Of a stretch of 64,000 bases of DNA, positions 1 through 64,000 are shown piece after piece. Numbering within the stretch: the stretch's first letter is position 1; each line of letters starts with the position of its first letter. Below the pieces are notes generated by a model. It did no database searches. It had not been told where the DNA came from and saw nothing but the letters and a program-made list of their open reading frames with translations. The stretch is from the NCBI GenBank assembly GCA_951406725.2, contig OX597814.1:128216001-128280000 (forward strand), read 5' to 3'. Source of the DNA: Octopus vulgaris (Eukaryota). Position numbers and translations under genes: made by a program.

Positions 1-1534
1 CCCTAGGCTATAGTAGAAGGCACTTGCCCAAGATGCCACACAATGGGACTGAACCCGGAACCATGTGGTTGGTAAGCAAGCTACTTACCACACAGTCACC
101 AAACCAAAATAATTTGATATTTTATAATGAAGAATGTACACACACACACATGTGCATGCGCGTGCACACACACACATACACACACTCCTAAGTGCATCAG
201 AGTTGTCTTAGTCTCTTGGTTGTTGATATCTCAAAATGTCTTACAAACATTTTGTCTGTGCATACAAATGGAAGACAGATTACTAAAACAAAAGAATTCA
301 AAATAATCCAACCTAATATGTGCATATGGACATATATATTAAGTAAATAGTAAATATGTGACTGACTGTTTCTTTTCAAAGAACTGGCTATGGCTAAAAA
401 AAAACAAAAAAACAATTCCATGTAGAACACTTAAAATTCTATGTCATCTGTTTACTGAAGATTTGTAAAAATAATAGAGCTACACTTTCAAACCACAGCA
501 ACTTATCTTGTTGATCCCCAGGTCAACCTAGAGCAAAACTGAATCAAATACATTCCAGCCATGACTGTCCCATCCATTTTTTGGAGTATCTACAACATTA
601 TCCAATATGTTCTTCTTTGTTTAAGACAGTGAGGCAAAAGTTGATTTGAAGAACATTTCGCTGTTATTTCTTGTAGATGAAACAACTAGACAAAGGTTCC
701 TTCATTGGTAAAATTTATTCTGTGTCATAGGTTGTAATTTTATTACTGCTATCAAATATGCACAATGGTAACAGTATGGACTGAAGCTTCCACTTTAAGA
801 AATAAGAGACATATGGAACTCTGATGCTGGCATCTTAGTTAAGCAATTCTAATGATAGAAAACTTCATTCATATCAAGTATAACAATATTGCTTTTACCA
901 CAGTTCTTAAGTACAAAAGATCATTGGTGAATATCATTTGAAAATGAATCTCCAAAATACATAAATACAGCTAGCTTTGGCTTCCTTTTTGAATTTAATA
1001 CCTCAACCAGCTGTGGGTATGTTTATAAAGTCAAAACACAACACAGTATCCATCATCATCATTATTTAACGTCCATTTTCCATGACGGTATGGGCTGGAC
1101 GATTTGACAGGAACTGCACCAAGCTTCAGTTGTCTGTTTTGGCATGGTTTCTATGGCCAGATATCTTTCCTAATGCTAGTCACTTTACAGAGTGTACTGG
1201 GTGCTTTTTATGCAGAACCAGCACAGGTGTTTTTCACATGGCACCAACATGGGATATTTCAAAAACCTGTTTCCATATTCAGAATTGTGGAAACATAGAG
1301 TAAACTGCCTGCACTGGTTGTTAGCTATCAAGACACTCCATCCCTTCAAAAATTCCATGTGCTCTCTAAACACCCTTTCCTTTCCATGGCTCTTTTAATG
1401 TTCACTTTTCTGGGGGTTAGTTTAGCATTTTTATCCTGTGTATTACACATGTACTTTTGGTTATCATTGCTGTCTTCCTTTACTTGATTTATTGTTGCCT
1501 TCTGTCCCTTCTTTTACTCTTATTATTATTTGAT

Positions 1535-2005
1535 AAATCAAATTCAATGACTGGCATCCGTGCTAGTGGAGCACTAAGAGCACCATCCGAGCATGATCGC
1601 TGTCAAAGCAGCTAACTGGCTTCTGTGCCAGTAGCACATAAAAAGCACCATTCGAGCATGATCGTTATCAGTGTCGCCTTACTGACACTTGTGCCGGTGG
1701 CATGTGAAAAAACATTTGAGTGAGGTCATTGCCAGTGCCACTGGACTGGCTCCTGTACAGGGGGCACATAAAAAGCACCATTTGAGCATGGTTGTTGCCA
1801 GTACCGCCTGACTGGCCCTCATGCTGCTGGCACGTAAAAGCACCCACTACACTCTCGGAGTGGTTGGCGTTAGGAAGGGCATCCAGTTGTATAAACTCTG
1901 CCAGATCAAGATTGGAGCCTGGTGCAGCCATCTGGTTCGCCAGCCCTCAGTCAAATCGTCCAACCCATGCTAGCATGGAAAGCAGATGTTAAATGATGAT
2001 GATGT
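1535..2005 (+). mobile_element. SINE-like repeat with internal subrepeats and (GAT)n tail; related copies near 7160, 14370, 16150, 18780(-), 22520, 39830, 42600(-), 47320, 55610(-), 61000, 61815
   Basis: Recurring core cactctcggagtggttggcgttaggaagggcatccagctgtagaaac...gcatggaaagcggacgttaaatgatgatgat. Confidence 0.85.
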
Positions 2006-3324
2006 CATAGAGGAAAGAGAGAGGAGGGAGAAATTTAAAACAGATGATTATATATAATCAATTTCTGTAAAATGTTAGGTTAGAGGGGTTGTCTTTTGTT
2101 GGGGATGGTGCATATGGAAGTATGTTGCCAAAGATTGGGATAGATTCCTGGAGAGAGGAGCGGGGCAGAATGAGTGAAGGATTTGACAAAGAGAAATGTC
2201 ACTTAGGAGAACACCATTTGTGAATTATGCAAGGAACATTCCTTGTTGCTTGATGGGTCAGAGTGATTGTAATTGTTGTTTCTTAGCCATTGGTCACCTT
2301 TGGTCAAGCAAACCTATGATGAAAAATGTTCTGCTGTGGCCATCGTGCTACATTATCTGATGCATCTTACGTTTTTTAAGACATTAGAATGAGATTTAAA
2401 GATTTTCCCTGTTATTTCTAGTCGATTGAACAACTGCTCATAATGGCTCCTTTGTAGGTTTGTGATAGGTTTTGCATGTGGTGACTGCATGTACATAGAG
2501 GTGAGGCACTGTGACAACAATATCCTCATCAAATGATAAAATGATGTATTGAAAAGATCAATTACAGAGCCCTTAAAGCCCTAAAAATAGCAGAAAAACT
2601 TTCACCTAAGGCCATCTTGTAGTAGCTCTGCAAAAAGGTTATCCTGGATAAAAAGCCATTTGAGTTTGTGACTCACAAGTACCTTGTACACACTCAGTTT
2701 CATCAGAAATAACTTAAGACTAAACAACATCTTATAGTAACATTTCACTGCATCTTTATAAAACCTTGTTTCTTTATTTTATTTTATCAAAATAATAATT
2801 AAAGAACAGAACAAAAAATAATTAAAATAATAGTAATGAAATCAACATTTCTGTGAAAAAGATTTTATTTTATTTTATTTTAGCAGCAGTTAAAGGTTCA
2901 ACTGGCTTCATTGACTGTCCATGATGAGTAATGTGACATAACACATTATATATCACATTTAGTAACAAATTCCTTATACTGGTTATAAAATATATCATAT
3001 TCCATGACAATCTCTGGTCATGATATATCAGTTTCTGTAAGAGACACCATCCAGCATCTAGCTTCATTTAATAGCGGGTTTTGAAAGAATTTTACAATTT
3101 TACATTGAATATGGATGGGATGGTTCTATGGATTTGGATATGAAATATTATTTCTTTATTTTTTTTAATAATTTCTTTATTTTTCATATAAAAGATTAAA
3201 GTCAGAGTTGTTTCACTAATGCTACCCTTGGGATTAGCACATTTTTTACAGGTAGACATTCAGAGAGTAATGACCTTCAGAATACAGTATAATGGTTCTC
3301 TATTTTTTAAAATTTTAATTCACA

Positions 3325-3537
3325 TTAACCTTTTAGAGACCAACTCTGGTTCTATGATACAAACTTTTTGTTTCAAAGTGGTCTAAATTAAAATTTTCTA
3401 TCAAAATTTCAAGTTAATTTTTGATCTAAACAACAATTTAGCAATAACAAAATTATTTTATTAAATTCTTCATATTTTCCAAATTAATTGAAACAAAAGC
3501 AGCTATTTCAACAGAAATATGGTAAAATAAGGGTTAA
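3325..3537. mobile_element. TTAA-flanked MITE (piggyBac-like); relatives at ~5410-5560, 37659-37864, 42130-42500
   Basis: ttaaCC...GGGttaa ends; shared internal aattcttcatattttcc/aattaattgaaacaaa sequence among copies. Confidence 0.6.
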
Positions 3538-4784
3538 AACAGGTCTCCACAGGGAAATAATCATTAGAATCCTCATTGGTTGGTAAAACATGGTTGATAT
3601 TAAGTGAATTGATAGTGACTTATGAGAACTAGGAAATGGATTTATGGCAGTTTCAAAGTCATTCAAATGAAAGAGAAATTATGGAAGAACTGTATATAAT
3701 TAACAGGTTTTTTTTTTTATTAATGTATGTACAGGAAAAATTATTTCTTATTAATCATTAAGTGAATTATTAAGTTTAGCCATTGATGAAAAGATTTTCA
3801 GCTGAAATCTATAACGTAGCCATAAAAATTTTCAAATGTTTTTTGTTTCCAAAATTCTTCAAATGCTTTTGTCATAGTAGAAAATAATTTTTATAGCAAA
3901 TCTTTGAAAAATTTAACAATTGTTGATCGATTCATAGAGCATGAAAGCATGTATATAACAACCAAAATTAACAAATTATCAAATGACTTTTGATGGCCAA
4001 TACCTCAGAATGTAATGATGAACTTCCCAATAGATGGGAACAGTAGAGATTGATGTTATCAATAAGAGTAGATTTAGCAAATCATTGAATAGTTTGCTTG
4101 AATACTGCTGGTATGAGTTAGACAAGGATGAAGTAGAACTGTCTGAAGTCTTTACACACATACACACACACATACATTTTCTCAATTTCACTTCAGAGCT
4201 CTTAACCACCATGTGTTTGTTAGGTGAATAGCTAAGAGGTTCATATTGCATAAACAGACCATTCAGTTGCCTCATTTTTATACAGCCCATAATACTATCA
4301 TGTTATCTCTCTTGTTCACAGAGAAGCCATAATCAAAGCCAAATATGTTATAGATGCTAAAAGACTCCTCAATGTCAAGAGACTCAGTTGCAGAGAGATA
4401 AGGCAGTAAACTGTATGGAAGCACTTCGAATGATGTTTGGTGGGTTAATCTGGGGATGGAATTTAGCCATTCCTGACTTATTTTCCAACATTCTGTTTTC
4501 AATGGGATGGTAATTGATTAGAAAATTGATAATCCAGTTTGAAATGAAATGAAATCTGTAAATGTATAAATGTAGCAAAAAAAAAAAAAAAAATCCACAG
4601 TTGTGCCTGTGTGATTGATATTTCAATAAAATGCATAAATTTTTTCATGCCACATTTAAAATATAGGCAAAATGTCATTGATAAAATTTTTTAAATGAGC
4701 AACAACTTTTAATATAAAATAGAATTTTAAGAAAATAATATGATTTAAAAATTTGTCAAAGATACAATTTTGGTATTCATTTCA

Positions 4785-4855
4785 TCATTGGTAAAGTCTG
4801 ACTGCTTGGTAACTGTGTGCTGAGAGAAGACCAGTTCTTTCTGTTGGCATCACAC
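4785..4855 (-). CDS. Terminal coding exon: VMPTERTGLLSAHSYQAVRLYQ-stop
   Basis: Acceptor ttttctagttttag, phase 1 matches upstream exon; ExxxLL motif (ERTGLL); followed by repeat-poor sequence consistent with a 3' UTR. Confidence 0.7.
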
Positions 4856-5015
4856 CTAAAACTAGAAAATTATAAATCATATTTAATGAAACATTTACAT
4901 ATATTTTACATTGGAAATAACTTTTAAAGCTGATGAATGTCAGTGAAAAGTGTTGGAGAGACCTAACCAGATTTAACTGAGGCTGTTCCTTGTTCCCTAA
5001 TACAAATTTTCTCAT

Positions 5016-5405
5016 TTACTCTTTTACTTATTTCAGTCATTTGACAGCAGCCATGCTGGAGCACCGCCTTTAGTTGAGGAAATAGATCCCAGGATTTATT
5101 CTTTGTAAGCCTAGTACTTATTCTATTGGTTTCTTTTTTGCCGAACCACTAAGTTACAGGGACGTAAACACACCAGCATTGGTTGTCAAGCGATGTTGGG
5201 GGGGACAAACACAGACACACACACATATATATACATATATACGACGAGCTTCTTTCAGTTTCCGTCTACCAAATCCACTCACAAGGCTTTGGTCGGCCCG
5301 AGGCTATAGTAGAAGAGACTTGCCCAAGGTGCCATGCAGTGGGATTGAACTCGGAACCATGTGGTTGGTAAGCAAGCTACTTACCACACAGCCACTCCTG
5401 CGCCT
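5016..5405 (-). mobile_element. tRNA-derived SINE with internal (TA/TG)n; copies at 1-98, 13280, 17310, 24440, 25237, 35907, 47987, 48680
   Basis: Head gcaggagtggctgtgtggtaagtagc with A/B-box-like motifs, ccttgggcaag body, tail gaaacaagtaaaagag; many near-identical copies. Confidence 0.88.
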
Positions 5406-5973
5406 ATTTAGTGTAACCTAAATTAAAGCCTGTCAAAATTTCATGTTAAGTTATGTTCCAAACAATGGCTTAAGTTAATTTACTAAATTCTTCATTATTT
5501 TAAGAATGACTTAAAACACAGGCAGAACTTTTCAATTGCAATATGGTAACAAAAGGGTTAAATAGGGAGTATTGAATTAACTAGAATGAGATAATTTTGT
5601 GAAAGAGTTCTGTTGGTTCTTTTTCATCCATTATGTCTCATCAAGGCAGAATTTTGTTTGTCTAAAAAAATAAATGTTGTTACATAATTATAAAAACATT
5701 TTTTACTTGTTACAGTCATTGAACTGTGACTGTGCTGAGGCAATGCTACGAAAGGTTTAGTTGAATGAATTGACTCATCTGCTTACTTTTCAAAATCTGG
5801 TACTTATTCTATAAGTATCTTTTACTGAAGTGCAAAGTCATGGAGGTGTAAACAAACCAACTCTGGTTGTCAAGTGGTGGAGGGGGACAAACACAATTAT
5901 ACACACCTATATATATATATGTGTGTGTGTGTGAGTGTGTGTGTGTGTGTATGTGTATATCTATCTATCTATC

Positions 5974-6013
<40 letters not shown>

Positions 6014-6284
6014 CATGATCAGTAAACTGTTTCCAGTCTGCTATAATGAATCCATATATATATATATATATATATCTGTAAAATAATATGTGACAATTAT
6101 TCAATAGCCAAGATAGAGTTTCGGCTGCCGAGGTGGAAATCCACAACACCATCTCTTCGGTTATCTGGCCATCTGAAAAATGCCTCTATTTATTCTATTT
6201 ACATAATATTGAGGTCTCTTTCTTTCTTTTGTTATCTTACCGTTTTTACCAATATTTATATAAAACATCGAAGAGTATATGTTT

Positions 6285-6341
6285 TCCCTCTGAAGATACT
6301 ATGCTCAGGCACTGAATATTAATAGAAACAGCTGTAAGGGA
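6285..6341 (+). ncRNA. Type I hammerhead ribozyme motif (Penelope-type)
   Basis: tccct CTGAAGA [imperfect stem II atgctcag/ctgaatat] GAAA c-agct-GTA aggga; stem I tccct/aggga, palindromic stem III acagctgt, intact core. Confidence 0.75.
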
Positions 6342-7684
6342 TGATGATCAACTTGTTGTTAATAATATACAATTATTAGCTTCCAATCTCCATTCTCTTT
6401 TTTCTCCTTTATATATATATGTGGGGGAGGGGCTTCCAACTTCTGTCCACCAGATTCACTCACAGAGTATTGGTCAGCCCAGGACTGTAGTAAAAGACAT
6501 GTGCCCAAGGTGCAATGCAGTGAGACTGAACGCAAAACCACATGGTTGCAGCGCTAGCCCAAACTCCACAGACTTCACAAATCTCCCACACTCAGCACCC
6601 AAACTACTTACGCAAACATCACAATTGTTACCCACACTGCATAGAGTATGTCTTTATACACAAAGAATAAAGTTTGGTCGACACTAGAATAATTGATTAT
6701 TCAAACTGCCAACCTTCATATTCTCACTTCTATTTTGTATAGTTGTCTATTTTCTCTGATTTGATCTGGTATTAACTTATCAACTAGAATCTGGAATCGG
6801 AAAAAAACTGGGAGAGATCTACATTGGCAAAAATTCATCTTCAGGAGAGTTCCCAGAAATTCCAAGCATTGCACTTTTCATTCAACATGGCAGTTATGCT
6901 TTTACCTTATACTTGAACCAGTCACTTGACTGTGGCCATGCTGGGGCACAACATTCAAGAGTTTTAGATGAACAAATTGACACCAGTACTTATTTTTAAG
7001 TCTGGTATTCATTCGGTTGATATCTTTTGATGAACTGCTAAGTTAGATGAAACAAAGCAACATTAGTTGTCAAGTATTGACAAACACAAAGATGGACACA
7101 CACACACACACACACACATACTCATACATACACTCATACACACACACATACACATATATATCGTGCTGCTGGACTGGCTCCTGTGCAGGTGGCACGTAAA
7201 AAACACCATCTGAGCATGGCCGTTGCCAGTACCACCTGACTGGCCTTCATGCCGGTGGCACATAAAAGCACCCACTACACTCTCAGAGTGGTTGGCGTTA
7301 AGAAGGGCATCCAGTTGTAGAAACTCTGCCAGATCAGATTGGAGTCTGGTGCAGCCAACCAGTCTTCAGTCAAATCGTCCAACCCATGCCAGCATGGAAA
7401 GCGGACGTTAAATGATGATGATGATGAGTTTCATAGTTTCCATCTACCAAATTCACTCAGAAGGCATTGGTCTGTCTGGGATTATAGAAGACACTTGTCC
7501 AAGGTGCCACACAGTGGGACTGAACCCAAAACCATGTAGTTTCACAATAAGCTTCTTAACAACACAGTCATACCTGTGTCTATTTCTCAACAATTCTTCA
7601 GTTCCTGATGGATCGATATTTTAGCTAATTCACTACAACTGGACATCTAAGATCTTGTTTCTATGACATGTTATACATACTCAC

Positions 7685-7768
7685 TATATGTATTGCCTAC
7701 ACATAACAAAGTTGAAGCATACTCCTGCACACCAAACAAAGCCATTTCCCTGCTATATCGAATTCCTG
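7685..7768 (-). CDS. Candidate optional exon: GIRYSREMALFGVQEYASTLLCVGNTY
   Basis: Acceptor aatttacag (tandem cagcag), donor ATA|gtgagt; 84 bp, symmetric phase 1-1, open in gene frame. Confidence 0.45.
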
Positions 7769-8217
7769 CTGTAAATTAGTTCTTTATTTATTTTCAGAGA
7801 TCAAGCCCATTCTTTGAGTTTCGGCCCTCATTTTCTAGGTTTTTGACAGAGCAATCACACATACACATATGTGCACATGCAAACACACATATGTCCACAC
7901 AACATTGATGTTTGCACTGTCAAGTATGTTTCTATGAATCACACAACTTGTTCATTATGTGACCCAATTCCCAATGATGCCTTCACAAAGAACTAAGTAA
8001 GATGGTTACAGATGCAAACACATTTCTTCATCAACGGAACTGATAGGTTTTCACATGCCCTTCTTATATATATATATATTAGAAGTAATATATATTAGAG
8101 GTAGTATGTATATATATATATAAGTTCAGCAAAATTTAGATTCAGATGAATACGGTACTTAAGTTAAAGGCACCAGAATTTTGTATGATATTATCCATAT
8201 AAATCAAATGGGCTGAT

Positions 8218-8572
8218 TATAATCAAAATAAGCAACAAGGATATCCAAGGTAGAGTAGTACAATTGTTTCATGCTACTTCATTTTATTAAACACTGTAAG
8301 TATTACATCAGTTTTAAATTGAGCAATCTTCAGCCACATATAAAATTTTCCAGTTAAACAGACAATGCACATTCTTATCCCTATTTCCCTTATCCCTATT
8401 AAATAGGGATAAGAATGTGCATTGTCCATTTAACTGAAAAATTCTATATGTGGCTGAAGATTGCTCGACATTTTAAAACTGATGTAATACTTACAGTGTT
8501 TAATAAAATGAAGTAGCATGAAACAATTGTACTACTCTACCTTGGATATCCTTGTTGCTTATTTTGATTATA
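8218..8572. repeat. Long inverted repeat (~170-bp arms, 14-nt loop) in a (TA)n-bounded module
   Basis: 8218-8386 is near reverse complement of 8401-8572. Confidence 0.95.
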
Positions 8573-8654
8573 TATATATATATATATTACAGGTAGTAAG
8601 TTCTCTTCTGTGTTAATTTAAGACCTTTGGAACTGTTGAAAGAAATATACTTAC

Positions 8655-8711
8655 ATCTGCCTGGTCCAGCACTGAGCAATGACAAAATATAAGATATGTC
8701 AGTATAAGCTT
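8655..8711 (-). CDS. Candidate optional exon: (E)AYTDISYILSLLSAGPGR
   Basis: Acceptor tctcatttgtag, donor GAT|gtaagt; 57 bp, symmetric phase 1-1, open in gene frame; no homology support. Confidence 0.45.
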
Positions 8712-9305
8712 CTACAAATGAGATGCTTTAAAGATATCTTGCCAAATTAAGATGATTTTGATGTTTGTGTATGAGATTAATTATAGTGCTTATTAAAAGT
8801 GCCATGTAGAAATACTGTGCAGTCAACATGTATTTTATACATTTTATGTGAATTTGTTTTTAACCAGACTCCATTTCAGGTTCATTAAGACTTTTTTGCT
8901 TGTATTTAAAATCATCATTAGGGTAAACTGAAATTATAGAAATTAAAATATATTAAACTTCAATTATAAAAAAAAAATATATTTCTTCAATTTTTTTGGT
9001 AATTATTAGAAGATAGCAGATTAAATTATTCAAATATCATTTTCTCCTCTGAAATACATGCATTAAATCTAAGCAAAACAAATCCTGCATATCTGAATCA
9101 ATAAATACACGCATTACATACATATGATTATGGAGAAAAGCAAAGGCTATTGGTTATGGTTTTCACTGCCCCAAATATTTCAGTCCTAAAGGTATTCTCA
9201 GAATAATGCTTATTAGCTGTTCAATAATAAATCTTTATCAGAAAGATTATATTCTTATGAGAGAGAGAGAGAGAGATAGAGAACATTTGTATACAGACTG
9301 AATAA

Positions 9306-9569
9306 TAATAAAATAAATAAATGCACCCTTTTAAAGCTCAGCCAGGCTCATGGGCCCGGTTTCCCAGTTTCTATGGCATATGTGTTCCCCAGCTGGACAG
9401 GACGCCAGTCCATCGCAGCGTTACTCATTTTTGCCAGCTGAGTGGACTGGAGCAATGTGAAATGAAGTGTTTTGTTCAAGAATGCAGCGCATTGCCTGGT
9501 CCAGGAATTGAAACCACAATCATAAGATCATGATGGTGACACCCTAACCACTAAGCCACGCGCCTCCAC
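9306..9569 (-). mobile_element. tRNA-derived SINE with 15-bp TSD
   Basis: Head gaggcgcgtggcttagtggttaggg on minus; TSD atacagactgaataa at 9291-9305 and 9570-9584. Confidence 0.85.
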
Positions 9570-10253
9570 ATACAGACTGAATAACTTATTCAAAATGTGT
9601 ATGAAAGCATCAAATGTCTTAGAGCTAAAACTTTACAAATGGTGAATTCTAAAAATCAAGAAATCTAATTTAGAATAATCTGCTTGAAACCATTGCCTAC
9701 ATGAGCATGAAATTCTTATGATAATTTGAGCTGCTCTAAATGGTTTCTTATCTTAAAAAATACCAGAGACATTGAAATCTGTCATGGTTGCAGTGTCTCC
9801 GTGTTGTATTTATGATAAATGAAAGGAAAGCTAGAAAAAAAAATCTCAGACACATGCATGGCTGTGTGGTTAAGAAGCTTGGTAATCATGTGGTCTTTGG
9901 TTCAGTCTCACTGCGTGACACCTTGGGCAAGTATCTTCTACTATAGCCCTGGACTTACCAAATCCTAGTGAGTGGATTTGGTACATGGAAACTGAAAGGC
10001 TATTGCATGTATGTGTGTGTGTATGTATATATGTATGTATCTATATATATATATATATATGTCTGTATATGTATGTATGCATGCATGTATGCATCTATCT
10101 ATCTATCTATATATGTATATGTATATGTGTATGTATTATCTATCTATCTAACATATATATATATATATATATATGTATGTATTATCTATCTATCTAACAT
10201 ATATATATATATATATATATATGTGTATGTATTATCTATCTATCTAACATATA

Positions 10254-10289
<36 letters not shown>

Positions 10290-11039
10290 TGTATGTATGT
10301 ATGTATGTATGTATGTGTGTGTGTGTTTGTCACAGTCTTCTTGCCTTGACATTATTTGATTGTCATAAATAAAATAACACAGTTCTGCAAGTGGTGTCCC
10401 TCATCCCAATCGTTCATGAAAATATATCTAGTCATGGGCAAATATTACCTTGCTTGAAAATAGGGAGGGTTGGCAACGGGAAGGGTATCCAACCACAGAA
10501 AATCTGCCATGACAAAATTCCATCTAACCTGTGCGAGCATGGAAAAGTGGCCATAAAATTGATGATGATGATGATGTCTATGTGTGCATCTTTATGTGTG
10601 CAATCCCACCCCTCCACTGCATGACAGCCAGTGTTGGTTTGTTACATCCTTGTAATTTAGGTCTCTCAAAAGAAACCAATAGAATAAGTACCAGATTTAA
10701 AAAAAAAAAACAAGAAAAGAAAAGGACACAAGAAAAGTACATAAATAAGAAAAGGACATAAGTAATGGGTTTATTTGTTCAACTAAAACCAGTGAGAGCT
10801 GGTGCCCCAGCATGTCTGAAATTTAATGTCATAAAAGGATAAAGAAGTGATTGAATATTATACTTTGACTGATATCATAGTGAATGTATGTGTGATGATT
10901 GGATATGTATGTATATGTTTATGTACATGTATGCATGCATATTTGTCTATGTGTGAAATGTATGAGCATGTATATGTGTATATATATGTACCTCATATCA
11001 TTGGCACAACAAACAGCTAGAACAGTTTCATATAAGGAC

Positions 11040-11568
11040 ACTGTGCAGGATTGTGGCATTCCCTAGCAGGACAGAGTGACAAACCAAAATGTGTTGGACA
11101 GTGGCAGTTCAACAAGCATTGAGTCAATGTTGCTGAAGGCTCAGTTACACTGGACTGGCCATGTCATCTGAATGACCGACAGCCATGTACCCAGACAGCT
11201 CTTATATGGCAAACTCATGCAGGGCTCATGCAGACGAGGAAGGCCTAAACTTAGGTGTAAGGAGACACTGAAAAGCAACCTCAAATAGAGTGGCATTAGT
11301 CCACATGAACTTGAAGCCTCTGCAACAGACAAATCCAAATCAGTGTGGAGGTCTCCCACCTCATGAGCAGCAACTGTCTTTGAAGAGGAGCAAGGATAGT
11401 GTTTCACTGCTGCAAGAGACAAAAGTCACAGGGAGTATCCACTTCAATCCTGACAACAGGCTTTCATTGTGGGCATCTGTGTGCTTCTAGTTCTGGACTG
11501 TGGAGTCACAAGCACTCTCATCACTGAGAGCACAGATTTCGTCATTGTTGGACACCGATGGACTACCA

Positions 11569-11570
<2 letters not shown>
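11040..11570 (+). mobile_element. RTE/BovB-like LINE 3' fragment, degenerate
   Basis: Translates AQLHWTGHVI*MTDSHVPRQLLYGKL..RRGRPKLR, typical of RTE ORF C-termini. Confidence 0.75.
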
Positions 11571-11605
<35 letters not shown>

Positions 11606-12513
11606 CACACACACATACACACACACACACATATATCTAAAAGCAAATCGTTCTATCCCACATAACATAGATACCTTGTTAGAACACCAAATATTGTGTT
11701 ATTAGCCTTGAGAAATCCTCTTATGTAAGTGCTTGGTGCACACATAGATCATAACAGAAAAAATTTGTCTGTCAAGGACGCCAGAATCTCTTAATGTGTA
11801 TGTGTGTGTATATGGTTGTGTTTCTGTGTTTGTCTCCCCAACATTGCTTGACAACTGATGCTGGTGTGTTTACGTCCCCATAACTTAGCAGTTCAGCAAA
11901 AGAGACCAATAGAATAAATACTAGGCTTACAAAAAATAAGTCCTGAGGTCAATTTGCTCGACTAAAGACGGTGCTCCAGCATGGCCACAGTCACATGACT
12001 GAAACAAGTAAAGAGTAAAATAGAGATTGATCACCCTTTGTGTCCCAGGGAGAATAAAATCTGTGGTTCAGCTTTGCTTTTCAATGTATAAATGCAAATG
12101 TATGTTTACTAAAATTGAAGACTTGAAGACAAAAACAAGAAAACATTTTCATAACCATACTTTACATTTCTATATATATTTGTATATTTTGTCTTTATAT
12201 TTTTTCGACATGTATTGAGAATGGATATCATTGCAATTTAGGAGAAGAGGCATTCTGCCAATAAACAACATCCCTTCACACAGACATATTAGTTGGTCAC
12301 TCAAAGAAATAATACATAAGATGGAAATTTTAAATGATTGCAAAAATTTACAATTTAGAAGGTGTAGAGGCTTTGTAAATCATCTTGTTTGATGAGTACT
12401 GTATAGCTAATTAGGAATGTTAAATGTTAATTAAACAAAAAACTGCCTTTGTCCAGAGACATAATAAAATACTTAAGTAGATTTCCACTCAAACACCGTC
12501 ATTAACTTGGTAT

Positions 12514-12551
<38 letters not shown>

Positions 12552-13241
12552 GTGATTCCACATAACCCATACATACAATCGTTTCCTCATATACATGTAT
12601 TACACATCAATATAGAAACACAATCTCAGACATGTATTATATAAAACATTATTGTAATTAGTACATATTATTAATTAGTTCCAATAATGTAATGATATTA
12701 ATGATTAAAAGAAATTTAAAAAAAAGTTTAGAGTTAATGAGTTTTGAAAAGAAAATCTGTGAGAAGTAATTTTTTATATGAACATTATAATAAGAGACAA
12801 GCTGAAATGTATAATAATAAAGTTATAAAATATTAATATTTCATAAAATAGTTATATAAAAAAATATATTAGGAAAAATAACTTTACATTTATCAAAATA
12901 AATGTGGATGAGATAGCATAACAGTTAACTGATGTTTAGAACTCCATGTAAACCCATGTATATCAAATGTCTGATTAAGTATTAGACCTAATTTGGCCCC
13001 CAGTTTTCTTTTGGTAGTTCTCATTTAGCTCTGCATACCATTTAAGGTTGGTAAAATAACAATGGATTAAATTTCTATTTTTTTCTGAACATCTGATGTT
13101 ATAAGAAGATTATGCAATTATCTACATAATGATTTACTGCACAGCATGTGCTAGTAGATGTTAGTGAAACACATGTAAAGATTATGTAATTTATGATGTT
13201 AAAACGAAGAGTTTAATTGATTCTCATGTTGTATTCTGTTC

Positions 13242-13279
<38 letters not shown>

Positions 13280-13440
13280 ATATGGGTGTGGCTGTGTTGT
13301 AAGAAGCTTGCTTCCCAACCATATAGTTCTGGGTTCAGTCTCACTGTGTGACACCTTGGACAAGTGTCTCCTACTATAGTCTCAGGCTGACCAAAGCCTT
13401 ATGAGTGGATTTCATAGATGGAAACTGAAAGAAACCCCTC

Positions 13441-13476
<36 letters not shown>

Positions 13477-14306
13477 GATGATGATTATGATGTATGTGTG
13501 TATTTCTTTTTGTATGTGTTTGACCCCACAACCTGTGTTGGTTTGCTTACATTCCTGTAACTTAGCAGTTTGGTAAAAGAGACTGATAGGATAAAAATAC
13601 CAGGCTTAAAAATAAATAAACAAACAAATAAATACTGGGGTCAATTCATTTGACTACAAATCTTTCAAAGCAGTGCTACAGCATGGCCACAATCTAATGA
13701 CTGAAACAAGTAAAAGATGTCTGTGTGTGTATATGTATGTATAATGTAGTGTTGATATCTCGTGATATCTGCATGGTAAGCAGTAATACAATCATCCAGC
13801 AAGCAATAAATACTTGATATGATGGTCCCTCCACACTTACAATTTATTTTTGACCACTTGAAGGTTTCATTAATTCTAAATTCATATGGAATCAAGACTC
13901 ACAATCGCCTAAATTAATGTGGTACCAACCAACAGATCAAGGAGTCAACATGTGTTGTTCTGACACTGGTTTTGTGTAGAATCTACCAGAAAAAACTAAT
14001 TAATCTACCTGGTTGCAATTTGGTTACATGGCAAATAGATATTATTGATCTAAGAAACACATATATTGAAAAGGTGTTAATAAATATTTGCTGAAATTAG
14101 ATGAAATCCTTATGAGCAAAACTTGCAAGTGACTGGTGTTTTAGTCATGAAGAGTGAAGGATCTAAAAAAACTTAACACCTTGAGAACTATGATAAATGA
14201 CAGAAATTTTCATTTGCTTTGGATGATAGAAAACAAAAACAAAAAATTAGTTACAAAATTTATAAAAAGTTAATTGAAATGTATATGCATACATCGTATG
14301 TGTGTA

Positions 14307-14341
<35 letters not shown>

Positions 14342-17086
14342 ATATAGTTTACAACATATTTAACAATGTTGGGCCTCACGGAGGCAATTGGCTGAGTTCT
14401 TTCGAGTGTTGAGCCTCACGGAGGCAATGACTAAGACCTTTGATATTATGTTGTGCTTGAGAAGACACATCAAGCCAAGCAAAATCACAGTCATGGCAAA
14501 TACCAGTGTTATGCGAATGGCATGTAAAAGCACCCAATACACTCTCGGAGTGGTTGGTATTAGGAAAGGCAACAAACCATAGAAAACTATGCCTGAGCAG
14601 ACAATAGAAGCTGGTGCAGCCTTCCAGCTTACCAGCCCTGGTCAAACCATCCAACCCATGCCAGCATGAACAAACGGACATTAAATGATGATTATGATGA
14701 TGATGATTTAGTTATAAATTTGTTTTAAAATCTCTTCACTCTTCAATTGCTTCCAGTCGCTTGAAATTTTCATCCTGTAGAAATGGCAACATATGTGAAG
14801 CAGTTATAGAAAAACATTACAAATAAATAAAATAAATAAATATATAAATGGTGAGTTCACATGCAAAATAATGTTAAGAGAAAAACTTGTTTTATTTAGT
14901 AACTTTAAATACTTTAATAATTATTTCAATAACTGTCTTAACAGGTTGATTCTTATAAAAATTTTAAACCACTCATCATTGTTGCTTACACATCAGCAAT
15001 AAGTAATTTTGACTCAGATGTTAAGCAATTAACCCAAATTAAATAAAATTAATTATAATAAAACATAATTTTTGCATTTAGTTTCATTACTGTGTCGGGA
15101 CACACTCACACACATGTATGCACATCATTGTTAACCTTTTAAACTCTAATTTTCTACATGGCCATGACTGGCCACAGACAGACTGCAGTGGAAGGAGTCC
15201 AGGGAGTAATGAAGCCCTGAATATTGGATTGGGTTGGATAGGTCTGCTACACACCATATTATCTTTTATCTCAATCTCATAATTTCATCAATGAGTCGCT
15301 GTCTTTTGACACATCAAATCTTCCTATTTTTCCCCACTTCTACGGTCAGCATATGGTACTCTTTTACTCAGCACTAGTCATCTATTTACATCAAATATTG
15401 GTTTCACATTTTGGCACATGGCCAGCAGTTTTGGGGGAGGGGCTAAGTTGATTATATCAACCCTAGTGCTCAACTGGTATTTATTTTGTTGACCCCAAAA
15501 GGATGAAAGGCAAAGCTGACTTTAGTGGAATTTGAACACAGAACCTAAAGACAAAGTATTTTGCCTGGTGTACTAAAGATTCTGCCAAATGGTTGCCTTA
15601 TTTACACCAAATATTAATGTCAATGAGTTATTTTTCCAACATAAATCATTTATCTTGATCCTTTCTCGACACTACCCCAACAACTCAATTCCTTACACTT
15701 ATCCCTCCTCAAATTTTCTATGTATTACTACTCACTCAGGTGTTGTAAATGACACCACATACCACCCACACACATACTTGACACTTCATGTTGTATCCAT
15801 ACTACTGTCCCTTGTCACTTCCTCCCTGATCCACTTCTGTTTCCTTCTTTTATTTCTCTTCCCTCAAATTGATATTCATTACATCCAAATAAATCTCTAA
15901 TCATCTGTCATACATTTCACTCAAGCACACCTACAGAAAGATAAACATTTCTGCTTATCTATCTTAATCTCTCTCACATGTTCACCTTGTACCTTGACCT
16001 CACATTTCTCTCTCTCTCCCCTGATGGAGAAGCCATGTTTTCACCTCTTCAGCAAGACACCTGCTCCTGTTCCTCTATCACTCTTTCATATCCCTCAATA
16101 CGTTACCCAACTCAGTTGAGGGGATAAATCTTTCAAGTGTTTAGTGACTACATCAATGCTGGTGTCACAAAACAAGTACTTAGTACACTCTGTGAAGTGG
16201 TCGGCATTAGGAAGAGCATCAGGCAACAGGAACCAGACCAAAACAGGCAGTGGAGATCAGTGCAGCTCTCTGGGTTATCAATTAATGTCCAACCATCTAA
16301 CCCATATCAGCATGGAGAAAGGGACGTTAAATGATGATGATAAGGAGGATGATACCATGAACTTACTTATTTTAATACCTAACTGGTCTTTTGTTACATT
16401 TGTGCTCTGCCTTTTTATATGGGTTAATAAAACACTTCCTACAGTTCAAACTTGCATCATTTCTTTCTAATTGATAAATCTTCCACATTCAATGTCCATA
16501 CCTAGCAACCATGTATTAATAGTATTACACTTCTTTTCATGTTTCATACAGTCTGAGCTTCATAAGAAGAGTGGACCTTGTGTTGCCAAAACACTCACCA
16601 GCACAGAGAACACATTACAGAACACATAACAGAACACATCACAGAACACCAGAGACACAGACACCAGATAAGTTTCCTCTGCCTTTACAAGTTAGGTAAA
16701 GGCTAATGTATTGATCTAATTAGGAAATACAAATGAAAATGAGTTTCCTTGTTTATACAAGCAATGAGTTGTTGAGGGAAATATGTGGAAGTAGTGAAGT
16801 TTAGCAATAATGGAATCTGTTAGTTACTTGATGTTTTTAGGAAGTATAATGGAAATGTGAAAAAAAAAAAAAAAAAAAAAGATGGAAACATTTCAAACAG
16901 AATCAATGAGGATGATGTTTTGCAAGATAATAAACTGCTGTGATATAAATGATGAGATGTTTAGGTTAAATATGTACTGAAAACTTCAATGTTTAAGACT
17001 TCCAAGTAAATTGTAAATAGATATAATAACCTTTTAATACACTATATGTTAGATGTAAAAATGAAATGGTACGATGATGATAACGA

Positions 17087-17136
<50 letters not shown>

Positions 17137-17150
17137 AAACTATATATATA

Positions 17151-17235
17151 TATCTGTAAATGTAATATGTGACAATTATTTGGTAGCCATGATAAAACTC
17201 TACCGAATAATTGTCACATATTACATTTACAGATA
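17151..17235. repeat. Hairpin (36-bp arms) after (TA)n; same family as 6072-6255
   Basis: tatctgtaaatgtaatatgtgacaattatttggtag / ctaccgaataattgtcacatattacatttacagata. Confidence 0.9.
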
Positions 17236-17502
17236 AATTCTTCCATTTACATAATATCAAGGTCTCTTTCTTTCTTTTGCTGTCTTACCATTTTATCAAT
17301 ATATATATACTCCTTTACTTGTTTCAGTCAGTTGACTGCGGCCATGCTGAAGCACCGCCTTTAATCGAGCAACTCGACCCCGGGACTTATTCTTTTGTAA
17401 GCCCAGTACTTATTCTATCGGTCTCTTTTTGCCGAACCGCTAAGTAACGGGGACATAAACACACCAGCATCGGTTGTCAAGCAATGCTAGGGGGACAAAC
17501 AC

Positions 17503-17546
<44 letters not shown>

Positions 17547-18650
17547 GACAGGCTTCTTTCAGTTTCTGTCTACCAAATCCACTCACAAGGCTTTGGTCGG
17601 CCCGCGGCTATAGCAGAAAACACTTGCCCAAGATGCCACGCAGTGAGACTGAACCTGGAACCATGTGGTTGGTTAGCAAGCTACTTACCACACAGCCACT
17701 CATACACACATATATACATATATAGGATAAGTATTTTAGTTCAGAATATTTCATACTTCTTATTCTCTTGATGCAGATTATTAACAATCTGCTACCTTCT
17801 CATATTCTCCTACCCAAGTTAAGTTGCTACTTTCTTCTCTTCACTTCTACTAAGCTTATGTTTTTATTTCATATAATTCCATATAATGTAACACTTATTG
17901 AGGCTGCTTTCAAGCTTGAGTCCTTTTCCACCAACAGAACTGACTGAGTGATTAAGTATAGTAAATTTTCTCAATTTGAAGAAAGCTATATTTGAATAAG
18001 CTTTCTGTGAGTGTTCCTCCCTATATGTTCTAACTGTACAGCTCGAATTCACCAATTGCAAATTCATGATGGAGTATATTTGTGTGCCTTTAGGCGCACA
18101 ATCAATTGCTTTGCTTTTTCATTTTTTTTTTCATTAGTAGTTAGAACAAAGTAAAATCCAATTTTGAGATCAGACTAAAACCCATTCATATCACACAACT
18201 CCAGGATCCTGGCTCACTCTTCAATAGTTATGCCCTGTCTATAGCTAGTTTATTTTCTTGCAAAAGAAAATCAAATGTGGAGTTAGACAGTATAGTGCAT
18301 ATGTGTGTGTGTCCATAACAAACACATACACATTCACAAATACAGGTAAATAAGTTGATAGAAAGACAGAGACGTAGTGGGAGAGCTATACAAACATGGA
18401 TGTGCATATATGAATATAATCTGATATCAAACATAGGATATCAGTCCAGATTTGTTTAAACTGTAGACAGAACTCCTTCTTAGTGTTGCCTTCACTGAAA
18501 CAAAGGAAAAATAAGAACAAAATTGTGTTACTATCAACATGTATTCTCTGGGCAGCTGATTGATGTTTCAGTACCAGAAGAGTCAAGTCATAATCTACCA
18601 GCTCTCTCTCTGAGACATGTCAGTCCTCCAGCTATAGTTATTGAGCCATG

Positions 18651-18685
<35 letters not shown>

Positions 18686-18738
18686 CATATATATACACAT
18701 ACATACATATATACACATACATACATACATATATACAC

Positions 18739-18782
<44 letters not shown>

Positions 18783-19341
18783 TCATCATCATCATCATTT
18801 AGTGTCTGCTAGATGGTTTGACTGGAACTGGTAAGCCAGAGAGCTGCATCAAGCTCCAGTTTGATTTGACATGGTTTCTATGGCCAGATGACCTTGATGC
18901 CAACCACTCCAAGAGTGTAATGGGTGTTTTTTTATGTGCAACCAGCACAGGAGCTTTTATGTGCCACTAGCATGGGTATCAGTTACATGACACTGACATT
19001 GGCCCCACAACTACAATTTCACTTGGCTTGACAAGTCTTCTCAAGCACAGCATATCACTAAAGGTCTTGGTCATCTGTCATCGCCTCCATGAGGCCCAAT
19101 ATTTGAAGATCGTATTATATATATACTTTTCTACTCTAGGCACAAGGCTCAAAATTTTGGGGGAGGGGGCCAGTCGATTACATTGACCCCAGTATGCAAC
19201 TGGTACTTAATTTATTGACCCTGAAAGGATGAAAGGGAAAGTCGACCTCGGAGGAATTTGAACTCAGAACGTAAAGACAGACGAAATACTGCTAAGCATT
19301 ATGCCCAGCGTGCTAACGTTTCTGCCAGCTCACCACCTTTC

Positions 19342-19385
<44 letters not shown>

Positions 19386-20634
19386 AGTAATTATTTATGT
19401 AGGGACAAGTCACCTTCCTTTATAGTTTCATTGATCATGCATGCAAACCTAAAGTCTCCACTGTAAGCAACGTGACTTATAATAGATAAAGGCATGACTG
19501 TGTTGTTAAGAGGTTAGCATCATAATTACATAGTTTTGGGTTGAATCCCACAGCATGACACCTTTTATGAGTGTCTTCTACCATAGCCTTAGGCTGACTG
19601 ATGCTTTGTGAGTGGAATTTGATAAACAGAAACTGTGTGGGAAGGACCATTCCTGTTCTCAGTTTAACACTACTAAATAGTCCTTAGGTACCTTTAACAG
19701 AGTCCACTGGCTTACTGTGTTGCAAACATTCAGGTTAGGTTTCCAGTCTGAAAATAACTTCCTTTTTTACTAGTCTAAGAAGCCCTGAAAAGTCTTGGAT
19801 TCTGCCTTTCCTAGTCTGATAAAACTATCAAAAAACACAATAGTATTCAAGAAACCTCTACAGTTTTAAGAGGTGAGACCAGCTCTTCTTAACAATGTTT
19901 AACAAAGCACATTGCAACTGAAGTGATAACTCAAGAAAAGTTGTTACATAATACATGACAATATGAAAGCAAACATGAATTTAATGATAATGATGATGAT
20001 GATGATGACGGTGAAGTGGAAGAAGAGTAAAATAAAGAACAAGCTGAAAAGAGGTTTCTGCTTCTGTCACTGATCCTAACATTGATGATGAGTAAAATAA
20101 TGATGATGATGATGATAACCACCATCAGCATCATCATAAGGCTTGGATGTCATTGTCATCTTAAGGTTATGTCAACAACCATTCAAATGATATCATATGA
20201 ATGATGTTAAGGATTAGAGAGAATGAAAATAAGAATAAATGAGTAGAGAACTGTTGTTTGTGTGTGTCTGAGAGAGAAAGACAGGAAAGCGAGAAACAAA
20301 GAGAGGAAGACAAACAATGAATTACATATAATAATGGCTGTTGTGAAGGGAGAAATGGGATGAGATGGGTGGTCATGTACTGAAGAAAGGATAGAAGTGA
20401 GTGGGTGAAATGAGGAATGTAAAAGGAAAAAGAGGAAAAGGAAGACTGAGAAAGACATAGCTGAAGATGTGGAGGAGGGAATGAGGACAAGGCAGTTGAT
20501 AAAGAAGGGTGGGCAAAATGGAAAAGATGACTGACACGAGACCCACATGGCTAATCCCTGCTTTTGAAATACTTGTTACAGGTGTTAGAGATCAGGTGAT
20601 GATCAATTGATCAACAACAATATTTTGAGACTAG

Positions 20635-20671
<37 letters not shown>

Positions 20672-20760
20672 TTAAAATGAGGGTGAAAAATTGGATATTA
20701 ATTTGATAACATCAAATTTAACACCAGTGGTCTAGCATATAAAAAACTGAGGTTCAGTAA

Positions 20761-21169
20761 ATAGTATTACATACATACAAGAGGGAATTTACCACTATTT
20801 GGAAACCCTTATGCTAGAAGAAGATCTGCTATGGTCTTACCACTAAGAATTGTTCTCTGGAAAATTTAGCAAACATCAGAAACGTAAGTCTGGTGTGTAG
20901 TTCTGCAAATTATATTTGTGTAGATGATCATACTGAAGATCTACAGATAAATTATGTAAGTAAAATTACGTAATTTGTTGATAGTGAAACATTTGTTTAT
21001 GATTAATCTATATTTTTGTTACTTTTCATTTGTCTTGCTCGCTTACGTTTCTGGTGTTTGCTAAATTTTCTAGAGAACAATTCTTAGTGGTAAGACCATA
21101 GCGGATCTTCTTCTAGCATAAGGGTTTCCATATAGTGGTAAATTCCCTCTTATATGTATGTAATATTAT
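20761..21169. repeat. Inverted repeat (~128-bp arms) enclosing a hammerhead motif
   Basis: 20761-20888 vs 21042-21169 reverse-complementary; module bounded by (TA)n at ~20640 and ~21170. Confidence 0.93.
20927..21003 (+). ncRNA. Type I hammerhead ribozyme motif with long stem II
   Basis: atcata CTGAAGA t[cta..aaattatgtaa/ttacgtaattt..tag]t GAAA c-attt-GTT tatgat; stem I atcata/tatgat. Confidence 0.7.
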
Positions 21170-21173
21170 ATAC

Positions 21174-21206
<33 letters not shown>

Positions 21207-21306
21207 AATAATAATAAAGGGTAAAATTGATTAATCAATTAATAATTAATAATTTTACCAAGTAGTTCGGTATGTTCAAAGAATCATTATCGGTAACCTT
21301 ATACAA

Positions 21307-21550
21307 AAATTCTATAATCATAAGCATAATTATAATTAGGGTTCAGCAAAATTGCTTCAACACATACCGAAATTTAGAAATAGCAGTTAAAATACTATTC
21401 CACTACCATAAGATATCTCCCAGATAGCAATACTCCCAACTCTATCTTATGGTAGTGGAATAGTATTTAACTGCTATTTCTAAATTTCAGTATGTGGTGA
21501 AGCAATTTTGCTGAACCCTAATTATAATTATGCTTATAATTATAGAATTT
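21307..21550. repeat. Inverted repeat (~108-bp arms, 27-nt loop) in a (TA)n-bounded module
   Basis: 21307-21415 vs 21443-21550. Confidence 0.93.
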
Positions 21551-21915
21551 ATATACATATATATATATATTATAATTATAAACTAACGTAAACATGAAAG
21601 AGATCAACTCTTTGCTGATAAAGGATCACCAGACTGTAGTATTAAGTGTTTCTCCTCACAAAATACAAACAAAAACAGTAACACTAAACACAACTTTCAG
21701 AAAGCGAAGACTATTTAGGCTACTGGTAAAAAAAAATAAAATAAAAAGAGCAGTAAACTACCATATTTTCTTAAGCTGAGAGTTGCAGAACAATAATTAA
21801 AGTAGACACTAAATACTGTTTTTAGTGTGGTTAAAAAACAAAAACATTAAATAAAATTTTTGTTACAATAATTATCAAATTAAAGATTTATTAATAAATG
21901 AAGAGAGTGACCTAC

Positions 21916-22002
21916 CTCTTTCTTTAAGGCCTTTGTTAAAGTTGCGTTGTACGAAAAATAGCTCAATCATTAATAAAGCCCAAACGGACAATGCTATGGT
22001 AA
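21916..22002 (-). CDS. TM-protein exon: (V)TIALSVWALLMIELFFVQRNFNKGLKER
   Basis: Acceptor attttcag, donor GAG|gtaggt; 87 bp, phase 1 to 1; NFxKGLK motif after last helix. Confidence 0.92.
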
Positions 22003-22084
22003 CTGAAAATGGATAATATTTCTTTTATAAAAAAATGACAACCACATGATAATGCTCAAAGTAAATATAACATATTCCATAGTG

Positions 22085-22301
22085 CTGTAAATAATAATAA
22101 TATTATTTTATAAGCTTAAAGCTTATAAGTGATTACCATGCAGTGACTAAAGAAAATAGTCTAATAATGGGGCATATAAGCCCTTGATGGAAAAAAGTAG
22201 GTTATCCTGCATGCCCCATTATTAGATTATTTTCTTTAGTCATAGCATGATGATTGCTTATAAGCTTTAAGCTTGTAAAATATTATTATTATTATTCACA
22301 G
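22085..22301. repeat. Inverted repeat (~90-bp arms) ~80 nt from an exon acceptor
   Basis: 22085-22175 vs 22211-22301, e.g. gactaaagaaaatagtctaataatggggcat / atgccccattattagattattttctttagtc. Confidence 0.88.
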
Positions 22302-23626
22302 AATTGTAAAAAATTGATGCTGCTGAACAAAAACCATTACAGAAAATATTCTATAGTAGTTTATGACTGAATATTTGATTAAAAGTAACAAATACTGATG
22401 ATTAAACAGATTCATTCCTATTATATCTGTGTCACATTATTGATGGCTTTTTAATTAGAATTATAACAGTTTAATATATTAGTAAACTAACTGAAAAAAG
22501 ACTGAAAAAATGTCAAACTCGTAAAAAACACCATTTGAGCATGGCTATTGCTAGTACCGCCTGACTGGCCCTCGTGCCAGTGGAATGTAAAAGCACCCAC
22601 TACACTCTCAGAGTGGTTGGCGTTAGGAAGGGCATCCAGCTGTAGAAACACTGCCAGATCAGATTGGAGCCTGGTGCAACCATCTGGTTCGCCAGTCCTC
22701 AGTCAAATCGTCCAACCTATGCTAGCATGGAAAGCGGACGTTAAATGATGATGATGATGATAGATTGAAAATACAATGATATTATGACCATTCGATTTAA
22801 ATTTTCACAACTTTATTGATCTCTACTTAGAATCATAGATGTACCTATGGGCTTTATACTGCAAAAAGATTCTTCTGATCTTAACTAGGAACCAAGCACT
22901 GCCATTTGGCTTTCATAAAAATGTTACCTCAGTCTTTAATATTAGTGATTCCCTACTGGGGCTTCACAAAATCCTCTTTAAGGGTTTTGTAATAAGTATC
23001 AATAAGCAAAAATTGTAGTCCCTATACAAACCTTAAAATTCTGCTGATCCATTATAACAACAACAAAAATCCTTTCTACTATGGGCACAAGGCCTAAAAT
23101 TTTGTGGGGAAGGGTTAAGTCGATTACATTAACCACAGTGCTCAACTGGTATTTATTTCATCAACCCTGAAAGGATGAATGGCAAAGCTGATCTTGGTGG
23201 AATTTCAATGTAAAGACAGACGAAATGCCACTAAGCATTTTGCCTGGTGTACTAATGATTCTGTCACCTTTCCAATGGTTTCAAATTTTGGCACATGGCC
23301 AGGAATTTTAGTGGGAGTGAGTTAGGTGATTACATCAACCTCCAGTGCTTAACTTTTACATTTTATTTTACTGATCCTGAAATGATGAAAGGTAAAGTCT
23401 GTCTTGGTGGAATTTGAAGTCAGAACATAAGGAGTCAGAAGAAATGTTGCTAAGCATTTTGTCCAACATGTTAATGATCTTATCAGCACACCACATCAAA
23501 TAATAATAATAGTTTAAAATAACAACAACAGCATCAACAACTAATAATAATGATAATAATAGTAATCCTTTCTACTATAGGCACAAAGCCTGAAATTTGG
23601 GGGGAGGGGGCCAGTCGATGAGATAC

Positions 23627-24350
23627 TGAAATCTATTTGAAAATGATACCAGGATTACCATCCCTACAGGAAGTGCAAAAAATCGTGTTAACTGGAACGA
23701 CTCATGTACTGAGAAGAGCATTATCAATGTGAAAACAATATTCATTCATGAATTTATTAATTAATTTTTTTTATATACATATTTTACCTGTGAATTTGCA
23801 TGTGTAACCTGGGAATGCATACAATGAGCTTCTCTGCCCTAGGTGTACAGAAAACACTCGGCGAGAAACAAAAGAAAATTTTAAGAAAGAAGGAAAAAAA
23901 AAAAATAATAATAATCAACCATGCTCTATGATATACCAATACATATGACTAGATATTGTTGTCAAGGACCACCAAGAAATAGAAAATATCTGCTAATCCA
24001 GCAGATGACATTGTATCTCTAAAAGAAATGGAGAAACTGTGGAAATACAAATATTAGGAATAGAGATAACATGACCGTGGAGCACAAAAGCAAAAATAAT
24101 CACTTTAATAATAGGTGATTAGGGACTGATCAAAAAACATACAGACAAATACATAGCCCAAACACCAGGACTTATATGTAACATGCAGAAAACAGCACTG
24201 CTTGATACTGTACACATCTTACATAAACCACTTTTGGTAGAGTAAAAATAACACCACCAAAACAAATCATGTGCATATTCAAGGTGCACAGAGCTCTACT
24301 CAGTAGTGTAGTGAAAGCTCACAATAAAAATAAGACTACTGAATAATAAT
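23627..24350 (+). mobile_element. Two adjacent 3' fragments of R4/Dong-like RLE non-LTR retrotransposons
   Basis: YLKMIPGLPSLQEVQKIVLTGTTHVLRRALSM* (23630-23732), then a degenerate DIVVKD..KEMEKL..MQKTALL; AAT-rich tails. Confidence 0.7.
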
Positions 24351-26185
24351 TCTTTCAAATTTTGGCACTGAGCCAACAGGGCTCATTGGTACTTATTTTA
24401 TCAAACCATGACAGAATTTGAACTCAGAATGTGGAGAGGCATAGGAGAGGCTGTGCGGTAAGTAGCTTGCTTATGAACCAAATGGCACCTTGGGCAATTG
24501 TCTTCTACTATAGCCTCGGGCCAACCATGTGAGTGGATTTGGTAGACGGAAACTGAAAGAAGCCCGTCGTATATATGTATATATATATATATGTGTGTGT
24601 GAGTGTATATGTTTGTGTATCTGTATTTGTCCCCCCAACATCACTTGACAACCGATGCTGGTGTGTTTACATCCCTGTAACTCAGCAGTTTGGTGAAAGA
24701 GACCGATAGAATAACTACTAGGCTTACAAAGAATAAGTCCTGGGGTTGATTTGCTCAACTAAAAGTGGGGCTCCAGCATGGCCACAGTCAAACGAGTAAA
24801 AGAGTAAAGAGTATGGAAGAAATGCCACTTAATATTTTATCCAACACATGATTCTACCAGCTTGCTGCCATAGACTACTGAAATCATATTTTCTAATATA
24901 AGCATCAGAGTATATATTTTTAGCTGGGAGAAAACAGTGAATTAAATCACTACTTAGTACTATACTCTTTTTAAACATATTTTTATTAGTTTGGTTTGGA
25001 GAAAGAGGCCCTTAGCCTTTGCAAGTCATCTAAGACCTTTATTTTATCAACTTCAGAAGAACAGGAAGAGGCCTTTGAACTTAGAACTTTGAATTCAGAA
25101 TGTAAAGATATCTAATGATCTATAAGATATTTTGACCAGTATTTTATCAATTCTGTCACTTAACCAAATAATACTATCAACCCCAACAGATAACAATGTA
25201 TCTCTAAAAAAAGAAAGGGAAAATTATCTAAAAGAACGCAGACATGGCTGTGTGGTAAAAAGTTTGCTTCCTATCCACATGGTTCTGGGTTCAGTCCCAC
25301 TGCATGGCACACTAAGCAAGTAGTGTCTTCTACTATAGCCTTGTGAAAAGATTTGGTAGGTGGAAAATAAAAGAAGCCCATTATGTATGTGTGTGTGTGT
25401 ATGAGTGTATGTATGTCTTTCTCTTTGGCTCTGTGTTTGTGTCATCCACCACTGCCATTTGACAACTGGTGCTAGTGTGTTTACATATTCATAATTTAGC
25501 AGTTCAGCAAAAAGAGACTGATAGAATAAATATCAGGCTTTAAAAAATAGGTACTGGGGTCAATTTATTTGACTAAAAGTTCCTCGATGTGGTACCCTAG
25601 CATAACTCCAGTCTAATGAGTGAAATGAGTAAAAGATAAATGATATTATTCTGCCAGTCCACCATCCTATTGCTCCTGTATTTTATTGACCCCAGAAAGA
25701 CAAACGGCTAAGTTATTGCTGGTGTGAAGGGAGATGATGGGTACAGTTTTAAGTTTATTTGTTTGTTGTAAAATTTGTAAGGGGATGATTGAAAGGATGA
25801 GTAACTATAAAGCTTGTCTGGTAAATAGCAGGAAAACATGACTGTGAAATAATTTGCCTATGTAATAGAGCTGTGTTAATGTACAGTATAACATAACAGA
25901 CACCGCTATTTAACAAGTAATATTGGTTTCAAATTTTGGAACAAGGCCAGAAATTTCGGGATAGGGAGTACATCAACCCCAGTGCTCAACTGGTACTTAT
26001 CAATCCCCAGTAGGATGAAAGGTAAAGTTGACATCAGTAGATTTTGAACTCAGAATGTAAAGGCAGATGAAACGCCACAAAGCCTTTTGCCTGATTCTGC
26101 CAGCTCTCTGCTTTAACAAGTGTAATATTATAATATAAATGAGATATCAGTGTTATATCAGAGGGATATATCTATGTTTATATAC

Positions 26186-26267
26186 CTGAAGTCAGTATAC
26201 AGTAAATCATAAACTTTTCAGTAAGTTCATTGGTGTTGGGTTGTAAGTTTGATAAATGGATGTAAAG
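26186..26267 (-). CDS. TM-protein exon: LYIHLSNLQPNTNELTEKFMIYCILTS
   Basis: Acceptor tcttctttttcag, donor CAG|gtatat; 82 bp, phase 0 to 1, bridges the flanking exons. Confidence 0.85.
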
Positions 26268-26574
26268 CTGAAAAAGAAGAAAACAAAACATAAACGAAAC
26301 AAACAAAAGCAAAACAAAACAAAAGAAGGAGCATTAAGAATTTTAAAAAAAAGCACAAAACTGGTTCTAAATCTTGTTAAATTTCTTCCAGCCATCTCAA
26401 ATATCCACCTGAATATTTTCACAAGATATACTAATTGTTCATGTCATAAGGGATCATAGCATTCATGAGTTCTATCTTAGCTTTTGCATTTCTGCCTGCT
26501 TGGCATTTGATAATAAAGAAAACTAAACTATTCAAAATTATAAATTCTTCAGAAAATATGAAAACAAAAATCTG

Positions 26575-27580
26575 AAAATGTTTTCCTTCTATAAAAATGG
26601 TTTCAAACATTGACACAAGGTCAGAAATTTCTCAGAGAGAAAACAGCCAATTGTGTTGGCAGCCCCAGGATTTGAATGGTACATCATTTTACTGCCCTCA
26701 GCAGGATTTGAACTCTGAACATAAAAGCACATATCTCAATACTGGTAGACATTTTGCCTATCACACAACATATTCTGCTGGTCCACTTCCTGTAATAATT
26801 GTTACTATTATAGGTACAAGGCCAGAAATTTGGGGAAGGCAGTCAATTATATTGACCCCAGTACTTGACTGATACTTTATTTTATTGAACCTGAAAGGAT
26901 CAAAGCAAAGTTGAACTCAGCAGGGTTTGAACTCTGAACATAAAGCACTGGAAAAAATATACTGCAGGGTATTTTTTTATGACAACTCTTACATTCCCAC
27001 CATCTTCCACTACTCAAAGATATTATTTCTAACTTTGGTACAAGTCCAGCAATTTTCGAAGTGCAGGGGTCAGTTGATTAAATCAACCCCGGTACTTGAC
27101 CTTCATTTTATTGTCACTGGAAGGATGAAAGACAAAGTTGACATTGGCAGGATTTGAAATCAGAATGTTAAAGGCTAGAACAAATACCACAAGGCAATTT
27201 TTCTCATACTCTACTGATTCTGTCAATCTAATGCCCTCACTGCCCTTAAAATTAATTTTTGATTTAGGTCCAAGGCTAACAATGCTGAGGGTAGAGGAGC
27301 AGTCAACACCATTGCCTTTGGTACTTGACTGGTACTTTATTTTATTGACCTCAAAAGGATGAAAAGCAAAGTTAATTTTAGTGGGATTTGAACTCACTGC
27401 CCATATTAACAATGGTTTCAAATTTTGGCACAAGGCCAGCAGTTTTGAGATTGGTGTTCGGCTGATATCATCATCCCTAGTACTTGGCTGACACCTCATT
27501 TTATAGAGCCCAGAGGGATGAGAGGCAAAGCTGACCCTAGTGGAATTTGAACTCAGAATATGAGTTGCAAGAAGTACCAC
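26575..27580 (-). mobile_element. Head-to-tail cluster of degenerate Nin/Deu-domain SINE fragments
   Basis: Repeated ggtttcaaattttggcacaaggcc...ggatgaaaggcaaagttgac...gaatttgaactcagaa blocks. Confidence 0.8.
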
Positions 27581-27904
27581 CTGTCCAATCCTCTCATACT
27601 ACTACTACTACTACTACAAACTTATCTAAACTTTGACATAATTTCATTATAACTGATCTTGAACACTTAGATATACAATTAACCAGCAATGTTTTATGAG
27701 CAAGCCATTCCTTATTTTTGAAACCTATATTTGAAACAAAATATATTTTAATTTAGGCGACCCTAATCTGAAATCTATCAAAATGTTTCTATTTCCTTAA
27801 TGAGATTATTTAGCCTGACTATGAACAAACAACTGTTTATATAAATATTATATATTTCTATTTCCCTTTTCTGATGATAGTTATGATAACAATATTTCTT
27901 TATA

Positions 27905-29138
27905 TCAGGCTGAGTAAAAAGTAAGCACCGTTTTGAAACATGAAATTCATCACAATATATTTCAACAATGCAGAAATTTGATTCATCAAAGTAAGTACCA
28001 TTACAATGAATACATTTTTGCCAATGAGTTACAAGTTTCTTTATTCTGGTAACATAAAAATCTGGAGTTCTGGAGCTGATGAACTCTTTGAATGCACTTT
28101 CAGCATTGGTTTGATTTTTGAACTCCTTCTCTCATAGGAAACCATTGGAGTGCTTTAAAAGGTGGTAGTTGGTAGAAGAAAGGTCTGGGGAATAAGCTAG
28201 GTGGAGAAGAACTTCGTAGCCAAATTCTCTCAACTTCTGGAGCATCATTAGTGAAACTAATGATTGGCCCTCTTCTGTTGTCCAGTCTGGGGTGGAGGAG
28301 TAGCAGTTTTTCATTCATTTTGGTAATTTCATGGCAATATGTTTCTGTAGTAATGGTTTTTCCAGGTTCTAAGAAGTTATAGGGGATGAGTCCAACAGTA
28401 CACCACCAAACAGTCACCATAACCTTCTTTTTGAAGAGATCAAATTTAAGGAAGGTTTTCAGTGCTTCATTTTGGTCCAATCACTGTGAAGAACATTTTT
28501 TATTATTGTACAGAATCCACTTTTCATCGCAAGTTACAATACAGTCAGGAAATGGATCAGTCTGGTTATGGAGAAGAAGCGACGAGCAAATTTCATATCT
28601 GCACATTTTCTGATTTTCATTCAAATCGTGTAGTAACCATTTGTTGAGCTTTTTTGATTTTCCGATCACATACAAACTTGAAGTTCTTTTGCCAGTTCTT
28701 GAGTGATTTTGCATGGATCTTTCTCAATTACGGTCTTTAGTTGACTGTCATTGATGACAGATGGGCGTCCACTATGTTCACGATCTTCAAGGCTCAGGTT
28801 TCCACTGTGAAATCATTTAAACCATTTTCGAGCTGACCACTCACTGGTCATTTCCTGACTAAATGTTTCGTTGATATTGTGAGCAGTTTCAGCTGCTTTA
28901 CATCTTTATTTAAGTTCAATAGCAAAACTGCTTGAATACCATTCTTTGATAGTTCCATTTCAGATGGTTGTAACAATGGTGAAAAATGTATCAATGTTAA
29001 TTTATTGACGAATTTGGGCAGTCTATGTCTATATTATCAGACAATTACAAAACAATGTTTAAAAAATTCAAAACTCTGCAAAAATCTGGTACAAATTCTT
29101 CGTGGTCCAAAATGTTGCTTACTTTTTACTCAACCTGA
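27905..29138 (-). mobile_element. Near full-length decayed mariner transposon
   Basis: TIRs tcaggctgagtaaaaagtaagcac / ttgcttactttttactcaacctga, TA TSD; motifs WLLHDL, IVTCDEKWILYNN, KKVMVTVWW, YSPDLSSTNYHL in broken frames. Confidence 0.93.
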
Positions 29139-30077
29139 TAGTTCAATCTATGGTGATATCTGTTGGAGTTTTAACTAATTTGTGTCATATCTTTACCAGA
29201 CCATCATCACGCGCACAATCACACAAAAGAAAGAAGAAAGAAAAAAATTAAATAAATAAAATGAAATAAAGATTGAAAATCTAAAAAAAATAAATATAAA
29301 ACTAATCAATAAAACAATATCTAAGGAAAATCACTAAAATGAAATGAATGAATTTATAAGCAATTTAGAATATATCACATGCAACAAGCAGATGTAGGTA
29401 TAGTTGTGAAGTTAAGAAGTTTACATTGCAACCACATGGTTGATCCTACAGTGTGCCATCTGGAGCAAGAGCCTTCAGCTATAACCACAGGTACTTCAAT
29501 GTTTTGTGTGAGAAATTTGGCAAATAGAAATTGTGAGAATACCCATCATACATGTGTGTTTGTGTGTATACGTGCAATCATATGTGTATGTATGTATGAG
29601 TATATGAATATGTATGTGTGTGTACATGTATCATCATCAATCAAATGTCCTCTTTCCATGCTGACATGCATTGGACAAATTGTGACAGTCTGAGCCATTT
29701 CTTATTGAGAGCTACTGTTCATTTAGACTGGTTGGTTTTTGTATGTCATTTGACTTGGTTTCTACCACCAGGTGCCCTTCTGATCACCAACCATTTTACA
29801 GAGTATACCGGATGCATTTTCTCATGGCACCACCTTGAAAGAGTTTGCATTCTTGGTGTGAGGAAGGGCATCCAGCCATTGAAGCCATGCTAAAGTAAAC
29901 ACTGGAGCTCAACGCAGTTCTCTAGCTCATCAGATCCTGTTGAACTGCTCCAACCATGCCAGCATTGAAGATGGATGCCAAAAAGTGATAATGATGGCAG
30001 GACAAGAGGGACCTCATAAATATATATTCAACACGATACAAGATGTGTGTGTATATATATATTAAACATGATACAAG

Positions 30078-30166
<89 letters not shown>

Positions 30167-30830
30167 TATAATACAGGATGGAGGGGTCTTTTTAGTCTTG
30201 TCAAAGCTGGTGGCATATCAAAACACACTCAGTTCATGGTGTAGAGTGATTATTGATAGAAAGTATATCTGTAAAAGTAAGAGGATGAGTGCCTCATATT
30301 GTAAGGGCATATGGCTCATTAGAAGAAAATTGTAAGAGGCCAAGTGCTTCATTTCAAGGACATGGTGTCATCTGAGGTAAGAGGCTTAGTGCCTCATTGT
30401 AAGGACCTTGAGTCCAAAAGAAATATTGCCTCAAATTGTAAGTTCACAAAAGAACAATGTTTTAGAGAAGCAAAGATGTCTTCTCTCATTAATACCATCC
30501 TGTTCATCATTCATCTCATCTCATTAATGTCTTTGTCCAGCCCGTAGCTTCTCCATCTGTGTATGGCTTTCATGGCCAATTTAATGGAATAAAAAAGTAG
30601 CCAACCTGTGTGATCATGTAAAAAAAAAGAATGTGTGATGATGATGATAATGATAGTGGTGGTGGTGTTGGTGGTGGTGATAGTGATAGTGGGGTGGAAA
30701 AGGAGAAAAGAGATGATGATGATGATGATACTGATGATAATGCCATGACAACTTCATCAGCAGCAGACTGCTCCAGACAGACTTCATTTCAAAGCAGGCC
30801 TCAATATAAAAAAAAAAGGGATCCACTTAC

Positions 30831-30917
30831 AGTTATTGTTTTAAATAAGTAATATCCAGGCTTTAAGAATCCAACTAGAATGAATACCAAAACACCAATC
30901 TTGCTTTCCTTCTTCAT
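30831..30917 (-). CDS. TM-protein exon: MKKESKIGVLVFILVGFLKPGYYLFKTIT
   Basis: Acceptor tttattctgcag, donor ACT|gtaagt; 87 bp, phase 0 to 0. Confidence 0.9.
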
Positions 30918-31132
30918 CTGCAGAATAAATGAAAAGTGTGTGTATAGTCAATTGTAAGTAGTAAGTTGTCCTATATAGTCAGATGTACATAGTCCTATGT
31001 GATCAGTTGCATAAACTTAGAAGGTCATATAAGACTGAAGCCTGTCCACATTAGTCATTATACCTACCAAAAGTCCAGGCTAACACCTACCCCACTACCA
31101 CAACATGCTTCCATTTAATATTAATCAATTTG

Positions 31133-31535
31133 AAAGGCGGCGAGCTGGCAGAAATGTTAGCATGCTGGGTGAAATGCTTAGCGGTATTTTGTCTGTCTTT
31201 ACATTCTGAGTTCAAATTCTGCCGAGGTCAACTTTGTCTTTCATCCTTTTGGGGTCGATTAAATAAGTACCAGTTACGCACTGTGGTTGATATAATCGAC
31301 TTAATCCATTTGTCTGTCCTTGTTTGTCCCTTCTATGTTTAGCACCTTGTGGGTAGTAAAGAAATAGGTATTTTGTCTGTCTTTACGTTCTGAGTTCAAA
31401 TTCCGCCGAGGTCGACTTTGCCTTTCGTCCTATTGGGGTTGATAAATTAAGTACCAGTTACACACTGGGGTCGATCTAATCGATTGACCCCTTCCCACAA
31501 AATATTGGGTCTTGTGCCCAGAGTAGAAAAGAATA
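31133..31535 (+). mobile_element. tRNA-derived SINE with Nin/Deu-like domain, partially duplicated; copies at 19126, 33561, 44010, 52010, 54003, 56660, 61560, 62530
   Basis: ggcggcgagctggcagaa head; gactttgcctttcatcctttcggggtcgataaattaagtacc core. Confidence 0.85.
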
Positions 31536-31769
31536 ATAATCAATTTGAATTTTGTCTTCCTTAACAAGTCGTGCCGTTGATGCTAATGATTTCTCTTCTT
31601 ATTTTGCTGGAGCTAAATTTGTCAGAAAAATTCCATTTTAACTCATTGCATTATGTTAGCCCATATATAACTGTGTGTGTGTGTGTGTGTATGTATGTGT
31701 GAGTGAATATATGTGTGTGTGTTTATATGTGAGTGTGTGTGTTTGTGTGCATGTGTGAGTATATATGAA

Positions 31770-32440
31770 GAAAACAATCCATTTTGAAGAGAATGGTGAC
31801 AGGGAATGGAAAATGGATTGTCTGCAATAATGTGAAGTGCAAATAATCATGGAGGAAGCATGGTGAATCACCACAAACAACTTCCAAAGCAGGACTTCGC
31901 CCAAAGAAAGTTATGTTTTCGATTTAGTGAGATTTAGAGGGTGCTGTCTTTCATGAGTTCCTTCCCATTGACAGGACCATCAATCTGGATGTATACTGTG
32001 ACCAGCTAGACAAATTAAACACAGCAATCCACAAGAAGCATCGATTATAAGGGCATTGTTTTTCATCACAGCAATGCCAGACCACACACTTTTTAGCATA
32101 TGAGGCGAAAGTTACTGGGGCTTTGCTGGAAAGTTTTTCTACACCCTCCATATTCATCCAGCCTGCTACCTTCAGATTTTCACTTGCTTCGGTCTTCTCA
32201 AAATTCATTGAATGGAAAGACCTTACACTCTGAAACAGGATGCAAAAATTCACCTAGAAGAGTTTTGCATCAGTAAAGATAGGAAATTCTTTGATCAGGG
32301 TATAATGGATCTGTCCAGAAGATGGCAGATGATGCGGGAATGAAATGGTAATTATATCATTGATTGAATAAATTGCTTTGTGTTTAAAACTTGTATCATG
32401 TTTTCACTTAAAATAAAAGAAAACAAATGTTTTGGTTAAC
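31770..32440 (+). mobile_element. Degenerate mariner transposase 3' fragment
   Basis: Translates TINLDVYCDQLDKL and HPPYSSSLLPSDFHLLRSSQNSLNGK. Confidence 0.8.
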
Positions 32441-32466
32441 TCAACGTGTGCATGCATGCATGTAAA

Positions 32467-33985
32467 TACATGGGCTGGAAAGTTCATAGGCTAACTACGA
32501 AGGAGTGACGCTAAAGTAGTGAAATCATGCATGCACTAATTTCAGCTCTTCTTATTAATAACTGTATTGTTTCTTTCCAGGTAAACTGGTATCTAATTGT
32601 TCAAAGAAAACTTCAAAAGTACCTAGTAGCGACTTCTCTTGAAAATCAACAAAATTTGACATCACAGTACCTGCAGAAAAAGGGTATAGCCCCCATGAAC
32701 ATTCATGGTATATTAGGGGCTGATGCTCTAGCTTTATCTACAATGTAAAAAGTGGGCAGCGGAATTTAGGAGAAGGGAGTCTTGAAGATGACCCAGGGTC
32801 TGGATGTCCTGCAATTGTCACCACCAAGGAAAACATCAATCCTGTGCACCACATGGTCATGGATGACAGGTGATTGACTATAAATCAAATAGTCAATACT
32901 ATTAGCATACCCTGTGAGAGAGTTGAAAATGTTTTGTACAATGAAGATTTCTGCTTGGTGGATGTCACATCTTCTGATACCTGATCAAAAACACACCAGG
33001 TTGATCACATCACGGGAAAATCTGACATTATTTGAGACCAATCTAGTTGGTTTCTTTGAATGTTTACCAAGCCAGGATGAGTGTTGGCTTCATTACTTTG
33101 AGCCAGAGACAAAGAGACAATCCATGCAGAGGAAACACCCCTCCTTACCTGCTCCAAAGAAAGGTCAAGGTTGTTTCATCTGTAGGGTAGATGATGGTCT
33201 CAGTTTTTTTGAGATGCAAAAGGCACTGTGTTTATTGATCATCTTCAAAAGGGCCACACCATCAATGGAGAGTACTATGCCAAATTGCTGAGGTAGTTAA
33301 AAAAAGGTTATCAAGACCAAACGGCCAGGAGAGCTGATGAAATATCTTGTTGCATCAGGACAAAGCTCCAACACACAAGTCCTTGGTTGCAATGACTGCT
33401 GTGCATTACTAACCCTAACCCTAGCTTTGAACTGGTTGATCACCCACCCTATTCTCCTGATTTGGTCCCATCTCACTATCATCTGTTCCCCAACATCAAA
33501 AAACACTTGGCTGGGAACCAGTATTGTAGTGATGATGACATTATATCTGGTGTTATATCTGCGGCGAGCTGGCAGAGACACTAGCACGTCGTGCGAAGTG
33601 CTTCACGGTATTTCGCCCGTCGCTACGTTCCGAGTTCAAATTCCGCTGAGGTCGACTTTGCCTTTCATCCTTTCGGGGTCGATAAATTAAGTACCAGTTA
33701 ATCACTGGGGTTGATGTAATTGACTTAATCTGTTTGTCTGTCCTTGTTTGTCCCCTCTATGTTTAGCCCCTTGTGGGCAATAAAGAAACAATTATATCTG
33801 CTGTTGATAGACATATTTTGACCACCAGGATGGAAGCTTCTTCACCAATGGGATCCAAGCGCTACAATAACTGATGAAAAATGTGTGTAGACTGCAAGAG
33901 GGACTATGTTGAAAATAAACTTCATTTGGTCACATTCCATGGGAGTATCTCAGTCAGCCTATGAACTTTTCAGATGATCCTCATA
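32467..33985 (+). mobile_element. Decayed mariner (irritans-like) interrupted by a SINE
   Basis: TIR-like aaagttcataggct / agcctatgaacttt; ISAWWMSHLL, QDECWLHYFEPETKRQSMQ, HPPYSPDL; SINE 33561-33790 flanked by ttatatctg duplication. Confidence 0.88.
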
Positions 33986-34342
33986 AAGCATCAAAGTCAC
34001 ATTGATATGCAATAGACAGCTGATTAGAGATGTTCCCTCATTGTACTAAATATATTTTTGGCTCCACATAATAATAATCCTGTTGAAGATGTTTTACTTA
34101 CCTAGAATATTACATGTTCTTAGAGTACTTTAGTCCTTGTTATAGGTGTTAGATGTAATTTCTTGCATAGAAGTAATAATAATTTTTAACAAAGTTAAAA
34201 AGCTGTTATAGGGCTGATATGAAGTATATTCTCTACTATTTACCTTGCTAGATATGAAGAATTCATACATCCCAATGGAAATGCAATGATTATTTACAAA
34301 CTTCAAAATTTGTCTGAATTGAATGAAAGTTAAAGAACTTAC

Positions 34343-34477
34343 CAACACGTAGCCAAGAAAATCCCACGCTAAGGATATTGGAATGCCAATAAACAGAACA
34401 ACAAGCTCCATAGTGTTTAGGGTAAGGTTGGCAAAGTTATTAAACCGCAGACTAAGAGTAAGAATCACAACGCTGAC
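34343..34477 (-). CDS. TM-protein exon: VSVVILTLSLRFNNFANLTLNTMELVVLFIGIPISLAWDFLGYVL
   Basis: Acceptor tattttctag, donor TTG|gtaagt; 135 bp, phase 0 to 0; overlaps ORF 34130..34468. Confidence 0.92.
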
Positions 34478-35295
34478 CTAGAAAATATATTTCAAATTTT
34501 CATTTTTAAAAACTGATTTTTATAAATGAAGGAATAATAATGAGCTGCTTAGTTATCCAATAAGGTATAGAGAATCAATCTACTGCAGATATTTCACACT
34601 GTATTTCATATATGGAAATAAGTGTGTGTAATTAAACATATGTTATTATCATTACAAGAATACCTGAGCCATCAATGATGGTAGGTGTTTTACTAAATTT
34701 TGTGATAGTTACAACATTTTGGCTTGTATGTATGAATATTTGAGTTTTACCAATTGTAGGTAATGTTGAAAAATGTACATGATGAAAGTTGCTAATGCGA
34801 GTAGCAGAATTTTAATATAAAAAAAAGCCAAAATAACAGGAAAATAAGGAAATTATATTTATCACTCCTAAAATATTATACAGGTCTGATTACTTTTGGT
34901 ATGTACAATTCACTCATTATTCATTCTACATTATGTTAATTTCTACAATAAATACTCTATTAATTTTGCAAGTGTTGGACATATATAAGAATTAAAAACT
35001 TCCAAAATATATGCATATATACACATGGGTACATGATGTTACAAACAGGTTACATACATTTTCTAAAGGTTTTCAAGGAACAGCAGTTTATGCAAAAGCT
35101 ACACATCTACAACATATTTGACACATTCCAAAGCATTATTATTCACATTCACTGAGAAAGTTCCTGAAGAACATTTCTTGTATAGACATGAGGAGGCACC
35201 AACATACTTTGACCTTCTGAATTTTCAATCTGTAATTTCAGATTATTTCTGATTTCTGCTCTACTTAAAGGAAGGTATACAAGTTTGCAGTGTAA

Positions 35296-35691
35296 TCTTT
35301 ATATATAAAGCTGAAGTTGTCTGTGTGTGACAGGTTTGGTAGCCTTCAACTAACACTATCTCCTCCGAGACCCTGCAGCGCAAGTTGACCAAAATTGAGA
35401 GTATGATAGAAGAAGGCTTGCTCTTCATTCCATAGAAGAAAAAATTCAAATCGGACCATGTTAACACCAAAAATTATTTACATCAAAAAGCTGCTTTTTT
35501 TCTATGAAAATCCCTACTTTTTACAATTTTTTTACTACTGTGTCGCCATTTTTCGGTGTATTTCAACCAGAAAAATGTTTACTTAAAGAGTATAACAAGC
35601 TACATAATGCTAAATTTTTACTTTGCAAAAATTCCAATTCTAAAGGGTCGAAAAGAAAACAAACCCGAGCAATGCCGGGCAATACTACTAG
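35296..35691 (+). mobile_element. Non-autonomous Helitron-like element
   Basis: A|TC 5' end, subterminal hairpin cccgagcaatgccggg, CTAG|T 3' end, no TSD; sister copy at 53224-53615. Confidence 0.8.
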
Positions 35692-36076
35692 TAAGTAAAT
35701 AGGCTAAAGTTCAATACACAATACCTCTCAGTAAGTTGAATATAAAATTTGATATGTGTATTTTATTGTTGTGTAGTGGCAAATTGTTTGCATGCTATAT
35801 TCAGTTTGATGTATAGTGAGTCTTGTTTTGTTACTTCTTGTGTTAGTTAACATTTAATTTGTAGTGAAATTTTCAGTAGTATTCAGTGTTAAATGTACAG
35901 AATATGTGCAGGAGTGGCTGTGTGGTAAGTAGCTTGTTTACCAACCGCATGGTTCCGGGTTCAGTACCACTGTGTGGCACCTTGGGCAAGTGTCTTCTAT
36001 TATAGCCTCAGGTCAACCAAAGCCTTGTGAGTGGATTTGGTAGACGGAAACTGAAAGAAGCTCGTCGTATATATGT

Positions 36077-36160
<84 letters not shown>

Positions 36161-36539
36161 ATATGTTTGTGTGTCTGTGTTTGTCCCCCCAACATCACTT
36201 GACAACCGATGCTGGTGTGTTTACATCCCTGTAACTTAGCGGTTCAACAAAAGAGACAGATAGAATAAGTACTAGGCTTCGAAAGAATAAGTCCTGGGGT
36301 CGATTTGCTCGACTAAAGATGGTGCTCCAGCATGGCCACAGTCAAATGACTGAAACAAGTAAAAGACTAAAAGAGTATGTGCTGTGTGAATTGCATTAAA
36401 GGTAAACGTGCACAATATATATCACATGAGTTGTGATATAGTATCAAGAGGTGATTGTGTAGAATATGCATTTTGTAAGTTGTGTTATAGTACAGGAAGG
36501 TGACTGTATATAATACATGCCATGTAAATTGTGTTATTT

Positions 36540-37100
36540 TACTGAGTTCTGCTATTGAATTGTAAGTTGCTTGCAGTACAAAGAAAGGTTATTTTCTTGA
36601 GATAGTGTACAAAACTGTAGGCCCTGATATGATAAGACTGATAATGGTCATGCTGTGAATGCTAACCTTTATGCTTAACAACTGCAGCAAGTATATGGTG
36701 CTCTTGAAAGTGAACTACTTAGTATGTGTTAAAGACTTATGTGCCTACGGCCTGACAATGCCCCAGGACAAACTCCCATTATGACCAAGTGCAAAACTTG
36801 AGGGACTGGGAGTATTGCCTCACCCCACCTACAGTCCAGACCATGCACCATCAGATTTTCCAAGTTATGGCTAATTTCCTGCATAGACAGAGATTCAATA
36901 TTGTGGGTGAGATTGAAAATAGGCACAAGGAGATCTTTGTCTTTAAACCAGCCGAATAGTATAAGATTGGAATTAAGCTTCTGGCACAATGATAGAAACA
37001 GACAATAGAATACAATGGTATATATTTTCATGAATAAATGCTTATCATATGTAATTTTTTAAAACTATTAATTAAAGCTGAACATATAGAAAAACTTTGA
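36540..37100 (+). mobile_element. Highly degenerate mariner fragment
   Basis: VLPHPTYSPDHAPSDF-like motif near 36810-36860. Confidence 0.6.
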
Positions 37101-37151
37101 TTCAAGCTAGTATTGATTCTTTTATCCACAAAGATCTAAAATTAATGTTGA

Positions 37152-37182
<31 letters not shown>

Positions 37183-37205
37183 TGTGTTATATTTCTGGAA
37201 GATCA

Positions 37206-37444
37206 TTATGCCAATGATAAACACACACACGGGCAGCTCTATTTCACTTCTTTTATCATTATTAGTCAATTGGTTAAATATTTAATCAGTTAACTAACTG
37301 ATTATTAAATGAAAGGCTTGTTTGGATGAATGAATAATCAAACAATTGGCTAATTAATTGGTTAAATGGTTAACTAATCAACTAATAGTAATAATAATAA
37401 AAGAAGTGAAATAGAACCAGTGCATGTGTTTATCATTGGCATAA
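37206..37444. repeat. Degenerate inverted repeat next to (TA)n
   Basis: ttatgccaatgataaacac..ctatttcacttctttta / taaaagaagtgaaatag..gtgtttatcattggcataa. Confidence 0.82.
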
Positions 37445-37908
37445 AGACCCTTATGAGAGACAACAGAATCAAAAAGTTAGATAAGCCATTATGAATTAAT
37501 GCTTGTAGTTGTTCCTCTGATGATGGTACATATAAAAAGCTGTTATAATTTCATACTCTGTATCAGTCAAGTAATATAAGGTTCATTGGCTAAAGATATA
37601 GTAGAGCAGTTGTAACAAAAGACAACTGATCATATAAGCTATCTGAAAAAAAAAAATCTTAATCCTTTTCTGTATTATTTCTATTGAGATACACTGTCTT
37701 TGTTTCAATTAATTTGGAAAATAACGAGGAGTTTAGAAAAATTACTTCATTATTAAATTTTGATGCAAAACTTTAGCTTAGATCACTTTAAAAGGGAGAA
37801 ATTTGCATCATACAATTAGGGAGAGGGGTGGTGGTGTTGCGCAGGTTGGTATCAAATGGGTTAAAACTGAGATAAAATATTTGTCTGAAGCAAATAAAAA
37901 CAACTTAC

Positions 37909-37967
37909 AGTGACTTGGAGATCAAATTTTAATAATGTTGAAAACAGTGTTGCCTGTTTGTACATGT
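37909..37967 (-). CDS. TM-protein exon: (N)MYKQATLFSTLLKFDLQVT
   Basis: Acceptor tttctttattcag, donor ACT|gtaagt; 59 bp, phase 1 to 0. Confidence 0.92.
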
Positions 37968-37992
37968 CTGAATAAAGAAAAAGAAAAAAAAA

Positions 37993-39575
37993 ATGATAAA
38001 TGATATTGTAGGTATATACATTCTATCTCATTTTAATAATAAATTTCCAGATATTAAAGGAAGACTGTATAGAGATGATGAGCTGTTATTGATTAACAGT
38101 GTATCAAATAGGAAATTAGACTTATATAAGAAAAAATTGCATAGTATTTTTAAAAGATTTGGTTTATCCTTCTGTTGAAAATGAACAAGATTTTGTTAAT
38201 TATTTAGATGTTAATCTGAATCTTGTTGCTGATAAATGTGGCCCATATCATAAACCAAACAATAATTTGAAAAATATTAACTTTAATAGTAATCATTCTA
38301 AAGCAATTACACAAACTTTAGTTGATAATATTTTGAGGTATGTTTAACATTTTTCTACTAATGAGGAAATTATAAACAATAATGAAGAATATTATAATGA
38401 GGTCCTTAAAAGAGTGGGATATATGCATAGGATTGTATAATGTAATAAAAATAAAGACTATAAAAAATATTCTTATAATAATGATAAATCAATAAACACC
38501 GAATCTGTAGATCTAATAGTAGTGATGTGAGCAATAAAATTAAAATTTGTAAATCTCATAAAAATGTAAATAGTAATAAGGTTGATGAGGTAATTAATAA
38601 ATTAAACACTTCAGAATCTATAGATAACCAAAGTAAGAGCAGAAGGAAATATAGTGTAAATGCATGTTCTAAAATCAATACTAATAATGTAGATACACTA
38701 AACCGGTCTTCTAATAATATTCATGTTATTGATAATAAGAATAATAGTAATAGTAGCAGTAGGAATAAGAAAAAGTGTAGTAATTATAATATTCTGTATG
38801 AAAATGGACTTAAGTTTAAGACTAAAAAGTACACCCAATATGCAGGTTTTGATACACTTAATACTGTTACTTCTATAAATGAAAAAAAACATTTGGTTTA
38901 TTGGTTTATTATTCTTTATGCTAAACAAATAAAAACTAATTTGGTTAAGCTTTTTAAAGATCTATATCTAAACATTTTAATAAAGAAAATAATTATAATA
39001 AAATAAATAATAATGAAAAGATCAGAATTGGCTTTTCAGTATCTAAAAATTTGTTTAGAATTATCTCTTTAATTAATAACAAAAATATTAGACATATTTT
39101 ATAGTAATAGAAATAATAATAATTCTATTCCTGATAATTATTTTCGCTAGAACTTGTGATTGTAGATTTAAGGATAAATGTTATTTCAATAACTTTTGTA
39201 TGCAAAATAACCTTGCATATAGATGTAGAGTTGAATCTGAAGGGGAAAATTATTTTTACATTGGGTCAACTGAAAATTTTATTCAAAGACACATTACAAA
39301 CCATAAATATACTTTTAGGAACAGGGATAGAGCGAACAGCATCAGTTCAAGTAAATTTATATGGAAGTTAAAGGATAGTGTGAAATTGTACAACATTAAA
39401 TGGCAAATACTTAATCATGCTAGATCTTATAAAATTGTAGATAATAGATGTAACCTATGTGTGGCTGAAATATATAAAATTTTAACATAAAAAAAGAAGC
39501 TTCTTAATAACAGACAGGAAGTGGTTTATCTAGTAAAGACTCTTCTAAACATGTGCTTAGAAAATTTTATTAAAT
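37993..39575 (+). mobile_element. Decayed 5'-truncated Penelope-like retroelement (RT + GIY-YIG, Naiad-like)
   Basis: GRLYRDD, VNYLDVNLNL, YHKPNN..SNH, CDCRFKDKC..C, YFYIGSTE..NHKYTF, KFIWKLK..IKWQIL, CNLCVAE; frameshifted. Confidence 0.88.
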
Positions 39576-40167
39576 GTATTATTTCAAGGATTATAATAAA
39601 TAATTTTTTTTATTTATTTTGAATATATGTATATGAATGTATGTATGTGCATGTATTTCTGTGTGTAAGTATATATGTATGTGCATGTGTATTTATATAT
39701 GTGTGTGCAGGTGTGTATATGTTTATGCAATGAGTTGGCAGAAATGTTAATGAGGAGGGCGAAATGCCTAGTGGTATTTCGTCTGTCTTTTCGTTCTGAG
39801 TTCACATTCCACCGAGGCCTACTTTACCTTCGGTATATTTCAGGTGCCAGTGCCGCTGGACTGGTTCCAATGCAGGTGGCACATAAAAAGCACCATTTGA
39901 GCGTGACCATTGCCAGTACCACCTGACTGTCCCTCGTGCCGGTGGCATGTAAAAGCAACCACTACATTCACGGAGTGGTTGGCATTAGGAAGGGCGTCCA
40001 GCTGTAGAAACTCTGCCAGATCAGATTGGAGTCTGGTGCAGCCATCTGGTTCACCAGACCTCAGTCAAATCGTCCAACCCATGCTAGCATGGAAAGCAGA
40101 CATTAATCGATGATGATGATGATGATGATGATATATATATATGTATCCGTGTGTGTGTGTGTGTGTG

Positions 40168-40209
<42 letters not shown>

Positions 40210-40350
40210 CGTGTGTGTGTGTGTATATATATTTATAAATATATATTTGAATTTGTATACATGTTAAATAAATAAATGGATAAATAAATAAATGAATGAA
40301 TGAATAAATAAATAAGGTGATACTAATTTCTTTAAAAATTAAAATACTGA

Positions 40351-41098
40351 TAGCTATATGACACACGAACCTGCGTCCATTACAACCTTCGAAGGTTGTA
40401 ATGGACGCAGGTTCGTGTGTCATATAGCTAGCTAGAGGTGATGGCCTCTTGGAGCTAATCAGCGACAGCTTTAGTCTTATGTTTATAGACTGCCATATTA
40501 GTATGGCGATAACTATTAATATCCAGTAACGTTGCTGTAATCTCCTTTAGAGAGACTTAGTAATTTTAATATTTCTATCATTGAAAACAAGTGGATGTAT
40601 TCCACTGTAACTAGGTAAATAAAATCTTCGAACAGACGGTCAGTAGCGACACCTGCTGGTTCTGACTACGCTGCATTGATAAAGGGCAACAACCCTGAAA
40701 CATGTCTGCAGATGTCTGACTAGCAAGGTGAAGCGGCTGACCTCCCCTGTTCGAAGGTTGTAATGGACGCAGGTTCATGTGTCATATAGCTAGCTAGAGG
40801 CGATGGCCTCTTGAAGCTAATCAGTGACAGCTTTAGTCTTATGTTTATAGACTGCCAATATTAGTATGGCGATAACTATTAATATCCAGTAACGCTGCCA
40901 TAATCTCCTTTAGAGAGACATAGTAATTTTAATATGACACACGAACCTGCGTCCATTACAACCTTCGAAGGTTGTAATGGACGCAGGTTCGTGTGTCATA
41001 TAGCTAGCTAGAGGCGATGGCCTCTTGGAGCTAATCAGCGATAGCTTTAGTCTTATGTTTATAGACTGCCATATTAGTGTGGCGATAACTATTAATAT
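40351..41098 (+). repeat. Partial tandem array (362-nt period) with two perfect palindromes and a hammerhead-like motif
   Basis: ttcgaaggttgtaatggacgcagg starts at 40388, 40750, 40964; palindromes 40351-40430 and 40932-41001. Confidence 0.92.
40671..40711 (+). ncRNA. Minimal type I hammerhead motif with two core substitutions
   Basis: ctgca TTGATAA aggg-caacaa-ccct GAAA cat GTC tgcag; stems I and II perfect, stem III acatgt palindromic; core differs from CTGATGA at 2 positions. Confidence 0.68.
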
Positions 41099-41440
41099 AT
41101 ACACATACATATATATCTATATGTCAAGCTTCTTTCAGTTTCCATCTACCAAATCTATCAATTAAGAAAAATGTACCAAGCTTTAAAAATGGGTACTCAG
41201 ATTGATTTGTTTGACTAGGCTCTTCAATGCAGTTCCCCAGCATGGCCACAAACCAATGACTGAAATAAATATAAAATAAATAAATAAATGAAAAGGAACA
41301 AAATCTTATTTAAAAGAATGATATTTTGTCTTGAATTGCTACTTCTATCATCAAATATTTCAGAGTGGTGCTCCAGTATGACCACAGCCACATAGCTGAA
41401 ACGAATAAAAGAATACCAACAAAACTCTTATTATACTTAC

Positions 41441-41557
41441 TCTGAAGAGCTTCAGAAGCCCCGACTATCTTGAATTCAAGCCAGCCAAACCTTCGTACAA
41501 CAAGTGTAGCCAAGCAGATATTTAATGGAACAAGTATGGAGGCTATAATGAGCCGAA

Positions 41558-41558
<1 letters not shown>
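41441..41558 (-). CDS. TM-protein exon: VRLIIASILVPLNICLATLVVRRFGWLEFKIVGASEALQ
   Basis: Acceptor (att)n-cag, donor AGA|gtaagt; 118 bp, phase 0 to 1; visible in ORF 41310..41708. Confidence 0.93.
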
Positions 41559-41622
<64 letters not shown>

Positions 41623-41663
41623 GTGATAATATTAATAATAATAGTGATAATAATAATATTAAT

Positions 41664-41959
41664 AACAACTCGAGGTAACTCGAATGTGGAATCTAAAAAC
41701 AGAAACAATTCCTATCATAGTAGACGCATTAGGTATGATGAAAAAAAATATTCAGACAAATACATGACAAAAACACCAGGACTTACAAATATATATAACA
41801 TACAGAAAATTGCACTACTGGGCACTGCACACATCCTACGCAAAATACTTTCAATACAGTAACCATAAGAGCATCACCACAAACCACAGCACATACCCAA
41901 GGCACACAGAGCTGTGCTTCATTGTGAAGTGAAAGCACGCTATAAAAATAAAACTACTA

Positions 41960-41960
<1 letters not shown>
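41664..41960 (+). mobile_element. 5'-truncated R4/Dong-like element inside an (AAT)n microsatellite
   Basis: KYMTKTPGLTNIYNIQKIALLGTAHILRKILSIQ*; (AAT)n on both sides. Confidence 0.78.
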
Positions 41961-41995
<35 letters not shown>

Positions 41996-43390
41996 TTTGG
42001 GCCTAGTGCCTAGAAAAGAATATCTGATATAAAAATTTTTTTTTTGTTTTAGATTAAATAAATGTATTGTAAGCTACATACATATTTTAGATATTATAAT
42101 AATAAATTGAAGTATAATATTTATGAAAGGTTTAACCCTTCAATTGAAAAACACAGTTTCCGTTTCAATCTATTTTGAAAATAGCAAAAAATTTAATATA
42201 ACAAATTTGCCATTATTAAACTTTAGCATTTAAATATGTCATTTCTGGTCCAATTGTCCTACCTGTTCTATGCTCAAAACAGCCAGATCTGGCTTCTCAT
42301 GCCTACCCTACAACGTCCTTCTCAATATAAACAGTCACAGCATCAAAATCTTGAAGCTACAAGATAATACATGATTAACTCAAGATAATATGAATAAATA
42401 AGCATTACATTTGACAGAGTATCTGAATTCTAGAGGGTTAAAAGAAGAATTTTGCATCATAAAACCTGCAGCAGTTTCTGGAGGGTTGGTATTAAGAGTT
42501 AAGGTCCAGTATGTTGTTTTAAAACACATCGTTTGGGGCAGCAGATTGTCAGAATAAGTAGAGCTTCTGATAAAATGTATTAGTCTATTTAGTTACATCA
42601 TCATCATCATCATCGTTTAACGTCTGCTTTCCATGCTAGCATGGGTTTGATGGTTTGACTGAGGGCTGGCGAACCAGATGGCTGCACCAGGCTCCAGTCT
42701 TGATCTGGCAGAGTTTCTACAGCTGGATGCCCTTCCTAACGCCAACCACTCCGAGAGTGTAATGGGTGCTTTTACGTGCCACCGGCACGGGGACCAATCA
42801 GGCGGTACTGGCAACAACCTCGCTCGAATCTTTTTACACATGCCAATGGCACAGGTGCCAGTAAGGCGAAGCTGGTAATGATCCCACTCGAATGGTGCCT
42901 CTTACATGCCACCGGCACGGAAGCCAGTTAGCTGCTCTGGCAACAATCACACTTGGATGGTGCTCTTAGCACCCTACTAGCACAGGGCACAAGTGCCAGT
43001 AAGGCAAAGCTGGCAACGATCACACTCGAATGGCGCCTTTTATGTGCCACTGGCACGGAAGCCGATTAGCCGCTCTGTCAACGATCACGCTTGTATGGTG
43101 CTTGTGCCCGTCATCGAATTTCACTTTAATTTTGATTTTGATTTTGATTTCAACCTTTTATATTTTAAATTCAAATCTTGATGCAATTCTACCTTTCATC
43201 TTTCCAAATCAATAAAGTAGTCGCAGTCAAGTACAATTGATTTATACAACTGATTATTCCCACTTGAACAGTCGTGGCTTTATGCCTAAGAAATTAGTAT
43301 GAAGTGTTGATAACATTTATTTTCTTGCTTAACATCCACCTACCCCATTTCTTAGCCCTTCTTGTCACTAGCCCTCACCTGTTCCCCTAT

Positions 43391-43676
43391 GGAGGCACGT
43401 GGCCGAGTGGTTAGAGCAGTGGACTCACAGTCGAGGGATCGTGGGTTCGAATCTCAGACCGCGCGATGTGTGTGTTTATGAGCGAAACACCTAAGCTCTA
43501 TGCGGCTCCAGCACGGTGAACTTCTGCTGACTCTTTCACCACAACATTCTCCCACTCTTTCCTCCTGCATCTTGCAGCTCACCTGTGACCGACCGGCGTC
43601 CCGTCCAGGTGGGGAACCTATACGCCAAGGAAATCAGGAAACTGGCCCTTATGAGCCAGGCATGGTTTGAGAAGGA
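43391..43676 (+). mobile_element. tRNA-derived SINE with 14-bp TSD
   Basis: ggaggcacgtggccgagtggttagagc..gggttcgaatc head; TSD acctgttcccctat at 43377-43390 and 43677-43690. Confidence 0.88.
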
Positions 43677-44317
43677 ACCTGTTCCCCTATGATAGACATA
43701 TTTTGGGTGGAAGACGAGTGATGAACACTCTTTGCATGACAGTAATATTTATTTACAACTGTCACTCAATGTCAAGATAAAGAGACACTAACATATGTGC
43801 ACACACATGCTTGTGCACATGCATGCACACACACACACACACGCACACATGATAGGCTTCTTTCAGTTTTCTTCTACCAAATCCACTCACAAGGCTTTAG
43901 TCAACCCGGGGCTATAGTAGAAGACACTTTCCCAAGGTGCCACACGATGGGATTGAATCCAGAACCATGTGGTTGGGAAGCCCTGTTTAAATATTGTTTT
44001 TATCTTTTCTTTTCTACTCTAGGCACAAGGCCCAACATTTTTGAGGAGAGGGCCAGTTGATTAGATCAACCCCAGTGTGCAACTGGTACTAAATTTATCA
44101 ACCACCCCCCACCAAATAAAAAGGATGAAAGGCAAAGTCGACCTTGGCAGAATTTAAACTCAGAACATAAAGACAGATGAAATACCACTAGGCATTTTGC
44201 CCAGCATGCTAACGTTTCTGCCAGCTCACTGCCTTCGCCCTGTTAATATATTATCAGCAGAACAAAATATGAATTATTTAAAGATAAACACTAGGAAGAA
44301 AATTCTTTACAACTTAC

Positions 44318-44460
44318 CAATTTAACTGTTTCTAAATTCTTCGTTATGCTGGCTTGCACAATACAGTAGATCAGAATAACAACCATTGCAGCAACCAAAG
44401 CTAGCAGTTCATAGGCTCGTTCTCTAAGGAGACCGTGAATGGTATAAAACACACAGAATC
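44318..44460 (-). CDS. TM-protein exon: (G)FCVFYTIHGLLRERAYELLALVAAMVVILIYCIVQASITKNLETVKL
   Basis: Acceptor tttctttcag, donor TTG|gtaagt; 143 bp, phase 1 to 0, matches previous exon. Confidence 0.93.
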
Positions 44461-44750
44461 CTGAAAGAAAGGACTACATTGGTTACATTTTTTTCGGATT
44501 TTTACCTTTTTGAAACAATAATTTATTTTAAACACTTGGAAATATGACCAACAGACCAGTCTAGTAATATATACCATTGTCAAATCTTACCTCAAATAAA
44601 TCCTTAAGCTTTTAATTATTGAATCTTCAGGTTCCAAGTTCTTAACCAAAATATGACATATTACACTTTTACTTTTTTAGTCGTTTCAGTCATTTGACTG
44701 TGGCCATGCTGGAGCATCACCTTTATTCGAGCAAATCGACCCCAGTGTAA

Positions 44751-44866
44751 TTGTAATTCCGAAAGTGATTGAAAAATAAAAACTTTTACCTTATATCCTA
44801 GACCCTGCAGGGTCTAGGATAATTAAGGTAAAAGTTTTTATTTTTCAATCACTTTCGGAATTACAA
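44751..44866. repeat. Loopless near-perfect palindrome centred on CTGCAG
   Basis: ttgtaattccgaaagtgattg..tagaccctg|cagggtcta..caatcactttcggaattacaa; one small indel. Confidence 0.95.
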
Positions 44867-45439
44867 CAATTAGTGGCTTGGAGTTTAACTGCTCTTTCTC
44901 GTGAGTCAGATATCCTATTTTCTGGGTATCTCTTATGTGTTTGAATGTGCACTGTATTCTTCTCTGAATAATGTATAGTCTACTGACTAAAATTTTTTCC
45001 TTCTCACTAGACCACTAGTAGCTAAGAATTTTTTTGATAAATATTCTTGCTACCCTAAGATTTTAATTAATGATAAAATTAAATAAATTTATCTTTCAGG
45101 CCACAATGTTTACATGAAATAACATCGATTTTTTAACATATAACATTTTAATGATGTCTTATAGCCTTTAGATGAAATAGAACACAATGATTTCATTTGG
45201 GATCTTAGAAAATGATACAATGTACTGGTGTAATCAAGAGGAACTCTGGCTTGTCAAGCTGTTGCCATCTTGTCTCTTTACAGTGACTTTCCATTGGTTT
45301 TATACATATGTACATATATGAATAAAGTTAAGAATTTGAAGCCTGAGAAAAAATATGGCAACTGCTTTCCATTACTGGAGGTGTAAAAAGTCACATCTAC
45401 TTCGTGGGTGCTATGAAAAATTAAGATGAAATGAAGTAC

Positions 45440-45943
45440 CAATGGCAAGAAAATACCATCCATCAGGCATTTGCCATATTCTGAACGCCTTACTTCCCTG
45501 GGCATGGATACATTGAAACTCCTATGTCTGGCAGCTGACTTGGCAGACACCCATAAAATTATTAACCATCTTACTAATAATAACTCTGAGCACCTTTTCA
45601 AACTCCACCTGTCTAACACTCGTGTACGTGTTTACAAAGTCAGAAAACAGCACAGCTCCCATAACTTTCAGAAACATCTTTTTGCTAAGAGTTGCTGAAG
45701 CTTGGAACAAACTGCCGGCATCAGTTGTTAGTTGTCGGAGCACTGCATCCTTCAAAACTTCCATGCTTCCTGAGATTCACCAACACTACACCTGATTTTC
45801 TCCCTTCTATACACATGCAAGCATGTATCTGACTTATACACTGTTCCCTTTCCAGACATTTGTACATTACTGCATATGCTTTATATGCACTTTTGACAAG
45901 TTGTGGTGCACCTGAGCACTGTATACAATAATTTCATTATTAT
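45440..45943 (+). mobile_element. CR1/L2-group LINE 3' fragment
   Basis: PYSERLTSLGMDTLKL..ADLADTHKII and AWNKLPASVV; ends in att repeats. Confidence 0.75.
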
Positions 45944-46099
45944 ATTAAAGTGATTGGTAGTATTGGCTGTAATTGATTGATGATATTGCCTGCTTCGATT
46001 GATACGCCCACTCTACTAACAAATATACAAGTACATCTTTTTTCTGACTTATGGCTTCTTAACAACTATATTTATCTCAAATGCTCCAGAAACTCTCTA

Positions 46100-46700
46100 G
46101 AGACATTGAATAATTTCTACAACCAAGGTGACCTAATTAGCAGAGGAGGAGGATGTACTAAAAGTGTAATTGCTAGAATAAGAATAGGATTGAGAAAGTT
46201 CAGAGAACTTTTACTTCTGTTGGTAAACAAAGGTCTTTCTCTCCAAGGGAAAGGAAGGTTGCATGATGCATGTATATGAACAGCAATGTTACATTGTAGT
46301 GAGACACGGGCCCTGCTGGCAGAGAACATGTGAAGACTGGAGAGGAATGAAGCTAGTATGCTCTACTGGATGTACAATGTCAGTGTACATGTATGGCAGA
46401 GCACTGGTGTATTGGGAGAAAAGTTAAGCATAAGAGGAATTAGATGCATTGTGCAAGAGAGAAGACAGCATTGGTTTAGTCATGTGATGCATATGGATGA
46501 GAACAGTTGTATAAAGAAGTGCCAATCACTTGAAGTGGATGGAATTTGTGGAAGAGGGCGACCCAGGAAGACATGGAAACAAGTACTGAAGGCTGATCTC
46601 AAAACAATGAACTTTATGAAGGATATGACAAAGAACTGAAATATCTGGCACCTTTCTGTACTCAAGAAGACCTGTCCACCACAGCAGAATTGATATCCTA
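46100..46700 (+). mobile_element. RTE-like LINE 3' fragment
   Basis: GDLISRGGGCTKSVIARIRIG..KGRLHDACI; WFSHVMHMD..GRGRPRKTW. Confidence 0.8.
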
Positions 46701-47498
46701 AAACCCTCTTGGTAATGCTTGTCCATGAGGGGCACTGCCCCATCAGTTTTTATTCCCTACATTTCATACCCTAACATCCATCACTTTTCTATGAACTGAC
46801 AGCAGAATAGGCACATACTACACTCCCCAGCTTTCTCCACCCTACACCACTTCCATTTTCCATTATCTTCCTCCACCTACTATCACACCTCGCTTATCTG
46901 CTATTACCCACAATGCCCTCACGTAACTACTGCAACCCTCTCCTAGGTTTCTCTCTAGCATTTGCTATAGTCACCTCTATCCTGCCCACCCGCCCAATCC
47001 AAACCTCTGTATAACTTCACCTATTCTCCCACCCCCAAAGACCCTCGAGAGCATGTCCTGACACATCTTTACCATATCTCTATCACTATTGCTCTACTTA
47101 TCTTATCATACTCTCTAACTCACTCTCCTTTCCATTCCAACTGGGTAATCTGTGTATCTACAACAAGACACCAGTCTCTGTCCCTCTGTATCTTTGAATA
47201 TCTCAACTGGCACAAAGCCACCCCTCCAATACTTCTCCTCACTCTCAGTTGAGGGATCCTTGCTTTTTTTGTCTTTTTTGTCTTTTTGCAAGGTACGTGG
47301 TGACCCTGTCAGGGCTGGTGTAAAAAGTACCCAGTATACTCTGTAAAATGGTTGGCATTAAGAAGGGCATCCAGCAGTAGAAACCATGCCAAAGCAGACA
47401 ATGGAGCCTGGTATAACTTCTGGCCCTGTCAGCTCTTGTCAAACCATGTGACTCATGCCAGCATTGAAAATGGATGATTAATGATGATGATGATGGTG

Positions 47499-47546
<48 letters not shown>

Positions 47547-48453
47547 ATGCATATATCACCGTGATCCCTGTGACCGACCAGGCTATCAGATGTTGCTACA
47601 CATCGCTGGTCACCATGCGCTTCACATTGTTTTAGCCTTCAAATGATGTCACCCTGCTGGCTAAGTGAGCAGGCCAACAGAAGAAAGAGTGAGAGAAAGT
47701 TGCAGTGAAAGAGTACAGCAGGGATCGCCACCACCCCCTGCCAGAGCCTCATGGAGCTTTTAGGTGTTTTTGCTCAATAAACACTCACAACGCCCGGTCT
47801 GGGAATTGAATTCGTGATCCTACCACTGTGAGTCCGCAACCACTGGGCCATTGCGCGTCCACGTATGTGTATATATATATATATAATGAAAATAAGCAAC
47901 AAGGATATTCAGAGGTAATGGATATCCTTGTTGCTCATTTTGATTTTAATCACCTTATTTTGAAATTGCAGGAGCGGCTGTGTGGAGGCGCAGGAGTGGC
48001 TGTGTGGTAAGTAGCTTGCTAACCAACCACATGGTTCCGGGTTCAGTTCCACTGCGTGGCATCTTGGGCAAGTGTCTTCTGCTATAGCCCCGGGCCGACC
48101 AATGCCTTGTGAGTGGATTTGGTAGACGGAAACTGAAAGAAGCCTGTCGCATATATGTATATATGTATGTGTGTGTGTGTGTGTGTTTGTGTGTCTGTGT
48201 TTGTCCCCCTAACATTGCTTGACAGCCAATGCTGGTATGTTTACATCCCTGTCACTTAGCGGTTCGGCAAAAGAGACCGATAGAATAAGTACTGGGTTTA
48301 CAAAGAATAAGTCCCGGGGTCAATTTGCTTGACTAAAGGCGGTGCTCCAGCATGGCCACAGTCAAATGACTGAAACAAGTAAAAGAGAGTAATACCATAC
48401 TAAATTCTGGTGCCTCAACCTAAGTACCATATTCATCTGAATCTCTCTCTGTA

Positions 48454-48490
<37 letters not shown>

Positions 48491-50372
48491 TAGCTGTTGG
48501 ACCCGGCTCATGTTTTCTGTGTTGAAGTTAAGCCCACCTCTGACCTTGTATTGAAATCTTCTTCATTCCCCATGCCAACTATTACCCATTAAAATGTTAT
48601 ACCTGCTACGGCAGGGATTTTTACCCAGTTAATGCTTTCGACATACTCCTACATAGTGGACAGTCTGAAATCACTCATTACACTGTGGCCATGCTGAGGC
48701 ACTGCCTTAAAGAAATTTTAGTTCAATGAATTGCCTCTAGTATTTGTTTTTTAATCCTGGTACTTATTTTCTCAGCCTCTTTTGCTGAACCACTAACTTT
48801 CAGGTACATAAACACGCCAACACCAGTTGTCAAGTGGTTGTAGGGGACAAACGTATACACACACACACACACACACATGATAGGCCTCTTTACAGTTTCC
48901 AGCTTCCAAATACACCCACATGGCTTTGGTCGGCCCATGGCTATAATAGAAGACACTTGTCCAAGATGCCATGCAGTGGAACTGAACCTGGAACCATGGA
49001 GTCTGGAAGCAAACTTCTTACCAAACAGCCATGCCTGTGTTATTTGTAGATAATTTCAAAACTGGTCTCTCTTCCAGATGTCAGGAATTATCTAGACAGT
49101 GAAGTAAAATATCAATACTATATCTTTTGCAGGAAATTAAAAATTATATATCTCTGCTAGGAAATATAAAAAAAAAATTAATGTTTTACTGGATCTTACA
49201 CTCAAAAAAATCCAATGATATTTCATTGCATCTTACACTCATTCTTTCCCTAGGAAAAGTGTATTTTAAGTTAACTGTTAACATCCTGTAGGAAATTTTT
49301 GAAATTATATATCTCTATTAGGAAAAAAAAAAAAATCCAATAATGTTTCATTGCATCTTACACTCATTCTCTTCCTAGTAAGAGTGTATTTTAAATTAAC
49401 TGTTAACAACGAGATAAAAAACATTTGAGCGAGGTCGTTACCAGTGCCACTGGACTGGCTCCTGTGCAGGTGGCACATAAAAATACCATTTGAGCGTGGC
49501 CATTGCCAGTAAATGAAGGTTTCTGTAGGAACATTAAGTCATATTCACTTAGTGAGTTTACATGCACAAGGATGAATGATGTAGTTGTTGATGTTAGATG
49601 CAGTAAAAGTTGATAGCGGCAATATCAGCAGTGAGGAATTTCATTGTGCCATGATATGGAGAAAGCAAGCAAATAGCTTCCTGGTGCAAATGCAAGGTAG
49701 ACTCCCTAAGTGGAGAAAATCTGATCTATTTAAGGAAATTGCTGGGCTCCATTGCGATAGGTAGAAACTCCAAGCAATGTAAAATATGGCCTGGACCGTG
49801 ATTACCAGCATGAATGTCAAACTTCAAAAAGTCTTAGTAATGGTTTTAGTAAATTTATACAGAAATAAATGTCCAGCATAAATAAAAGTCAACTTCGTTA
49901 TGTATTTTCTATAAAAACCTATTCTGACATTAAATGAGTCAACTTCCTGTACAAATGTTTACATTTGTACATCATTTTTCAACAAAAAAAATTTCTTTAA
50001 AAATTCTGGAAACTATCTACTCATGTAATTTACACACCCACTAAATTACATGGGTTTTTATGGTATATCATACATATCAAGGATGACATCTGCATAAAGA
50101 AGTGGTATGCACTCAAAATGAATGGAAACTGCAGAAGGAGACTTCTTGAGGTGCGGAAGCTGTGTGATTGTATTGAATTTTTGTGGACCAAGTTTAGCTA
50201 GCTCTTTTCACAAGGCTTTGAATCAAATACCTTGGTGATACCAAAGAAAGCCATGTACAGCAGTAAGTAATATTGTGCATGGTATTTTTCCTGCAACTGA
50301 TGACATAAGAAAATTGAAAGTATTATTGAGGTTTGGTTGAGTAAGTCTTCAATAGAGATATGAGTGAAAATA

Positions 50373-50932
50373 TTGGGTTGTCCGGAAAGTTTGTGCCGAT
50401 TTTTAAAGGAAAGGAAAAGGTCAATAAATACTTGCCATTACATTTTTAATCAACCAAATATGAACCATTTTGTTGCACAATGCGTCTCCATCTTTCCTTT
50501 AACTTGAAAATACCCTCTTCCCAGAATTGAGGTGATTTCATGACAAAGAATTCATCAAGGTATCTTTTTACGTCATCCAAGCAATTTTTACCATTAAGAC
50601 TATTCTGCAGAGACCTGAATAAGTGGAAATCCAAAGGAGCAATATCTGGTGAATATGGAGAGTGGGGTAACACATCCCAGCCAAGCTGCAGCAATTTTTG
50701 TCCTGTTCCCAAAGTATTAAGTACCGAAAATGAACTGTCTTATCTTCCATTTTAAAGGGTTACAGAATTAACACAGGTTATAGGAACATAAATCTTCTTC
50801 CACGAAAAGATAGCTTAAACTGTGCTCTAAATGGAGGTGTAGTCAAATCCTATTTTATGAACTCAACCATGTTCTAAAATAAGTCGAAAGGTAAGCTACT
50901 ATAAAACGGCACGCACTTTCTGGACAACCCAA
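50373..50932 (-). mobile_element. Internally deleted mariner
   Basis: TIRs ttgggttgtccggaaagt / actttctggacaacccaa, TA TSDs; LGWDVLPHSPYSPDIAPLDFHLFRSLQNSL. Confidence 0.92.
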
Positions 50933-50934
50933 TA

Positions 50935-52560
50935 TTTCCAGCAATTGATAAACGCAAGATTCCTCATTAGTTGTCACAATCCAGTTTATCTCCTACCTTG
51001 AAAAAAATAATGGTTGCATCTCTGAGGTCAACTGGTATCGAAAACGATGTCCAGATTAGAAGGAATAGTACAAGAAGCCTTGTTATAAATGTTTCATTTT
51101 CAAGTTTATTTATCCCAGCAGGATCCAATTGGATCCAGCTGCCTTTTTGTTTTTTTTTGCTTTAGGGAACAGATTAATTTTTTGATTTCTGTAATGTCAG
51201 GCAGTGCAGCTATTCCCCATTGGTTTTTATGCAATGTTGTCCTAGGATTTTTCATTGGCCATATTGTCACAATGAAGCAAGTTTTCAAAATATTTTTCAT
51301 CTCTGATTGCTATTTTTTGTTTGATAGTTCTTGATTGTGAATCTGTTATACAGGGGTTATAGATCTAATCATGCTGAAGAAACCTCTTGTGGTATCCATG
51401 TCAACCAGTTTCTCCAATTTTAGGTGCTTAGTCTTTATTGCACGTGCTTATTTCTGAACTGCAGCCATTGCTTGTTAGCAACTTTTCCATTTGTGTTCAT
51501 TATTCTTGCCTTTTTGACAGGCATGGAAAGTCACTCTGTTTCTATTGAACAGCTATGTGATTTGGGTGATGCTCTCAATAAACCAGCTTTTGAGTTTTCT
51601 GGCTATAAAACCAAAGAACTCTTAATAAGCTGCAGACATAACTCCCTTTAGAATGCACCATGTATTTTCAGTGGTGTTACTGACGGGTGACAGTTATCAT
51701 TTAAACAGTAAATACTGCTGAAGTTACTTTGCATTTGCTGGGTCTAAGAGAAACTCAGTGTTGACATCGTTTCTGTTGTTGAAGTTGCTTAGAAATAAGT
51801 TGAATTGCCACTTTGATCATATTTAATGGTGGTCAGTCCAGCAATAACTGGCTCTTGTTGTGATGCATGTTAGGTGTGCAGTGCTGTGAATGCAGCTCTG
51901 TACAATGACACACTCACTTATGTGCTGGTGCTTTGATCTTAGATACTGCACAAACCTTTTTACCAATTTATTTGTTAGAATGGTATGTTGGTGATTGTTT
52001 ACTAATGGAGGGCAGTGAGCTGGTAGAATTGTTAGCACATTGAGTGAAATGCGTAGCCGTATTTTGTCTGCCATTACGTTCTGAGTTCAAATTCCACCAA
52101 GGTTGGCTTTGCCTTTCATCTTTTCGGGGTCGATAAATTAAGTAACAGTTATGCACTGGGGTTAATGTAATCGACTTAATCCATTTGTCTGTCCTTGTTT
52201 GTCCCCTCTATGTTTAGCCCCTTGTGGGTAATAAAGAAACAGGTTGTTTACTAAAGTGTGTTCCTCATATTTAGTTCGGAGCAGAATGCCAGTTGAGTTA
52301 GCCCTTCCCAAACCCTTCTTTCCTGTAATGCCATTAAATAGTTCAAATCTTAGCCAACTCTGGTGAGTAGTTATCACATACTTGGATTGAAACATAAGTG
52401 TCTTTCAGCAACAGCATCTGAGAAGTCCTTTCTAGAATTAGCTCTGCTTACCCTGTACTGGATGAGAAAAGTTGCCTCAAACATAGCCTCACTCAGCTTC
52501 ATTGACTAGGTCTCCATCTCTAGTGGGGTCATCTATTTTTGTTTCTGATTTTTTTGAAGA
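50935..52560 (-). mobile_element. Degenerate RTE LINE fragment (APE end to RT start) with a SINE insertion at ~52010-52240
   Basis: LRSKHQH..CWTDHH (APE C-terminus), AALPDITEIKKLICSLK, IPVDLRDATII..GDKLDCDN. Confidence 0.7.
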
Positions 52561-52997
52561 TGAAAGAAATAATACATAATCAAAATATATTTTGAAATGC
52601 TTGGACTCTTATTAAAAAGCCAAATAGCCTCCATACAGCACTTACCTCTAGGGATTTCTAGTCTTTACTGAGATGAGACTACCTGAGGGACAGCTGAAAA
52701 AACATGGTGGTTGATAAACCCCCTTTTGGAAAGGCAAGCTATAAGAAGAGCAACATTTACATGAAGCAGGCTTTGTAGTCCATAATGATCACGTTGACTG
52801 CCTATGTAAACTGCCTACTGGCATTGCTGAAAGACTAAGGATTCTTCATTTAAAACTTGCTGGCTCTAACAAGTATATCAGATATGTAGTATAGTTTTAT
52901 GTTATTGTATCAGACATAGAGAGTGACTTGGTACATGTATATTAAGCATTCAGTGTGATTTAGTAGAAATGTATCTAAATGATAAGATTTTTCTTAC

Positions 52998-53163
52998 CTG
53001 CATTTATGAGAATAAGAATCGTGAAGATAATATCAGCATAGTGCAATTCAGTAACTGCTTTGACGAGTTGATAGATAGTCAAACAGATTGCAATGATAAT
53101 GTTTATAAGAGACATTGATAAGAAGAGCCATTCTATTGATGTCAATCCAGAAAAGGTTCGAAA
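52998..53163 (-). CDS. TM-protein exon: FRTFSGLTSIEWLFLSMSLINIIIAICLTIYQLVKAVTELHYADIIFTILILINA
   Basis: Acceptor tctttcttctttcag, donor CAG|gtaaga; 166 bp, phase 0 to 1; lies in ORF 52975..53181. Confidence 0.92.
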
Positions 53164-53223
53164 CTGAAAGAAGAAAGACAAAGAAATTGTAAGGAGCCTT
53201 TTATTTCATCAGTATTTTATATA

Positions 53224-53615
53224 TCTATACATATAAAGCTGAAGTTGTCTGTGTGTGCGGCAGGTTTGGTAGCCTTCAACTAACACTATCTCCTCCGAGA
53301 CCCTGCAGCGCAAGTTGACCAAAATTAATAGTATGAGAGAAGAAGGCTTGCTCTTCCTTCTGTAGAAGAAAAAATTCAAATCTACCATGTTAACACCAAA
53401 AATTATTTACATCAAAAAGGTGCTTTTTTTCTATGAAAATCCCTATTTTTTATGATTTTTTGACTGCTGTATCGCCATTTTTCGGTGAATTTCAACCAGA
53501 AAAATGTTCACTTAAAGAGAATAACAAGGTACATAATGCAAAATTTTTACTTTTCAAAAATTCCAATTCTAAAGGGTCAAAACAAACCCGAGCAACGCCG
53601 GGCCGATACTGCTAG
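53224..53615 (+). mobile_element. Non-autonomous Helitron-like element (sister of 35296-35691)
   Basis: A|TCTATACATATAAAG start, cccgagcaacgccggg hairpin, CTAG|T end. Confidence 0.8.
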
Positions 53616-55234
53616 TACAATGATAAAAGAGTTTTCATGCTAGTAATAGAATGATTAGTCTTCATTTCAATGATGTTCAAAAGAAAGCCATCTCACCAGT
53701 TTTGACAAATACTCACACATAAATGCACACACACATATGTATACATAAACAAACACAGAAACATACACAACATGCAGGGCCAGATTAAGACCCACAGAGG
53801 CCTTAAACACTTAAAAAATTTTGGTGCCACCATATGTGTGTGTGTGTGTGTGTGTGTCTGTGTGTCTGTGTGTCTGTGTGTAATTTTAAACACAAACAAT
53901 ACTAAACAAAATAAACAAAGCTAACTATAATATATGAAAAATAATGTTTATTTTTGTATACTTCCATTTAAATTACATTTGAAAAGATTTCTATTATCTT
54001 AATACCTATTTCTTTACTACCCACAAGGGGCTAAACACAGATAGGACAAACAAGGACAGACAAACGGATTAAGTCGATTATATCGACCCCAGTGCGTAAC
54101 TGGTCCTTAATTTATCGACCCCGAAAGGATGAAAGGCAAAGTCGACCTCTGCGGAATTTGAACTCAGAACGTAGCGGCAGACGAAATACCGCTAAGTATT
54201 TTACCCGACGTGCTAACGTTTCTTCCAGCTCGCCACCTTAATAGCAAAGTATTTGATCAGATCTTTAAAATTAATTGTACATAACACTTCTGCTTCTATA
54301 CTTGTTGCATAATTGTTCTCTCCAAGCTATCAATCATTGAGATTTGACATGTTAAGTACCATCTTAATCTCTTAAAATTGAAAATATGCCTTGGACAATG
54401 ATGGGATTCCATGGTTGGACAGTTTTTGATCATAGGCCTGTTTGATCAAGGCAATCCTGGGGATGAACAGCAACAACCACTACAAACAGCAGTTCACAGG
54501 CCATGAAGCTTTTCAGCTGTTATTTTATTCTCTTCTTGCCCACAAAACATAGTGTTTCTTTTTTTCTTTTTGTTTCTATCTTTGTGAAAAGAAGAACACA
54601 GGACAAAAACTTGTTTCAATAGACATTTTTTCAGTCAACTCCATATGATGAAAATAAATTGTTTGGGGGAAAAACAATAGCACTTCTTTTATTTTGGCAC
54701 ATCAGCTGAGTTCATTTTCTCTTTTGTGCAGCATGTAATATAAGACAGTTGCTGATTACACATGCACACACACACACACATGCATATATATGCATTTACA
54801 CCTCCTCTTTGCACACATATTCATATTTTCATAAAAACTCACACACAAACATGCATACATATACATAGAAATAAACAAATGCAAAAACATACACTATATG
54901 TATGCCATTCTTTCTTGTTAAGTTAGTCAAGAATAGGAAACTTATAAAAAAAAAGTTAGGAAACAAGAAATTATGGTGGAGTGGGGTGGGAAGAGAGGTT
55001 ATTAAGAGTGAGGAAGGAAACCCAAACTCTTGGAAAATGCATGCAAATGAAGAAATGTAAGAAATAATAGTTTTGTTAACTTCAAGAATTTTCTCCAGTA
55101 TAGATGGTCAATAAATTTGTTGGTTTATTTGTTTCACACACTTCAGGACAACATAGATAAACACATATATTACCATACAAACATGTGTGTACATTTGTGC
55201 ATGTGTATGTATATTTATATATATATATATATAT

Positions 55235-55314
<80 letters not shown>

Positions 55315-55329
55315 ACATATACATGTGTG

Positions 55330-55367
<38 letters not shown>

Positions 55368-56056
55368 ACTATTATTATTATTATTATATATTATCATAGT
55401 TGCTTTATCTCTGTAACTTACTAAGCTTTCTGGTTTGTTTATAAATATTATATGTAGTATTGGACAGTTAAAGTATATATTCATAAAATTTGGCTGAAAT
55501 TGATGGGTAAGCATTTGGCCCAATCAGATGTACAAGGAACCATGTAATTGTTGATATGTGGGTTCGATTCTGGCTTGGATTAGCTCATCATTTTTTAAAT
55601 CAATTCATCATCATCATCATCGTTTAACGTCTGTTTTCCATGTTGGTATGGATTAGACAGTTTGACTGGGGTCTGGGAAGCCAGGAGACTGTACCAGGCC
55701 CCAATCTGATCTGTTTGTTGTCTACACCACCTGTCTTCATCTTTTGTCTTTTTGTGAATTCTCCCCAATATGATCTGGCAGTGTTTCTACAGCTGGATGC
55801 TCTCCATAACACCAACCACTCTGAGAGTGTAGTGGGTGCTTTTTATGTGCCACTGGTACAGGGACCAGAGGAGCTGGCATCGGCCACGATCGGATAGTGC
55901 TGTTTACGTGCCACTGGCATGGAATTATTTATATGTAAACGTTACTTTAAATTAGGGTTATATTTATATATATAATATATGATATAATATTATTATTATC
56001 ATATATTATTATATAGTTATTATTCTTTTGCTTCTCTCCTTGTTTTTTCTGTGTCC

Positions 56057-56092
56057 CTTTCTGTAGAAGAGCGTAGACTCGAAACGTAAAAG
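56057..56092 (+). ncRNA. Minimal hammerhead-like motif in a (TA)n-ended Penelope-type tail
   Basis: cttt CTGTAGA a gag-cgtaga-ctc GAAA c GTA aaag; ACGT palindromic stem III; core has T instead of A at the fourth base. Confidence 0.6.
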
Positions 56093-56180
56093 ATTTTTTC
56101 TATTCCTGAGTGTTATACTAATACATCTGTTTATTTTGTACACCACCTGTCTTCGTCTTTTGTTTTTTTTCGAAAATTCT

Positions 56181-56224
<44 letters not shown>

Positions 56225-56470
56225 AAAATGCGATCACATGATTGATCAGACTATCAGATGTTGTTATACATTGCTGGTCATAATGTACTTTGCATCATTT
56301 TAGCTTTTGGATGATGCCACCCAGCTGGTTAAGTGAGCAGGTCAACATTGCCTTTCACTGGAAGGCAAGTCATTGCAGGGTTACCCATTTACAGCTGAGT
56401 GGACTGGAACAATGTGAAAGAAGTGTTTTGTTCAAGAACACAATGTGCAACCAATCTGGGAATTGAAACC

Positions 56471-59400
56471 TGTTATAATACGGATCCTCATCCACTTGTA
56501 TGATATTGTCAGCACTATAATATTATTGCTCCCACTATTATGTTGTGGCAGTATTCCATATCTTATTATCTTTGACTTGTCTATCATGCTATCACTGATA
56601 GCTCTGAAGACAATGACTCTGAAATGTCTACCTTGTTGGTAACTCGACCTCGTATATATTTCTTTACTACCCACAAGGGGCTAAACACAGAGAGGACAAA
56701 CAAGGACAGACAAACGGATTAAGTCGATTATATCGACCCCAGTGCGTAACTGGTACTTAATTTATCGACCCCGAAAGGATGAAAGGCAAAGTCGACCTCG
56801 GCGGAATTTGAACCCAGAATGTAACAGCAGACGAAATACGGCTATGTATTTCGCCCGGCGTACTAATGTTTCTGCCAGCTCGCTGCCCTCTCGACCTCGT
56901 ATATATCACATAACTGACACTGACTCCAGCTGAGAACTTGTACAATGACTCTACTACTATTGACTTCCTACAATGACTGACTGTCTGACTTTAACATGCT
57001 ACTTAGTTCCACAAATGTCTTCTGGCATTTTTCTGACCAAAACTATTTTGCATCCTTTTTTCACAGCTCGTTTAGTGGAGCCCTTGTGTGGCCCATATGT
57101 TTGGGATATATACTTGATAGTAATTTACCAAGCCTAAAAATGCTCATATCAATTTAAGGTTCATTGGGGGAGGCATATTCCATATAGCCATCACCCTTGA
57201 TGGGTCTGGCCTTCATCCCCTTTCATCAATTACTTGACTTAAATATTTGATTTTTTTACTCAAAAATTCACACTTTTCCCCTGTTAGTTTAAACCTGTAT
57301 TCATTTATTTTTCTGAATACATTTTTAATATGATTGAAGTGTTGCTCAGTTGACTCACTCTTTATCAAAATATCATTAAGATAAGCGATAGCAAAGTCAC
57401 AATCATTTAACATTGTGTCCATCACTTGGGAGCTGCTACTTTTATTCTAAAAGGAAGCTACTTGAATTTATACAATCTATGGTGTGTGTTGATTGTTAAA
57501 AGGTGTGCACAATCTTCAACCTGTATCTGCAGATAGTCCTCCATGAGGTCTATCTTTGAGAAACTTTTTTCCTCCATTTAGTTTTGAGAACACTTCTGGG
57601 CTTGGTAATGGATAGTTGTGTTTGACTAAACAGACATTTAATCCAGTTGAAAAGTATGCACCCACTCTTAGTTTATTATTTTTTTTTTACATAAATCGTC
57701 AGTGCTGCCCAGTCTAAATGGTTGACTTTTTCAATTATAGTTAGACAATCTAGTCTTTCTAGCTCTATATAGACCTGGTCCAACGCAGCAAACGGCATGT
57801 TCCATTTGGGCCTAAAAACAGGTGTTACCTTTTCTTTTACTGTGATCCTCACTTTTGTTTTAGTGCAACAACCTAATCCTTCCAAAAAACAGTTTTATAA
57901 TTTTTTTGTCTCAGTTGTTTGACTTCATTCAAACTTTTGTCCAGGTTGACTACATTTTCACAGAGAACACTAATGGAGGTAACCCACATTTTAAATAATT
58001 CCATGCATACTGTGTCAAATAGGTTTAGTAATTTTTTCAACACATAAATGATTGTCATTTTTGTTTCACCTCAAAAAGTTACATTGCAAACACATTCACT
58101 GACGAAATATAATTTCTTTCCTGTAAAATCAGATGCTACTTTATTTGATTTAAATAATTTCAGCTTACTGATTTGTCACCAAGTTTCATTATTTATGATA
58201 GTGATGTCACTACCCATGTCTAATTGCATTTTGACACTAGTGATTATGATTTTCACATTGAGAAATTTTCAGTTCATTGTACAAACGTTTTTCTCTGATG
58301 ACAAACTATTTTTTCTCATTTGGTCCAATTTTTGTCATCTTAGTTCTGCAGTGCAATTTAAGGTGTCCTGAGTTCCCACAATAAAAACACTTTACTTTTA
58401 TAAATGGACACTCTTTTCTCAGGTGCCTATCATTGCATACCATACATGGGTTTATCTCCTCTTGTATATTGTGTTTTTCATGAAACTCTTTATCCATCTT
58501 CAAACACTTCCACTTTGGTTTTATCTGTAAATAATCTCTGCATTGGATTTCTTCTGTGTTGTGCCTTACTTTTACATAATGCATGCTTCCGACAGTTTCT
58601 GGAGAGTTATATCCTGGTTCATTTCCAGCTTTGCGAGAATTTTCATTCTGACTTCTGTGTCCTTTTTAGAAGTAAGTCCCTGAGCAAAAACCAGGCACTT
58701 GAATCAGTCTGGTGTTAGTTTATCCAGTTTAAATCTCTCGCACTCTCTGTTCACTCAACCCACATATGTGGTAAAGTCTTTGTCATCGCTTTTCTCCATG
58801 TTCAAATATTTCCAACATGTGTTGAATAATGACATTTTTTCACTGAAATGTCAATAAAATGTCAATTGTATCCATGAAATTTATGTCAGAAACGTTTTTA
58901 GGCAATATAAAGTTACAGTATTTCTTATGCTCAGTCATCACCAGTTTCTTTAGAATTAGACTGGTTTTCATTTCCTTAATCCAGTGTTAGCATTCTTTTT
59001 CGAAAATTTGTTCAAATCTTTGGTAATATGCCTCAGAAGTGACTCCTTCTTCTGAGTCATATTTAAATTCATTTATTGAATTTGCTACATGGTCTGGCAA
59101 AATGTATTTTCTGGTTTTGTTACCAACTTCATTAGTTTTAGCATTTGTTGCTGTAACATTTGTTGTTGTTGTTGTTGTTTTCACAACTCAACTAGACCCC
59201 CTAACAAGTTTTCCATAATTTAACGGATTTTTCATAAAATATGTACAACAAAAATGTTTGTTACTCCTCTGTCAAGATTTTAATTTCTCCACGTGAAAAA
59301 TCTTTTGACGTCGTCCACGTGAATTGTTTATTTTCTCTGGAAAAAAAAATTTTCTTCAATGTTGTCTGCGTGAATTGTTTATATCCTCATAGCCACTGTT

Positions 59401-59732
59401 ATAATGTGGGTCCCTGTCCACTTGTATGTTACTGACAGCACTGTAATATTCTTGTTACCACTATCATGTTGTGGCGGTATTCCACATCTTATTATCTTTG
59501 ACTCGTATATCGTACCATTGCCAATAGCTCTGCAAGACAATGACTTTGAAATGTGTGCCTTGATGGTAACTCAAACTTGTATACATCACATAGCTGACCT
59601 TGACCCCAACTGAGAACTTATACAATGACTCTACTACTACTGACTTCTACAATGACTGACTGTCTGACTTTATAGTGGCTGGGTTATACCACTTTGTCAC
59701 ATAGGAAGGGGAGTACCATTTTCACTACAACA
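56471..59732 (-). mobile_element. Decayed Gypsy (Mag-like) LTR retrotransposon with internal deletion
   Basis: LTRs 59397-59732 and 56471-~56993 (TG..CA), TSD aaacc, PBS-like tggctatgagg, gag Zn knuckles (CMVCNDRHLRKEC, CFYCGNSGHLKLHC), RT remnant AYLNDILI; RNase H/integrase missing. Confidence 0.92.
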
Positions 59733-59950
59733 AAACCACAATCTCAAAATCGTTAGTGCAACACACCTAACTGCTAGGCTACACTCCTTCACATATATAT
59801 ATAAACATACACACACACACATAGTTGAGTAGGAAAATAAACAATAGTATCATTCAATACACTTTGTTAAAGCTGTATGTTTTTAATAACAGGCTGACTC
59901 AGCTCCATGTTATTTAGTTTTCTAGATGCAGAATACATCCAAATCCTCAG

Positions 59951-60603
59951 ATTTCACTAATTACAATAATAACCTTATTCAACAGAAAATTGTATAGTGA
60001 GATGGGGGAGTGACACTTAATTCATAAATTTTTTTTGTGGCAATTGTTGTGGAAACAGCATTAAAAACATTTTAAAAATTATATTTCATTCATTTAGGGA
60101 GAGATCATTTTGAGTTCCATTGGTCAGTTCAGGTCATGTGGCTATGCTCACATTCCTCTCACTGCACTTCATAAATGTTTTGAGGCACAGTCAAATGGTT
60201 AAGAAGTTTGCTTTTTAAATACAAGGCTTTGGGTTTAATCTCAAGTTGACCAAAGCATTGATGAGTGAAATTTGGAAACTGTGAGGCAATTTATCAAAAG
60301 GACTGTTCACATTCATAAACTGTGAACATAATTTTTCACATAGTTTATACTACCTCATGGTCATTGAGTGCCTTTTATGGAGTTTGATCTATTGTATGCA
60401 TTTGAACCAGATCTCAGAGGCACAGAAAAGAGCCAGGAATATGCCTCTATCCTCTCCCTAAATGAATGAAATATAATTTTTTAAATGTTTTTAATGCTGT
60501 TTCCACAGCAATTGCCACAAAAAAAATTATGTATTAAGAGTCACTTCCCCATCTCACTATACAATTTTCTATTGAATAAGGTTATTATTGTAATTAGTGA
60601 AAT
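59951..60603. repeat. Inverted repeat, ~152-bp arms with ~350-bp spacer
   Basis: 59951-60103 vs 60452-60603 reverse-complementary. Confidence 0.9.
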
Positions 60604-61009
60604 TTCTTCCAGCTTTACATTTTGAGTTGGAATTTTGCCAAGGTTGACTTAGCCAGTCATCTTTTTGAGGTTGATAAAATAAGTATTGGTTGAGTACTGT
60701 GGTCAAATAATTGACTTCCCCTTCTCCTCAAAATTGCTGGCCTTATGCCAAAATAAGAAAGGATCATCGCCATCATTATTGGAGTAGTGAGCTGGTAGAA
60801 TCATTCCCATTTCGGACCAAATGCTTTGCAAGATTTCTTCCAGCTCTTTACTTTTAGTGTTGAAGTCTGCCAGGGTTGATTTTGCTTTTTATCCTTTTGG
60901 GGGTTGATAAAATAAGATACAAGTTGAGCAGGAGAGTCAATGTAATTAACTTCCCCACTCATACTAAAATTGCTGGCTTTGTGCCAAGATTTGGCACCAT
61001 CATCATCCG

Positions 61010-61265
61010 CAGAGGCAAAGTGGCTGAGTTCCTTTCAAGCATTGGGCCTCATGGAGTGGATGAGTTCCTTTTGAGCATTGGGCCTCACGGAGGCAAAGTG
61101 ACTAAGTTCCTTTCGAGTCTTGGGCCTCACAGAGGTAAAGTGACTGAGTTCTTTTCGATCATTGGGCCTCGTGGAGACAAAGTGGCTGAGTTCCTATCGA
61201 GCATTGGGCCTCATGGAGTCAAAGTGACTGAGTTCCTTTCGAGTGTTGAGCCTCACAGAGGCAAT
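61010..61265 (+). repeat. 42-bp minisatellite (~6 copies) at the head of a GAT-tailed SINE
   Basis: Unit gaggcaaagtggctgagttcctttcgagcattgggcctcacg; 1-2 copies of the same unit at ~14370 and ~19080. Confidence 0.88.
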
Positions 61266-62492
61266 GACCGAGACCTTTGGTAATATGTCATGCTTAAGAA
61301 GAAGACCCATCAAGCCGAGCAAAATTATTGTCATGGCAGATACCAGTCTCATGCAAATGGCACCTGTGCCAGTAACATGTAAAAGCACTCATCACACTCT
61401 CGGAGTGGTTGGCATTAGGAAGGGTAATCCAGCTGTAGAAAGCATGCCAAATCAGACTGGAGTTTGATGCAACCTTCTAGCTTACCAACCCTGGTCAAAC
61501 CATCCAGCTCATGCCAGCATGGACAACAGACATTAAATGATGATGATGATGATGAAAAATGTATGGTGGCAAGCTGGCAAAACCATTAGCACACCAGGCA
61601 AAATGCTTAGTGACATTCCATCCATCTACATGTTCTAAGTTCAAATTCCACTGAGGTCGACTTTGCCTTTCATCCTTTGAGGGTCAATGAAATAAGTACC
61701 TGTAACACACTGGTGTCAATTTAATCAAGTTACCCCCTCTCCCACAACTTCAGGCCTTGTGCCTATAGTAGAAAGGATTATTATTATTATGAAAAGTATT
61801 TTTTGATAGGATCAGAGGGCACCATTCGTGCGTGATCATTACCAGTGTCGCCTTACTGGCACCTGTGGTGATGGCATGTGTAAAAAGATTCGAGCAGGGT
61901 CATTGCCGGTACCGTCTGACTGGCCTCTGTGCAGGTGGTACATAAAAAGCACCCATTACACTCTCGGAGTGGTTGGTGTTAGGAAGGGCATCCAGCTGTA
62001 GAAACTCTGCCAGATCAAGATTGGAGCCTGGTGCAGCCATCTAGTTTGCCAGCCCTCAGTCAAAATCGTCCAACCCATGCTAGCATGGAAAGCGGAGTTA
62101 AACGATGATGATGATGATGATGATCAAGCAAGTTTCAACTGTACCATCTGGTTTTCATCTCAGTGTTCCTGAAGTGTCTGCAGGATTGTATTCTTATGTT
62201 TGTGATGATTGAGGAAATATAAACTCTTTCTGTTGGTGTACTGCATCAGTTTGTTTTTTTATGAGATTTAGTTGCTTTTTTTCTTGTTATGTTAGTGTAT
62301 GTCCTGTTGTGTGTGGTGAGTGTAATGTGAGTTATATTAATTCATGGAGCCATAAAAAAATTAAATAAAATGAAATAAATTTGCCCATCTTTTACACAAA
62401 GACAAAACATCATGCATATGATAACACTTCCAATCAGTTAAGATCAGAAGCCATGAGAGCCAGTGCTTGGTACTGCATCAGAGCATTTATTA

Positions 62493-62527
<35 letters not shown>

Positions 62528-63018
62528 TTATTTATTTCTTTACTGCCCACAAGGGGCTAAACACAGAGGGAACAAACAAGGACAGACAAACGGATTAAGT
62601 CGATTATATCGACCCCAGTGCGTAACTGGTACTTATTTAATCGACTCTGAAAGGATGAAAGACAGTCAGCCTCAGCGAAATTTGAACTCAGAACATAGCG
62701 TCAGACGAAATACCGCTAAGCATTTCGCTTGGCGTGCTAACGTCTCTGCCAGCTCGCTGCCTTTATTGTTATTATTATTATTAAAGCAGCAAGCTGGCAG
62801 AATTGTTAGCATGCCAGGCAAAATTCTTCATGGTATTTCATTTGTTTTTACGTTTCTGAGTTTAAATTCTGTTGAGGACAACTTTGCCTTCCCTTGGTTT
62901 GGAGTTGATAAATTACCAATGAAACACTGGGGTCAATGTTATCGACTAGTTTCTCCCAAAAATTTCAGGCCTTATGCCTAAAGTAGAAAGGATTATTGTT
63001 ATTGTTAGTATTATTATG

Positions 63019-63053
<35 letters not shown>

Positions 63054-64000
63054 TATTATCAATAATATTAATATAGTTAGTTTTGTTTGTTTTTGTACGT
63101 ACCTGTGGTGGGTGTCACACTTCAAAGGAAGAGGTAAAAAGGTTGAAGGGACAGGTACAAAGAGAGGTACAAAGAGAAAGAGGTACAAAGTGAGAGAGAT
63201 GGGGACAGAGAGGGAGTGAGAGAGAGAGAATGAGCGGTGATTGAAAGGAAGAGGAAAAATGTATATCAGTATTTTCAGAGTAGACTGATACATACATCAA
63301 AAGAAAAGTAGATAAATAGACACATTGGTAAATTAAAGACAAATAACAACAGCAAATATTGGATGTCGCTTTCACTTTTCATTACCATGCTAGGATAAAA
63401 TTGACGTGAAAGTGGCTGAGTACTCCATAGACATGCATACCATCAACTTAGTTCTGAGAGAGATTCAGTCTCACACAGAATGTGACAAGGCTGGCCCCTT
63501 TGAATTACAGCTACTACTCATTTTGGCCATCAGAGTGGACTAGAGCAAGATAAACCTTCAAGTGGTTGGAAGAAAATGAAAAAAGATCCAATACAGGGGC
63601 ATGAAAATCTTTTTAGTCGTTAGGGTCACTATGGGTGTTAATCCGGTCTTAACAGTGGCCTATCTATCTGTCTGTCTGTTTTGTCTGTCTGATAGTTTTG
63701 TCTGTCTGACAGTTATTCTGTCTGTCTACCTCTCTCTCTCTGTCACCCTCTGTCTATCTGTCTCTCAGCAAATACCTGTGGATGTTACTGTTACTTTTAT
63801 ATACTTGAAGGGAGAGATAAAAATAAAAATAAGCAGAGAAGGTTTACTTGAAGTGAGCGGTAAAGCGAGAGAGAGAGAGGAGGGACAGAGAGTGAGTAAG
63901 ATAGATAGTGAGTGGTGACTGAAAGGAAGGTGACGTTTGTTTTGTGTTTTTAAATGTTTATCAGTATTATCAGAGCAGACAGATACATAACCACAACAAA

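Follow-up and report, generated by a model that had tools for sequence, protein, structure and literature searches.

Most of the window, i.e. the whole stretch of 64,000 nucleotides of Octopus vulgaris DNA analysed here, is occupied by a multi-exon DUF7789 gene on the minus strand (4788-53166), whose exon at 44315-44464 shares 98% identity with a DUF7789 protein of Octopus. The insertion at 40351-41098 is read on the plus strand and follows the exon at 41424-41558 at a distance of 326 bp. Since exons of this minus-strand gene are distributed across the window, the insertion sits in an intron, and its hammerhead motif has the antisense orientation relative to the gene and would therefore not cut the DUF7789 pre-mRNA. 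Two copies of a common interspersed repeat (86-91%), inverted relative to each other, are found on both sides of the insertion (39895-40127 and 42596-42829), a 65-nt subrepeat follows at 42808-43096, and a fragment adjoining a (TAA)n tract is located at 41660-41870, the translation of which appears to resemble the C-terminus of R4/Dong-type LINEs.

From left to right the insertion consists of inverted unit 43-1, unit 1-362, unit 1-185, inverted unit 38-1 and unit 1-135; apart from the palindromes, which have no orientation, all its features are given for the plus strand. The full 362-nt unit (40388-40749) belongs to subfamily A and differs at 5 positions from the majority of 30 copies. The second pass (unit 1-185, 40750-40935) is 95.2% identical to it and stops within an AT-rich stretch slightly before the 194 end of the family, and the third segment (unit 1-135, 40964-41098; about 98% identity) terminates exactly at the family's 135 end. 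These repeats had already been recognized in a preliminary description and are real, with the first partial copy ending at 40935 instead of 40934. The 59 nt between the two fixed 3' ends of the family, unit 135 (40522) and unit 194 (40581), form a "tail" at 40523-40581. The insertion contains a single hammerhead and shows no target-site duplication. Both perfect palindromes reported before are present: one of 80 bp (40351-40430) pivots on TTCGAA at 40388-40393, the other of 70 bp (40932-41001) pivots on TTCGAA at 40964-40969 and is entered via an ATAT overlap at 40932-40935, which is the microhomology that had been noticed at this junction. A second TTCGAA region (unit 236-245, 40623-40632) is predicted to pair with unit 1-10. 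TA-rich runs aside, these two palindromes are the longest of the window and the next one has 28 bp; a perfect 28-bp palindrome is located between two short direct repeats at 44794-44821.

A search of the octopus genome with the unit yielded 2816 first-look candidates, with full-length matches of 94-100% among the 40 scored, and the whole family accounts for over 1,500 exact motif matches. The locus sample of 154 records, reduced to 138 without 16 duplicates, is made up of the 30 best full-length matches, 60 loci found by the hammerhead motif and a remainder found by a 3'-side motif. On average the copies diverge by 2.2% from the majority sequence. Subfamily B is about 85% identical (124 motif matches, obtained with a pattern in which U3-A8 was fixed) and subfamily C 86% (1268 matches on a motif outside the core), and the unit length of 362 nt is kept in A and C. 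The unit encodes no ORF; matches to proteins of Penelope-like elements (PLEs) were found in 8 of 216 locus records, 3 of which represent the remnant of this window, and those inspected are separate from the arms. Sequencing runs containing words of the unit carry four organism labels and come from nine studies, with no RNA run among those listed. As predicted, the unit is multicopy and also occurs in tandem, namely in a 2.6-unit arm (L004) and in a 5.5-mer, each with two or more hammerheads. The 5.5-mer is a subfamily C insertion (L219-L222; G000:C1, about 8.133-8.136 Mb) whose first base is unit 1, and it is a good candidate source locus for cleavage tests. The copies are dispersed and show no LTR structure. 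Judged by its testable sequence features, the family is a dispersed, protein-free, multicopy non-LTR retrozyme, in agreement with the earlier retrozyme-like reading of a multicopy, ORF-less unit with a type I hammerhead motif. In the freely accessible literature we found no report of this 362-nt family, and none in which the one-of-each-end rule described below is given as a count. Furthermore, the words "ribozyme" and "retrozyme" do not appear in the accessible text of an octopus repeat paper (PMC13282606). The U3-A8 variant and one-ended tails are already known separately.

The hammerhead motif at 40671-40711 has perfect stems and two core changes, just as previously described. Helix I is CTGCA/TGCAG and is extended by a long predicted stem (40640-40741; z -3.6 for 40640-40760), the core reads TTGATAA with U3 at 40676 and A8 at 40681, helix II is AGGG/CCCT with the loop CAACAA, and these are followed by GAAA, the palindromic helix III ACATGT (40700-40705) and C17 at 40706, so that the predicted cut falls at 40706/40707, which corresponds to unit 319/320. 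The motif has a Watson-Crick 3-8 pair, G5 A6 N7 A9, G12 A13 A14, A15.1-U16.1 and H17, as in type I hammerheads, and lacks in subfamily A the G10.1-C11.1 pair, which is usual in hammerheads, not obligatory. Here this first pair of helix II is A-U, a third departure that is absent from the preliminary description; it is usually G-C (PMC4209133). The 362-nt unit folds better than shuffled sequences (z -6.0, 0 of 100), the 52-nt hammerhead motif alone does not (z -1.3).

It had been expected that a consensus of the family would restore CTGATGA, which is not the case: the genome motif search gave 202 exact copies of the U3-A8 motif (UUGAUAA) and 0 of its canonical C3-G8 counterpart. All aligned passes have U3 (137 of 137) and A8 (139 of 139), some of the loci having been picked on this very motif. 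In subfamily C, U3-A8 was found in all 100 listed of 1111 matches to a pattern that permitted C3 or G8. The two core changes are one compensatory U3-A8 pair and not decay. This is in line with the finding that U3-A8 occurs naturally as a covariation of C3-G8 and that ribozymes of this kind show activity in vitro (PMC3088659); the variant has also been described in PLE-related motifs of Schistosoma (PMC4209133). Searches based on CUGANGA would overlook well over a thousand hammerhead motifs in the octopus genome. Position 7 varies across the subfamilies (U, A, C), helix III differs among them and is nevertheless always palindromic (ACAUGU, ACUAGU, ACGCGU), helix I shows a two-sided change from G-C to A-U, and the helix II base pair is A-U in A, mostly G-U in B and G-C in C. 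Cells changed on both sides number 30 compared with 11 in shuffles (0 of 500), a control that ignores relatedness, with the cells representing few events, and related sequences may beat shuffles without any structure. Because helix III is short and palindromic, the hammerhead is expected to work as a dimer (PMC4209133), and two cofolded copies are predicted to pair via this helix. The subfamily A ribozyme may cut weakly because of the A-U base of helix II and the 2-bp helix III; of nine predicted frog retrozyme dimers only one was cleaved (10.64898/2026.07.22.740005).

As a further explanation, the locus could be an artefact of the assembly, or a degenerate satellite whose hammerhead no longer works. 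In its favour, the four palindrome arms contain 0 changes in 162 nt, where about 3.6 would be expected at the family divergence of 2.2%, and none of the 21 matches of an Rfam scan at E<=5 belongs to a hammerhead family. However, the three direct copies carry independent differences, several of them at CpG, the TTCGAA-centred join is also found at 5 other loci on five contigs with imperfect arms, and the core variant is fixed and compensatory; we consider this explanation highly improbable. Contigs of 4 sequencing runs, none of which extends over the left junction of the insertion, bear neither way on the palindromes. The 15 changes of the insertion all lie outside the arms 40351-40393 and 40932-40969, and the unmutated state of the arms may be due to chance or to between-arm repair.

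The template from which the copies were made is reflected in the distribution of their ends. In the 3'-side sample of 80 arms the stops are spread fairly evenly, the predicted cut site is crossed by 39 of the 39 arms reaching unit 321, more than one unit is present in 11 of the 80 arms, and among these 3'-anchored arms no pile-up of ends was found at the predicted cut site. The units of the 5.5-mer differ from each other by 0-4 bases, compared with 14 differences to one other insertion. From the crossings, the arms longer than one unit and the 5.5-mer it follows that a cut linear monomer was not the main template. The sequences fit both a circle and an uncut multimer, and the template would be one of the two, which supports the earlier idea of a circular or multimeric RNA origin insofar as the RNA was longer than one unit or circular. 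The variants common to successive passes comprise 45 common haplotypes and 2 rare ones, and about 1 rare variant is expected by chance. The same family and the same PLE-type insertion might also be explained by linear transcripts that read through a small number of tandem master loci and stay uncut, with a weak or protein-assisted hammerhead and circles being unneeded. Crossing of the cut site suits uncut RNA just as well, the shared variants are nearly all common haplotypes, tandem arrays reach 5.5 units, and a lizard PLE used mainly uncut RNA as substrate in vitro (PMC11167929). On the other hand, a long master array is absent among the 40 scored candidates and the loci examined, the helices and U3-A8 are kept across subfamilies that are about 86% identical, the unit length is constant at 362 in A and C, and related repeats of mussel, coral and axolotl form circles (PMC7229834). 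We regard an uncut linear template as unlikely.

The 3' ends of the family are strikingly regular: the 57 simple copies terminate near unit 135 in 25 cases, near unit 194 in 29 and elsewhere in 3. Head-to-head arrangements were found at 81 of 138 loci (47 of 74 in the 3'-anchored sample). An irregular end occurs in 26 of the 81, including the insertion at 40351-41098; both outer ends are regular in 55, and in 51 of these one end is 135 and the other 194 (p 2e-11 versus independent choice). At typical loci neither arm was copied from the other, since each arm holds sequence that is missing in the other one. The two arms of one insertion share diagnostic variants in 42 cases (8 expected) and differ in 12 (81 expected), and the overlap at the arm joins, as read from BLAST ends, is mostly 2-4 nt. 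We infer that unit 135 and 194 are reverse-transcription start sites and that priming took place from two ends on one RNA type. Such likely two-ended priming would also account for the inverted arrangement of more than half of the sampled copies. Most ends adjoin TA repeats, with TATATA located within 20 nt of an end in 115 of 137 loci as a raw count, and a duplication-like match is present at 24 of 137 loci compared with 1-10 in controls; clean duplications of 10-14 bp are seen at targets other than microsatellites. By eye, 5' ends seemed to cluster strongly at unit 1, but this hot spot was discarded as the 3'-anchored stop rate of 0.12-0.14 per 20 nt is close to that elsewhere. Taken as a set, two 3' ends with one tail, an inverted truncated copy and an AT-rich or (TA)n target are what is seen in PLE-mobilised sequences: an inverted truncated copy with a tail at one end has been described for PLE insertions (PMC8557442), and in vitro a PLE extended both strands and started reverse transcription at two internal sites (PMC11167929).

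Two of the five other TTCGAA palindromes are regular 135/194 pairs in which both arms stop at unit 1, the remaining three have one short arm, and at a further locus the pivot is a self-complementary word at unit 41. As the TTCGAA pivot recurs (5 loci) and one more locus has the unit-41 pivot, the palindrome represents a special case in which the family join falls on a self-complementary word. No excess of near-palindromic joins is seen in the family as a whole (9 of 83 versus 8.6 expected by chance). Snap-back of the cDNA, as suggested in the preliminary description, is therefore reasonable for the two short arms at 40351-41098 only and does not hold as a family-wide mechanism, because most inversions consist of two separately templated arms. 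The simplest reading of this locus is a single insertion during which the cDNA folded back twice and returned through ATAT. Alternatively, its palindromes could be ordinary two-arm joins at TTCGAA, or the left 167 bp could have been duplicated at the DNA level after insertion, and we give this possibility considerable weight without preferring it. It is in agreement with the 98.2% match between 40932-41098 and 40356-40522, with the full 135/194 arms joined at TTCGAA in the two loci mentioned above and with the lack of enrichment of near-palindromic joins. Against it stand the third segment terminating precisely at the family's 135 end and the short arms stopping at 43 and 38, off the regular ends, and the three direct segments have the unit-94 subfamily variant but no private change in common, as expected if they were born together. 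A fold-back of the short arms at TTCGAA followed by a return to the RNA through ATAT is the reading we slightly favour.

The preliminary description placed a PLE reverse transcriptase remnant about 0.8 kb from the insertion. An old, broken Hydra-type PLE remnant does exist at 37996-39475 on the plus strand, as a neighbour outside the element; its nearest part is the GIY-YIG endonuclease (39146-39475, about 0.9 kb away) and the reverse transcriptase pieces are located farther off at 37996-38437. As a partner of the retrozyme this remnant was rejected, because its nearest relatives do not exceed 75% identity and are broken for the most part, and similarity of these sequences to the unit is limited to AT-rich words. 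In the genome, 150 of 6136 GIY-YIG candidates were scored. One of the families found is represented by 14 ORFs of 781 aa that are 98.9% identical and contain RVT_1 and GIY-YIG; a DKG motif, a CX2-5CxxC linker and, C-terminally, a GIY-YIG domain are present, which are features listed in PMC8557442, and by these motifs this young PLE would be of Neptune or Nematis type. Its sequences suggest that it was likely active recently. Its hammerhead contains UUGAUAA and GAAACAUGU, as in subfamily A, and U3-A8 with ACATGT occurs in all 100 listed of 607 hammerhead matches. The copies have (TA)n ends, which either carry a tail of roughly 37 nt or lack it. Among the 23 loci examined, several of which had been picked because they form inverted pairs, both ends were identified for 9 head-to-head copies, and all 9 have exactly one tail. 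Members of this family (L282-L296, e.g. L284:1842-4184) have a minimal U3-A8 hammerhead, tandem repeats in the 3' region and an apparent upstream ORF. Outside the core the unit shows no similarity to the Neptune-type pLTR, as 130 and 134 of 200 shuffles score as high, and the tail lengths differ, with 59 nt in the 362-nt family and about 37 nt in the PLE. As no homology above shuffles exists outside the core, the Neptune-type partner remains a candidate.

The mobilising enzyme might instead come from another PLE, either the young Hydra-type family or one outside the sample, with the common U3-A8 core being a coincidence or a trace of older ancestry. The Hydra-type ORFs of 970-980 aa are about 99% identical (with RWK, DKT and CxCX5C), their copies have (TA)n ends and occur inverted, pLTR similarity to the Neptune-type family is missing, and the scored candidates are a small share of all GIY-YIG candidates. 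Against this, the Hydra-type hammerhead has a C3-G8 core and a different layout, whereas the rare core, helix III and the one-tail rule are common to the Neptune-type family and the unit; we think a different mobiliser rather doubtful. The Hydra-type family (L197-L199, e.g. L197:2026-4965) is further characterized by an Asn-rich linker and a long helix II. In the sampled Hydra- and Neptune-type families the unit has neither homology to a pLTR nor continuity with a PLE ORF, as would be seen for a solo pLTR. Animal retrozymes have been argued to derive from PLE pLTRs, with no mollusc among the sampled animals in the accessible part of that report (10.64898/2026.07.22.740005).

We return to a Neptune-type partner and assume that the locus is probably one insertion of a U3-A8 hammerhead repeat family with predicted dimer self-cleavage, the RNA of which was likely circularised and likely copied into (TA)n by a Neptune-type PLE. 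Multi-unit copies would be transcribed and cut by paired hammerheads and the monomers ligated to circles, a step that seems plausible. There is good reason to assume that the PLE protein would then cut both strands of an AT-rich target and that each DNA end would prime a cDNA at 135 or 194. With similar confidence, the two cDNAs would be joined by short microhomology, giving a palindrome if the stops of both fall on a self-complementary word, for example TTCGAA. Supply of the enzyme by the Neptune-type family is the assumption towards which we lean narrowly. The full combination, i.e. a retrozyme matched to an autonomous partner, with circular U3-A8 RNA copied by the Neptune-type PLE, strict one-of-each-site priming and palindromes as meeting points of cDNAs, is put forward only tentatively. 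The locus at 40351-41098 is an ordinary member of the family that is unusually folded.

In comparison to known systems, the family shares with metazoan non-LTR retrozymes (PMC7229834; 10.64898/2026.07.22.740005) a unit of a few hundred nt (350-390 in mussel), the absence of an ORF, one type I hammerhead per unit with a short palindromic helix III, partial-tandem or tandem copies and a strongly folded unit. It differs from them by U3-A8 in every subfamily and by mostly dispersed copies of less than 1.5 units, and the twin fixed 3' ends, the (TA)n targeting and the frequent head-to-head copies are not described for retrozymes in the accessible parts of these two reports. Circles have been demonstrated for the repeats in PMC7229834, whereas those of the octopus family are putative. 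Penelope-like elements (PMC8557442; PMC11167929) are likewise truncated at the 5' end, form partial tandems, contain an inverted truncated copy, bear a tail at one end only, target (TA)n and have two internal starts, but the octopus unit has no RT-endonuclease ORF, a tail of 59 nt instead of 30-40, and a repeat unit that is the entire element. The compensatory 3-8 swap is identical to that in other U3-A8 hammerheads (PMC3088659), including the Cercyon PLE of Schistosoma (PMC4209133). Unlike the Schistosoma cases, which are heterogeneous, mostly single motifs found by PLE homology (PMC4209133), the octopus U3-A8 is part of an extended-helix-I hammerhead within a retrozyme and is common to a co-resident Neptune-type PLE. 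For animal retrozymes the mobilising enzyme has been proposed from co-occurrence and pLTR similarity, and the origin of inverted, one-tailed Penelope-type insertions is stated as open (PMC7229834; PMC8557442; 10.64898/2026.07.22.740005). Since the octopus family offers a 362-nt template with two exact start sites, a strong pairing rule and a candidate enzyme whose ORFs are intact, both questions are testable by an existing type of assay (PMC11167929).

The arrangement of the octopus arms also invites comparison with LINE-1 elements. In LINE-1 twin priming both target ends prime cDNA, which results in a 5' inversion joined by microhomology; in the octopus family, by comparison, the two presumed priming sites do not vary and are separated by 59 nt, and the template regions of the arms overlap. 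Retrozyme and PLE copies are adjacent in several cases (L013/L291, L139/L249 and L201), with the copies sharing a TA-rich tract in at least two of them, as expected under a common target. A hammerhead pair 3.9 kb apart (L031) was considered as a possible full PLE and turned out to represent separate insertions, with an interval that contains no PLE ORF. At L249:3577-9001, a long tandem array with a unit of roughly 66 nt akin to the interspersed repeat flanking our insertion adjoins a Hydra-type fragment and a retrozyme copy.
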